From Epiperipatus broadwayi (taxonomy: Eukaryota; Animalia; Onychophora), in assembly GCA_028023455.1 (NCBI GenBank), contig JAQFVV010000001.1, forward strand, positions 17,112,001 through 17,176,000: 64,000 nucleotides of DNA, read 5' to 3'. How positions within the stretch are numbered: position 1 is the first letter of the stretch; every line of letters begins with the position of its first letter. The translations under genes were made by a program, and so were the position numbers. The notes beneath the pieces are model-generated. The model was not told where the DNA came from, ran no database searches, and was given only the letters and a program-made list of their open reading frames with translations. Of this stretch, positions 1 to 64,000 are shown piece by piece.

Positions 1-392
1 ACTTTCCCAGGATCTTGGATCTTGTAAGTAACCAAGCTGATTAGGATTTTTAGCAGACTATCCCAGTTTTATTATTTTATGAAATGCCTCAAGAGTCAAG
101 AGGTTGTTCAAGAGTTTGTGTTTGAAAGAGGTAAACTGTGTAGTGAAGGTAAAGTACTCCATTCATTTACCTAGACTGTTTGAACATTTTTATTTAATTA
201 TTCATTTTGTGGACTGATTAGTTATGCTTGCATAAGTGCAGACTTATGTATTATTGAAGATTTAATTAGGTAACTGTTTTAATTGCTAATAAATTGTTTT
301 AATACTATATGTGTCTGTTAACATCAATTGCATATTCATGTTTGCTGGTTGCCTGGTCATAGTTGGAGACACAGCAAATTAGTAGCACAACA
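1..392 (+). repeat. Partial 5' LTR
   Basis: Shares blocks such as AACCAAGCTGA, TTTTAGCAGACTATCCCAG and TTTTATGAAATGCC with 4693-4880; candidate end ...GCACAACA at 392. Confidence 0.7.
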
Positions 393-462
393 TTTTGAAC
401 TTAGAAAAAAGGAGAGTTTTAAAAGTGTTAGTAGTAAGGACAATAAACAGTAGTCAGTAAAA

Positions 463-1140
463 TGAGTTCATTGAGTCAAAATATCATAGTAGAATTTGAC
501 ATCAGTAATGCATTAGAGTAGCCATTACATGTAATGCAGCTAAAGAATTGTTTATGCTGAATGATATTGAAGATCATAGATTAAGAAAAATTCACACTTA
601 TATGTTTCACTGGCAAAAAAGCAATACAGGCTATAAGTAGATTATTTCAGATACCCATAACAGAGAATGTAAAATATGAGGAACTAAAAAAGAAATTATG
701 CAATCATTTTAGTTCTTATCCAATCCAGCACCTAACTTGCTTAACCTTATGAAATAGGAAACAGTTTAATGGGGAAAAAATTAAAGAGTACAACTCAACT
801 CTGAGGGAGTTAGCAAAAGATGGTTGTTATGCATTTTCTCAAACAACAACTACTTACAGAACCAGATATCACATATAAAATGGTCATTAAGAAAGGCATA
901 GCATATAAATTAATTCTGGAACAAACTCAGGTTTTTAGAACTAAAACTAAGAAAAACACTAAAATGGGGGTGCTCAAAACAGAAAAGGAGAGTATCATAC
1001 CATGGAAAACTGATCATAGTAAGAATACTAAAGAGATATGTTTTTGCTGTGAAAAGAGGGGTCACAAATACAGGTAGCTCAAAGAAACATGTTGTAATTG
1101 TGGTAAAAATGGTCATTTAGTGCGTATGTGTAACCAAAAA
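463..1140 (+). pseudogene. gag: gag remnant with two CCHC zinc knuckles
   Basis: CFCCEKRGHK (broken knuckle) and intact CCNCGKNGHLVRMC (CX2CX4HX4C) at 1090-1131. Confidence 0.85.
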
Positions 1141-1170
1141 GGTAATATTTAAAGCAGAAATAAATTACCA

Positions 1171-3850
1171 ATGCAAGCAAATAGGGTAGGTACTCACATG
1201 GTTAAAAACATGGATGTCCAAGAATTAAATCAGTTTATGATTGAGTTAGTATTTTGTGGAAAAGAGATATCAATGAAAATTGGTAGAGGGTCAGGTATTT
1301 CCCTGATGCCACTAACAGACTGGATGTTATTGTTATCAGCTGACATGAAAAATAAATTAGAGAAAAGTAATATTAGAGCATGCGATGCAAATGGAAACAT
1401 TCTAAAATTATTAGGCCATGTGACAGTAACCACCAATCACTATGGTAAAAAAGGAATCTACCCTATATATAGTAAAAGGAAAAATCAGCCTCATCCTCAG
1501 GAGGGAGTGGTTCCATGAGTTAGGAATCCAAATTAATATTACAAAAAAATCTCTCTTGAATAGGAAATAGCATACAAATATCTTGATTTCTTTAATGAAG
1601 AATTGGGATTAATTACAATGAGCCAAGGTTGATATAGAGTTACTGGAAAATGCACATCTGGTTATGTATAAACCTCATAAAATCCCATTCGCTCAAAAAG
1701 AGAAAATGGCAAAAAACTAAATTCTTTAGTCACTAAGGGCATATTAATACCAATTGAAACATTAGAATGAGCCATGCCTTTAGTAATAATAATTAAGCCA
1801 AATGGCAAAATTAGATTATGTGGCAACTACAAAGTAATGGTAAAAAAATATCTGGAGCATCCTCTATTCCAAATGTGAGGGAAGTATTAGCCATTCTCCA
1901 AATGCTTCACATTTTGCAAAGTTGGATTTGAACTCTGCATTCCACCAGATACAAGTGACAGATGAATCAGCTGAAAAATTTACCTTGATGACTCCAATGG
2001 GATTATTTAAATATAACTGTTTACCATTTGGCATATCAACAATCCCTATCATTTTTCAAGTAAAAATTAACACATTGCTCCAAGGTCTAGAAGGAGTTAT
2101 CCCCTATTTCAATAATATCCTCATCATGGCATACTCAGAAGAGACACTGCAGAAAATTCTGTTTATGGTTTGTGAAAAATTCAACAGATTGGAATGGAAA
2201 TTAAATGCCTCCAAAAAGTGTATGGTATGCAAAAGAATTAATTTTTTCTCAGTCATATAATTTCTGATAAGAGGAAACAAAAGCACCTTGAAAAGTAAGA
2301 GCAGTGCAAAATGCAAACAAAAACTACAAATGTTAAACAACTACAAGCATATTTAGAGGTGATAATTTTTTTTGAACTTTTTTTAAATAAATAAAGCACA
2401 TATAGCAAAACCATTATATGACTTATTGAGAAAAGATCAAAAGTGGCAATGGTTAGAAATTTATGATGAATCATTCAGCAAAACAAAAGCTCCATTATCA
2501 TTAGAAAAAAATTTTTTGTACACTTTTTAATAGAAATTTAGAAGTGTGTTTAACTACTGAAGCTTTGGAATGGGGTGTACATGCAGTTATCTCTCATCCA
2601 TGTTGTAAGGAGAAACTCCTCATTGCATACACATCATGCAAAACTCTCAAAAGCAGAGAGAAACTACAGTCCAGATTGATAAAGAGGCTTTGGCTATTAT
2701 TTTCACCCTGAAAAAATTTCATCAATACATTTTTGGAAAAAAACATTTCAAATAATAACTGACCATAAACCTCTTCTAGGAATTCTGGGCCATGAGAAAT
2801 TAGCCCCTGATCATTTAAGCCCATGTATGATGCATTGGAAAAATATTTTGTCATATTATGATTACAAATTAGAATATAAGGAGGGCAAAAAGATCTTATA
2901 AGATGATGCATTATCCTATATCCCAGATAAAAAACCAAGCAGTACAGAGACAGACATAAATTATATTGATGTGTTGAAATCAGAAATACTTAATAGTAGA
3001 AAAGTAGCTAGTTGGATAGAAGACAATTAATGTTATCAACTGCTTATGAATTGGATAAAAACAGCTGGCCTGTTTCAAAGCCTTACTATGTCACTCCAGA
3101 GTTCTGGATAAACTAAAACAAATGTAAAGGCTCTGTGTTAATGGGAGATCAGATAGTAATACCAACTAAAGGCAGACAGCAAATTCTAAAACTACTCCAT
3201 GAAGATCATTCTGGAATTTGTGTGGGCTGAAGCATTACCTCACAATTATGTCTGGTGACCAAAAATAACACCAGAGATCAAGCAATACATCAAAAAATGT
3301 ATGGCCTGTTAATCAGAGATGAATATGAAGGGAAAAGGAATATAATCCAGGGTCAATAGCAATGAAAGTCTGGCAGAAAGTGCACATAGACCTTACAGGT
3401 TTAATAAATGGCAAAATACTGCTGATACTTATAGATGCATACTCAAAATGGGCAGAGTGTCACATAGTAAACAATATGAGTGCAAAAGAAATGATAGAAA
3501 CCTTTGTGTCTAACAATGGTGCCAGATTCACCACATAAGAGATGGAAAACTACTTTGTCAACAATGGCATTGAACATATATACACACTCCCATACCATCC
3601 AGAGTCAAATGACCTTACTGAAAAAGCTGTAGTATGCAGCAATTTATAACACCATGCCTCATTAACACTTTACACCATCACCATTTACAGGAAAATTATT
3701 GGCAGAACTGTTAATGGAAAGGAAATTGCAGATTAAATTATTACTTCTACTTCCCAATATGGTCAATGAAGCAAAGAGTGACATACACATGTAACTGGCA
3801 AAAAAAGGGTGAAAATGCATATGTGATAGGTGACAAAGTTTGGGTTTGAG
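1171..3850 (+). pseudogene. pol: pol remnant (protease, RT, RNase H, integrase)
   Basis: Degenerate protease motif IGRGSGISL; RT RLCGNYKV, LDLNSAFHQI, LPFGIS and YFNNILI (decayed YxDD); RNase H EALAIIF and TDHKPLLGI; integrase VHIDLTG, IDAYSKW and PYHPESN. Confidence 0.92.
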
Positions 3851-4199
3851 ATGTGATCAGGAAATGGGTTCAAGGAGTAGTCACAAAATTTATTATGTAA
3901 AAAATAATCACCCAATCATAGGATATGATATACAGGAGATATGTAAATCATGTCCACCATCAAGTCAAAGAAGACTTACACCTATATCAAAAGATGAAAT
4001 GCAAGAAAAACAAGAGATAGTGATTAAAGAGGATTATCCAGAGTTTGAACCCAAAATTAAGAAAGATGAACTTCAACCAACCCTAAAACCAAACATAGTA
4101 ACAACTAGATTACCCAGAACCAGACAACAGATATGAAGGCTGGTTAAATTAAAAAAATACATGTGAACTTAAGCAAATTTTCTGGAGTAAGGAGAGGAG

Positions 4200-4977
4200 T
4201 ATAAAATATTCAATTTATATTTAATAAATTTGGTTATAGTGCTGCAAAATTAATTGATAAAAAAAATATTAATAAGCCAAGTTAAAAATAAAAGCTTTGA
4301 ATAGAGAGAAACAAAATAAATGTATATAGTAATTAATTTTGTAGATCTGAAAAGTTAGATTATAGTAAAAATAAATTCCTTAGATAAACAGGAAATTAGT
4401 AATTAAAGTCAAGAGAATTTTATTGTACAATAACTATTGATTTAAGAGCCGATAACAAAACTCTAAATCTAATAATAGTTAAATTGTTTTACACAGAACT
4501 AATTAAAGTAAAAGTCACAAAAACCTCTTCTCCAAATTACATGGGAAAAATAAATTAATTACTCCAGAACAGAAAGTAAAGAAAAAAGAAGAAAACAAAA
4601 AGGCTAGAAAAGAAAGGACTGGGGGCTCTTGGTGTCTTCCTGTTATTCTGACTCCATGCATAAGTTGCAATGAAGATCATCATCAGTGGACTACATTCCC
4701 AGGATCCAGATTCCTGAAGTTAACCAAGCTGATTTCTCGGCTCCTCTAATTAACCAAGCTGAGGACTTTTAGCAGACTATCCCAGTCATTTTTATGAAAT
4801 GCCCCAAGACACTCACCAAGGGTTTTGTGTTTAAAAGAGATAGATTGTGCAGTGAAGATAAAGCACCTCTTTGCTTAGACTTTTTGGTAAATTCAGTGGC
4901 TCCCTCTAGCCATGAATGTTGACCTTAATTGCAGACTTTCAGCTGATCATTACTATATATATTTACATATAATAACA
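4200..4977 (+). repeat. 3' LTR (boundaries approximate)
   Basis: Follows the PPT and is homologous to 1-180; candidate end AATAACA. Confidence 0.65.
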
Positions 4978-6045
4978 TTAGTCCTACTTTTACATTGTTC
5001 AAAAGTTTTGTCACAAAAAATCATTATATAATTCTAAAATGATTAAATGTAATTCCAGATATTTTTAAGTAATAAAAATATTAATTATATGAATATATTT
5101 TTTTTATTAAGACTGAAACCTAAAATAGAATTCTAAATTATTTTTACCAATGAATATGTATTGTCACAATCAGGATTTGATTTAAATATGTTATATTCTG
5201 ATTTTTTTGTAGTAAAAGTATTTCAAATATATTTTCTATTTTCTTAATATACATTTATAATTTTTTAATAACATTTCTGTTTTTGTTTTAATAGTTTTAA
5301 TATTTTATAAAAATCTACCAACATTGAAATGATTTCTGATTCTAGTATTTTTAATATTTTTGATCAGTGGTGCACAATCTGTAGATTGCTACCCCTCAAG
5401 GGGTCATAAAAAAGTTGCTGTGGGTTGCATGAAAATTTTGAATTCTTATGTTGGATAATAAATTTTTACTTGAAAAAATTAAAACCTAAATACTATTAAA
5501 AATATATAAAAACTATTCAACACATTATTGGGTTTCTGACCACTTTAGTGTTTAAAGACTTTCTTTTTTATATTCCAATCTGATTTGTATAAACAGCGTA
5601 TCATAATGGCACTTTGTTTATATTGCCCTTATTTCTCTTGCTCATTTTCAGAGTTTTGTTCTTTGTGCTAGTATCATACATGATACTACATTCTGAATGT
5701 ATACATTTTCTAAAACAGGTCAAAATATTATAATTGCTACAAATTAATAGATCTACTATTAATGCATTAATAATAAATTAACAGATCTACTAAGAATTAA
5801 GTATTATTATACATTTTTTTTGTTAATATGCAGTTTTTTCAAAGATCTTATATCAAATCATATGTATTGAAATATAATATAAAGATATATATTTGAATGT
5901 GGGAAAACAACTTTTATTATTACTATTCTTATATGCTTATAGTAGAATGATAATAAGATATACTGGGTCTCATAAAATTTCATTCTGAATATGGGGATGA
6001 CAAGTGTAAAAACATTGCACATCACTGTTTTAAATAATATATTCT

Positions 6046-6152
6046 CTCATATGTCATAACATCGGCCAGGACACGAACCCACACCCATCTACAACCAACT
6101 ACTTGCTTGCAAGGCAGATGCGATGACCTCTCGGCTAACAACGCTTGACAAA
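6046..6152 (-). mobile_element. Short tRNA-derived SINE, copy 1
   Basis: Minus strand reads GTCAAGCGTTGTTAGCCGAGAGGTC...GGGTTCGTGTCC...ATGACATATG (A- and B-box-like); 14-bp TSD AAATAATATATTCT at 6032-6045 and 6153-6166. Confidence 0.88.
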
Positions 6153-7489
6153 AAATAATATATTCTGAGTTATAATTTTATATGTTGGATAACCTTTTTG
6201 AAAAGATTGTATTTTATCAATTTTTCATTATTACTTTATCATTTTCTTCTTCTTTCTTTATAAAGATTTATTTAAACAAGGTTTTTTTTATAACATTACC
6301 AAGAAACCATGTTTCTTTTTTTAAAAAAGATCATTAATTGCTTCTTGTTTATTTTACTTTTTATAATATCTAATACAATTTTATTGACAATCTAAATTTA
6401 AGAATCTGTAATTTCTCAAGACAACAATTTTACAATCCTAGGTAAAAAAATGACAATTTTCACATTAATAAGTCTTAAATGATTTCATTTCTTTATGTTT
6501 TGTAAGTTATAAATGTTTAAAACATTGGAACATTTTGAATAGTTTTTTCAGCAAAAGAAATTTAAATATTCTTTTCAAAGTTACATTTAAAGAAGTTTAA
6601 AATATAATTTATTCATAAGGCAACTAAATTTGACATTATATTGTAAGCAAATACTTTTGAAACAAAATTTCAAATGTTCACAAGATTTTACTTTTTGTAA
6701 AACCCTGGAAAATGTATATATTGTCACTCTTTATTATTTGAATCTGTTTTTTTTAGGAATGTTATAAAAGTTTTAGAGCAGGTTAATGCCATTAATGTTA
6801 TATAATTTATAAGATAGTTTATAAAACTTCTATTTATTAAATGTTGATTTAAAATATTTAGAAAGTACGTTAATATTATAAACTGAAATAAAATATAATA
6901 TTTTTATTTTGTTGTTTGTACTGTGTATAATATTATTAGCAAGGAAATTCTTGCAAACAGTTGTTCCAGATAATAAAAAAAAAAACCTCAGACGTTTTCA
7001 TGGTTACAAAAGATTCAACTTTTATTAAAGATTTTACTTGACTATAACTATTTTTTATATCTATTTTATTACAAAAATATGGTTTTCATTAATTAAGTTA
7101 AAATTTTAATTACCATTCTATAATTAACCTTGCATCTGCTTTCCTAGACTACATGAGGCATTGATTGTAAAATTTAATACAATTTTGTTTAATATTTATA
7201 AAATTGGAAAATATATTTTATTTAACAGATTTTATTTAAAACTAATTTACTAATATAGTAGCTGTGAATACATGCACTCTCACATTCACACATATTCATG
7301 TGATATATTTATATTAATTTGATTAATATATTTTGATGTATTAAATAAATTAACTGATTAAATATTAATTCTTTGTACTATTTGTTAAAATGAACACAAT
7401 TTACTTTATTGTTATAAAATATTATATTACCTTTGATAAGTAAATTATTGTTCATATTAATTTATTTTCCTAACTGCTCACAGGTAATA

Positions 7490-7770
7490 TTTGGATCCAT
7501 CAACACTTTGACACTGAGAACATGATCTCATATTCCACAGATGAAACAATCTCTTAGCACTTCATTTAAGAAATCCTTAAAATCTGTGCTCAATATTAGT
7601 TCTCACTTTCTCCCTCTCTTCTTGATCCCTTTGAGTATAGAAATTGTAGTGATATCTTTGCATTATCATTAGGACTTTGGATAAAAAATGTTGACAGTAG
7701 TGATAGAACTTTGTCAAAATCAAGCTCATCCAGGAGGGGCATTAAGTGGGGTACTAGTAATGGTCTAATT
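7490..7770 (-). pseudogene. Possible gag-like relic with broken zinc knuckle
   Basis: Minus-strand translation CFICGI*DHVLS near 7510-7548, preceded by a ~40-codon open stretch. Confidence 0.35.
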
Positions 7771-8000
7771 TTTATGAAAAGATATGTTGATGATTACTTA
7801 AACCATTAAACATCACATGATCACCATGGAGAGTTTTTCTGTTTGGTGATTAATTATTAATTTTTAATAAGAGTCAAAAACAAATAGATATGTATCTTGA
7901 AGAGATTAATAAGTTAGATAAAAATATTAAATTTACAATAGAAAAAATTATTATAATTAGATATTTTGTTAAAGAAATCATATAAAATAGTAAATGTAGG

Positions 8001-8090
8001 ATAGAGACATCTATATATATATATAGAAAACTAATATAAATAGTAATAGAGACATCTATATATATATATAGAAAACTAATATAAATAGTA
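8001..8090. repeat. Perfect 45-bp tandem duplication inside the PLE relic
   Basis: ATAGAGACATC(TA)7GAAAACTAATATAAATAGTA occurs twice, at 8001 and 8046. Confidence 0.95.
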
Positions 8091-9244
8091 ATGTAAGTAA
8101 TTGTAATTTGAATATAGATGTTAAATATAAAATAAATAGTATAAATTCAAGAATATATAGAGCTTGGAATTATTGCTCAAATAAAGAATATTGTGGTAAA
8201 TGGGTAGAATTGATATTTAAAATGTTTAAAGATAATGGATATCCAGAAAAAGATATAGAAAAAAGATAGAAGAAAATCAGAAGAAAAATTTAATAAAGAT
8301 AAAGGGATAGTATGTAGAAAAAATAAAATATATATATATTAAAACTTATAAAAATAGTATTGTAAAAAATATAAATAAAATAATTATTAAAATGAATAAA
8401 GAGTTTAATAATGTAATAAAATTTCAATAGTAAATAAAAGAAAAAAGAATAATACTTAATATATTAGATAATAAATGTGTGAGAAAAGTAGAAAAATATA
8501 TAAATTGAGTATATAAAATTGAATAAAGTCATGTAAAAATAAAAATATAAAAACTAATTATGTAGGAAAAAACAAAGAATTCAATTTATACAATATTAAT
8601 TCAACATAAATATAAGACATCACCTATTTATTTGAATTCATTAGAAACAGGTTTTAGGTTTGAGAAAGATAGTATAAAAATGATTAATTATATAAATAAT
8701 AGAAGGGATAGAAAAATTAAAGAGGCAATATTGATTAAAAATATAAAACAAAATCTTAATAGGGATTTTGGGGTAGAGACAATAATTTTATAAACAATTA
8801 TTATTAATAATAGTTTGAATATGAAAAAGAGTAAAAGAATAAAGTTGAAGAAAATGATAGAGGGAGGTGTTAAACAAGTATAAACATTTTAGTGTAGTAA
8901 AAATTAATAGTTAATTATAAAATATATAATAGAAATAAAAACAGGTTAAAAGTTTATTAAAAATATAAGTAAAAAGATAACAATAAAAAATAATATGTAT
9001 TAAATAATAGATTGAAAAGTTAAAGTTTTTTAAAATTAAAAAATTACAATTATAATAAATAGTTTTTAGAATAATTTAAATATAAAATAAATGTGGATAA
9101 AATTAATTAAGAGTAAAGTAATAAAATGGAAAATGATTATTTATAATGATCACGTTAAAATGTATGTTTTATTTGTGTATTTAATTATATATATAAATAT
9201 GTGTATAAAATTTATTAATTGTATAATAATATATTTGAATATTG

Positions 9245-9287
9245 TAGTTCTGATGATGACTGTAGGACAGTTGAAATTGTTAGAATA
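9245..9287 (+). ncRNA. Degenerate type-I hammerhead ribozyme motif in the PLE 3' region
   Basis: CTGATGA(9250-9256)-T-GACTGT/AGG/ACAGTT-GAAA(9273-9276); weak stem I TAGTT/GAATA; helix III decayed. Confidence 0.6.
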
Positions 9288-11224
9288 AAGTTTTGATATA
9301 AAAAATAGTATTGTTGAAATGTTTAAGAAATTATAAATGGTATGATATGTAAATGTAATTGTTCACAAACAAATAAGTTATTCAAAGTCAGTGTTTAATA
9401 ATAATTTCATTAAGTTATGTTGAAACTTTGACATGGATTACTTATAGAGCCTGAAGAATCACACAAGAAAAACTGATAGTTATGATTCAATATCACTCTA
9501 TTCAGGTTAAATAAATAAAAAAATGTTAACATTATTTTATGTTCACTTTAAAGGGTTTTATATAAAAATATATAGTAATAACATGTTTTATTTAAGAAAT
9601 ATTATTTTTTTTTAAAATGTGTATTTATTAATGATTGATATATGCATATGTGAACCTATTATAAAATTGAGGTACACATTATTTTAGTTAAATCTTCATT
9701 CATATTCATATGATAAACATTTAAAATATTTAATAAATGACTTTGGCTATAAATATTAACTTTTGCTATTCATTAAATGTAACTCAAAGCAGAACACACA
9801 CACATAAATATTATCTTTATTACATGTGGGGAGATTTAAGTATTGTTAATACTTAATGAGATATACTTCTGCTCTGTTTCATAATATATAAATTAAAAAT
9901 AATTTAAATCATAAATAAATATGTGTGATCAGCAATTATTGTATAATAATAAAGTATAATAAAAAGACTTTGAAATAATATTATTTTATAATATTACATA
10001 ATTTATAGTTTAGCATAAGAGAAATATTTTATTCAAGTTATGAACATTTCTTTATCAAAAATAAAAAATGGCTATAACTATTAATTTAACATTTTTATTA
10101 TTATTTTGATATTTTGTCATATTAATATTGTATATTGTGTATAATAAAGTTAGTATTATTATTAATAGTCATGGGGTCCTTGATTTCAAATTTTTATTTA
10201 TGCTTCTACTTTACTTAGAAGATAATGCAAAATCTATTAGTTATGGATGTTGCATTGGGTTTGTTGCATCTATTCATAGTGTTACTTTTATTTTAAGATT
10301 TTAGTATAAAACTAAATATTTATGTCATGTTACATGCACATTTACTACAGGTCATAAGGTCATTGTACTGGTTAAAGAAGTGGCATTCATATTGTTATAA
10401 ATAAACCATATAGCTTGCACACTGCTCATTGTTATTAACTTGCAAATTTTTGCAAGTTAGAATATGCTTTCAATGATTGAGTTGATGAATTTTTATTATT
10501 TTTATTTATACTGTTCCAATATGTAATTTAATTTTTAACAGACATTATAAAGAGAAATATTTAATAAATGAAGTTTTCTATTTTTTAATTTTAGTTAAAA
10601 ATCTAATTATATTTTTGTTAATACAGCATCTAACCAAAAATAGTTGCTTGGAACTGTACTCTTTTTCTCAATCTCAAACAGCCAGTATTGATTGGATACT
10701 ATAATAGTAAGAAATGCTATAGATTTTAATTAAAAATTAAAAAATGAAAAACATTATTTATTAAATATATATTATACCTGCCCAGATTAGAGCTGTATAT
10801 TACAGTATATATAAAAAGAAGTTTATTGATCTTATTTAATTTCATTTAACTTGATCTATGGATAATGGAGGTGTTGATGTATAAATGTTAACAAGATAAC
10901 CAGGACAACCTAATATTTTAAAAATAATACCATTATTTATTATTAACATTAGCATCAATTTATAAATTGGTTGTATTCAATTTTAGGGAAGCATATAAAT
11001 AAGTAAAATAAGTAAATATTCTTGGCTTGAATTAAAAGTCTAAATACAAAGGATTGATTCATAGATGATTTTATTTTGAAAAAAAAAAAACTCCAAAAAT
11101 CTTTCTAGATTAGGGACCAGAAGAATTTAGTGGAGTATTTTTAAAGATGTTCATAATTAATAATGAGTAATCTGGAAAAAAAAAACTTTTATGATGGACT
11201 GTCAAAGAAGTAATATTTGCTATT

Positions 11225-11367
11225 AACTGAAAGGAGACCCTTTGATTCCTATTGGAGGCCTTAAAGGAACCGAGCAGGGCAAATTCCTAATGTCCACTCC
11301 ATACGTTCTTGTCGTTGCAGCTGTTATTACTATATGTTTATTCATATAGTATACGAACATGGATGGG
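11225..11367 (+). ncRNA. HDV-like (CPEB3-type) ribozyme fold at the RTE 5' end
   Basis: P2 TCCAT(11298-302)/ATGGA(11359-63); P3 ACG/CGT; L3 TTCTTGT; P1 3' strand TGCAGCT followed by GT; P4 TACTATATG/CATATAGTA; J4/2 CGAA at 11354-57. The P1 5' strand is only 5/7 complementary (AACTGAA, 11225-31). Confidence 0.78.
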
Positions 11368-11492
11368 CTGCTCACCAACACGCATTAGCCAGCGTGGTGA
11401 GTTTATTGGCTTTTTACCTCTGAGTTTAAGATCAAGAAACACCATGGTCTTTCTTCTCAGTGCCTGATAAGGCAGAATGAATGTTTGTGTAA

Positions 11493-14472
11493 ATGATAAA
11501 GATTTTTCCCAATTATACAATTATGACAGACAAAAATAAAGCATGGCCCTTAATCCCAGGAGGCTGTAAAGTCACCAACCAAGGCAGCGGTTGGTGGCCG
11601 AAGGTGGAGGGTGCTAAGAATATCCTGGAGGCGGACCCAGGCTGCCATTTGATGACGACTTTTTATTTAGGTACTTACAACTGCAGATCACTTTCAAGTG
11701 AAGGAAGATTGCAAGAATTAGAAGAAGAACTCTCTTATATTAAATGGGATATTATTGGACTTTGTGAAGTTAGAAGAAAAGGTGAAGAGACAATTGATTT
11801 AAAAAGTGGACATATGCTCTATTATAAAGGCACAAATATTGGAAATACAAGTGGAGTAGGATTCATTATAAATAAAAAGTGGAAGAACAATATTGTGGAG
11901 ATTGATGGTGTATCAGACAGAGTGGCAAGATTAGTTATACAACTTAATAGCAGATATCAAATGCAGATAATTCAGGTTTATGCCCCAACAAGTTCTCACA
12001 GTGATGAAGTAGTGGAAGATTTTTATATGGATGTACAAAAGGCTTTTGATCAGAGTAAACAACATTTTAAAATTGTTATGGGAGATTTTAATGCTAGAAT
12101 TGGTAAACAAATGAAAGATGAAAGTGTTGTAGGTAATTTTGGTTATGGTAATAGAAATGAGAGAGGACATAGACTTGTGGAGTTTGCAGAGAAGGAAAAA
12201 CTTTATATTATGAATTCTTTTTTTGAGAAAAATGTTAGAAGGAAATGGACATGGAAGCATCCAAATGAAGGTACAGCAGAATTGGATTATATTTTGACTA
12301 ACAGGAAATACATATTTCAAGATTGTAATGTTCTTAATAAATTTAACACAGGAAGTGATCATCGATTAGTAAGGGGTAAGATACATGTTAATGTAAAACT
12401 AGAGAGACAAAAATTATTAAGAAAAACTATATTTACAGTTGATATTCCTAATCTTCAGAAACATTCTAATGAATTTAAATTAGAACTTACAAATCGGTTT
12501 CAAGTATTAGTAGATTTTGAACATGATTCAGATTTGAATGAAATTAATATGAAAATAACTGATACACTTTTAAAAACTGCAACAAAGATAGCTGGTAGAA
12601 AAAAGCAGCAATTGACTAATAAAATGTCTACTGAGACTAGAGAACTTATGAAGAAAAGAAGGAATATGAAGATATGCAAGAATGATGCATTAAAAAGAAT
12701 TGAATATCTCGAATTTTGTAAAATGGTGCGGAAAAGAGTTGAAAATGATATAAGAAAGTATAACTGTGAACTAGCAAGAAAATCTGTAGAAGAAAATAAA
12801 AGTCTTAAGAATGTAAAACAACATTTTGGTATTGGTAGGAAATTTATATCTGCAATAAGGAAAAAAGATGGAATTATTACTAAAAAGAGGGATGACATTA
12901 TGAAATTGGTAGAAGATTTTTATCAAGAATTATATAGTAATAAAGAACAAGTACCTCCTATATCTATTACATCTTCCGAATTGCCCAGAATTTTAAATGA
13001 AGAAGTGAGAAATGCAATTAAATGTATGAAAAAAGGAAAGGCTCCAGGTAATGATGGAATTATAATTGATATATTAAAAGAAGCAGGTGAAGAAACAGAA
13101 AAAATATTAGCAAAGTTATATACCAAATGTCTAAATGATAAAGATGTACCGGATGATTGGAAGAATGCAGTAATAATATTAATATTTAAAAAAGGTGATA
13201 AAGAAGATATTAGAAATTACAGACCTATCAGCCTTTTATCAGTTTTATATAAAATTTTTACCAAGATAATTACAACTCGTCTACAGAGAACATTGGATTT
13301 TCACCAACCAAGAGAACAAGCTGGATTTAAAAGTGGTTTTAGTACAGTAGATCATATTCAAGTATTGAGAGAAGTTATAGAAAGTACAAATGAATATGAG
13401 TTGTCATTATGTTTTGGATTTGTAGATTATGAAAAGGCATTTGATTCTATAAACATTTCTTCAGTGATTAAAGCATTGGATCATCAAGGTATAGATCCAG
13501 GATATTGTCATATTTTAAAGAATATTTATAAAAATGCAACAGCAACAATTAGATTACATAATGATACTGGGAAAGTCAACATTGAGAAAGGTGTAAGACA
13601 AGGTGACTCCATATCTCCAAAACTTTTTACAGAAGTGCTGCAAGAAGTATTTTGTGGATTAAAATGGGAAACTAAAGGAGTGAAAGTAAATGGAGATTAT
13701 TTAAGTCATTTAGATTTCGCAGATGATGTAGTTGTTTTTGCAAATAATGCTTCCGAGCTGCAGGAAATGTTGCAGGAGTTATCAGATGAAAGTAGGACTA
13801 AAGATAAATGTTAAAAAGACTAAAGTAATGTTTAATCGATTTGCTCCAAATATGAAAATAAAGATTGATTATGATGAATTAGAACAAGTTAAGAGTTACA
13901 AATACCTTGGTCAGATTATTAATACAGATGGAAACATAATAGAGGAAATTAATCATAGAATTAAACTTGGTTGGGGTGCTTTTGGTAGAAATAACTTGAT
14001 ATTAAAAGGAAATATGCCTATGTGTTTGAAAAGAAAGGTTTTTAACAAATGTGTTTTACCAGTTCTTACTTATGGATCTGAGACTTGGACACTTAATAGA
14101 AGATCAATACAGAGACTTCAGACCACTCAAAGAAGTATGGAGAGATGTATGTTGGGAGTAACAAGAAGAGATCGAAAATGCAATGTATGGGTAAGAGAAC
14201 AAACAGGTGTTACTGACCTCATTGAAAAAATTAAAAGATTGAAGTGGAGTTGGGCTGGACATATTGCTAGAAGAGATGATAATAGATGGACAATTGAAAT
14301 TTTAAACTGGATTCCAAGAGATTGTAAAAGACCCAGAAGGAGACCACATGTAAGATGGATGGATGAAATAAGAAAATGTGTAGGGGTGATGTGGAGAAGA
14401 GAAGCTAAAGATCAGAGAAGATGGATTAAACTTGGAGAGACCTTCATCCTGCAGTGGATTGATAATGGTTGA
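11493..14472 (+). pseudogene. RTE ORF (AP endonuclease plus reverse transcriptase), split into ORFs 11493-13814 and 13732-14472 by an 8-bp deletion
   Basis: APE motifs [21 protein letters not shown] and GSDH; RT motifs [28 protein letters not shown] and FADD; RTE C-terminus LKWSWAGHIARR...LQW. Confidence 0.95.
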
Positions 14473-14486
14473 TAATGATGATGATG

Positions 14487-14512
<26 letters not shown>
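14487..14512. repeat. (AT)n microsatellite
   Basis: Direct read. Confidence 0.95.
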
Positions 14513-14518
<6 letters not shown>

Positions 14519-15692
14519 GTAAAAAGAAAAACTTCTTTTACTATTAGAAATAATGAATTAAGTTTTGATTCATACTATCTATATTTTTTATATGTACACA
14601 CATACATGTGCATTTATGTATTATTAAAAACAAAGTGAATATTTTTAAAAGTCTATGGCAATTTGTAAAAATGAATTTCATTTATAGGTTTATGACAATT
14701 GAAGTATGTTAATTTTTTTATACAGGAACATCTGTGTTCTGATACATACATGCTTTGTGAACCTATTGACATATTGGTAAATCACAATGTTATAGCTTAT
14801 TTTTTGTATTAATCAAAATCAGAATGCCAAATTTATATTTATGGCATACTGAGCAGACCTTAATGTCATTTTGTTGTTTCTAATTAATAAATTTATATTT
14901 CATTGTTAAAGTTACTCTAGCGAATTTATTTAACCCTGAAATATTATAAATTATTACATATAGGATTATATCTCTATCTCACAGTAACAATTACGGATCT
15001 TTTGATCACTGAGCTGAATTTGTACATAATGATCTATTATATAAAAGGGGTTTATATTTAGTATTATGAAGATCCAGATGATAATGATGCTGAATGGTGC
15101 AAAGAGAATATTCTTTAAAGTCCATGTACTATATTTCATTTTAATTATTTATTTAGAAATTAAGTTTACAGTTGGCAAGCACATTAATAGTACTGAATGT
15201 CCAGAGCATTGATGATGATCAGCATGTTTTAGTATCCCAGAATTGTATTTTTAATTGTTATATTCTTATGGATTAACACTTAAGTTTGTGCATCTAAATT
15301 ATTGTTTAAATAATCTGCCCCAAGTTGGTAAGAACTAAATAATTATCCTGGTCTATAGTAAACCAATTTCAAATCCAGTCACCAGATTGACTTGTTGATA
15401 ATTCATAAAAATGAATGATTATTACTTTTATGTAATGCTGGTGAACTTATAGTCACTTCTTTTATATTTGATTTTATATTTTACTGACTTGGGGATGATG
15501 ATGATGAATGCTATCACCTTGGGTTTACCCTTAATTTTCTGTTAAACAATCATTATTATGTTATCAAAGATAATCAGTGCTTCACATCTGTAATGTTAAT
15601 CTAGCTGATTTTAGAAAATGAATGAATTTGAACTATTACTTATATAAGCATTGAATATCTGTAATGGTATCCAATGATTGTTTAGATGAAAT

Positions 15693-16770
15693 ACAAGCTG
15701 GATTTAAAAGTGGCTTTACTTCAGTGGATCATTTCCAAGTATTGATAAAAGTTATAGAAAGGACCAATGAATATGAATTGCCATTAAACTTGGGATGTGT
15801 AGAATGAATAGGTATTATCAAGGTATTGACCAAGAATATTGTCATATTATGAAGAATATTATAAAAATGCAACAGCAACAATTAGATTACATAATGATAC
15901 TAAAAAATTAACATTAAGACAAGGGGTACAGCAGAGTCTGTCTATATCTCCAAAACTTTTTACAGCAGTTTTGCAAGAAGTGTTTGCTGGATTAAAATGA
16001 AAAGCTAAGTGAATAAAAGTAAATGAAAAATTATTTAAGTTAGCTGGATTTTTTAGATGATGTAGTTGTTTTTGCAAATAATGCTTTAGAGCTTCAGAAA
16101 ATTTGCAAAAAGTTATCAGATGAAAGTAAGAAAGTAGGTTTAAAGATAAATGTTAAAAAAGACTAAAGTAATGTTTAATAAATTGTTTCAAAAGAAGAAA
16201 ATAAAAATTGATAATGATGAGTTGGAAACATAATGGATGAAATTAATCATAGAAATTAAACTTGGTAGGAGTTTGGTAGAAATAACTTAATATCAAAAGG
16301 AAATATACCTATGTGTTTGAAAAGAACATTTTAATAAACATTTTACCAGTTCTCACTTATGATTCTGAGATTTGGACACATAACAGAAAAGTAATACAAA
16401 GACTCCAGATCACTCAACAAAGTATGGAGAGATGTATGTTAGGAGTAATAAGAAAAGTTCAAAAATGAGGTACATGGATGAGAGAACTAACAAGTGTTAC
16501 TAACTTCATTGAAAGAATTAAGAGCTTAAAGTGGAGTTGAACTGGACATATTGCAAAAAGAGATGATATTAGAAGGACAATTGAAATCTTAAACTGGATT
16601 CCAAGAGATTATAAAAGACCTAGAAAAAGACTGCATGTGAAATTGATGGATGGAATAAGAAAGTGAGCTAGGGTGATGTGTAGAAGAGGAGCTAGAATCA
16701 GAGAAGATGGATTGAACTTGGAGAGATCTTCATCCTGCAGTGGATCGGTAATGACTGAAAATGATGATGA
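15693..16770 (+). mobile_element. 5'-truncated decayed RTE copy of the same family
   Basis: Collinear with ~13315-14480 (CAAGCTGGATTTAAAAGTGG ... CTTCATCCTGCAGTGGAT); many indels and stops; GAT-type tail. Confidence 0.93.
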
Positions 16771-19700
16771 GATATGATAAACCCAAATCTCAATGTAAAA
16801 TTATTCTATCGCTACTGATTTGTTTATGATATTGATTGCATAGTTTCTTGTTTGCTAATAGGATTCTGCTCTACAATTAATAACAGATCCATTTACTGTA
16901 TCTACTCATTACATTCTTTCCTTCTGATAGAGACTATCCAATTGCAACAATGTTAAGAAATATTCTGAGCAGATGTAACAACATTAACACCAACATTTTG
17001 TAATTCAGATTAACTGAACAAAATTTAAATAAAAAATAGTTATGATATAAATGAATGGTGCCAAAACTGTGAATGCAGGAAGTTTGATACTTGTAAATCA
17101 GTTATAGTAATTTTTTATTTATAAACATTCTACTTTTGAAATTAACGACATATAGATAAGCAAGCAACACTAGTGTGATTACTGTGTTTATTTTACTTAT
17201 TTATATTTTAAACATCATGCATATACACATGTACACTTATGCTTTAAATTTTTATTTTGATAAATATGCTAACATCTATAAATATATTAAATAAAAACAG
17301 TGCAGAATTAAATCTTTTCTTAGAAGCACTTTAATTTTATGGCATTTTATTTTATAAAATACATCTGAATATGTTGTGCCTGGTTTGATTCAAAAGATAA
17401 AGATGTATGGTTCAATTATCACCGTGATAAAATATCAGTTTGATCGATTGAGTGGAATTGGATTTAGATAAGAAATTTAAAAAAAAAAAAACTGAAGATA
17501 ATCTGGTTAGTTGATTATACTCAACTTCACATGCAGCAACTTATTCGATTATTTGTTTTATTCTTTGCATTATACAGACTACATATTCAAGGACAAAAGA
17601 ACAATTTTATAAATTCAGCTAAAATTAATTTTAGATTTTTTATACATACGGTATATATAAATATCATTATTATTTGGTTTTCAATATTACTTTGTTCAGT
17701 TTAAAATTAAAATACGTAACATTTGTGTGAATTACGAGATGTTAGAATGGAGAGCTAGTGACGACAAATTGCCACTTATGGTAAATCTAGTGCTATTTAT
17801 TATTTAATCAACATCCTTATTTTGATTTGTTTTCTTGAGTTGTTTTACGGTACAGAATTTATTATTCACAAATGTGAAATCTGCTATATAACTTTTATAG
17901 AGGCATGACCCCCCCCCCCGAAACTCTGATAATAAATGCTATGATTTCAATTTATTAATACTTCTTCCACTCCATTTAAACAAAATAAAATATATTTAAA
18001 TTTCTATAAAACTCGTTTACGTTGAAAAATTTTTTTTTTCTCAAAATAAATATTTTCAATCAATTTAAAAAGATTATAGTTTATTACTCAACAAAATTAT
18101 ATTTTGATATAAAGGTATTTTAAGTTTAAAAAAAATTGGAATAGTAATAATATATATTTTTAGACTAAATGTTTGGACATTTTCCAAGTACCTTATTTAT
18201 TACAAAAATTATAATAAATGAAGTAGAGTAAACAACAACAGGCAGTCTCAAGAATGTTAATGACTAAATATAATAAAAAAGAGACAAAACACATCCTTAG
18301 TATAATTGTTTAATAATTATTTATGTTTACATTACTAAGGTAATATTACAGTTTGTTGTCAAACTACATTTAAGCTATAAATTACTTAAAAATTTAAGGT
18401 TGGAAAATTTAATGCTTTTATTTTCAGATTCCATTCTCGATCTTCTCTCACCACTTTCATAATTATCATTATTATATATTCTCTAATTTTCTTTTTTTTT
18501 TATATTACCCTTTAAATTATTTTAATATAAAGATTAAGCAGATGAAAATTTGGAAAGTTTTTTGTTCTTACTGACTAATACTGGATGTTTAGCTAAATTT
18601 GTTATAAACTAACTAATTGGAAAAAAAAATTCTAAGTCTGAACATAACTTATAAATAATTTCAAGTTTTACTTTGAATTTAAATCTGGTTATAAAAATGG
18701 CAGGTTGAAATACTACTATTATATATAAGGTCTTTTTTTTATTACACATAAATTATTAGATCTTCAATATTTATGATTTTATTTAACTTACTTATTTTCA
18801 TATTATCCAACACAGATATTTATTAGTCTCAAAAAAACTTACTTATTGCATTATATCTTACTTGCTTTGTATTAGTTTGATAGAAAAACAGATTTAGATG
18901 TGGAAAAGTTTTTTCTTTAATGATAATAAAGTTTAGAAATGGAATATAAGTATTATTTTAAAAGTAATTTGATTACCTAATAAAAACATAAAGTAAAAAA
19001 AAATTTTTAAAAAAATTATATTAATTTCTTTTTTTCATAAAACCATAAAAAAATATTAGAACATCTACTGCTCTAGATTTTTATTATTATAAAGGAATGG
19101 TATTCTTTATTAAAAAAAAAATCAAAAAATAAACAGTTTATTAAAATTTTTATTAGTATTAATTTTTTTTTTTTAAAGAATAGAGAAGCAACTGAGCTTT
19201 TATTAGATTTATATATAATTTAGAATAAATCTGTTATTGCATAAAAAATAATTTAGATTGCGAGAAATTATTAAAAACATAATCGTTGGTGTGAAGAAGA
19301 GGCCATTTATTTATAATACATTTATTGTTATTATTAATAAAAAAAGTTTTTTAAAAACAATAATATCTACTTATATTAGTAATTCTGTAATGTAAAAAAT
19401 GTATAAGGTCTGTATATTAATGTTCTATTTATTAAATGTATTAAGATGTTTAGAACTGTGGTAAGTGATGGACTAAATATTAAGAAAAATATAGGATAGA
19501 TTTCCAAGCTGAGAGAAGTAAAAACCAAAAGTCATAGTTTGACCAATTGATTAAAATTGAGTGCTGACTTATTTCTTTTGTGCAAAAAGGGAAATGATAA
19601 GTGACCGTTAGATCGTTTATTTATTAAATTACATTATAAAAATCTTTTAGGTTAAGATAAATAAAAACAAAACAAAAGTTTTAGTGTGGTCATTTGAATC

Positions 19701-20089
19701 AAATTGTGTGCTGAACCTAGCATGCTAGAAATCACATGATCGTCTGAGATATTTTATTAAATTATATTGCCGACATTTTAAGATCTTATTAAAATGCAGA
19801 TTAAAATTAAATTTATATTTAAGCATTGTATACACACATAAAATTAAAATTATTAATGTTTTCACGGTTATATGATAAAAATATCTTTTATGGTGTAAAT
19901 TATTTTGCTATAATTTTCAATATTTTGAAGGAAGTAACATTCATCCTTAATAAAGTTAAGGTCTTAATGAAGAACTGTTATATCTTAAGTAATAAGGAGA
20001 TTGAACACGAAGTAAAGAACAATCATTCTTATATATATATTTGATGGTTGATTATTCAGAATAAATTGTTTAAATTTTTTTTAATATTT

Positions 20090-21481
20090 TCTTCATTGAA
20101 AAGCTGTTGATGGAATGCTCAAAGCTCTTGTTGATACCAATCTTATTGTCATACCTATGTTGATTTTAATTCACTGACCCTTCATGTATAGAATGTTAAT
20201 ATGTCCATTTAAATACACAGAAGAGGGATGGGCAGAATACAAGCTGAATATGTAATATTTAAGTACAAATATATTGTCTATACTAAACTTAATATAATTA
20301 GAAAGAATTTGAACTCAGAATTTGAAAATCCTTACAGCTATCCACTCCATCTTGTATAACTGATATACATGATCACATACATGTAATAAAGATAAATGAT
20401 CTCCAATATACATATCTTTTTCACATGTATGTGGTCATGTGTATTGGTTTTATAAGATGAGGAGATAGATGTAGGGAGGTTGAAAGTCTGAGTTCAAATC
20501 CTTCTTAATTACATTAAGTTCAGTATAGATAATATATTTGTATTTAAATATTATTTATTCAGTTTGTATTCTGCTCATCCTTCTATGTATTTAAATAGAT
20601 ATATTAAGGTGCTATATGTGAGAGATCAGAGTGACTTTAAGTCAATGTGGATATGACAATAAGATTGGCATCAATAAGGGCCTTGAGCATTATACATCAT
20701 CAGATTTTTAATGATATGAATGTCTGAAGAGTTGGAGAGTGGAGAAGATATGATGATTTTCTATCTTAATATAAACTGAGCACTGATTATAGATATATGA
20801 GATGATGATCTGCACAAACTGATAAGAGCTGGTTCACCATGAAATGCATATATTGTTGATCAGTTTTTTATGTGGTCATGTGTATGGGTTATATAAGAGG
20901 AAGCGAATAGCTGTAGGGAGCTTGAAAGTCTGAGTTCAAATTCCTTTTAGTTATATTAAGTTCAGTATAGACAATACACTTGTATTTAAATATTATATAT
21001 TCAGCCTATAGTCTTGCCCATACCTCTTCTATGAATTTAAATGGACATATTAAGGTTCTATACATGAGAGGTCAGAGTGACTTAAAGTCAACATGAGTAT
21101 AAAAATAAGATTGGCATCAACAAAAGTTTTGAGTTTTCGATCATCAGGTTTTTAATGATGTAGATGTCTGAAGAGTTGTAGGATGGAGAAAAGTGAATCC
21201 TATCCATTAAAGCTTGAAGATATGCTATCTTAATATAATCTGGGAATTCATTATATAAATGTGTGAGAGATGATGATCTGGACTAACTGATAAATGCTGG
21301 TTCTGCATGAAATACATATATTGGAGATCATATATCTTTTTTTATGTGTATATGGTCATGCATATTAGTTGTATAAGATGTAGTGGATAGCTGTAGGAAA
21401 CTTGAAAGTCTGAGTTCAAATCCCTTGTAATTACATTAAATTCACTATAGGCAATATACTTGTATTTAAATATTATATATA
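20090..21481 (+). repeat. Array of ~440-480-bp hammerhead-bearing units: one inverted partial unit followed by ~2.4 tandem units
   Basis: TTGAAAGTCTGAGTTCAAAT recurs at ~20480, 20922 and 21402; 20090-20410 is the reverse complement of ~20410-20720; hammerhead-like cores at 20819-20855 and 21283-21324. Confidence 0.88.
21283..21324 (+). ncRNA. Hammerhead motif with mutated core (G8 to A)
   Basis: CTAA-CTGATAA-ATGC/TGGTTCT/GCAT-GAAA-TACATATA-TTGG; matches the 33946-33989 copy, which has intact CTGATGA. Confidence 0.65.
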
Positions 21482-21483
21482 TA

Positions 21484-22349
21484 TCGTGACAGCACAAACC
21501 TTTCTCAGTATGCATATAGATTAATGGGTTCATAACAATGGATGGAGAAGTACATTTTGGCACTCATACTTATGCATACTCAGCACATATTGAATTCATA
21601 CTTAGAAGAGGAAAGATTAAGAACTAACTAAATATTAACTCTACACTTAATTTACTTCATCTGTATTGCACTTTACTTGCACTGTTCCAGATTTCAAACC
21701 CAGAGAAAATTTGTGTGATGATTTGGTTCAGGCTATTGTGTTTAATAAAGAATATTACTTTAAATAAAAAAAAAATATTTGTATCCACAGAGTATGAGTC
21801 GATGTAAAATAAACATATGTTTGCTAATGGGAATGGATATGATATCATGTATAAACACATGTAATGTTAGTAAATATGTGGAAGGATATGAATAATTAAA
21901 ATTTGACCACAGAAAAATAAAACAAGAATTATACTTTAATGTTTGAATAAATTTAATAATCATATATACAGTGATTAGTATTTAAACAGAAAAAAAATTA
22001 AAACAAAATTGTGAAACATTCACTTAGGTGTTTGCAGTTAATCTTTGTTCATATGTGGTTTTTAACATTATCCCAAACCTGATCCCCCAAAGAATAGCCA
22101 CTCAACATCCTGATTAATCTGAATAATTTTCATACTATATTAAAATTGCCATACATTTATTTGATTAATCTAATCTTTTACACCTCTATTTGACATTATG
22201 ATGGTTTATGATCCCCCTATTATGAACAATGTTTGTGCTATAAATGAGAAAGACTATTCATGACATAAATAATTAATGAGATATTAAAAGAAAATATGAA
22301 ATAGAAACAGTTAACACAAGCATTGAAATAAACAAATAACAAAAATGTA
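21484..22349 (-). repeat. Inverted partial copy of the 3' part of the neighbouring LTR
   Basis: Reverse complement aligns with ~23712-24517 and ~28950-29777 (e.g. GGAGAAGTACAT, CAGATTTCAAACCCAG, GAATAGCCACTCAACATC). Confidence 0.88.
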
Positions 22350-25089
22350 TGTGTTTTAGATACCTCCAATAGCCCTCCAATACCTAGTACACACCATAAG
22401 GCTCAATTCTAATTCAAAACCCATGATATTAACCTTACTCATTAATCAATAGATTAGTAAAAGTTAGGTACACAAATTAACAAAACAGTAACTACAATCT
22501 ACATTTAAAATCCTAACCTAAATAAATAATAAACAAAGATTTAAATGAAATCTACCAAACAAACATGACAATTAACTGCTTACAACCACTACTATCAAAT
22601 GTGTTATAATTGCAAACACAATGCAATAATACTTACTAGATCAGATGAATGAATGTGATCAAAAAATAAAAAAAATAAAAACTAATAATATTAAAATAGA
22701 AAAACTTAAATAAAACAAAAATAATTTTCTTTTCTTATTGTTATTAACAAATAATTTACATTAATATTTAGTAAAGATGACATCAACAATGAAGTAGAAG
22801 GATGAGCACAAACATGCTTGAGTTGAACAATGAACTTTTTCAAATGATGATAAAAAAAATCTATTATCTGTGTGAGAACCTACAATTTCCTGTGTGAAAG
22901 AGTTGAAGTTAAAATTCAAAGACAAGTGTAAATCAATTTTGAGTGGTAATATTATCAAAACTGATATATAAATCTCCAGAAAGTGAGGGTAAATGTAAAC
23001 AAGTCAATATAACTAAATAAAGAATTTGAAATTAAAGTCTTCATAAATAATGTAGAAGTGCTCAAATTTCTAAAATTATCATTAATTTCCTGATATACAT
23101 CACAAAACCTAGATTTGAAACTATGCAATAAGATGAGACATTGACAATACTTATTCAAAACAAACTACTAAAGCAAATGTAATTAATAGTGAAAACAAAC
23201 ATGCAGAGACTAAGTGCAAGGAATATATTGAAGAAAGAAGGTTATCTGCAGAGCTATGACTTGTAAAGATCAGGATGGAATTGGCCTATCACTTCACACT
23301 GGTACTTACAAAAATCAAGCCGATTCATAATGAATTCATCTTATAGCTTTCCATTTCAAAACACTTGATGGAGTTCCTATCTATGCATAAATGAACCACC
23401 ATGGATTACTGGGACAAGTAATTAGGACATTTTTTATATAAACTTCAAAGTCAAGTTAAAGTTAATGTCATCTACATTCTTTATTTGTATATTAGATATA
23501 ATTTTGTTTTCTTTACTTTAATATAGGGGCAAAAAGTTTTAATGTTAATATTGATAAGTAATATAAAAAAGAAATAGTTTCATTTGTAGTATAAGCTTAA
23601 CCAAATAAAATCTATAATATATACTTGATTGTGCAAAAACCCAATTAATATCAAAAGAGAAAAGATAAGAAGTTACCTAATATGTATATAATTTAAACCT
23701 AATATATTCACAGCACATACATTTTCGTTATTTGTTTATTTCAATACTTGTTTTAACTGTTTCTTTTTTCATATTTTCTTTTTATATCTCATGAATGGTC
23801 TTCCTCATTTATAACACAAACATTTTACATAACAGGGGGATTCTAAACCATCAAGATGTCAAATAGAGGTATAAAAGATTAGATTAATCAAACAAATGTA
23901 TGACAATTTTATATATAGTTAAAAATTATTCAGGTTGATTGTGATGTTGAGTGGCTATTCTTTGAGAGATCAGGCTTTGGGATGTTAGAACCAAATATGA
24001 AAAAAGAATAACCACAAAAGGCTAAGTGAATGTTTCACAATTTGGTTTTAAATTTTTCTCTGTTTAAATACTAATCACTCTAAATATGATTATTAAACTT
24101 AATCAAACATTAAAGTATGATTCTTGGTTTATTTTTCTGTAGTCAAATTTTAATTAGTTCATATCCTTCCACATATTTATGATCATTTTATTTATATACA
24201 CGATCTCTATTCCTCCATTGCAACTTTGTTATTTTACACCTACTCATACTCCAGTGATACAAATATAACATAAACCAGATGATCAAAAAATTTTTCCCTG
24301 GGTTTGAAATCTGGAACAGTAGAAGTGAAGTACAATACAAATGGGGTAAATTAAGTGTAGAATTAATATTTAGTTAGTTACTAATCTCTCCTCTCCTAAG
24401 TATGGATTCAATATGTATGGGGTATGCATCAGTATGAACAACAAAGATGTACTTCTCCCTCCATCATGATGAACCCACTAACATATATGCATACCAAGAA
24501 AGGTCTGTTCCAACACATGTGGCACATCCAATTGTTGGGCATAAAACACATTGCAATTTTCAACACATTTTGGTTACCAATCCTTGGGCTTGAAAATTGT
24601 ACATCAGTATCACCCTCCACTATATGCATAAAATATATTCAATGACTGGTTAATATTATTTTGTATTAATACACAATTTTATATTTTAATCATAAAACAA
24701 TCAAACATAAACATAATTTAAAATTCATGCGAATATAATGAATTGAATTTGAACACAGAAATGTACTACAAATTGAAAATACAAACAAAACATATAGTAG
24801 TCAACAACTTAACTAGAATTGAAATTTGGAGATTATATACTAAGAATAAGGGGCCAAATAGAACAACAATTCCTGTGAATGTAAAATCATAGTTTGACAA
24901 GAATAGTAGAAGTGATCACAATGATTAAGACTTTCATGATATAAACTATGATTAGAAATATTTGATATAGTTTGAAAGTTAAAATAAGAAATAGAATAAT
25001 AAATTGGAAAAAAATAGTAATAGAGAAAATTCATGATTACTATGAGTCAAATTAAAATGCTTAGAACAAAAACAAGTATGAAAAGGGAA

Positions 25090-25700
25090 ACAAATTGAAA
25101 ATACAAAGTGAAATGATTAGAGAAGATGTGGGGGATAATATTGTAGATAATACAGATGAGGAAGAGACCTCAGTAATAAACATCTAGGTCCCAGAAACCA
25201 ATGAAACTCCAGATGACTAGTGAAAAGAAAGGGAATGCTAATGATGGATCATTTAATCAAATGATACTGATGATGCAGCAAATGTTCACACAGGTGGATA
25301 ATAAAATAATCTGTAAGGATAGAAAATAAATCAATCCATATGGATAATATGAAGGTAGATATGTCTGCCAATATGAAGAACATATCTCAAAGAATGAAAA
25401 CAGATCAACAGCATATGGTGGATGACATAACAGATGACTCATCAAAAAAATTAGATAATTTAAAAATTGAGCTGAAGACTGAAATGTCCCAAATACAAAC
25501 TGACCTTATTAACAAGATACAACAACATGAAAAAGTTGAAGCAAAATTTAAAAACAGAATAAACACTATGGTCATTGAAATAAAATGAACAGATGATAAT
25601 ACCAAACATAAATAGGAATTAAATTTAGAAGAACCTGAAAATCATGGTTTAGTTGATGAATCTCTAAAATTTAAAACAAATTCAAGTACTAAAAATATTA
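25090..25700 (+). pseudogene. gag-like coiled-coil relic
   Basis: Broken frames including ORF 25340-25588 (LDNLKIELKTEMSQIQTDLINKIQQHEKVEAKF), located just after the PBS region. Confidence 0.55.
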
Positions 25701-26329
25701 GTGAAGATCTCATTGTAAAAACATCAGTGATAAATGAAATTGATGAATGTCTGGAATTAGTTCAAAATATTGACATTTATCATAAAATTAAATTTGAAAT
25801 CTGTTTTAGGGATGTTTATAAATTAATTGACAGCTATCATAATGGAATACTTCCATATCATGCTATTTTTTACAGATGATAAACATCACAACTATGATAA
25901 AGTTTGTGAAACTTTAAATGAAGTGATCATGCTTAATTATCTTAGATGTCAATTAAGCTCTTCGAAAGTCTTCTATAATGGAGATGATCAAAATCAAAAG
26001 ATTAATAAAAATTTATCTAAAAATAGAATACCAACCAGTAAAATTCCAAAAGGTACTATGTTTCATAAACTATGTAATACCTATGAAAGCCCATTTACAT
26101 TTATTAAGTGTACAAATATAAATACTTAATAAGCTTATAATAAAAATGGATCTAAAGGATTATGACCCAGGATATGGAAGCCCAATTATAAAAAAATGGA
26201 ATAATCCAATTTTTTTTTAGTAAATAATTTTAATATTAATTAAAAATCTATAAAATGTGAATCTGAATTCATGTAAGGTGTCATTATGATTATGATCAAT
26301 CAGATCAAAGGATGAAAATGTTAAAGAGG

Positions 26330-27200
26330 AGAATACACAACAAAGAAATGGTCTTAAAAATATATTTGAGAAATGAACTCTTAGAAATAAATCATAGCTT
26401 TATTTATACAACTGATAAGGAAGTACACCATTATCATAAAAATGGAGATTGATGACTTTAAGAAGTTGTTCCATGCAAAAGTGAGGGACAACTAACACAT
26501 TGAATGGATGCCAGGAAAAATCCAGTCAGTGTCAAAATTAAAGACCAGGATTGGCACCATTAAACAGATCAATACATAAATCATGCATAGTTAGCTAAAA
26601 CTAAACTTGGATGTAGATAATCAAATCTTTCACCATACAAACTTTTGGTATGCCATTATTTAAACAATAAATATGACCTTAAGGAGCTTAGACATAAAAA
26701 CACCAAATATATCAGTAAAGATGACACATTGCATGAAAGGTGCTCCTGAGAGTGAAACAAAAGCAAGTAATCCAAATATGAGTCTTACATGATAGGCTAA
26801 TAATTACATGACGATTGTGAGCCAATTATGTCTTGCAAAAAGGAAACAAAATTTTTTTTCAAGGGGATGGCATTAAAAACAAAGTAAACATACCCCAACC
26901 TTATTATATCAACCTATGCCTATGCTCACAGAACACCTATCGACCGAGAAAAGGATGGGTTAGAGGCATAAAATGCTATTAATGAGTGAAAGATGCAACA
27001 AATTCAAAAATAAAATAGGTGATAAGTTTTTATTAAGGCACCCCATGTAAGCAATGCCAAAGAATTTCCACAAATTCTGTGATTTATATGAGGGACCATT
27101 TCTCATCATCAAATGTGCTGATCCAAATCCATATTGGGTAGATAAGGGCAATGATATCAAAGGAACATACAACACCTGAATCATGAAGCCATACCATGGG
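26330..27200 (+). pseudogene. Integrase fragments including the GPY/F C-terminal module
   Basis: FHKFCDLYEGPFLIIK...KGTYNT*IMKPY at ~27065-27195, shortly upstream of the PPT. Confidence 0.75.
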
Positions 27201-27865
27201 GACAATTAGCAAACTCATCACCAACTTAATAAAAAGTACAAGGCTATTAAGTACAAATACAAACTCAAATAATAGCCAATAATATTTATATTTGATCGAG
27301 GTTTTATATAAACCAGTAATATGATTAAAACCAGTGTTGAGAAATATGGATAGTGTAATAAATCATGAATGACTCAAGAAAAGTAAAAATCATGGACATA
27401 TCTTAGCCTAACTCTGAAAAAGTCAAAAGTTAAAGAATTAAAGATATACCCCATCTTTAATACCTTTACTGAGGGGATGTGTTATGGATATTCCAACACC
27501 CCTTCAATACCTAGTACAGACCATGAGGCCCAATCCTAATTTAAGACCCATGATGTTAATGCTCTTCATTAATCACCAGATTAGTCAATGTTAGGAAACA
27601 TGGATTAACAAGCCAATAACTACAATCTACATTTAAAATCCTAACCTAAATAAACAATAAACAAAGATTTAAACTAAATCTATCAAACAGACATGACAAC
27701 TAATCACTTACAACCACTACTATTGAATGTGTTATGATTACAAACACAGTACAACAATATCTACTAGATCAGATGAGTGAATGTGATCAAGAAATTAAAA
27801 AAAAAAACTAATAATATTTAAGTAGAGAAAATTTTTAAAAAAAATTATTTTCTTATTGTTATTAA

Positions 27866-27930
27866 ACCACTAAACATCACATGATCTCTATTTCTTGAGT
27901 AAAACTACTGTATGAAGAGTTTTGCTTGTT
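27866..27930. mobile_element. 65-bp insertion in the 3' LTR
   Basis: Absent from the 5' LTR; flanked by 12-bp duplication TATTGTTATTAA (27854-65 and 27931-42). Confidence 0.8.
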
Positions 27931-30598
27931 TATTGTTATTAACAAATTATTTACATTAATATTTAATAAAAATGATGCAACAATGAAGTAAAAGGGCAAT
28001 TACAAACATGTTTGAGTTGAACAGTGAGCTTTTTTAAAGGATAATAGAAAAAAATCTATTATTTATGGAAGAACCTACAATTTCCTATGTGAAATAATTT
28101 AAGTTAAAGTTCGAAAACAAGTGTTGATCAAATTTGAGTGGCAATATTATCAAAGTCATATATAAATATTCTGAAAGTGAGAGTAAATGTAAACAACTCA
28201 ATATAACTAAATAAAGAATTCAAAATTAAAGTCTTTGTAAATAAAGTAGAAGTGTTCAAATTTCTAAAATTATCCTTAATTCCCTGCTATGGATCATAAA
28301 ACCTAGATCTGAAAGTATGCAATAAAATAAGAGACATTGACAATACTCCACTTGAAACAAACTACTAAAGCAAATATAATTAATAGTGAAAACAAACATG
28401 CATTGCTAAGCACATGAAATATATTGGGGAAAGAAGGTTGTCATCCACAGAGCTATGACTTGACAAGATCAGGATGGAATTGGCTCATCATTTTACACTA
28501 GTACTTATAAAAATCACGCTGATTCATAATGAATTCATCTTATAACTCTCCATTTCAAAACCTCAATTCTAAGGCTATTAAAGACAACCGATGTGATGGG
28601 TGTTCTAGAGCACTTATGAGTTCCTATTTATACATAAATGAACCACCATGGATTACTGGGACAAGCCATTAGGACATTTTCTATATAAACTTTAAAGTCA
28701 AGTTAATGTCATCTACATTCTTTATTTATATATATTATAATTTTGTTTTCTTTACTTTAATATAGGGGAAAATGTTTTAATGTTAATGTTGATGAGTAAT
28801 ATAAAAAAGAAATATTTTCATTTATAATGTAAGCTTAACAAAATAAAATTTATGATATATGCTTGATTACACAATAACCTGATCAATGTCAGAAAGAAAA
28901 GGTAAGACGTTACCTAATACATATATAATTTATAATTTAAACCTAATATATATTTTCATTATTTGTTTATTTCAATACTTGTGTTAACTGTTTCTTTTTT
29001 CATATTTTCTTTTCATATCTCGTTAATTATTTTTATGTCATGAATGGTCTTCCTCATTTATAGTACAAACGTCATACATAACAGGAGAATCCTAAACCAT
29101 CAAGATGTCAAATAAGCATATAAAAGATTAGATTAATCAAATAAATGTATGGCAATTTTATATATAATATGAAAATTATTCAGATTGATCGGGATGTCGA
29201 ATGGCTATTCTTTGAAGAATCAGGCTTTGGGATAATGTTAGAACTAAATATGAAAAAAGAATAACAACAAACACCTAAGTGAATATTTCACAATGGTTTT
29301 AAATTTTTCTCTGTTTAAATACTAATCACTCTAAATCTGATTATTAAACTTATTCAAATGTTAAAATATGATTCTTGGTTTATTTTTCTGTAATCAAATT
29401 TTAATTAGTCATATTCTTCCATATATTTATGATCATTACATGTGTTTATACACAATATCATATCCACTCCCATTAGCAAACATATGTTTATTTTACGCGT
29501 AATCATATTATTGGGGATACAAATATAACTTGAATCAGATGACCATGCAAATTCTCCCTGGGTTTAAAATCTGGAAGAGCAGAAGTGAAGTGCAATATGA
29601 ATGAGGTAAATTAAGTATAGAATTAATATGCAGTTAGTTTTTAATTTCTCCTGTCCTAGATATGAATTCAATATGTGCAGGGTATGCATAAGTATGAGCA
29701 ACAAAGACGTACTTATTTATCCATCATGATGAACCCACTAACCAATATGCATACCAAGAAAGGTCTCTTCCATTACAATATATACTAAACACATCATACA
29801 AAACAAAGATAATCCTAATTTTATTTACAACCTTTTCTGAATTACTAAATTTCCATTGTTAGATTAAATGTATAACAATTGGAAAAACCATTAGAATATA
29901 ATTTGATATTCTTAAATTTTATGCATTATAATAAAATGTCTCTAAGTACAATCTATTCAATCAACATTTTCTTTAAAATATTATGAGTATGATATCAATA
30001 TTAAGATATTGAAAGCTGTTTAGCATACTATAATAAAACTTTTATTCTTAAGTTTTTTTTACTCAAAGTTTCTAGCATTTATATCAAATAAAACATTAAA
30101 TAGTAATATTTGTCAATCACATTCTTCAGTAACTTTAGTAAATTAATACTATTACCTAAATATACAGCTTTTAAAGTTTTTCTTATAATAAAACAGTTAT
30201 TTACTACACTATGATATTCAGTTTTAGGAGATTCTACCAATAATGACCACATTAAAGTATTTATTTATTCCAATTATTGTACTGGAGTATTTTCTCATGA
30301 CAAGTTCTAACTAAGGTATGATTTTTGATTTTATGTTCTTTTGAAAATTAAATCAGAACAAATTTTTTATTATAGGTTACTTTAAATTAAATTGGAAATG
30401 GTTAAAGAAAAAAGAAACTTTTATAATATATAACACAACAATTTTCATTATTATTAGAAGGTGGCTAGTAAACATCAATTTCTGACAAACATAAATTCTA
30501 CCTGTATTTTTATATTGGACTATTTCCATCATCTAATATGTGTGTTGAATGTCTTTAGAAAAGTTTAATTTTTAGTTAAATATTCCAAATGCATTCAA

Positions 30599-30748
30599 CT
30601 GTTAGTAATATCACAGCAAACAGGTTAGTATATGCACCAACTGTTAGTAATATCACAGCAAACAAATGTTAATAATATCACAGCAAACAGGTTAGTATAT
30701 GCACTAACTGTTAGTAATATCACAGCAAACAGGTTAGTATATGCACAA
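30599..30748. repeat. 42-bp minisatellite (~3.6 units), mirrored at ~30945-31095
   Basis: Unit CTGTTAGTAATATCACAGCAAACAGGTTAGTATATGCACCAA; the same partial-unit pattern occurs in both arms. Confidence 0.93.
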
Positions 30749-30813
30749 CATTTCAAGAGGTATTTTTTTCCCCTCTTCTTCAGGTGTTGCTGGCCTGACC
30801 AGTGACAGTACTA

Positions 30814-30879
30814 TTGGTTAGAGCGTTACCTTAAATTTCAATAATCAAGAATCTAAGGACCCAGGTTCGAATCCCATGC
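30814..30879 (+). promoter_or_regulatory. tRNA-like internal Pol III promoter remnant forming the palindrome spacer
   Basis: TTGGTTAGAGCG (D-arm/A-box 3' half) at 30814-30825 and a perfect B box GGTTCGAATCC at 30864-30874; no complete cloverleaf. Confidence 0.7.
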
Positions 30880-30906
30880 TAGTACTGTCACTGGTCAGGC
30901 CAGCAA

Positions 30907-30949
30907 CACCTGAAGAAGAGGGGAGAAAAATACCTCTTGAAACGTTGTG
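30907..30949 (+). ncRNA. Minimal type-I hammerhead motif (mirror copy on the minus strand at 30744-30786)
   Basis: CAC-CTGAAGA-A-GAGGGG/AGAAAAATA/CCTCTT-GAAAC-GTT-GTG; palindromic AACGTT helix III; stem I only 3 bp. Confidence 0.72.
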
Positions 30950-33676
30950 CGTATACTAACCTGTTTGCTGTGATATTACTAACAGTTAGTGCATATACTA
31001 ACCTGTTTGCTGTGATATTATTAACATTTGTTTGCTGTGATATTACTAACAGTTGGTGCATATACTAACCTGTTTGCTGTGATATTACTAACAGTTGAAT
31101 GCATTTGGAATATTTAACTAAAAATTAAACTTTTCTAAAGACATTCAACACACATATTAGATGATGGAAATAGTCCAATATAAAAACACAGCTAGAACAC
31201 CATCATCACAAACCTTCAGAAAAACAATAAATTCTACCTATTTATATATTTTTAATTATAGTATAGTAGTTTATGGTTTATTTTTTTTTCATACAATTTA
31301 AAAAGACATTACTGCATTACTATAAATGAGATCAATTATAGTCAACAGTTTCTCATATTGAAGTTGACAAATATAAATAATAATAATAATATATTGAAAA
31401 ATGCACACCGAAACAAAGATAAAGTAAACAAAAATAAAAATCTAATAATAATAAGAAACATTATACAGATCTTTACAAATGAGATTAGAGAAAAGTAAAT
31501 AAATTTCATTAGATAATGGTATCCAATTCTCTATTATTTTATAATGAAACTAAAATTATCCAATAATTTTTTATCAGTAGATACTAGATGACTGTTGATT
31601 AATGTTTATGACTGATATCTAGCTACTAGCAATTTTTGTAAAAGGTCAAACATTCCATTAATTTATACTAAATCTATATCTTTATACAATTAAGGTAATT
31701 TGGAAGAAGGACAAGATAATAATTTATATCTTCTATCAAAAAAAAAAAAAAAAAGAAATCTCTATGAAATGAATCATAAAATTTTAATTATGTTTTCACC
31801 TTGCATTAATGGAAATGTAGGTTTTAAAGTGAAATAGTTCAGAGCAGCAATGTAGACCATTGAAAAACTAAACTTTTTTTGGATTAATTCTTGGTTGAGT
31901 AATGAAAAATGTCAGTTTATTAATAAATAGAACTATTGGGGTGCTCAAATATTGCGTGACTTCTAGTGGAGATTATCATATGATTATTTGTATAATTTGT
32001 AAGCATATTTACATTAGTTTTGTTATAACTATCTTTTTATTTAAAAACATGTGATATTACTTAACATTTAGCTGATAAATAAATAATTATTTGGATCTAG
32101 TAATTAGTTAACATTTTGAAATTTAATACTTATTTCATATATTTAGTATATTACATTTATGACTTATGTTGTCAAAAATAAATTCCTTCATTAATTAATA
32201 AGATATCATACTTGAAAGATTTGGACAGAAAGATTCAATAAAAAATATCAAAATGTAATATTTTAAAATAAGTTCGATTAAATAAAAATATAAAATATGA
32301 ATTTTTTTTTAAAAAAAAAAAGATTTTTTTTTGTCTAAATTCACTAAAATGAAATTAAATCAATAAAAAAAGTATAGAATTTACAATTGAAAGTTTTATT
32401 GATAAATTAAAGGCCAGTTTGAGTCGGTTTTATTAAGAATTTAAATTTCCTCTGTAATTTTTTATATATATTATTAAAAAATTAAATTTTATGATAAAAA
32501 TGCTCAGGAAGTCAAAAAGTACTTGGAAGCCATAATATCATCCAGAAAACATACAAATAAGTAGATTACACTTTTTGCTTTTCTTAATCAGAAATTAATC
32601 TAGAAAGCATTCATTACCTTTACAGCTATCTATTGTTATTACTATACTATCAACAGGATTTTTTTATTTATTTATAATAACATTGTCATCAAAAATTTTT
32701 TTGTTCCAATTTTAAATAACAGATATCTTTTTATTTACTTTTTAAGAGATACTTTCAGTATATATTTTTTAAAAAGTATTTTTAGTAGACACATTTAACT
32801 TTTAAATTTCTGTAATTTTACTACTTACTAAAAATGTAAATGAAAATAATAATAATAATCCTGTGATAACTAATTTTAAAACAACAAAAATGGATTTGTG
32901 CACTCATTTGTTTCTGACAAGTGTTTGAGTGAGTATTGTATTACTAATCTGACATATAACAAGGCTTTTTGCATACAAGATCAACTTACCGTTTAATTAA
33001 CAGCTTAAGCTGTAGTCCTTTGCTCTGAGTTACAAGTGGATTATTAAATGGATTAATCAGTTGTAATAGATTTTCCTTTTAGTCATCGTAGCATCTTTAA
33101 AAGTGACATTTTATGCACTATTTTTTTTCTGTTCAGAATAAATAATCAAATTATTTAAAAATTATAAATGCTTCATATTCTATAGTTAATAAAGTAAAGC
33201 CAAACAGTTTTTTTTTTAAAAAAAAAAAATTTAAAATGTTAGAAAATATCCAAAACATTTGAAATAAGTTTTTTTTAAATAAATATAAAATATATTTTAC
33301 TAGAGTTATTTTTTAAATTTATTTAACGTAATTTCCTCCGTATTTAATTAATTTTATCAGGATAGAATTTTCAACAAAAAATGGACCAATATTTTTAAAG
33401 TTTTATAATTTTAAGTTGTTTTTTTTCTCTTATTTTATATCTAGAAAAAAGTGTGAAAACATGCATCATTTTTAATCCAAGAAGTATTTATTTACAGTAC
33501 TTAGCTTCGAAGAGTTAATCCCAATTTATTAACTGATTCACAATTAATATATTTGCCTATATCTAAAGACGAAAATCTCACTATATTATATAATACGATA
33601 TGGATTTTGCTCAAAGCTAGAATAGCTTATAAATGTTAATCATATAATACTATATAATAAGCAATACTTATTAACA

Positions 33677-33773
33677 TCAAGAATCTTTAATCTGCCGACA
33701 AAGCAACCTTTTTTAAAATGTCTCTTATAAATTAAAAAAAAAAGTGCTTGGATAGCAGATTGAAGATTCTTGA
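33677..33773. repeat. Short imperfect inverted repeat (MITE-like)
   Basis: TCAAGAATCTTTAATCTGCCGACAAAGCA versus TGCTTGGATAGCAGATTGAAGATTCTTGA. Confidence 0.6.
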
Positions 33774-33804
33774 ATTTTATTGACTTTTACTAAATAAGTG
33801 ATTA

Positions 33805-34137
33805 ATATATTGTACAGGCTTAAACCTGCATTTATATATGTATATATGTGGGGTTCGAACTCAGACTTTCACACGACCCACCACTCTCAGTGCCATCTCA
33901 TATTGCTGACCCACCTGATCACACATGTTGAAAAGATAAATAATCACCAATATATGTATTTCATGCTAAAACAGCAATCATCAGTTGGTCTAGATTGCTA
34001 TCCTCATTGCTGGTTTAGCATGAAATACGTATATTGGTGATTATTTATCTTTTCAACATGTGTGTGATCAGGTGGATCAGCAATATGAGATGGTACTGAG
34101 AGTGGTGGATCGTGTGAAAGTCTGAGTTCGAACCCCG
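33805..34137 (-). mobile_element. Fold-back element with hammerhead and tRNA-like promoter (same family as 20.1-21.5 kb)
   Basis: Arms 33850-33978 and 34006-34136; 14-bp direct repeat TAAATAAGTGATTA at 33791-33804 and 34138-34151; B-box-like GAGTTCGAACCC. Confidence 0.88.
33946..33989 (-). ncRNA. Type-I hammerhead motif with intact core
   Basis: ACCAA-CTGATGA-TTGCTG/TTT/TAGCAT-GAAA-TACATAT-A-TTGGT; 5-bp stem I; the opposite arm keeps the palindromic helix III ATACGTAT. Confidence 0.75.
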
Positions 34138-37100
34138 TAAATAAGTGATTATAATTTATATAAAAAGCAAGAAACAAAATGATTCTATATAACATGTAAT
34201 AAGTTATAAAGTTAATGTAATAATTAGGATTATAAATTACTTTAGAGTCAATGTTCATGTAAATGCATCAGAAAAAAATAAAAATGATTTAATAATAATC
34301 ATAAATAAATTTATAATGAAATAATATAAATATTAAAATATTTTAATATAGAAAATTTTTTAATAAGTCAAAATAATTATGATACATATATAATATGTAT
34401 TTTTAATGGTAATATTAACTTAATATTAAATCTTTTAAATATAAAAATGCGACTAAAAATTTGAAAAAAAAAAAAAACCCCACACATACACACAAACAAA
34501 ACGAAACGTAAAATAAACAGTTAAAAAATATAAAATGCTAAATGGTGTTATTATTGCAGTTGACAATATCTTATGATAATTTTATTAAGGTATGCCATTT
34601 GTTTACCATTTGATGTACATGGTAACAATAACTTCTTTAATTTTATTTATTTAATTTTTTTTTATTTTAAAAAATAATCATTTGAATTTTTGTGTAAGAT
34701 TTCCTATCTTATTTGAATGGAAATAAAATTTATAAGCCAGTTTGACTACATAGATAAATTCTCACGAAGGTTTATACCTACACATACATGCTATATGTCT
34801 ATTCTAATTTTAATGTGATTGTTTTTTTCCCCATATAAATTGCTGTATACCCTCTTTTCTATGAATTTTCTAATTTGCTTTATATTTAATGGCCTATGAT
34901 AATTATTGGAAAGCTTGGTATTTTTATATAATATCTCATCTGGTATTTATAATATTTTTGGCTACTGCTATGGCTATCTTTTCTTTTTTTATATTCTAAG
35001 GCCAAATTTATATAATAAAGTTCAATATTAGGATCTTAATTTTGATATTGTTCTTTATAAATTATAATTCTACATCAAAATATAAATATAATATATTTAT
35101 TTATATGCATACTTATTATATGCATATTCCTCCTCGAAAAATCAATGTAGGAAAAAATAAACAGAGGACTTATGTTTCTATTGTTTTCTAATATGTCTTA
35201 GTAATGATAAATCTAATGCTGAGTCAAAAAAAAAAAAGAAACAGTTGTATTACATATGTTGATAGTTTGGCAATATATATTGATAGCTATGATAAAATTA
35301 ACAGAAAAATAAGTGAAATAAATAAAATTTATGATAAGTTTGACATGAAAATAAATACATACTAAAGAAATTATAATAGAAAATAGAATAAAAATTTGTG
35401 AGAGAAAATTTTAGAATACTTTCAAGTTAATTAATTAATGAGAAAATTAGAATATTTAAATCAAAATTGTAATGTCAAAACAGGCTTTTAATAAGACAGG
35501 CAACTTTTTTTGTGCTTTTTTGAATTTAAAATATAAAATAAATTATCTCAAGAATTTTGATAAGGATGTTGCTTTATACAGAGCAAACTTTTTCTTTTTT
35601 TTAAAAAAAAGATTGAAAACTCTAGAAATCTGAATTTATAAGAAAATTTAAAAATTAAATTAGAATAATATGGTTGAAACTGTATAGATTTTGAAAAATT
35701 AGTAGCAAAAAAAATGATTGCAGAAATTAGAAACAAAGCTGAATTGGACATATAATAAGAATAAGCTAAAGAGTACAAAGATGGATAAAATAGATGTCAA
35801 TGAAAATGAAGACATTGAGAAGATAATCGTGAAAAAATGTCCATTCTAAGATTTTAAAGAGTAGAGCAAACTTTAAAGTATTTCAAAAAAGTCTTGTTGA
35901 TTACATAATCTAATGTTTGTGAAAATCTAGTGATGATGATAACTTTTCTGCTATAAATATAAATTATCTTACTATATTAATATATATATCTGCACAAATA
36001 AAAAAAAAGTGTTTATTTAAAACCATGTTTCAAAGTATCATACGTTTACAGCAGAGCATAACAACAAAACATTCCTCTGTAGTTTAGTCATTGGCTAAGA
36101 AAAGGTTTTTATAATGCAAAGATTATTCTATATTTTATAAAAAACAAACCCAATTTTAGTCTATGTATAAACACTTAAAATAAAGATTGTACAAAAAAAA
36201 AACAATTCTTAAGTGCCTAAACATATTAATTATGTCAGAATTAATTTTATGAATAGAAAATTCTTGTTTATGTATTACGCATATACTGTACAGAACTTTT
36301 GCATACATATGTGAATATTTTTGATAAAATGAGATATTTGTTTTTCCTCTTCTGCTTTATTATCTTGATGAGTGCACTTTCCAAACACTATAATCATATA
36401 TGTATAAGACATGCAAAAGAATACTTTTTGAATTAAAAGGTAATTTTTAAAAAATAGAGTTTAAATCTGATACCAGAAAATCCTTGGAAATTTTTCATAC
36501 TATAGAAATGCTTAGACTTATTATTTAAGTAGCTAGTTCATAGAAATCTGGATAGCAGCCAATGTTGATCAATAAGTGAATATCTACATATATATTCAGG
36601 TAGGGGTAAAGGTTCCAAGTTAAACTGGGTTAGACAAGGGAATGATAATTTTCTGGCCAGAACTGATCTGAAACATTGCAAATGGTGCAACCGCACTAAG
36701 TCTCCATGCATGCATGGTCTATGCTTTCTGTAAAAATTAAAACAAATGTTTTATTACTTGCTAAATGTAATTATATTTCCTTTTTTTTGCCAAAAATTCT
36801 GTAATTTGAAAATCATATTGAGTCAAAGTAATACAATTGTGAAAACACTGGTTGTGCAATGATATAGTTTTCTCAGATAATACATTGTGTATGCTTAAAT
36901 ATTTTATAATTTTCTGGTCATGTTAATTTGAAACAACATAGATCAAAAAGATTCTTTTCATTAGCAATTTTATCTATTGAATCAGAATTCACACACACAA
37001 AAAAATAAATTATGGCAGTATTATTAATGGATTCACAATAAAACATTCAAGGAAATAAAATATAATTTTTTGTATTATATGTATTTTATTTGTGTTCTCA

Positions 37101-39189
37101 AATATTTTATTCAATAAAATTGCACAAAGCCATATTTATAATTTATAAATATCATAAATAAATAGCTATTTATGCATTATAAGTATTAATTTGTGCAATT
37201 TTATTTTGAGTAAACAAAATAAAATATACATAATGCAAAAATTATATTTTATTTTCTTAAATGCTTTTTTTTTGTCTTAATAAATTCTCATTCAAAATAA
37301 TTTTTTTTTTTATCAATGAGCATTGTTCTTGACTTCATTTATAATAATTGTAAAGCAATATATCTATATCTGCAAATAAAATAATTTTTTTAAAAATTAC
37401 GGAGTACTGTATTTTTATCACGAGTAAAAGCCCACTCCCCATTCTCCCATGAAAACATTGTTCTGGGCTTTGCTTTTCCTCATGCAGGCTCTGTCTATAA
37501 GATAAAAAAACACACAAATAATTGTAATAGAAGGCACTCTGATATATTAATGAGTAACGGATAATTCTTTTGAATAAGATAAGTTGTCAGATTAATGAAA
37601 ACATATAAAATACCAAGATAAGGTTAAAAAAATAGATAAGCTATTTGAAAACTCCTTATAAGAGGATTTGACCTCAAATATTTGCCATGAAAAATATGTC
37701 AGCAAAAATTTCAGTTGCCATGAACTCCAAATGCAAAGTGAAACTATGTTTGTATGCAGAAGCAATGAAAGCCTGAACATTATTGCCACCTAATGATGAA
37801 AGAACGCATACTGATTTTTTCCAGTAAAAATATAGGGTAAAAATATAAATCAGAACGCAAGATTTTACAGATGACAATGAATGACCTTATTAAATTAGAC
37901 ATACTAACAGATATATCACAAAAGCCTATCAATTTGATGGAAGAGATCTGAATGCAGAAAAGCATAAGAAGAATTTCAGAGACCTTCAATGGAATAATAC
38001 CAAAAGATCTTTATTTTTTATTTAAATGTTTTTTTTAACTGATTGCTCAACTATTCTAGTGAGTATGAATATAAATTGCATTCTCTATAGATTTCCCAAA
38101 AAATTACTATATGAAGCAATTACAATAAACAACATGTGAGACTCCATATTATAGATTACTGATCACCTAATTCCAGATATAGTGTATCAAATTTTTTGAT
38201 GAAAAACAAAGAAATAGATTTGAAAACACAATTTACATGCTGGAAAAATATGCAATAATTAAAATAGATCAGAATAGAGAAAATTATATAACTGGAATTA
38301 TAAAAAAAACACCTATTTAAATTATGATATTAAGAAATTAATGGAGTTTTTTGAATTGGTGATAACATTCCAATCCATTTATCTAAAAGATAGACCTATA
38401 TAAATCTTAGTAATAATAATTATTTTTAACTGCATTTAAACAAAAATGTTAATTCAAATGACATCCCTATGCTAATTACTGACCAGGAAACAATGTTCCT
38501 CTTAATAATATGCAGAATCAAACTGTTTCAACTGGAATCAAAGATGTCACATAATAGATGCATGTCCAAAAATTAAGTGTCCACACTGTAAAATGAGATC
38601 CACATCAACACATCAGTGTAGAAAGTACAAATAATAATATGCAACATTCAGCAGGAGAAAAGTCAATCATTGATATAATTGATGTTAACATCAATAACTC
38701 AGACAATTCACATAATATAACAGATGATAATATTCAAAGACAAGACCAACTATCAGATCAAAACATTTCTCTATCACAAAAAGACACAAGTGAAATTAAT
38801 AAATAAATTCTTAAAAGAGCAGTCATGATAAAAAAACTACACAAGATATTATGGAGACAACAATACCTGATATCATACACAGACATGGATATAAATGCAA
38901 TGACTATCAAATGCAAACTATATCACTCATCATGCAAGAAAAGGAAAAGTGATTTGTAAACCCCAGGATTAAGTGAGGATATACTATTCTGGACCACATT
39001 AAAAAAGTTAAAAACTCAAATATAAACTTTCCAGATTCTGATACCTCAAATAAGGAACCAAATAACATAACAGAGGTAATGAGTCATATACAAATGTAAT
39101 TGCTTATGATAAATCTCTAGAATTGTTGTATTAGGGACTAACATCTTCAGATTGAACAGTTAAAACAAATATTTCTTGTATTATTTATA

Positions 39190-41480
39190 TCTATGCATCT
39201 ATCAAGATCAGAGGAATAAACTCTATAAAAAAAAAACTAACTTAAAAACTGGTTTCATGTTTTTCAACCACACATCATTGGTTTTTTGGAAAGTAAGATA
39301 TACAACAAGTCACAAACAGACCCATCATAATTTATGATAATCAAGGATATTCATTATTTTTCAGAGCACCATTCTCATCTTCAGTTAGAACAGGAATTGT
39401 GATAAACAAAGCCTATCCAGTCAGCTCATTTAAAATAATATAAATTGATGCATACACACTAATTGTTACAATATACCACAAAAAATAATGCTAGCATACA
39501 TGTACATTCCTCCAGGTAAAATAATAATTAATAGACTTATACATACATTAAATTCAAAATTTGCATCCTCAATACATCCTATAATTCTAATAGGAGACTT
39601 AAACATATTATACAATAAATTTGTAAAAAAAATGATTGCATCTTTTGACATTCCCTATCATGTCTGGAAAAAAATTTCTTCCACAGAACTTTAACTCCTT
39701 CAACAATAGCAGATACACCATCTTTAATTGACATTGTTTTTTATTCCTAGAATTGCACCATATGATCAGCATATTACTCAAAAACTCATATTTTTCAGAT
39801 CATTCTGTTATGGTGGTCTGTCTTAAAAATGATTTCTCATATATATCTATGATCGCAACAAGTAAAACTATTAGAATACTGCTTTCAGGGTGGATTAAAG
39901 AATATCTCTTTTCAGGAATATACATATCATTATTCAAAATTAGTGACTTGGAAATGGTACCTATTCAAACATGGATAGCATTTTTAAACATAATCTCATA
40001 TACAGTTTATACAATGACAAGAAACCAACCACCTCTCCTCAAAGATTTTAGCACTTGCAGATAAATTGAATTACATTTAGTGCTACCAAGTAGAGGGCTG
40101 TACAAATGTAATAGCCCTGCAGAAAGCATATTGTTTAGCTTGTGATTTACTCAAAGAATATCTGGTGATAAAAAGAAAAAAATATATCTGAATCAAACTG
40201 ACATGCGGACTAGGCAATAAATTCATTGGGCACTGGAGCAGACTGCTCTAAATTGCATTCTGTCAGCAATCAAAATAGAAGGGCAAATCATTGCAGGTGA
40301 CAATATCCTAGCACCACTTTATTCTTATTACGAAAATAAGTTATAAAAAGAGGAAAATTTAACCCTTATAAAACCTTCTGGAACTACCAGAAAACAATAT
40401 AAATTTTGTACAAACAGTGTTTGGAGAAACTCATGTCATCCACAAATACATGAAATATCTTGTTTTATATATAAACATTTAAGTCAATTCACAGAAAAAT
40501 ACCTGACACTTTTAACTAACTTTCTAACAAAGAAAATCTATCACATAGATGGGTTTTATTCCAACTAACTGGTTTCATTTGTTAAGAAGAAGAAAAATAT
40601 AACCACATTCTAAAACCTCAGATCCATATCAATAAATTCAATTAGAATTAAAATCTTGGAATCACAGATTAAAGATAGAATGAGCCTTATATTTTGCCAT
40701 TGCTGTACAAAACCCACTTTGCAAAGAAAGGCTCATCAACTGGGCAGACAACATTTTTTATAAGACAATAATCAATTTAATCAGAAACAACAAAAAATAT
40801 GAACCAGCTGTAGTTCAGCTGGACATTAAAACATCATTTGATATCATATCAATTTATATTTTACTTAATGCATTAGCAGATACATCAATACTTGGGGCAT
40901 TAATCTCCTTTATTACGAATCTTCTTCTAGGTTGAAAAATTCAGATAACTTTTAGTGGGAAGTACTCACCATCATCCATTTCATTTAACTTGATTCCACA
41001 AGGTTCACCATTAAGTGCTCTTTTATTCACATTTCATATCAATCCACTTCTTAAAGCAATTGAAAATGAGATGACTGGAATATTAATACCTAGAATAAAG
41101 TCAAATGCCTTATGTAGTGCATACATGAATGAAATAATAATCTCTTTGACAATTAAAAAAAACAGATATCAAAACTAATAAAAATTTAAAATATTACTGA
41201 GAAAAATATAAACTGAAATTCAATTTTAAAAAAATCAGTGCATGGTCTATGTATTGAGGATGCCAACATGAGTAATACTTTGAAGAAAAGCTTAATTCAT
41301 TTGTGGGATTTCCTTTTCATTTATTCTAAAATGCAATCACAGATACAGGAAAAACTAATGAATAAAGTTATGAATATGATTAATTCTTTTTTCCAAGTAA
41401 TATTTATCACTCTATGTCAAAGTGGCTTTTTTCAATCTCTTAATAATGACATGTGTGCCGGTTGGTTTTGTATGTTCACG
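39190..41480 (+). pseudogene. ORF2 remnant, endonuclease and RT portion
   Basis: Fragments in ORFs 39488-39694, 39753-40064 and 40990-41178 carry the APE and RT motifs. Confidence 0.85.
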
Positions 41481-44385
41481 TAACAAGATCTAGCATCTAG
41501 GCAAAAATACCTCGAATCCAATCATGTGCAAGATACACAGGTCAGAAACACTCATGAACTCTGCCCTATTTTCCAGATCTATAACATTATAAATAACAAT
41601 CCCGATGACATCGACTTAATTTACTTCTCACCGCCAGTATCGGTCATCGGAGACACAAAAAGACCCAGGCTAAACTTATATAATAGACTAACTTAATAAC
41701 TAGCTATATTTTATGAGCAATGAAGGCTCGTGACCTAGCATATTAATTATGTATTGAGCGGAGATTATCTAGTCATATTTGAGCTTAAGTAATAACTTAA
41801 TATATTAACTTAACTAAAAGAAAGCAATGGTTCGAGTTTGATATATATATTTAAGATTTATTAATAACAAAATTATGTCGGGTTATTTACCTGACATGAG
41901 CCTTGTGAGTATTATATATATATATGTGTTTGATTCATATTTAATGATAACATAAGATCTGCGGCTATGCCAATAATATATATGTGTGACTTGATGAATT
42001 AGCACTATTAGAATACATTATTGGAATACTATTACACCCCCAGAGATGAAAAGAGCATTTACTTAATTTAAAACAATAATTTTACAAGCAGATATTATAT
42101 TTGGTTACATTCAATATTATTATTGCTTGGAGTTATAGATAATTAATGCATGGGGTGGGTAATGAATAATTATATAAACGATACTAAATCTATCGCATTA
42201 ATATGTATATTAAACTAATGGAATATGTCTGTTTAGAGAAATCATCTCATTACGGCTTATGACTATTTCTGGGCGACTAATAAGACACTGAAAAGGCAGT
42301 GCATGCATGGCGGCTGATTGGGTTGGTCCAATTATGAATCCTGGAGTGTGCTTCATGAATTTTTAATAACGAAGTGGACCAATTTCCTCTGCAACGTAGG
42401 CAGGGTCAGTATTGAGATGAATGACAGTCGGCTATGTCATTATTGGGCTGGATTTTCCAGAGCGATCCCCATATAAAGCATGCACATAAGACCAAGGATG
42501 TCCCCAGGGTGGTTTTACAGCCTGGTTTAAGGACATAGAGAATGACGATGGGGCTTGACTGCATGAATACCTCCAGGTGAGAAAGAAGCATGAACATATA
42601 TATAAACATAATGGCCTTTATGCACGTAACGCTTAATAATATAATATAATTCTAAAGATTAAAGATGATCGAAACATATTTATTGCCCACAAATTATGAA
42701 ATATTCAGCATAATGATATGGCTTCATTAAGCAAACATGGATAATAATTATACTTAAATATAAAACTAAGCTCTTAAGATCCCCCTCCCCTTTACATTAT
42801 GTTACTTAATATTATTCATTACTTCTCACACATTTGATAAATCTCAGTTTTGGTTAATCAATGCCCTTGTGAAAATATATAAATTATTACAAAATAAGTG
42901 GGTGGTGGTAATAGCTAAGATGGATTTTACATATATAATATAATTTAAGAATAAAAGATAGCGCATTATTTAGGAAGGAAAAGGTGAAAAACAGATGTTA
43001 ATCTGTTTTTCTACAATAAACATAAAAATATAATTAGTTTATTTGTCTAAAATCATGAGCACCTGGGCAAGTCGAATAAGACTTGTTTTGATCAAATTAT
43101 AAATTATTTAACCAATAAATGATGGGTGGGGAAATGAAAATGAATTATATGCTTGCGATTTTTTAGAATATCATTGGCATTTCTTTTAAAATATAATACA
43201 TAAATCTAAATGAAAATTATTTGCCGCTTGGAATTAAAAGAAAAGGAAAAACATTTTATAGGAGGCTTAATATAGATTAGTTATATAGAGTTATATAAAG
43301 ACATATTTTGAAGACATTTAAAATAGATGATTAAAATATAAATATTACAGAGAAGGCAGAATTTAAAAATGGCAAGCAGTCAAAGTTCTTTTACCTTGCT
43401 TATTTAGAAGAGCAATTTCACTAGGAGTCAGTCCATCAGTATTGTTTCACTAGATCTAGGGTAGCATTATTATTTGAGAATTAGCATTTCGTTTTCACTG
43501 GAAAATGTCTAAAGTTCATTAGTATGGGATGCAGAGCTTTGTTCATGGGAACAGCATATTAGAATGGAGGGAAAAGGCAAAATTTCCTCTACTCATGACA
43601 CATTGTGTGAGAATTAAAACTGGTGTGGAATATGTATAACGACATAGTTATTTAGTGGTCTCCTCCTTTTGTGGATTCAAATCCAGCAGTATATATACTT
43701 TTATTTTGAAGCTGTAACTTAGCAACTACTGCAGGACCTGAGGCAGTTTAAGCACTTAAGTTTCATCTGGAATAGTTTGACCGGATACTCTTATCTAGTA
43801 AGATGTTTGAAACAATGCAAGTTTGTTATCAGTTTCTCGAACGACTGTTTTAAAATATATCTTATGATTTTAAAACAAGCTAGCATGGACAATTTTCACT
43901 AATGGGTTTATTTTATTATTACCAATTCGTAATCTTTTACTTTTATCTAAAGGGTCTTCCGGGTAATTGTTTTTCGAGAGACTTTTTAACAAGATTGCAT
44001 CACTTCTGGCTCCAAAATTATATATGAAAAAATAATAAGTTTCATATATAATACCTTATATATAATATAACTTTATTAATACATTCACAATCTCCTACAC
44101 TGAAATATATAGATATTTATTATTTACGCCCGCATACACATGAGAATATTATTATTAAATAAAATATTTTTAAATTAAAATACATACATGTTTACATTAT
44201 TTATGTTATAATACTAACCAAAACATATATATATATATATATATATTAGCTATGTATAAACATGCGTAAAGGTGGATTTGAATACAGTTAGATGGTAGGA
44301 GATTGGATGTGGGCTGTGAAGCAGGATCTGAGCATCAGATCATCTGCTTCACATGGGACACATGCTAACACATATATAACAATAT
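41480..44385. other. Unclassified ~2.9-kb non-coding insertion within the LINE ORF2
   Basis: LINE homology stops near 41480 and resumes near 44385; relatively CpG-rich first 1.2 kb; strong hairpin at 44315-44353. Confidence 0.6.
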
Positions 44386-44389
44386 ACAC

Positions 44390-45360
44390 AAAAGCTTTTA
44401 TATCTAAAATTTATTCAATGTGTAGGAAATTGTTGTGGAGGAAAAATGGCATCAATATCTCTAAGTAAGATTGTGTGCCCTCTATCTCAAAATGGATTGG
44501 GTTTACATTCTATAAAAAATTTTCAAGTTCAAAAAATACTTAATCTTATATCATCATGTGTAAGGATATTTCCATATCTAAAAATAGTTTTAAAAATTAC
44601 ACTCACATATAGACTGCCACCCTTATGTAATTACTGGAATATATTAATTTCTTCTTTATTATGTATTCCCAATTTAATATATTGCCCTTACAAAAATAAA
44701 ATTAAATACTGGGACATATATTCAATCTGTTCTTTCTCATCCAATGATAATATCAAACCCATTTTAAACAAAACCAATAAGTAGTTGACTAAAAAATTCA
44801 AATACTGGTCATTAGAACCAAAATCCTATGATTTTCTCCTAAAACTAAATCTTGAAACATTTCTCACTCTTTATTTCTACAGATATAAAAGAAATTGCAG
44901 TAATATTGAAGACATATGCAAACTGTCAGAGAGAATCAGAAACCCAATCACATTTTCTATTCACATGCTCCATGTTTAATAATATCCATTGGAATATAGC
45001 CAAAATATTTAAAAATAAAAATTACAACATACATACACTTCTCAATATATATAAATGTATTTATGCACACATTTGTCAGCACATTATACTATTCTCATTA
45101 TGGTGTACCAGATGTAAATTTATGTATGGTTCAAATAAAAGAAGACACCTTAATATGTTTAGGAGCAAAATGAATATTAAACACATAAGAGATGAAAAAA
45201 CTTCACCAACTAACATTTATTTAGATGCATGGTCACTAGTGTGACTTTGGTTGAATTCATGACATAATTCACTGTTATAAAATGATAACTGGATAATTAA
45301 AAGCAAAAAAAGATATCAATGCAATGATATACATAGAAAGATGTAAATCTTATGCAGCAG
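44390..45360 (+). pseudogene. ORF2 remnant, C-terminal portion
   Basis: ORFs 44446-44784 and 44852-45244 with the GLGL motif and Cys/His domain. Confidence 0.8.
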
Positions 45361-45641
45361 TCAGAAAATACTAAGCTGCTTTCAATATTGTTTTTTTTTC
45401 TGTTACACATAATTTGTAAATTTTTACCATCTCTAGTATGGGATAAAAATACTGAGTATATAATATAAACTACATATCTCCCTTTGTTTAAAACCTCATA
45501 GTCTTTTCTTACTCTATCTTATGTATACGACACTAATTACTGTTTTGTAAATTTATAATTCAATGAAGTCTTTTGAAACAAAAAAAATATTTGTAAGTTT
45601 GATTTTAGATTTTTTTGTAAAAAAAAAAAAACTCTTAAAAT

Positions 45642-45749
45642 GCCAAGCGTTGTTAGCCGAGAGGTCATCGCAGCCGCCTTGCGAGCACGTAGTTGGTTGC
45701 AGACGGAAATGGGTTCGCGTCCCGGCCGATGCTATGACATATAAAAAAA
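45642..45749 (+). mobile_element. Short tRNA-derived SINE, copy 2
   Basis: GCCAAGCGTTGTTAGCCGAGAGGTC...GGGTTCGCGTCCCGGCCGATGCTATGACAT plus A tail; TSD not evident. Confidence 0.88.
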
Positions 45750-46239
45750 TAAATAAATAGCATATCAATTTAAATAGAAAACATACATTATCATTTTATT
45801 CACGCACGTATATGACATTCATTTACCTTATTAACTTATAGGACGAATTTCTTTTAAACATGTAATGCTTATTTATTAATTTAAATTTATATACGTATAT
45901 AAAAAAATCTTAATTGAATTCTTAGAAAGAACGATTTAATGACTATATATATGCAAATAATTTAAATATCTGCTTCCTATTATTAAATCTCTCTAATTAT
46001 AATACAAACTGAACTGCTTTTTAATTTTTATTAAAAAAAAAAAAAACTAAATTAAACTGAGTTTGTTATTTTTACTCTAAATTGCTGGTTAATAAAATGT
46101 GTAACGTTCTTAAACATTAGTGCAATAGATTTAAGAAAAGAATAAAGAAAAATACTTATAATACCAATTTGAGGAATAAAAAAGCAAAATGTATTTATAG
46201 TATATTACGGCAAAATAAAGGAAAGTATGATTTTGGTAA

Positions 46240-46435
46240 TATAATGTATATACTGAACTTTTAGATGTAATTAGAGGAAATATGAGCACAGATTTTCAAG
46301 CTCCCTTCAGCTACATTGGAGATCATTTATCTTTTTCACATGTATGTCGTCATTTGTATCGGTTATGTATGATGTAATTGATAGCTAAAAAGGAGCTTGA
46401 AAGTCTGTGCTTAAATCCTCTCTAATTATATCTAA
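46240..46435. mobile_element. Short fold-back copy of the hammerhead/tRNA-like family
   Basis: 46240-46313 is the reverse complement of the family 3' part; the forward copy starts at ATTGGAGATC (46315). Confidence 0.8.
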
Positions 46436-46727
46436 AATAAAAACTTTTAAAAATTATAAAATGTAAATGAAAATTTACTAATCTGTAGTACATTATTTCA
46501 TAAAGTTAATTTTATTTTTTTTTTAAAAAGCTCATTCTAAAGTGTGTTAAATAAATAAAAAAATAAATAAAATGGAAACAAAAATAAATACCACATATTT
46601 AAAATCATGGTTATCTATTGTCTAGGCATCATAATCTATTTGGTAATGGTAAACACATCCTCATACTAAATCAATGCAAAATATTTTAAAATAAAGTAAT
46701 TTATACTATTTTAGCATGTTTTACTTC

Positions 46728-46782
46728 CAAGCAGCTGGCCCGAGTTCGCTTCCCGGTCAACGTATTTGACATATGAAAAAAA
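46728..46782 (+). mobile_element. 5'-truncated SINE, copy 3
   Basis: GAGTTCGCTTCCCGGTCAACGTATTTGACATATG plus A run matches the SINE 3' end. Confidence 0.65.
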
Positions 46783-49498
46783 CAACAATTTTATTTTATT
46801 TAAAAACTTATAAATTAATGTAAATCTTATATTATGAGATAAAGTATTTTAATTCAAATTGTACAATGATATTGTGATAAACTGTGATTTATTAAAATGT
46901 TACATCTGTTTGATAAGGATTAATTAGTAGGAAAAATAAAACAGATTTAAATAGATTATGTCAATGTATAAAGTTCTCTTTAATAGCCATTCAGAGTAAA
47001 ACACTGAAAGAGAAGGCATTATTTCTAAGGAGAAGGCATTATTTCCTAGGCTTGACAACATCTAGGAGGGGATAGTTTGAATGATTTATATTTTTGTTTT
47101 ATTCTCTAATTTCAAAAATAATTAGATACCTATTTATTTAACATTTGATAGTTATCTTAGATAACCATTAGCTGACTGAAAAAATACCAGACATGACTAA
47201 AATGTGAAAAAGATGTTCTAATTTTAATAAGCCTTCATTTTAATCCACTTTATAGACATGTCAGGGAAATTTGCTTTATGAATAATAATTAATTAATATT
47301 ATCACATTTGTTTTATCACAAAGTACCAATGAAGAGTGCTTATAAAATTATGAATTTGACTTACTGACTTTGTTTAAAACTTGATTTGTATTTGTAGTAT
47401 CATTATTAATTAATTAATCAATACCGAACTATCTCTGGTTTTTTCTGTACGAGAAATTCAATGAGGCAATACAAAACAGTCCTCTGGGTTTAGTCTTGTT
47501 TACAAATAATTGATGTTTCCCTGCCTAAATCGAAAGAAAGATTATTTTACTTTGAATTTGAATAGATGAATTAATTCCCTATCAAAATAAATTGAGTTAT
47601 TTATAATGCCCTGCATTATTAATATGGAAGACACATTTTTGATTATATTTATTTAAAAATAATATATTTAATTAATTAATGAAATACTGTTCACTTTCAT
47701 CATTTTCAATGGAGAACTTTACATTTTATATACATTGTTTTGAGCAATTATTTGATTTTCTTTAATAAGTGTTTAAAAAACATGCTTTATGATTATGTAA
47801 GTCTTTTGAGATAACTAATTTATTAGTTATAAATCATCAAAAATAATAATAATTGTTTTTTATTTTTAATGGAAATATAGGTTTATGCTTTTTTATTTAC
47901 AATGTAATAGAAGTTAATGCTTGGAGGAATGAAAGCAAATTAAAAACAGACAAAAAAATAGTATTTAAATTTGATTTATTTAATAATAAATCTTTTAATT
48001 TCTTAATAAACTAAAAAGTTATATATTTATATTTAGACTATTTTCAAACTTATAATTGGTATGTGTATCTCTTGCATAAATTAAATTATGTACTAGGCTT
48101 AGAATAATACATTTTTATTGACTTTTTTTAAAAATTACTGTTAATATTAATAATCAGCATGGAAATAATCTTATAATAAATTATTTACTTTTTTTTTTAC
48201 TTCATTAGAAAAATCTATGTTAATCATTTTATTATATTATTTACTTAGAATTAAATTCATTTTCAAGTGTTTTCTTTTGTTAATGAATTAAAAAATTAAA
48301 AAAAATTATTTTAACTCAAATCCACCTCATATATATTACTTTAAAATTTATTAATCCCTTATCAGTTAAACTTTAAATCACAAACTTATTATAGATTTCA
48401 ATGGCCAAAATGCTTTCAATGAAAATTTAAGTTTTTAGTGAGAATCACAGTTTAAAATGTTTAACAATCAAGATTTTAGATTTAACTTTTATATTTAGGC
48501 ATCATAATAAATCAGAATTTTAAAAGGAAAAGAATGCTTCCTTCAGAAAAAATACACTTATGTGTTGGTGTAGCATAAACTGTGCTATTATACCAATAAT
48601 TACAAAAAAATATGTAAATTTTATTTGTTTTTACATTTTTTTTTGTAAAATTATTGAATATTTATTTTTTAACAAGTTATGAAGAACTTTTGCTTGAATA
48701 TATTTTATTATTAACTGCAACTAAAACCAAAACCTAAATCATAAGATTAATTTCTTATATATGTAGCCTTTAGTTTGAATAGTTTGTGGCAAATTAAATT
48801 TTTAGTTTTTGTATATCTATTATTAAAAATGATTTTCCAAGTAACTGTAATAATGAAAGTAATTTAAAATCAATGAAATTATTGTGTGAAATTTGAAAAA
48901 AAAACCCTTATATTTTTAACTTTATTAAAGTAATATATATATATATATCATGAACATTTAAATGCTTCAAAAAATAAAATTTAAATAATAAATATAAAAT
49001 ATATTTTATTTTTGTAATTATATTGTTTAAAATGAATGAAAATGTTTCTAAAACTAAATAAAAATAGCTTTAAAAATAAGAAATAACTTTAAAATTTTTG
49101 TTCTGACAATATAAACAGTAGCCACCAAAAGTTTGCAAGTTGACATTTGCATTTTAAAGCTTTTTTTTTTACACATACCTGCCATTTAAAAACAAAAAGT
49201 AAAAAAAATATATAAAAACTTTAATAGAAAATTATTAGTATTATATCACAATTTCTCAGCAAAAATTACAGCAAAATCTTTAGACTTAGACTAATGGAAT
49301 GCCATGAAATATTATTACAGGAAAAACTTTATGGCACTACAACAGCCCAATGTATTAAAGCAATATATTCCCCAAAAGTAATTATTATTTTTATCTTTTT
49401 ATTATTTTATAACTTTTACAATCTATACAATTTTAAAATAACAAGATTAAATGTATTTCCATTTATAAACAAAAGATACAACAAACTCTAGACCAGAT

Positions 49499-49500
<2 letters not shown>

Positions 49501-49534
<34 letters not shown>
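49501..49534. repeat. (TA)17 microsatellite
   Basis: Direct read. Confidence 0.95.
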
Positions 49535-49538
<4 letters not shown>

Positions 49539-52500
49539 TTAGTAGTTTAACTTTAATATTTAACAGAAATTTCAGACACTATGCTTAATGAGTCCTAAAT
49601 AAAATGTATTGAAATATATTAAACAAATTTGCATATTTTAATTTAATTTTTATATATGATCAGACAATATAATCTTTGACTGAAATTGTCAGTTAATAAT
49701 GGAAAAACAAGCTTATTTGAAAATTAATTGGAGAAATATTATTATATTATTTACAAGAATAATGAATTTATTTTATCTTAATTTCTCACTTTGAAATTGC
49801 TTGTGTGAATATATACATGTTTATAATAAATTTCAATTTTAACATATATTAGATAATATAGAGTTCTTGATTGACTAACAACACTTTAGTTTTTAATTTG
49901 AAACCAGTCTTGCAAGCAATTTATTAATTATTATTTTATTTTTTCTTCCATTTAACTTTTTTTTTTAAAAAATTTAAATCTCCATTAAATTTGTACTTTT
50001 TTTTTTCAAAATTTTATTAAAAATTTAAGTTTAGAAATGAAAAGTAATTTTAAAAGTAATACATTACCACTGCAAATAAACAAAAAGATTAATGAATAGA
50101 AATAAATAATCAAAACAAAACAAAAACATTTTAATCTTCTGGAAAAAATTTACCTTAATTAAAAACATATTAATTATAAAATTTATATATGAAAAATAAA
50201 TTTGTAGTAGCAATTCTTTTCATATAGTAGTGCCATCCAGTGCAAGATGTGGTAATCAATAGATGCCAGACAGTTTGTGCATTTAAACCTCTATCTGGGA
50301 CTACTCATCCAATATTCCCAAGCTACTTTCTAGCTTATGACTTTATCAGGTGAGGAACCTTGAATCTGAGAGCAACACACCTAGACCTCTAGATTTAATG
50401 CATTCTTTCATCAACTACCTTTTATCTATTTGGTCAACTATAAAGCAATGAACCCAATCTGAAAACATAATAATGCTTTCAATCAAAAACAATTTGCTTG
50501 TATAATCATGCAGATATGTTTTTAAGTTTTTTTTACAACCCTAGTTACCAATACTCTTTTGGCTAGAATTGATATTATATCAATATAACATCACAACTTA
50601 TCCTTGCATAAAACTTTCTAGCATCTACTGACTAAATACTGTAGCTTGTTCTGGATGATACTATTGTACAGATATAGATACTCTATTTTAATATCTTCTG
50701 CAATAATAATAAGTTGTTGGTAATGTGTTGTTACAGAGGGTTAAAACAAATTTATGTAAACAAATTCAAGTAATAAAAATATTTTTTAAAACATTAACAA
50801 CTAAATTATAATTACAAAAAATAAAGAAACAATTATATCCAATTAAAATGTTACATATTTACTAAAAAATAAAGATTTAATAATTTTATAAAAAAATATA
50901 ATCAAGCAAACAAATTATATTTAAATTTGTTTTTCTGTTTTTATGCTATAATAAAAAACGTAGTCCTGCAAGTGAAGATAGTACATTTGCCTAGATGAGA
51001 TAAAATAAAGCTCACTGATTTTGACTTTTCAATGATTGTTCCTGATATCTTTCCATCAAATGAATATATCAATTACAGCTTTTGAATTACTTTCAGCCTT
51101 ATTGCAACATTAATGAATTATTTAATTTAAAACAGATTACTTAATGATTTAAAAGTGAAAGTTACTTTTTTAATAATGAAAGTTTGTATATTCCAGAAAT
51201 TATAATTAGTAGTATCCATTATTCATTAACTTACTCTTTCATATATATATATAAACAAAGGGAGTAAAATCACTTCCCCAGGCTATGAATTAAAAGCACA
51301 CTAAATGTTGAACTAACAATCAAGAATAGAATGAATCCACTTATTCTTAATAGTTCTTATGTTTATAAGCATACCTTTGTCAACATTGTTGGTAATTCAT
51401 GACACTTAAGAGTTATTTATTCTCTTTGTTTACATATATATTAAGCTATATTAAACCTTATTTAATTTTTACAATGGTTGTGTTTACAGTTCAGTGATAC
51501 TTCTGACTGTACTTTGGCAGCTTATCTCACATTTACATTAGGTTCTAGCAGCTTTGAGTCCCGAATGTGAACTTGCCTCACAGCACAATCAATGTCTCTT
51601 GGGAAATTCTGTCTTTCAATTTTGTAACAATAGTTCTCTGATCTTACCTAAATGGATTGACTACTTATTGCCAGATCCCCATCCATAATAGAAACACTTA
51701 GATTCAGTGAACATCATCATCTATTGGCCCATTCTTTCCATTAGCTATGCATTATCTATCTGTATATACATCAGTTTGTAGCGATGAATGCTCAATTCAA
51801 TCAAGGTAAGATGGAATGTGGACTAGTCCATTATTTGAAGTCAAGATGAGATATGACAACAATAAAGGTGTTAAAGGGGAGATACTGTTTCCAGCCTTGT
51901 ATAATTGATTATGAGTTTAATAACTCTTAAGTGCTGTATTTTGTCTGACTAATAAATTAGTTTCACTCTGAATTACTAAATATGTTACCAAAATATGCTT
52001 ATATACATCAGAGCTCCCAAGAACAGGTAGATTCTTGTTCAACATTACTTCCTTTGTTTATATATACATTGAGATATGTTTAATTTAAAGTTTATATATA
52101 TTTGAGTATTTTTCTTTAAGTTAAAACAAAGCTTATATAATTATTAGTAAATATAAAATAGTTTTATTTGCCTTTAGCAAAAATATTACCATCATAAATT
52201 TATTTGCCTTTAGTAATAATATGATTTATGTAAGTCAATAATTATTTATTCAGTGCAGTATTTATCTGTAATTATTCGGAAGAAAATAAATCTTCACATG
52301 TGCACTGTTTATTTATATAGCTCATGTAAAATTATGATTAAATGATAAATTTTTATGATTTATAATTATTATAAAGAAACCACAGCAGTATTTGTTTTGA
52401 AAAGTTTTAGAAAACATTCCAAAAAATGTTATGAATTGCTAATCAAGTGTTTTGAGAATATAATTGTTATAATATATTTAAACTTTAACTATATATATTG

Positions 52501-52977
52501 TAACAGAATAGCGTTACATGGGATTTGAATCCAGGCATATGATGTTAGATTAAATATATATGCAATTGACGAAATGAATGACAGGTACAAAACTTTAAAA
52601 AAAAGGGTTTTGCTTTAATAATGAACGAGAAACACCCATTTCTAGAGCATGATCGCAGCTATATAAGAGTACCTGTCAAATTTATTGAAATAAGAGTAAA
52701 AGAGTTTTTTTGTTATTTTGTTGTTTTTGAGAATAAATATGTAATCATTAGTTGTAAGTTTGTTTTTTTTTTGTTTTTTTTTTAAAAAAGAAAGATGAAT
52801 GATTGAACACAGGTTTGACATTTTATTAAGTCATTTACATCATGTTTAAACAAAAAGAGAAAATGAATTGATTAATTTGCAACATGTTCTGAAATTCCAA
52901 GTGATCTAAAATTATTTTCAATGGGGGGTAATTAGTAAATGTAAAGTTAGTAAAAATGAAACAATAAGCTGGATATA

Positions 52978-54445
52978 TGTCGGTAAGATCTAGATAAAAT
53001 AAGCCGAATTTAGAATCAGAAGTGAGAAAAAGTGTACGCTGCTATTGTACAAACCAGACTTCTGTCTCCAGCTAAACAATGCCTGAAAAAATGGCCAAAT
53101 TGAGTTAAATTCCAAAGTGGTGCAAACGATCCCAGAAATCGCTGAATTAAGTTAATACTCGATGGACCTATTGGATGAAGGAACTCAAAGGTGCAAGGGG
53201 GAGATTGGATGAAAAAAATTCAAGGTGTGAGGGCGGGAGAAGAGAAAAATTACAAGCGGAATTGCGAAAAAAAAAAAGGATTTAGCAGAATCACCGAGGT
53301 GCGTGGAATAATTAAGTTGCTGATTTTGTAAAGAAAGTTTTCTTTTTACCAGAGGAATAAGATCTAACTTTCGTATAATAGTATAACGGAGATGCATTGC
53401 TGAACCTAAAATTCGTGGCTTGACCACCGGACCTCCACGCTCCGTTCAGCTCATTGCCCCTAGGATGCTCGTAACACCAGAGAAACTTTACCTAAGGACC
53501 ACACACGCTTTTGAGATCTCGCAAATTGCCAGAATGCTTAGTTAAAGAAGAAATCATCGCTCAGGATCCTTCTTACTGGCTGTCTACGTTCCACAGGTAG
53601 CTATCTTTAAATTAATCGTACTCACTTATGCACCACAGTAGATAAACTTTAGAAACAATAACTAGTGAAAAACATTTAGCTAAATGATAAAAGTACTCGC
53701 GACCATAAATGAATGATTAAAGAACTTAACCAGAATCAGTTTGTCTACAAATAAACATCCTTTAAATATATGTGCGAAGTCTCATTTAATTCTATAGTTA
53801 ATTTATCTTGGCTTGCCAGTCATATACCAGCATAAAATTGTTATTGAATAGATTAAAATAAACCATTTATTTAATTAATATTTTGTTATTGATTGATTGG
53901 AATTTCAACTCACATTTATATGACAGGGAATGAGTGCTGGAGTGATCCAATTTGTTTTTTGTTATGAATGAATGCATTTGATATTTTTGGTGTTGGGATT
54001 TGATTAAACTTATGTTTATATTACTATACCTTTCTTAGATTATTATTAAGCTTTGATTGATTTGTTCTGTGGGATATAGGGCGGGCCCTAATACGATAAG
54101 TCAGATTGATCGCGATTGAAAGGTCACGTATGCAATATAATTTGAAAGGTGATATGGGCTGTGTTCGTTTGTTGCTTCCGACTGGAGTGATGCACGGGCA
54201 TGTTTTGTGATATAGTTGAGTGAGCTTATGCACATACGTGGCGGACTCTTGTAAAGTTCTCCTGGCACCTACTACTTGGATTTGATCCGAATTTACGTAA
54301 AAATAAATAAAAGCGTACGTGTATATGTGTTTGAAATTATCTTCACCGAACATTATGTAACCCCCCAGACGCAAGAACACAGCAGATGCATAGGAGTGAC
54401 TTTAATGTGCTTTCGGCACGGAAGCCGTCGAGCGGGGCGGTTACA
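52978..54445 (+). mobile_element. Probable young solo LTR (1468 bp)
   Basis: TGT...TTACA termini; ATATA on both sides (52973-77 and 54446-50); AATAAA near 54305; many more CpGs than the flanks; no credible ORF. Confidence 0.6.
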
Positions 54446-56618
54446 ATATATATATAGTAATGGAACAATAAAATACTGGTCATCAACAATAATAAATGAT
54501 ATGGTAAGTGAAAACCAACCAATAACAATATGAATGAAAATAAAATTAATTGTTTATTGAATAGTTTTCAGATTTGAGTAATCATAATTATAATAGAAAG
54601 TATTATAGTTGAGCAAGGCTAATTGGCCTGCAAGTGAGTCATGGTTTTAGCTGACCTTAAAGATGATAGCTAAAATTATGAACCAAGTAGTTTTCTCAAC
54701 TATGTATTACATGTTTGGGCAATTTAAATATACTAAATAAATGTTGCATTTATGTAGCCAAAAATTGTAACTAATAAATAAATAAGTTGATTGCAAATGT
54801 ATTTATGATCATTTATATCTGTAATGGATTCATAAAATTTGTATGGTACCAATGGATCCATAATTAGTGTTTTTGCTTTAGCAAAGAAGATAAAATTCAA
54901 TAAATAATATTTTATTGGTTAATGAGATATAGTATCGGATATACAATTAAATATTTTAATTGTTAATCAATTGTATAAGAAAATAGTTTTATAATGATTT
55001 GTACTTAGGTTAATATAATATTTATTAAACATAAACTCACTGAGGTGGCTAAGACAAAGAACATAATTCTACTTTACCAACCATCATATATCATCTTATA
55101 ATATATATTTATAATTTACCCCTGCCAGATTGCAATTAGTAGTTATGATCTATGATTAAAATGATTAACACATACTGTCATCATAGGTTAATTACAAACT
55201 CTTTCTCACACAAAGAAAATAAATACTGCATAATAAAAATTTTAATGTTGTTATCTTTCATATATTGTAATGGTATATATATATATGTGGGGATCTGCCT
55301 TATTTAATGAAGGCTTTTTTATTTTCCATAGATTTGGAAGCTTTAATATAATGATATGCATATGATGTGTATGCTAAAGAAGGGCTTTATTATGCTTCCA
55401 TAGACCTAGTGGTAAACATGTAACAAGTTTGCCCCTATAATCTCCCCCAATGTAATGAATAACCTACTCTCAGGGATTAGTATTACAAGAACTCATAAGA
55501 CATAAACCAGAAGTGAATATTTTATTGAATTTAATTTATATACTAATAGCTAGCTGTAGATGATGCATGTAATATTTCAAAAATTTTCATGAGTAATAAT
55601 GTAATCATCGATTAATGTTTAGGATAGCAATGGTGGCATTTGTCTATTCTCAGGGTACATGGATCAAGTTCACAGTATTGAGTATAGCATAATAACCCCA
55701 TGTTAATATGTGATAAAACAAAATTTAAATAAATAATTAACTTTTTCTATACTATCTTCTAACTTATTGATCTTTATTTGTATTTGACTTTGAATTTCTT
55801 CTATTTTGATCTCTAGTTCATTAAACTTAACTTTCAAATCATTTATTTGCTCATGTCCCATTCTTATTTCATGAACTAGCTCTGTATGCATCTGTTTGGT
55901 TTTTTGTTTTGGTATATTCTCTAATTTATATTGAGTCTCTTCACTTTTCATTACTAAGATTTCCTATCCTTGCTTCATGTCTAATTTAAGTTTTTCTTCG
56001 CTTTGCTTCAACACTTGTTTAAATATTTCCTGACTCTATTTACATTATTCTTGGTTTTTATTAATCTTAATAAGTTTTATGATAATTTTTTTCTGACTTT
56101 ATTTAATTTCTACCATTAAGCTCTGCAACATTACCATTAAAGATTAGTTTTGATCAGTTTTGATGTGACAAAGACTTCATTAACTTCTTTTTCCTGTTCT
56201 AACATGCCTAATTCTCTTTCACTTTTCATAGTTTTATTTAGATTTATTATTTTGATTTTAGAAAGAACATAACTTTCTTCCTCAATTCAATATCTTATAA
56301 CAAATGAAATGAATAACTTCATTTTCTCTACTATGCCTCATATGTTGACCACTACATCTTAATTAAATTTGTACTCATATACATTTCAATTTATGTAAGC
56401 ATGTAAGATAACTTTTAATATAAAATACCACAATAGCATCATTTCTCAATAGTGATTGACTTATCTATTCACTTTAATATTATCTTAAACTAATGTATTA
56501 TATTTTTCAGCATTCAACTTATATTGTTTACAACATAGCAAAAATTTCATCACGATGCTCAAAAGACTTTGTATTCTGCTCTTGCTAACACATCTGATCA
56601 GTGAACACCAATGTTTTT

Positions 56619-56723
56619 TTTTCATATGTCATAGCATCAGCCGGGAGTGAACCCACAACCATCTGCAACCAACTATTTGCTTGCAAGGCGGTTGCGATTT
56701 CCTCTTGGCTAACAATGCTTGAC
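56619..56723 (-). mobile_element. Short tRNA-derived SINE, copy 4
   Basis: Same sequence family with an A tail; ~15-bp TSD AACACCAATGTTTTT at 56604-56618 and 56724-56738. Confidence 0.88.
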
Positions 56724-57361
56724 AACACCAATGTTTTTCATTTATTTTTCAAAATAACCAGGAAACAATACTTTCAATAAAATAAGGTGGCATCAAATAC
56801 ATTTCATTATTTATTTTACAGCACTTCACAAGAACTCATTGTCATTAGTAATACGCCCACACTTCTTTGACATTTTATTAACATATAGCACATATCTTAT
56901 GCTTTTAAAGTTGCAAATATAAACTCTTATTTTTATTATTATATGGCAAGCCCAGGTATCATCATCTGATAATTTGTCTTCATATGCTCCCTTTTTGCTT
57001 ATTTACAAAGCATTTTATTTATAAAGCACTGCACTTGTGTAGTGCTGAACCTATTCCTCAGAAAACAATTTGACAACTCACTCTAAATTCAAACCCTTAA
57101 GAAAGTACCACTACAAATTCAAAGTTATCATTTATTGAGTCATTAATTAGTTTAATCTATCTTACTATACACAAAAGTAGATGATATTAATTGCTATCAC
57201 TAATCAAATATTTTATCTATTTATTATTTTCTGACTTTAAATTTCTCATGAGTCATGGATAAATATTTGGGCCTCCAATTGAGCAGCCAAAAATGTAATG
57301 GATCAATAAAATATTAATCATCAATAAATAATATGCTAAGTAAAAAACAACCAACAACAAT

Positions 57362-57581
57362 ATGGATAGAATAAAATTAACTGTTTAATGAAAAGCTTGC
57401 AGATTTGTGTAATCATAATTATAATAGAAAAGATTATAGTAAAGCAAGGATAATTGGCCTGCAAGTGATTCATGGATAGAATAAAATTAACTGTTTACTG
57501 AAAAGCTTGCAGATTTGTGTAATCATAATTATAATAGAAAAGATTATAGTAAAGCAAGGATAATTGGCCTGCAAGTGATTC
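57362..57581. repeat. 110-bp tandem duplication inside an LTR (one mismatch)
   Basis: ATGGATAGAATAAAATTAACTG... starts at 57362 and 57472; single copy in the sister LTR. Confidence 0.95.
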
Positions 57582-60500
57582 ATGTATTTAGATGACCAGA
57601 AAGGTTATAGATAAAATTATGAACGAAGTAAATTTTTCCAACTACATACTACATATTTGGGCAATCCAAATATATTAAATAAATGTGGCATTTATGCAAC
57701 CAAAAATATAACTGATAAATAAATACGTTTATTGCAATTATATTTATGATCATTTAGATTTATATCTGCAATGGATTCATAAAATTTGTAAGGTACCAAT
57801 CGATCCATAATTAGTGTTTTTGCTTAGCAAAGAAAATAAAATTCAAGAAATAATTTTATGGGATATACAATTAAATATTTTAATTGTAAATAAATTGTGT
57901 AATAGTTTTATAATGATTTATGAAATAGGTAAATCAAAGTATTTAGATTAATAATAATAATATACTATTCACTGAAGTAAATATTAACTCATTGAGTGGC
58001 TAAGACAAAAAATATAGTTCTATTTTGCCAACTGCAATCTAATATCACATAATGTATATTTAGAATTTACTCCTGCCAGACTGCAATTAGTAGATACAAT
58101 CTGTGATTAAAATTATTAACACATATAGTCATAAAAGGTTAATTAGAAATTCTTTCTCACACAATCAAAATAAAATATACAATAAAAAATTTAATATTGT
58201 TATCTTTTATATATATATATAAATTTTTTATATGTGTTATATCTTTTGAACCAAGTAATGCTTTTTACTAATAATTATTAAATTATATAGAATATTATTT
58301 ATGTTTAAATTTAGATTTGTTTTCAAAAAATTAAATACATTAATAATTGATAATAAAAAAAGAACTTTGACAATAAATTTTTTTTTCTTAGCATCTGTTA
58401 CCAAGTTTAGCTTATATATAATTTCAATTCAAATTATATTATCCTATGATGTCTTGTTTGGCACATTGATGACGCTTTTATCAATATTTCAATTCATGGT
58501 AAATTTTATAGTTTTGTGGCATCATGGCAGTTAAGTATAACACATTCCATTTTAATCATAAAGATATCAAATGAGGGAAAATTTGTGTTCCTTCTCTTCT
58601 AAGTAATTTTTTACTCACAATACATATTTTCTTGCTACAAGTCCAAAATCTATTTATAAAAATAAGGTAAGATAAAACACAAATTTTTAAGCAAAAGAAA
58701 GTATATATGTTTTTCTTGTTGAACTTGTTTCTATAACTAACATAACACAAAATGCAGTTCCCCCCTTTTTAAACACTAGCTTGTGAACATGTGATTATTC
58801 TTTTTTCTAATCTTAATAAGGCATTGTTATCATCTGCTATAAATTAATAAACATAATTTTATTTTTAAATTTAGTATATAAAAAATCCATTCACTCTACA
58901 TTTATTGTGTTTTTTATTTAGGTATTTATAAACTATAAAAGGAATTAGAAATGGTGATATGTATACATCACAATATAGACACAATATATACATACAAGAT
59001 ATATATCTATTAAGATGATAGTATAGATAATTTTATTTAAAAATTGTTTTCAGGGGTAAATAAAGATCAAACATACCTATACAATAATTACCATGGTAAC
59101 ACTGATTCATTAATTAAATAATATTAAATAATGATATATTAATAATCACCTCTGATTCTCAATTTATATATTATATTTCTTTATATTTAATTGCCTGATA
59201 GTTTTGTTGTACATGGTTTCTGTGAAAGCCAATGGAAATTGAATTTATGCTTATAAACACAAGTTTGGGTAATTGTATTACAAAAATCCAGTCATTTATA
59301 CTATTACAAAAATAAAACGATCTTAAATTTCAGTATGTCTTTGTTTAGAGAGCTTTAAAAATAATTCTTTTAAAAAACATGCTACTGTTTTTTCTTGTCA
59401 AACTTTCATATTTTATAAAATATAAAACAATGAACAATCAAATTTGAAAATATGAATATATAATTAGCTCCACATCCAAAGAAACTATTGTTTGCTAGCA
59501 ACAAATTTTTAAAATATGAAAAAAATAATAGACAATTTTTGCTATAAATTTTAAACCAATTTTATTATTTTTTTTATTTTCTGAAGTATAAAATCAAAAT
59601 ATCTGCATATGCGATTAAAGTTCTCCAACATGCATTGCTTAACTTTAGAAAGAATTCTCAAAAAATACCATTCATTTCATAGATAAATTATTTGTCAACA
59701 TAATTTTTATATTTCTAAAGGTTCTGCAAAGAAATAATCCATGAAATAGATACTTTTACATTAAAATCACTATGGCATAAATAATAGTAAAACTTCATAA
59801 TCACCAATTTAAGTGAGGATTGTCTAAATAATTATATATTTGTTTATGTAAATCATGTATGAAATATGATATTAAAGGAAAATTATTACAAAAATGATTA
59901 CAAGATAATTTCTTTGAAATTAATTATTACAATCATATTTTCCCCTTTGCATAATCTGGTATTTTAACCTTACACATTCCTTTCACATTTCATCATTTTT
60001 CTTTGTTATCTCATTCAATGTAAAACTTAAGATGAAACCATTATTACTTATCAGAAAATAATAAATTTGACTTTATTTGATAGATATTTTTGTTTACTAC
60101 TGAAATCAATTTTAAATGTTCACATTTTTTTACTATAAATATTAAAAAAACAAGATTGTAATCAAAACAAAAAGATTATACATCATTATTTCTAGAATGA
60201 TTATTTTCTTTTTACAAAATCAATAAAATCTTTATTATTTGTGATTATTTTAAAAAATCTGAATGAGTATTTATTTATTTCTCTTACATCTAACAAAATA
60301 TGCTTTAAAAGTTTAAAATTTTTCAATATTCATTGTAAAATTATGATAATTTGATACTCATTATTATAATTATTGCTTATATAGAAAGCTAAGCTTCTAA
60401 ATAACTTTAGGGCAGATTTTTATTGTTTGCTAATATAATGTTCTATTTTTGAAAGTAAAATATTTCTATTTAAAATAAGTTATTAATAATTTATATTTTT

Positions 60501-61189
60501 GATATCTAATAAAAATTGTATAGATCTCTAGAATTGTAATAAATTCATGAATAAACATGCTTTTGGTTATTCAAACCATTTTCTTTAAACAATGTCATAA
60601 AAATTATGATGTCAAAAACTTATCTTAATACAATAGGAATACTTGTCAGGGAGGAGCTAAATTCTATTGTTTTTATGAATTTTTTGATTTTCTTCTCATC
60701 TATGGAATTTTTTTGAACTAAAGTTTTATATTGTAATGTATATAGGAAAATATTCATATTGCAATATAATGCTTATGGAAATTCTCACTAGGGGCAAATT
60801 AGTGAAAAAATGAAGCAATTCATCTGGAAATGCCCATTAAGTTAATAAACATTTTGTTTAATAAAACATTATTTAACTGCAGACTGACCATAATATTAAA
60901 TGAATAGAAAAGTTTAATATGTATTTACATTTTGTATTTTTATTATACAATTTTAAAATACAATAAGAGAATTATAGTTATATTTTATATTTTTATAAGA
61001 AATACAAATTTATAATACAAAATATGGTAATATAATAACTAATGTTTATTTTATTAATAATAATATATTAATTGTATTTAAAAGAGAAAGGATCAAAAGC
61101 AAAATAAAAAATATATAAGAGTAAATGAAACTAATACTAATCCTGTTAATATAATTAATACTCATGAATGCATATTCAACTTTCCAGTT

Positions 61190-61290
61190 ATTAATTTGGT
61201 GGAGAGGTCAGTGTGACTGCCTTGCAATTGCAGGCAGTTGCCCGGGTTGCGTGTTCATGTCCCGGATGATGCTATGACACTTAAAAAAAA
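61190..61290 (+). mobile_element. Diverged SINE, copy 5
   Basis: GAGAGGTCA...CTGCCTTGCAA...GTGTTCATGTCCCGGATGATGCTATGACAC plus A run. Confidence 0.7.
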
Positions 61291-61413
61291 GGATAAGGGA
61301 TAGGTGGGTTATTTTGCCAAGTTAGAACAATAGTAATTGAATGTTATCTATAATTTTCATAGTTGGATAAATTAATTACCTATTACATTTTGCAAATGAG
61401 ATGAATTAAGTTC

Positions 61414-61531
61414 TGATGAATAATATTTCTATGGTGCAATTTTCACTATGCCACTCTCACACAAGATAGGACCTCTTACCTTGTGTGAGATTGGTGTAAT
61501 GAAAATTACACTACAGAAATATTATTTATTA
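61414..61531. repeat. ~120-bp imperfect hairpin (MITE-like)
   Basis: AATAATATTTC...CTCTCACACAAG versus CTTGTGTGAGA...GAAATATTATT, with a 14-nt spacer. Confidence 0.75.
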
Positions 61532-63741
61532 AGTGAGTTATTTTTAGTTTAGTGAATCATTAATAAAAATTATTAATAAATTAATTCTGATGTCCATTTT
61601 TTATGGTAATATTATAAAGGTAAATACACAATTTTATAAATACATTTAATCTTATATCTTAATATTATAGGGGTTATTTTTTAAGAATATCTAAAGTGGA
61701 TAAAAACAGGAAATGGTTAGAATCATCATCATTTTGTACTTTAACTTGTTGGTTTTAAGATTAAATAAATTTACAAAAAAAAAATAATTAAAATATCAGA
61801 TCACTATTGTTGATGGTGAAAAAAACCCCATTTATGTTGAAATCTGATTAAGTGGTAAATGATTAATAAGAGTCAGATTTATTCTATTACAAATTGTACT
61901 TTGAAAACATAATTAAAAGTTTAATTAATACTATTACATTTAGTGTAATTGATTCCACATATATTACCATATAGCCATTTCTTTATCTGTTATATCACAT
62001 TTTGGCCACCCATACAGAAACATAAATAGACATCCATTCTGTTACATTTTATCTCATTGAACAAGGATATAAGTAGATGCCTGTTCCATTACAATAGATA
62101 TGGAAATAACACATGGTCTATTAAATAAAGCATCAATTTGCTATGTCCACAATCTATAGTTTGAATTTTATTAGAACTCACAACTATTTTCAGATAACAA
62201 GATTTGCACGCAATTTTAATATTTTTTGGAAGTAACTAATTCCTAAGTAACTTAGATAACCAATATTTAATTACTGGTTCATAAAATTGTTATGAAGTTA
62301 TTACCTAGCAAATACATTTAAAAACTAGTAAAATAATATGCTAAGACAGATATGGGCCACCTATCTTAAATGGTAAATATCAATAGGCATTAAAATGAAA
62401 TATAATATTTTAAAAAAATAATTTTTATATTAAAGTTACGGCAGAAAAACAACAAATTATTACTTTTTTTAAAGAGGGTTTGGGAATGTTTTTAATGTTA
62501 AAAATAACCAATTTTTCTTTAAACAAAAATTCTTCAATTATCTAAATTACTTTTTCATTACACTTTAAAATTTTTCCTGACAAATCTTTAAAAAAATGCA
62601 AAATTTAATAGTGTTATCATTTCGATTTGTCATTTCTAAGTAAAATAAATTAACAGACTTGTGTGTTATTTTAATAAACAATTTTATTGAAAGTTTGCAA
62701 CTCTTGAATGATTTATTTATATATTCTTTAAGATGCATGGGAAAAGTTTCTACTCATCATCTTTTAACTTTAAAGTGGTTAAAAACTAATATAAATAATG
62801 CTAGTCCATTCTAACTAATGATAGTTTTGAATTGTGGAATTGTTTCAATTATTTATTACAAATTGATAGTCAGATGCAAGTTTTTTCTCTTGCTTGACAG
62901 AATGCAAAATATGCAGGCAATCGAAAGTGAATGGTTTACAATCCAAATTATTGACTACATATTTGTACTTTAGGGGAAAAATGATTTTCAATGCATATTT
63001 CCAAAAGTTGCTATGGCCAAATAATTATACTAACAGCAGGCGATCATAGTTGTTTTAAACTGAAACATCCAAGATGAATTGCGTGATCTAGCAATAATTT
63101 TCATAGTAAATGCTAAATAGAAAATAATTAATTACAAAAAAGCGATCAAGCTATTTTTTGCAAAATATCTCAAAGAATTAATTAATATGTTATAATTTTT
63201 TTATTTTGTGAGATTTTTTATTATTGTAAAGCTAAAAAGAACAACAAAATGAGTGGTAGAATCTGAACACAAGTTCACAGATTGTGCTCTGTTTTATTGC
63301 TTTTGGTGCTTAAACATCTCATGAACTCCTGAGGTATAAACAATCCAATTATTTTTTATATTTAATTTTTTTGAATTTTAAAAATCTTATATATTTTTGA
63401 TTTAAATATATATATATTTACTTTTATTTATACATATTTTTTATCTAATATATTTATTGCATTGTTCAATAAACCATTTCAAATAAATAAGTAAAGCAGT
63501 TCTTTTAAATAAATTGCCCATTTCAAGGCAAAGATCTCCCCAATAGTACATTATAAAGAAACAATGATGGAAAAGGCAGTTCTCAATAGGCTTGACCATT
63601 GCTCAGGAGTAGGGGTTTGAATAACTATTTATTCTTGTGTTATGAGCTAGCTAAGATTAGTTAGATACCTATTTTCCAATCAATGTAGATATATATCTAG
63701 ATTAATTGTAGATTAACTTCCACGACAGAAAAATCTTAAGG

Positions 63742-63866
63742 TTAAAAAGGATTTTCAATTAGTCCAGATTCAAGCACCAGGTTGTAGGTATAGCTGGTAG
63801 ATGCTCCACTTTCACGTGATAAAGCCCTTACAAATGAGTTACTTTGCTGTTCCTTTTCAAAAAATG
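63742..63866 (-). other. Candidate terminal coding exon of an unknown host gene
   Basis: Acceptor-like CTTTTCAG followed by an open frame FFEKEQQSNSFVRALSRESGASTSYTYNLVLESGLIENPF*; protein not recognised. Confidence 0.25.
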
Positions 63867-64000
63867 CTGAAAAGACTTTTATTTAAAGAAGTTATTTAAA
63901 ACCAATTCCTTTCTTATTATATGCTTTCATTATATATAGAAAGACACACGAAAAACTAAGATAGAAAATTATAGACGATTGGAAATGTAAGCAGCGCAAT

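Follow-up and report, generated by a model that had tools for sequence, protein, structure and literature searches.

The locus discussed here lies in a 64,000-nt stretch of DNA from Epiperipatus broadwayi, referred to as the window. It holds a palindrome of ~750 bp, in which most of one short element occurs twice in opposite orientations between a single pair of direct repeats. The question raised by this arrangement is how two head-to-head copies could have reached the same target site, and by the action of which enzyme. We consider it probable that one retrotransposition event gave rise to both copies of a tRNA-headed short element, the most likely enzyme being the RT/GIY-YIG endonuclease of a Penelope-like element (PLE).

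Two copies within one target-site duplication

The features of the locus are given below with their coordinates in the window.

30496-30813 and 30880-31197: inverted repeat, arms of 318 nt, 98% complementary, 66-nt spacer
30491-30503, no strand: left copy of the target-site duplication (TSD), ATAAATTCTACCT, 13/13 identical to 31227-31239
30504-30813, minus strand: inverted partial copy, equivalent to 30880-31189, without the tRNA-like head and the 37-nt tail
30744-30786, minus strand: mirror hammerhead-like motif, with U at 15.2 (AUGU for ACGU) and A for G in loop 2
30814-31226, plus strand: forward copy, with a 5'-truncated tRNA-like head, hammerhead-like motif, tandem repeats, 3' stem-loop and tail
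30814-30879, plus strand: palindrome spacer, 66 nt, what is left of the tRNA-like head, D-loop (TTGGTTAGAGCG) to T-arm
30864-30874, plus strand: Pol III B box, perfect, GGTTCGAATCC
30907-30949, plus strand: Penelope-type minimal hammerhead-like motif, a post hoc descriptor match
30947-31097, plus strand: internal tandem repeats of 25-nt and 17-nt modules, mirrored at 30596-30746
31160-31207, plus strand: 3' stem-loop with the 8-bp stem GAUGAUGG/CCAUCAUC, enclosing the inner terminus 31189/31190
31190-31226, plus strand: AC-rich tail of 37 nt, in the forward copy only, arm identity stopping at 31189
31227-31239, no strand: right copy of the TSD, ATAAATTCTACCT, 13/13 identical to 30491-30503

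The stretch truly common to both arms comprises 30504-30813 and 30880-31189, with 4 mismatches in 310 nt (98.7% identity). These mismatches, at positions 30925/30768, 30943/30750, 30951/30742 and 31187/30506 (right/left arm), are transitions in all four cases. Two of the four are at CpG, GAAACG versus GAAATG among them, in agreement with a first-pass annotation of this DNA, which had described near-identical arms with CpG/TpG pairs. Contigs of the family differ from this copy by 5-10%, and the much closer agreement of the two arms over 310 nt indicates that they derive from one source. The flanking direct repeat of 13 bp noted in the same annotation is perfect (13/13) and encloses both arms. 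Because this single perfect TSD surrounds the forward copy together with the inverted partial copy upstream of it, the earlier proposal of a single integration event is upheld. The insertion target is AT-rich unique DNA. The 42-bp minisatellite reported within the arms is a genuine tandem repeat but not a simple 42-mer, being built of 25-nt and 17-nt modules with TRF periods of 25, 42 and 67. The suggestion that a read-through transcript would form a hairpin of >300 bp is borne out by the predicted fold, with an MFE of -555 kcal/mol (z -55).

The palindrome is confirmed to be real. An assembly or sequencing artefact in the form of a fold-back chimera has in its favor that no k-mer contig crosses the palindrome center, as high-copy k-mers break all contigs inside the element. 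A chimera would, however, have mirrored the flank as well, and here two different unique flanks share the 13-bp TSD. Both flank-element junctions are present in k-mer contigs at single-copy depth: a 496-nt contig (depth 31.7) spans 30032-30527, starting in the unique left flank and reaching 24 nt into the arm, and a 1102-nt contig (depth 32.4) covers 31205-31700 with zero differences. It should be mentioned that these contigs reach only 22-24 nt into the element, which is below the 31-nt bridging rule. The arms also differ from each other at 4 positions. Since the flanks differ and both junctions stand at single-copy depth, a fold-back read chimera is rejected, and we regard an artefact of any such kind as very improbable. 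Three small runs had zero depth over the insertion flanks, and in the run labeled 'RNA?' the element family was present and the insertion flanks were absent.

The family, its tRNA-like head and its hammerhead-like motif

The element, ~430 nt long and non-coding, belongs to a family of very high copy number that occurs in several related species. Its summed word depth is 0.8-3 million compared to ~32 on the single-copy flanks, a depth that does not equal copy number, and the family is found next to hundreds of distinct flanks. No further copy was found in the 64-kb window with blastn and nhmmer, and two probes recovered no family copies from the metagenome and viral collections. A second, unrelated element in the window, at 33791-34151, has the same footprint as the locus: its arms are inverted, its TSD is 14 bp long, and ~44 nt of extra sequence stand on one side only. 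A search of the window gave no autonomous PLE ORF (RT/GIY-YIG): the ORFs at 800-4200 are part of a decayed Ty3/gypsy-like element, and the region 11493-14472 is an RTE LINE (an RTE element with a 773-aa ORF at 11493-13814).

The first-pass annotation had equated the spacer with a tRNA-like segment carrying a perfect B box. The B box is there: the pattern GGTTCGANTCC has its sole match in the 64 kb at 30864-30874 and none in 100 shuffles. The segment is not whole, with ~15 nt missing 5' of 30814. Other family copies run on 5' of this position with ...GGCTCAG (loose ends in runs X5 and X6), which supplies the missing D-stem and A-box part; in these copies the A box is represented by ...TGGCTCAG before the position equivalent to 30814. 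The ~15 nt absent from the head of the locus copy include most of the A box, and the reading of the 'tRNA-like loop' as a working Pol III unit is abandoned for this copy. ARAGORN reported no tRNA at default settings and a match only at a relaxed threshold of 70-80%, which did not improve when the 15-nt 5' part was restored from other copies. Rfam gave no tRNA match in 30300-31400 at E<=10, nor in the whole 64-kb window at the gathering score. The only match in the Rfam searches was a spurious mir-1784, caused by the palindrome.

The head also bears on whether the unit could be a DNA transposon of the Foldback or MITE type, with subrepeats making up its long terminal inverted repeats. Tandem subrepeats inside long inverted arms are found in Foldback elements, and a direct repeat flanks the unit. 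The termini are nevertheless asymmetric, the right end having 37 nt without a left counterpart, and other copies pass from 30814 into the tRNA 5' part instead of into an inverted arm. Together with the 13-bp TSD and copies that number in the tens of thousands, the tRNA-like head indicates a retroelement, and a DNA transposon of this type has very little to be said for it.

A hammerhead had been placed 35 nt past the B box. This position is correct, with CUGAAGA starting at 30910, but the motif is not of a canonical class: it matches only a relaxed, Penelope-type minimal descriptor, which was written post hoc and has 1 match in the window versus 0 in 200 shuffles. Rfam hammerhead families gave no match in the 1.1 kb of 30300-31400 at E<=10 and none in the 64 kb at the gathering score. 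In the forward motif, helix I (CAC/GUG) is followed by the core CUGAAGA (30910-16), an extra A (30917), helix II (30918-23/30933-38), GAAA (30939-42), CG (30943-44), a U (30945) and the H17 U (30946). The core CUGANGA ... GAAA is thus abutted by a helix II of 6 bp, and the extra A and CG are both present, the mirror copy having UG in place of the latter. A helix I of 4-5 bp is absent from the forward motif, which has 3 bp with mismatches beyond; a helix I of 2 bp has been reported for the D. virilis variant of the minimal hammerhead (Cervera & de la Pena 2014, also the source of the Penelope-type minimal features used here). The conserved G10.1-C11.1 pair is likewise absent, G.U standing in its place (T at 30938), and C occupies this position in about half or more of the family depth. 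The local fold of the forward motif is unexceptional (z -0.67), and the mirror motif fails the strict palindromic 15.2-16.2 test. Taken together, the forward motif fits the published Penelope-type minimal hammerhead weakly. A canonical hammerhead, in which ACG/CGU would form a helix III of 3 bp and GUA the cleavage site, was ruled out, as helix I could not form in that case. Covariation is also unsupported: C/U at 30943 and G/A at 30951 were considered as a compensatory pair, and C with A is the commonest combination in the family depths. Nor is extra constraint on the motif indicated, given 4 variable sites in 43 nt versus ~4-5% elsewhere in the element. Read starts and ends piled up nowhere in the runs, whose form as contigs makes this uninformative about self-cleavage.

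The linkage of B box and hammerhead motif extends beyond this locus, as had been supposed, both being found together in other family copies (four contig records). The motif may be viewed as a feature of the family, presumably inherited from a PLE-type element. Cleavage of the dimer type requires two sense copies of a hammerhead. The 'mirrored hammerheads' of the first-pass annotation do not provide them: whichever strand is transcribed, one copy is in sense and the other in antisense orientation, and the motif would be locked up in the hairpin. By itself the locus is an ordinary repeat insertion and probably inert, in view of the lost A box, the single sense ribozyme motif per strand and the long hairpin that a transcript would form.

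Recurrent termini and the origin of the inverted copy

Where the inverted arm ends on its outer side, 225 and 77 family contigs have loose ends as well (30503/30505, X1 DNA run), as do 9, 10 and 19 further contigs at 30503 in runs X6, X7 and X5, all of these counts, like the depth sums, being taken from k-mer contigs and not from reads of defined loci. The flanks beyond the contig ends at this inner terminus are unrelated and in low agreement. A second class of ends, again with unrelated flanks, is located at 31226/31230. The family thus has two recurrent termini, 37 nt apart, equivalent to 31189 and 31226. The RNA fold of the 3' stem-loop around the inner one is -11.9 kcal/mol (z -4.16). The recurrence of the inner terminus could mean merely that many ordinary single copies lack the tail, and is in itself no proof of top-strand priming.

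Termini of this kind have a precedent in PLEs, which often insert with a 5'-truncated, inverted copy on their 5' side and with a tail of 30-40 bp on one side only (Craig et al. 2021, PMC8557442). When purified, a PLE protein cut both DNA strands and extended them; it initiated reverse transcription at two neighboring internal positions of an AC-rich stem-loop, the stretch between them becoming the tail (Frangieh et al. 2024, PMC11167929). As the inverted 5'-truncated copy and the one-sided tail together make up this footprint, which the second element at 33791-34151 has as well, and as the inner terminus is recurrent, dual priming by a PLE enzyme is favored. A staggered double-strand cut would have led to the 13-bp duplication. 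The bottom-strand 3' end would then prime on the element RNA at the outer start site (31226), from which the forward copy, tail of 37 nt included, would result. From the 3' end of the top strand (...TTCTACCT), copying would begin once more, now at the inner start site (the counterpart of 31189 in the conserved stem-loop), possibly aided by 7/8 pairing with AGCUAGAA just 3' of that site, and would yield the tail-less inverted copy. Both cDNAs may have ended before the RNA 5' end and been joined bluntly at 30813/30814, leaving the remaining tRNA-like head as the 66-nt spacer. The structure, the TSD, the one-sided tail, the recurrent termini and the high copy number are observed directly; we infer the identity of the enzyme, the order of events and the priming on both strands, with the footprint pointing to a PLE as the partner.

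The junction of the inverted arm allows for another origin. As claimed earlier, there is microhomology at its outer end, where TTCTACCTG (30496-30504) agrees with the reverse complement of 31189-31197, TTCTAGCTG, at 8/9 positions; for the 7/8 match, the chance probability in the local base composition is estimated at ~4e-4. The first-pass annotation took this to reflect template switching: a single cDNA made by target-primed reverse transcription would fold back or switch template at its end, and the inverted duplicate would be joined through TTCTACCTG/TTCTAGCTG. Such a process predicts an identical final structure, accounts for the 8/9 microhomology lying precisely where the inverted arm ends on its outer side, and would be expected to give near-identical arms if one templated the other. 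The proposed snap-back point, however, is without complementarity (TTGG at 30814-30817, ATGC at 30876-30879). Nor is there a reason for a copy templated by cDNA to break off 37 nt inside the 3' end, yet the stop is the terminus of hundreds of other family copies. The published PLE footprint and the in vitro data fit better and cover both tail and inversion without an extra step, and microhomology would be expected from annealing of the primer to the RNA at the inner start site. Template switching is for these reasons unlikely, although it is the most credible of the competing accounts.

The partner could also be a LINE, for example the RTE in the window, with L1-style twin priming or 5' inversion. 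Short elements with tRNA heads, SINEs, classically depend on LINEs; the RTE retains a 773-aa ORF, and the 13-bp TSD is compatible. On the other side, the 3' part of the element resembles nothing else in the window, the RTE copy included, and the element ends in neither an A-rich nor a simple-repeat tail. Twin priming inverts one copy, and in this locus the same 310 nt occur in two copies that overlap; the minimal hammerhead, like the 37-nt tail with its optional presence, is a trait of PLEs. LINE mobilization is accordingly considered quite improbable.

Dual priming by a PLE enzyme opens a broader proposal, to which we give somewhat less than an even chance: that the family is a true tRNA-headed, Pol III-type SINE with a PLE, not a LINE, as its partner, and that the locus is an in vivo record of PLE priming on both strands, with the top-strand primer set by short pairing with the RNA beside an internal start site in a conserved stem-loop. 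No partnership between a PLE and a tRNA-headed SINE was found in the literature searched. If true across the family, tRNA-headed hammerhead SINEs would join the non-autonomous passengers of PLEs.

Comparison with known systems

L1 twin priming and 5' inversion share with the proposed mechanism that both cleaved target ends prime within one TSD. They differ in their product, a single copy whose 5' segment is inverted and overlaps barely or not at all, whereas the locus holds the same 310 nt twice.

The schistosome elements Sm-alpha and Sj-alpha (Ferbeyre 1998 and Laha 2000, as cited in PMC2770079) are SINE-like and resemble the present family, by description, as short, tRNA-derived, high-copy elements with a hammerhead motif downstream of a Pol III-type head. 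Their hammerheads are canonical type I and detectable with Rfam, in contrast to the motif of the locus, which is of the minimal PLE type and has no Rfam match.

Metazoan non-LTR retrozymes are likewise non-coding and hammerhead-bearing, and have been proposed as non-autonomous PLE passengers (Cervera & de la Pena 2020; bioRxiv 10.64898/2026.07.22.740005); tRNA heads are unmentioned in the latter preprint. Retrozymes form head-to-tail tandem arrays and circular RNAs, unlike the locus, where one head-to-head pair with a tRNA-like head is present and no other copy lies in the window.

The closest match is with PLEs themselves (Evgen'ev & Arkhipova 2005; PMC8557442; PMC11167929). In both cases, the forward copy is directly preceded at its 5' end by an inverted copy that is 5'-truncated, a tail of 30-40 bp (37 nt here) is found at one end and is bounded by two recurrent termini, these termini lie in and just past an AC-rich stem-loop, a TSD surrounds the whole unit, the target is AT-rich, and a hammerhead motif is present. 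In contrast to PLEs, the locus has neither an RT/GIY-YIG ORF nor a pseudo-LTR tandem, the passenger being a ~430-nt non-coding element with a tRNA-like head. Its target end is 7/8 homologous to the RNA beside the inner start site, whereas no target-RNA homology was reported in the in vitro work on one lizard PLE (Frangieh et al. 2024, PMC11167929). Head-to-head palindromes of this kind are a hazard for assembly and a potential source of long hairpin RNA. As a specimen, the locus is of value in being young, with an intact TSD, arms of 98.7% identity, a one-sided 37-nt tail and measurable microhomology between primer and RNA. The use of two start sites with priming on both strands has so far been shown only in vitro, for that lizard PLE, and under the PLE reading the locus would be an instance from an animal genome with a non-coding passenger. 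Its layout matches the published PLE footprint, which makes it a clear instance of a process already known.

Layout of the palindrome and its support in sequencing runs

The palindrome at 30491–31239 consists of two head-to-head copies of a high-copy short element within one target-site duplication (TSD).

Parts of the palindrome, from left to right
30491–30503: left TSD, ATAAATTCTACCT
30504–30813 (-): inverted partial copy
30814–30879: 66-nt spacer, the 5' part of the forward copy
30814–31226 (+): forward copy, including the spacer
31190–31226: 37-nt tail, past the right arm and without left counterpart
31227–31239: right TSD, ATAAATTCTACCT

A repeat search returned arms of 318 nt at 30496–30813 and 30880–31197, 98% complementary and separated by 66 nt. 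Base by base, the true identity of the arms begins at their inner ends and reaches 30504/31189, interrupted by four mismatches only (30925, 30943, 30951 and 31187 in right-arm coordinates). Each of the four is a transition, and two of them lie at CpG sites, in agreement with the near-identical arms and CpG differences noted in the first-pass annotation. They could be post-insertion mutations, reverse-transcriptase errors, or the trace of two slightly different template RNAs. At 31187 the forward copy has C, while T is found in the inverted arm and in ~97% of the family depth; this C is private to the forward copy and lies 3 nt from the inner terminus described below. Beyond 30504/31189 the arms agree at 8/9 nt only (TTCTACCTG vs TTCTAGCTG), and the left-hand member, TTCTACCTG, overlaps the flanking direct repeat. 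Both the microhomology and the perfect 13-bp direct repeat had been annotated correctly. The annotated 42-bp minisatellite is indeed a tandem repeat, but is built of 25-nt and 17-nt modules (TRF periods 25, 42 and 67) and not of a simple 42-mer.

In k-mer contigs from a same-species DNA run, both flank-element junctions are present at single-copy depth. A 496-nt contig (depth 31.7) covers 30032–30527 and so joins the unique left flank to the inverted arm, and a 1102-nt contig (depth 32.4) covers 31205–31700 with zero differences; the depth of the flank bins is ~30–200. Each junction contig reaches just 22–24 nt into the element, less than the 31 nt of the bridging rule, because every contig breaks on entering the repeat. 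No DNA-run k-mer contig crosses the centre, and for this middle part the structure rests on the assembly. A fold-back chimera of the assembly, considered in the first-pass annotation, is unlikely given the junction contigs; it would also mirror the flanks, whereas the flanks here are two different sequences with a common TSD.

A read-through transcript is predicted by RNA folding to form a hairpin of ~310 bp (-555 kcal/mol, z -55), as anticipated in the annotation (>300 bp), and cruciform extrusion by the DNA is possible in principle. A run labelled RNA contains the family but not the locus flanks. The Rfam match to mir-1784 (30767–30926, -), at 41 bits against a gathering score of 98, is generated solely by the inner palindrome and is not a microRNA gene.

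Two 3' termini and the origin of the palindrome

The asymmetry of the two copies is the decisive observation on the origin of the palindrome. The outer end of the inverted arm, 30504, is equivalent to 31189 of the forward copy. Exactly at this point 225 plus 77 DNA-run contigs stop matching, as do 9, 10 and 19 in three other runs, and contigs past it continue into unrelated AT-rich sequence (agreement 0.45–0.51). A second class of family contig ends lies at 31226/31230. Contig ends pile up at these two places, and the family thus has an inner (31189) and an outer (31226) 3' terminus, both recurrent and separated by 37 nt. The stretch between them is AC-rich, and an 8-bp stem (GAUGAUGG/CCAUCAUC, 31160–31207, z -4.2 by RNA folding) closes a loop that contains the inner terminus.

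Insertions of Penelope-like elements (PLEs) often have an inverted 5'-truncated copy adjoining the 5' end, and a 30–40-bp "tail" at one end only (Craig et al. 2021, PMC8557442). In work with one purified PLE protein, both DNA strands were cut and extended, and reverse transcription began at two adjacent internal sites of an AC-rich stem-loop, the tail being the stretch between (Frangieh et al. 2024, PMC11167929). The layout of the palindrome matches this published signature. We propose that the bottom-strand end was primed at the outer site, which would give the forward copy with its tail, and that the top-strand end, ...TTCTACCT-3', was primed at the inner site, which would give the tail-less inverted copy; the two cDNAs would have been joined at 30813/30814 without microhomology. 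The top-strand end is complementary at 7/8 positions to AGCUAGAA (31190–31197), directly 3' of the inner site, a match with a chance of ~4e-4 at fixed register by our own estimate. Primer-template annealing would predict pairing of this kind at such a position; the published in vitro PLE work, in which no homology was seen, differs in this detail. The main gap of this preferred model is the PLE partner, which is inferred from the footprint; the 64-kb window holds no PLE.

Fold-back or template switching, the mechanism favored in the first-pass annotation, yields the same product as dual priming, and the annotated final structure, a single insertion with an inverted duplicate, is retained. The mechanism itself gives no reason for a stop at a terminus where hundreds of other copies also end, and the bases at the supposed snap-back point are not complementary. 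Twin priming during a LINE-mediated insertion is disfavored, since the element lacks an A-rich or simple-repeat tail as well as 3' similarity to the window's RTE copy (no sequence is common to the LINE at 11493–14472 and the 3' end of the SINE), and since the palindrome is a full duplication and not an inversion. The asymmetric ends exclude a Foldback or MITE DNA transposon, as do family copies that are not palindromic. Dual priming by a PLE is thus kept as the preferred reading.

Several other elements were noted in the window. A second, unrelated fold-back element at 33791–34151 has the same insertion footprint as the palindrome: a perfect 14-bp TSD (TAAATAAGTGATTA), a 27-nt spacer between inverted arms of ~135 nt, and an extension of ~44 nt on one side only, beside the left TSD. 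Its arm termini, GGGGTTCGAAC..., are B-box-like. At 20090–21481, a head-to-tail array of 440–480-nt units (copies 68–85% alike) follows an inverted partial unit (arms 126–146 nt, 81–84% complementary), a Penelope-style tandem-plus-inverted layout older than the palindrome. The RTE-type LINE at 11493–14472 carries a 773-aa open frame, with endonuclease and RT by atlas look-alikes, followed by a 246-aa ORF; its nearest protein-atlas cluster is mostly flatworm. A decayed Ty3/gypsy-like LTR retrotransposon lies at 800–4200 (+).

Features of the LTR retrotransposon
Within 800–4200 (+): Gag-like CCHC knuckle ORF
1922–2257 (+): RVT_1 fragment, E 1e-13
3362–3538 (+): integrase-like ORF fragment

The tRNA-like head, the hammerhead-like motif and the family

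The perfect B box annotated in the spacer, GGTTCGAATCC at 30864–30874, is the sole B-box consensus match in the window, and shuffles gave none. We take TTGGTTAGAGCG at 30814–30825 to be a typical tRNA D-loop with the 3' D-stem. No tRNA was found by ARAGORN at default settings or by Rfam at E<=10. Contigs of other copies do not enter the inverted arm at 30814; their upstream continuation is ...GGCTCAG (loose ends in two other sequencing runs, X6 and X5), and ...GGCAGGATGGCTCAG in one sample. The upstream ...GGCTCAG would supply the 5' D-stem and most of the A box. With 15 nt restored from other copies, ARAGORN reports a tRNA only at a relaxed 70–80% threshold; on account of this match and of the 5' part of the other copies, the family head is read as degenerate and tRNA-derived. 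The spacer is therefore tRNA-like as annotated, but it is not the whole segment, since family copies extend 5' of 30814. The forward copy is 5'-truncated within the head, the B box kept and the A box lost, and it is doubtful that the locus contains a functional Pol III unit.

The annotated hammerhead matches none of five Rfam hammerhead models, but by hand it fits the minimal PLE hammerhead features of Cervera & de la Pena (2014).

Hand reading of the hammerhead-like motif
30907–09 with 30947–49 (+): helix I, CAC/GUG, 3 bp
30910–16 (+): core, CUGAAGA
30917 (+): extra A
30918–23 with 30933–38 (+): helix II, 6 bp, abutting GAAA
30939–42 (+): GAAA
Forward copy (+): palindromic 15.2–16.2 dinucleotide CG, then U16.1, H17 = U

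A regular-expression descriptor, written after the motif was seen, has one match in the window versus none in 200 Markov shuffles, which shows no more than that such a motif does not turn up readily by chance. The 10.1–11.1 pair is G.U in the forward copy; C at 30938, which restores G-C, accounts for roughly half of the family depth or more. Helix I of the forward copy (3 bp) is below the usual 4–5 bp, the local fold does not stand out (z -0.67) and an alternative helix II register competes with it, and in run contigs the motif varies across the family no less than other parts of the element. In the mirror copy, ACGU is replaced by AUGU. Cleavage by published minimal hammerheads is poor and requires a dimer with two sense copies (Cervera & de la Pena 2014); one needs its protein (Frangieh et al. 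2024, PMC11167929). Because a palindrome transcript carries one sense and one antisense copy, the "mirrored hammerheads" of the first-pass annotation do not form a functional pair. The annotated linkage of B box and motif recurs in other copies, with contigs from two species spanning both, and is a family trait.

Summed word depth over 30456–31253 is 0.6–3.1 million in the DNA run versus ~32 for single-copy DNA, in a very AT-rich genome (~26% GC); from such word depths, themselves not copy numbers, we put the family at roughly tens of thousands of copies. The same stretch alone also occurs in runs from other samples and from one further species, and its words are present in runs under ~10 further organism codes. 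No further copies were found in the 64-kb window or in metagenome and viral collections, so all family-level statements rest on k-mer contigs of sequencing runs. Contigs of another sample (organism A) and of organism B, from runs X6 and X5, end at 31223 with the same flank next, TCACGAATAAATATGAGAC..., which suggests that one other family copy occupies orthologous positions in the two species and that the family predates their split.

Comparison with known systems

The palindrome locus belongs to an already known kind of insertion, as its layout is the same as the PLE insertion footprint, published for coding elements. In schistosomes, the SINE-like elements Sm-alpha and Sj-alpha combine a tRNA-derived head with a canonical hammerhead (Ferbeyre 1998 and Laha 2000, cited in PMC2770079). 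Metazoan retrozymes are hammerhead-bearing, proposed non-autonomous PLE passengers (Cervera & de la Pena 2020; bioRxiv 10.64898/2026.07.22.740005), but differ in their tandem arrangement and in having no tRNA head. As a PLE-dependent tRNA-headed SINE, the family may be new and worth a family-level study.
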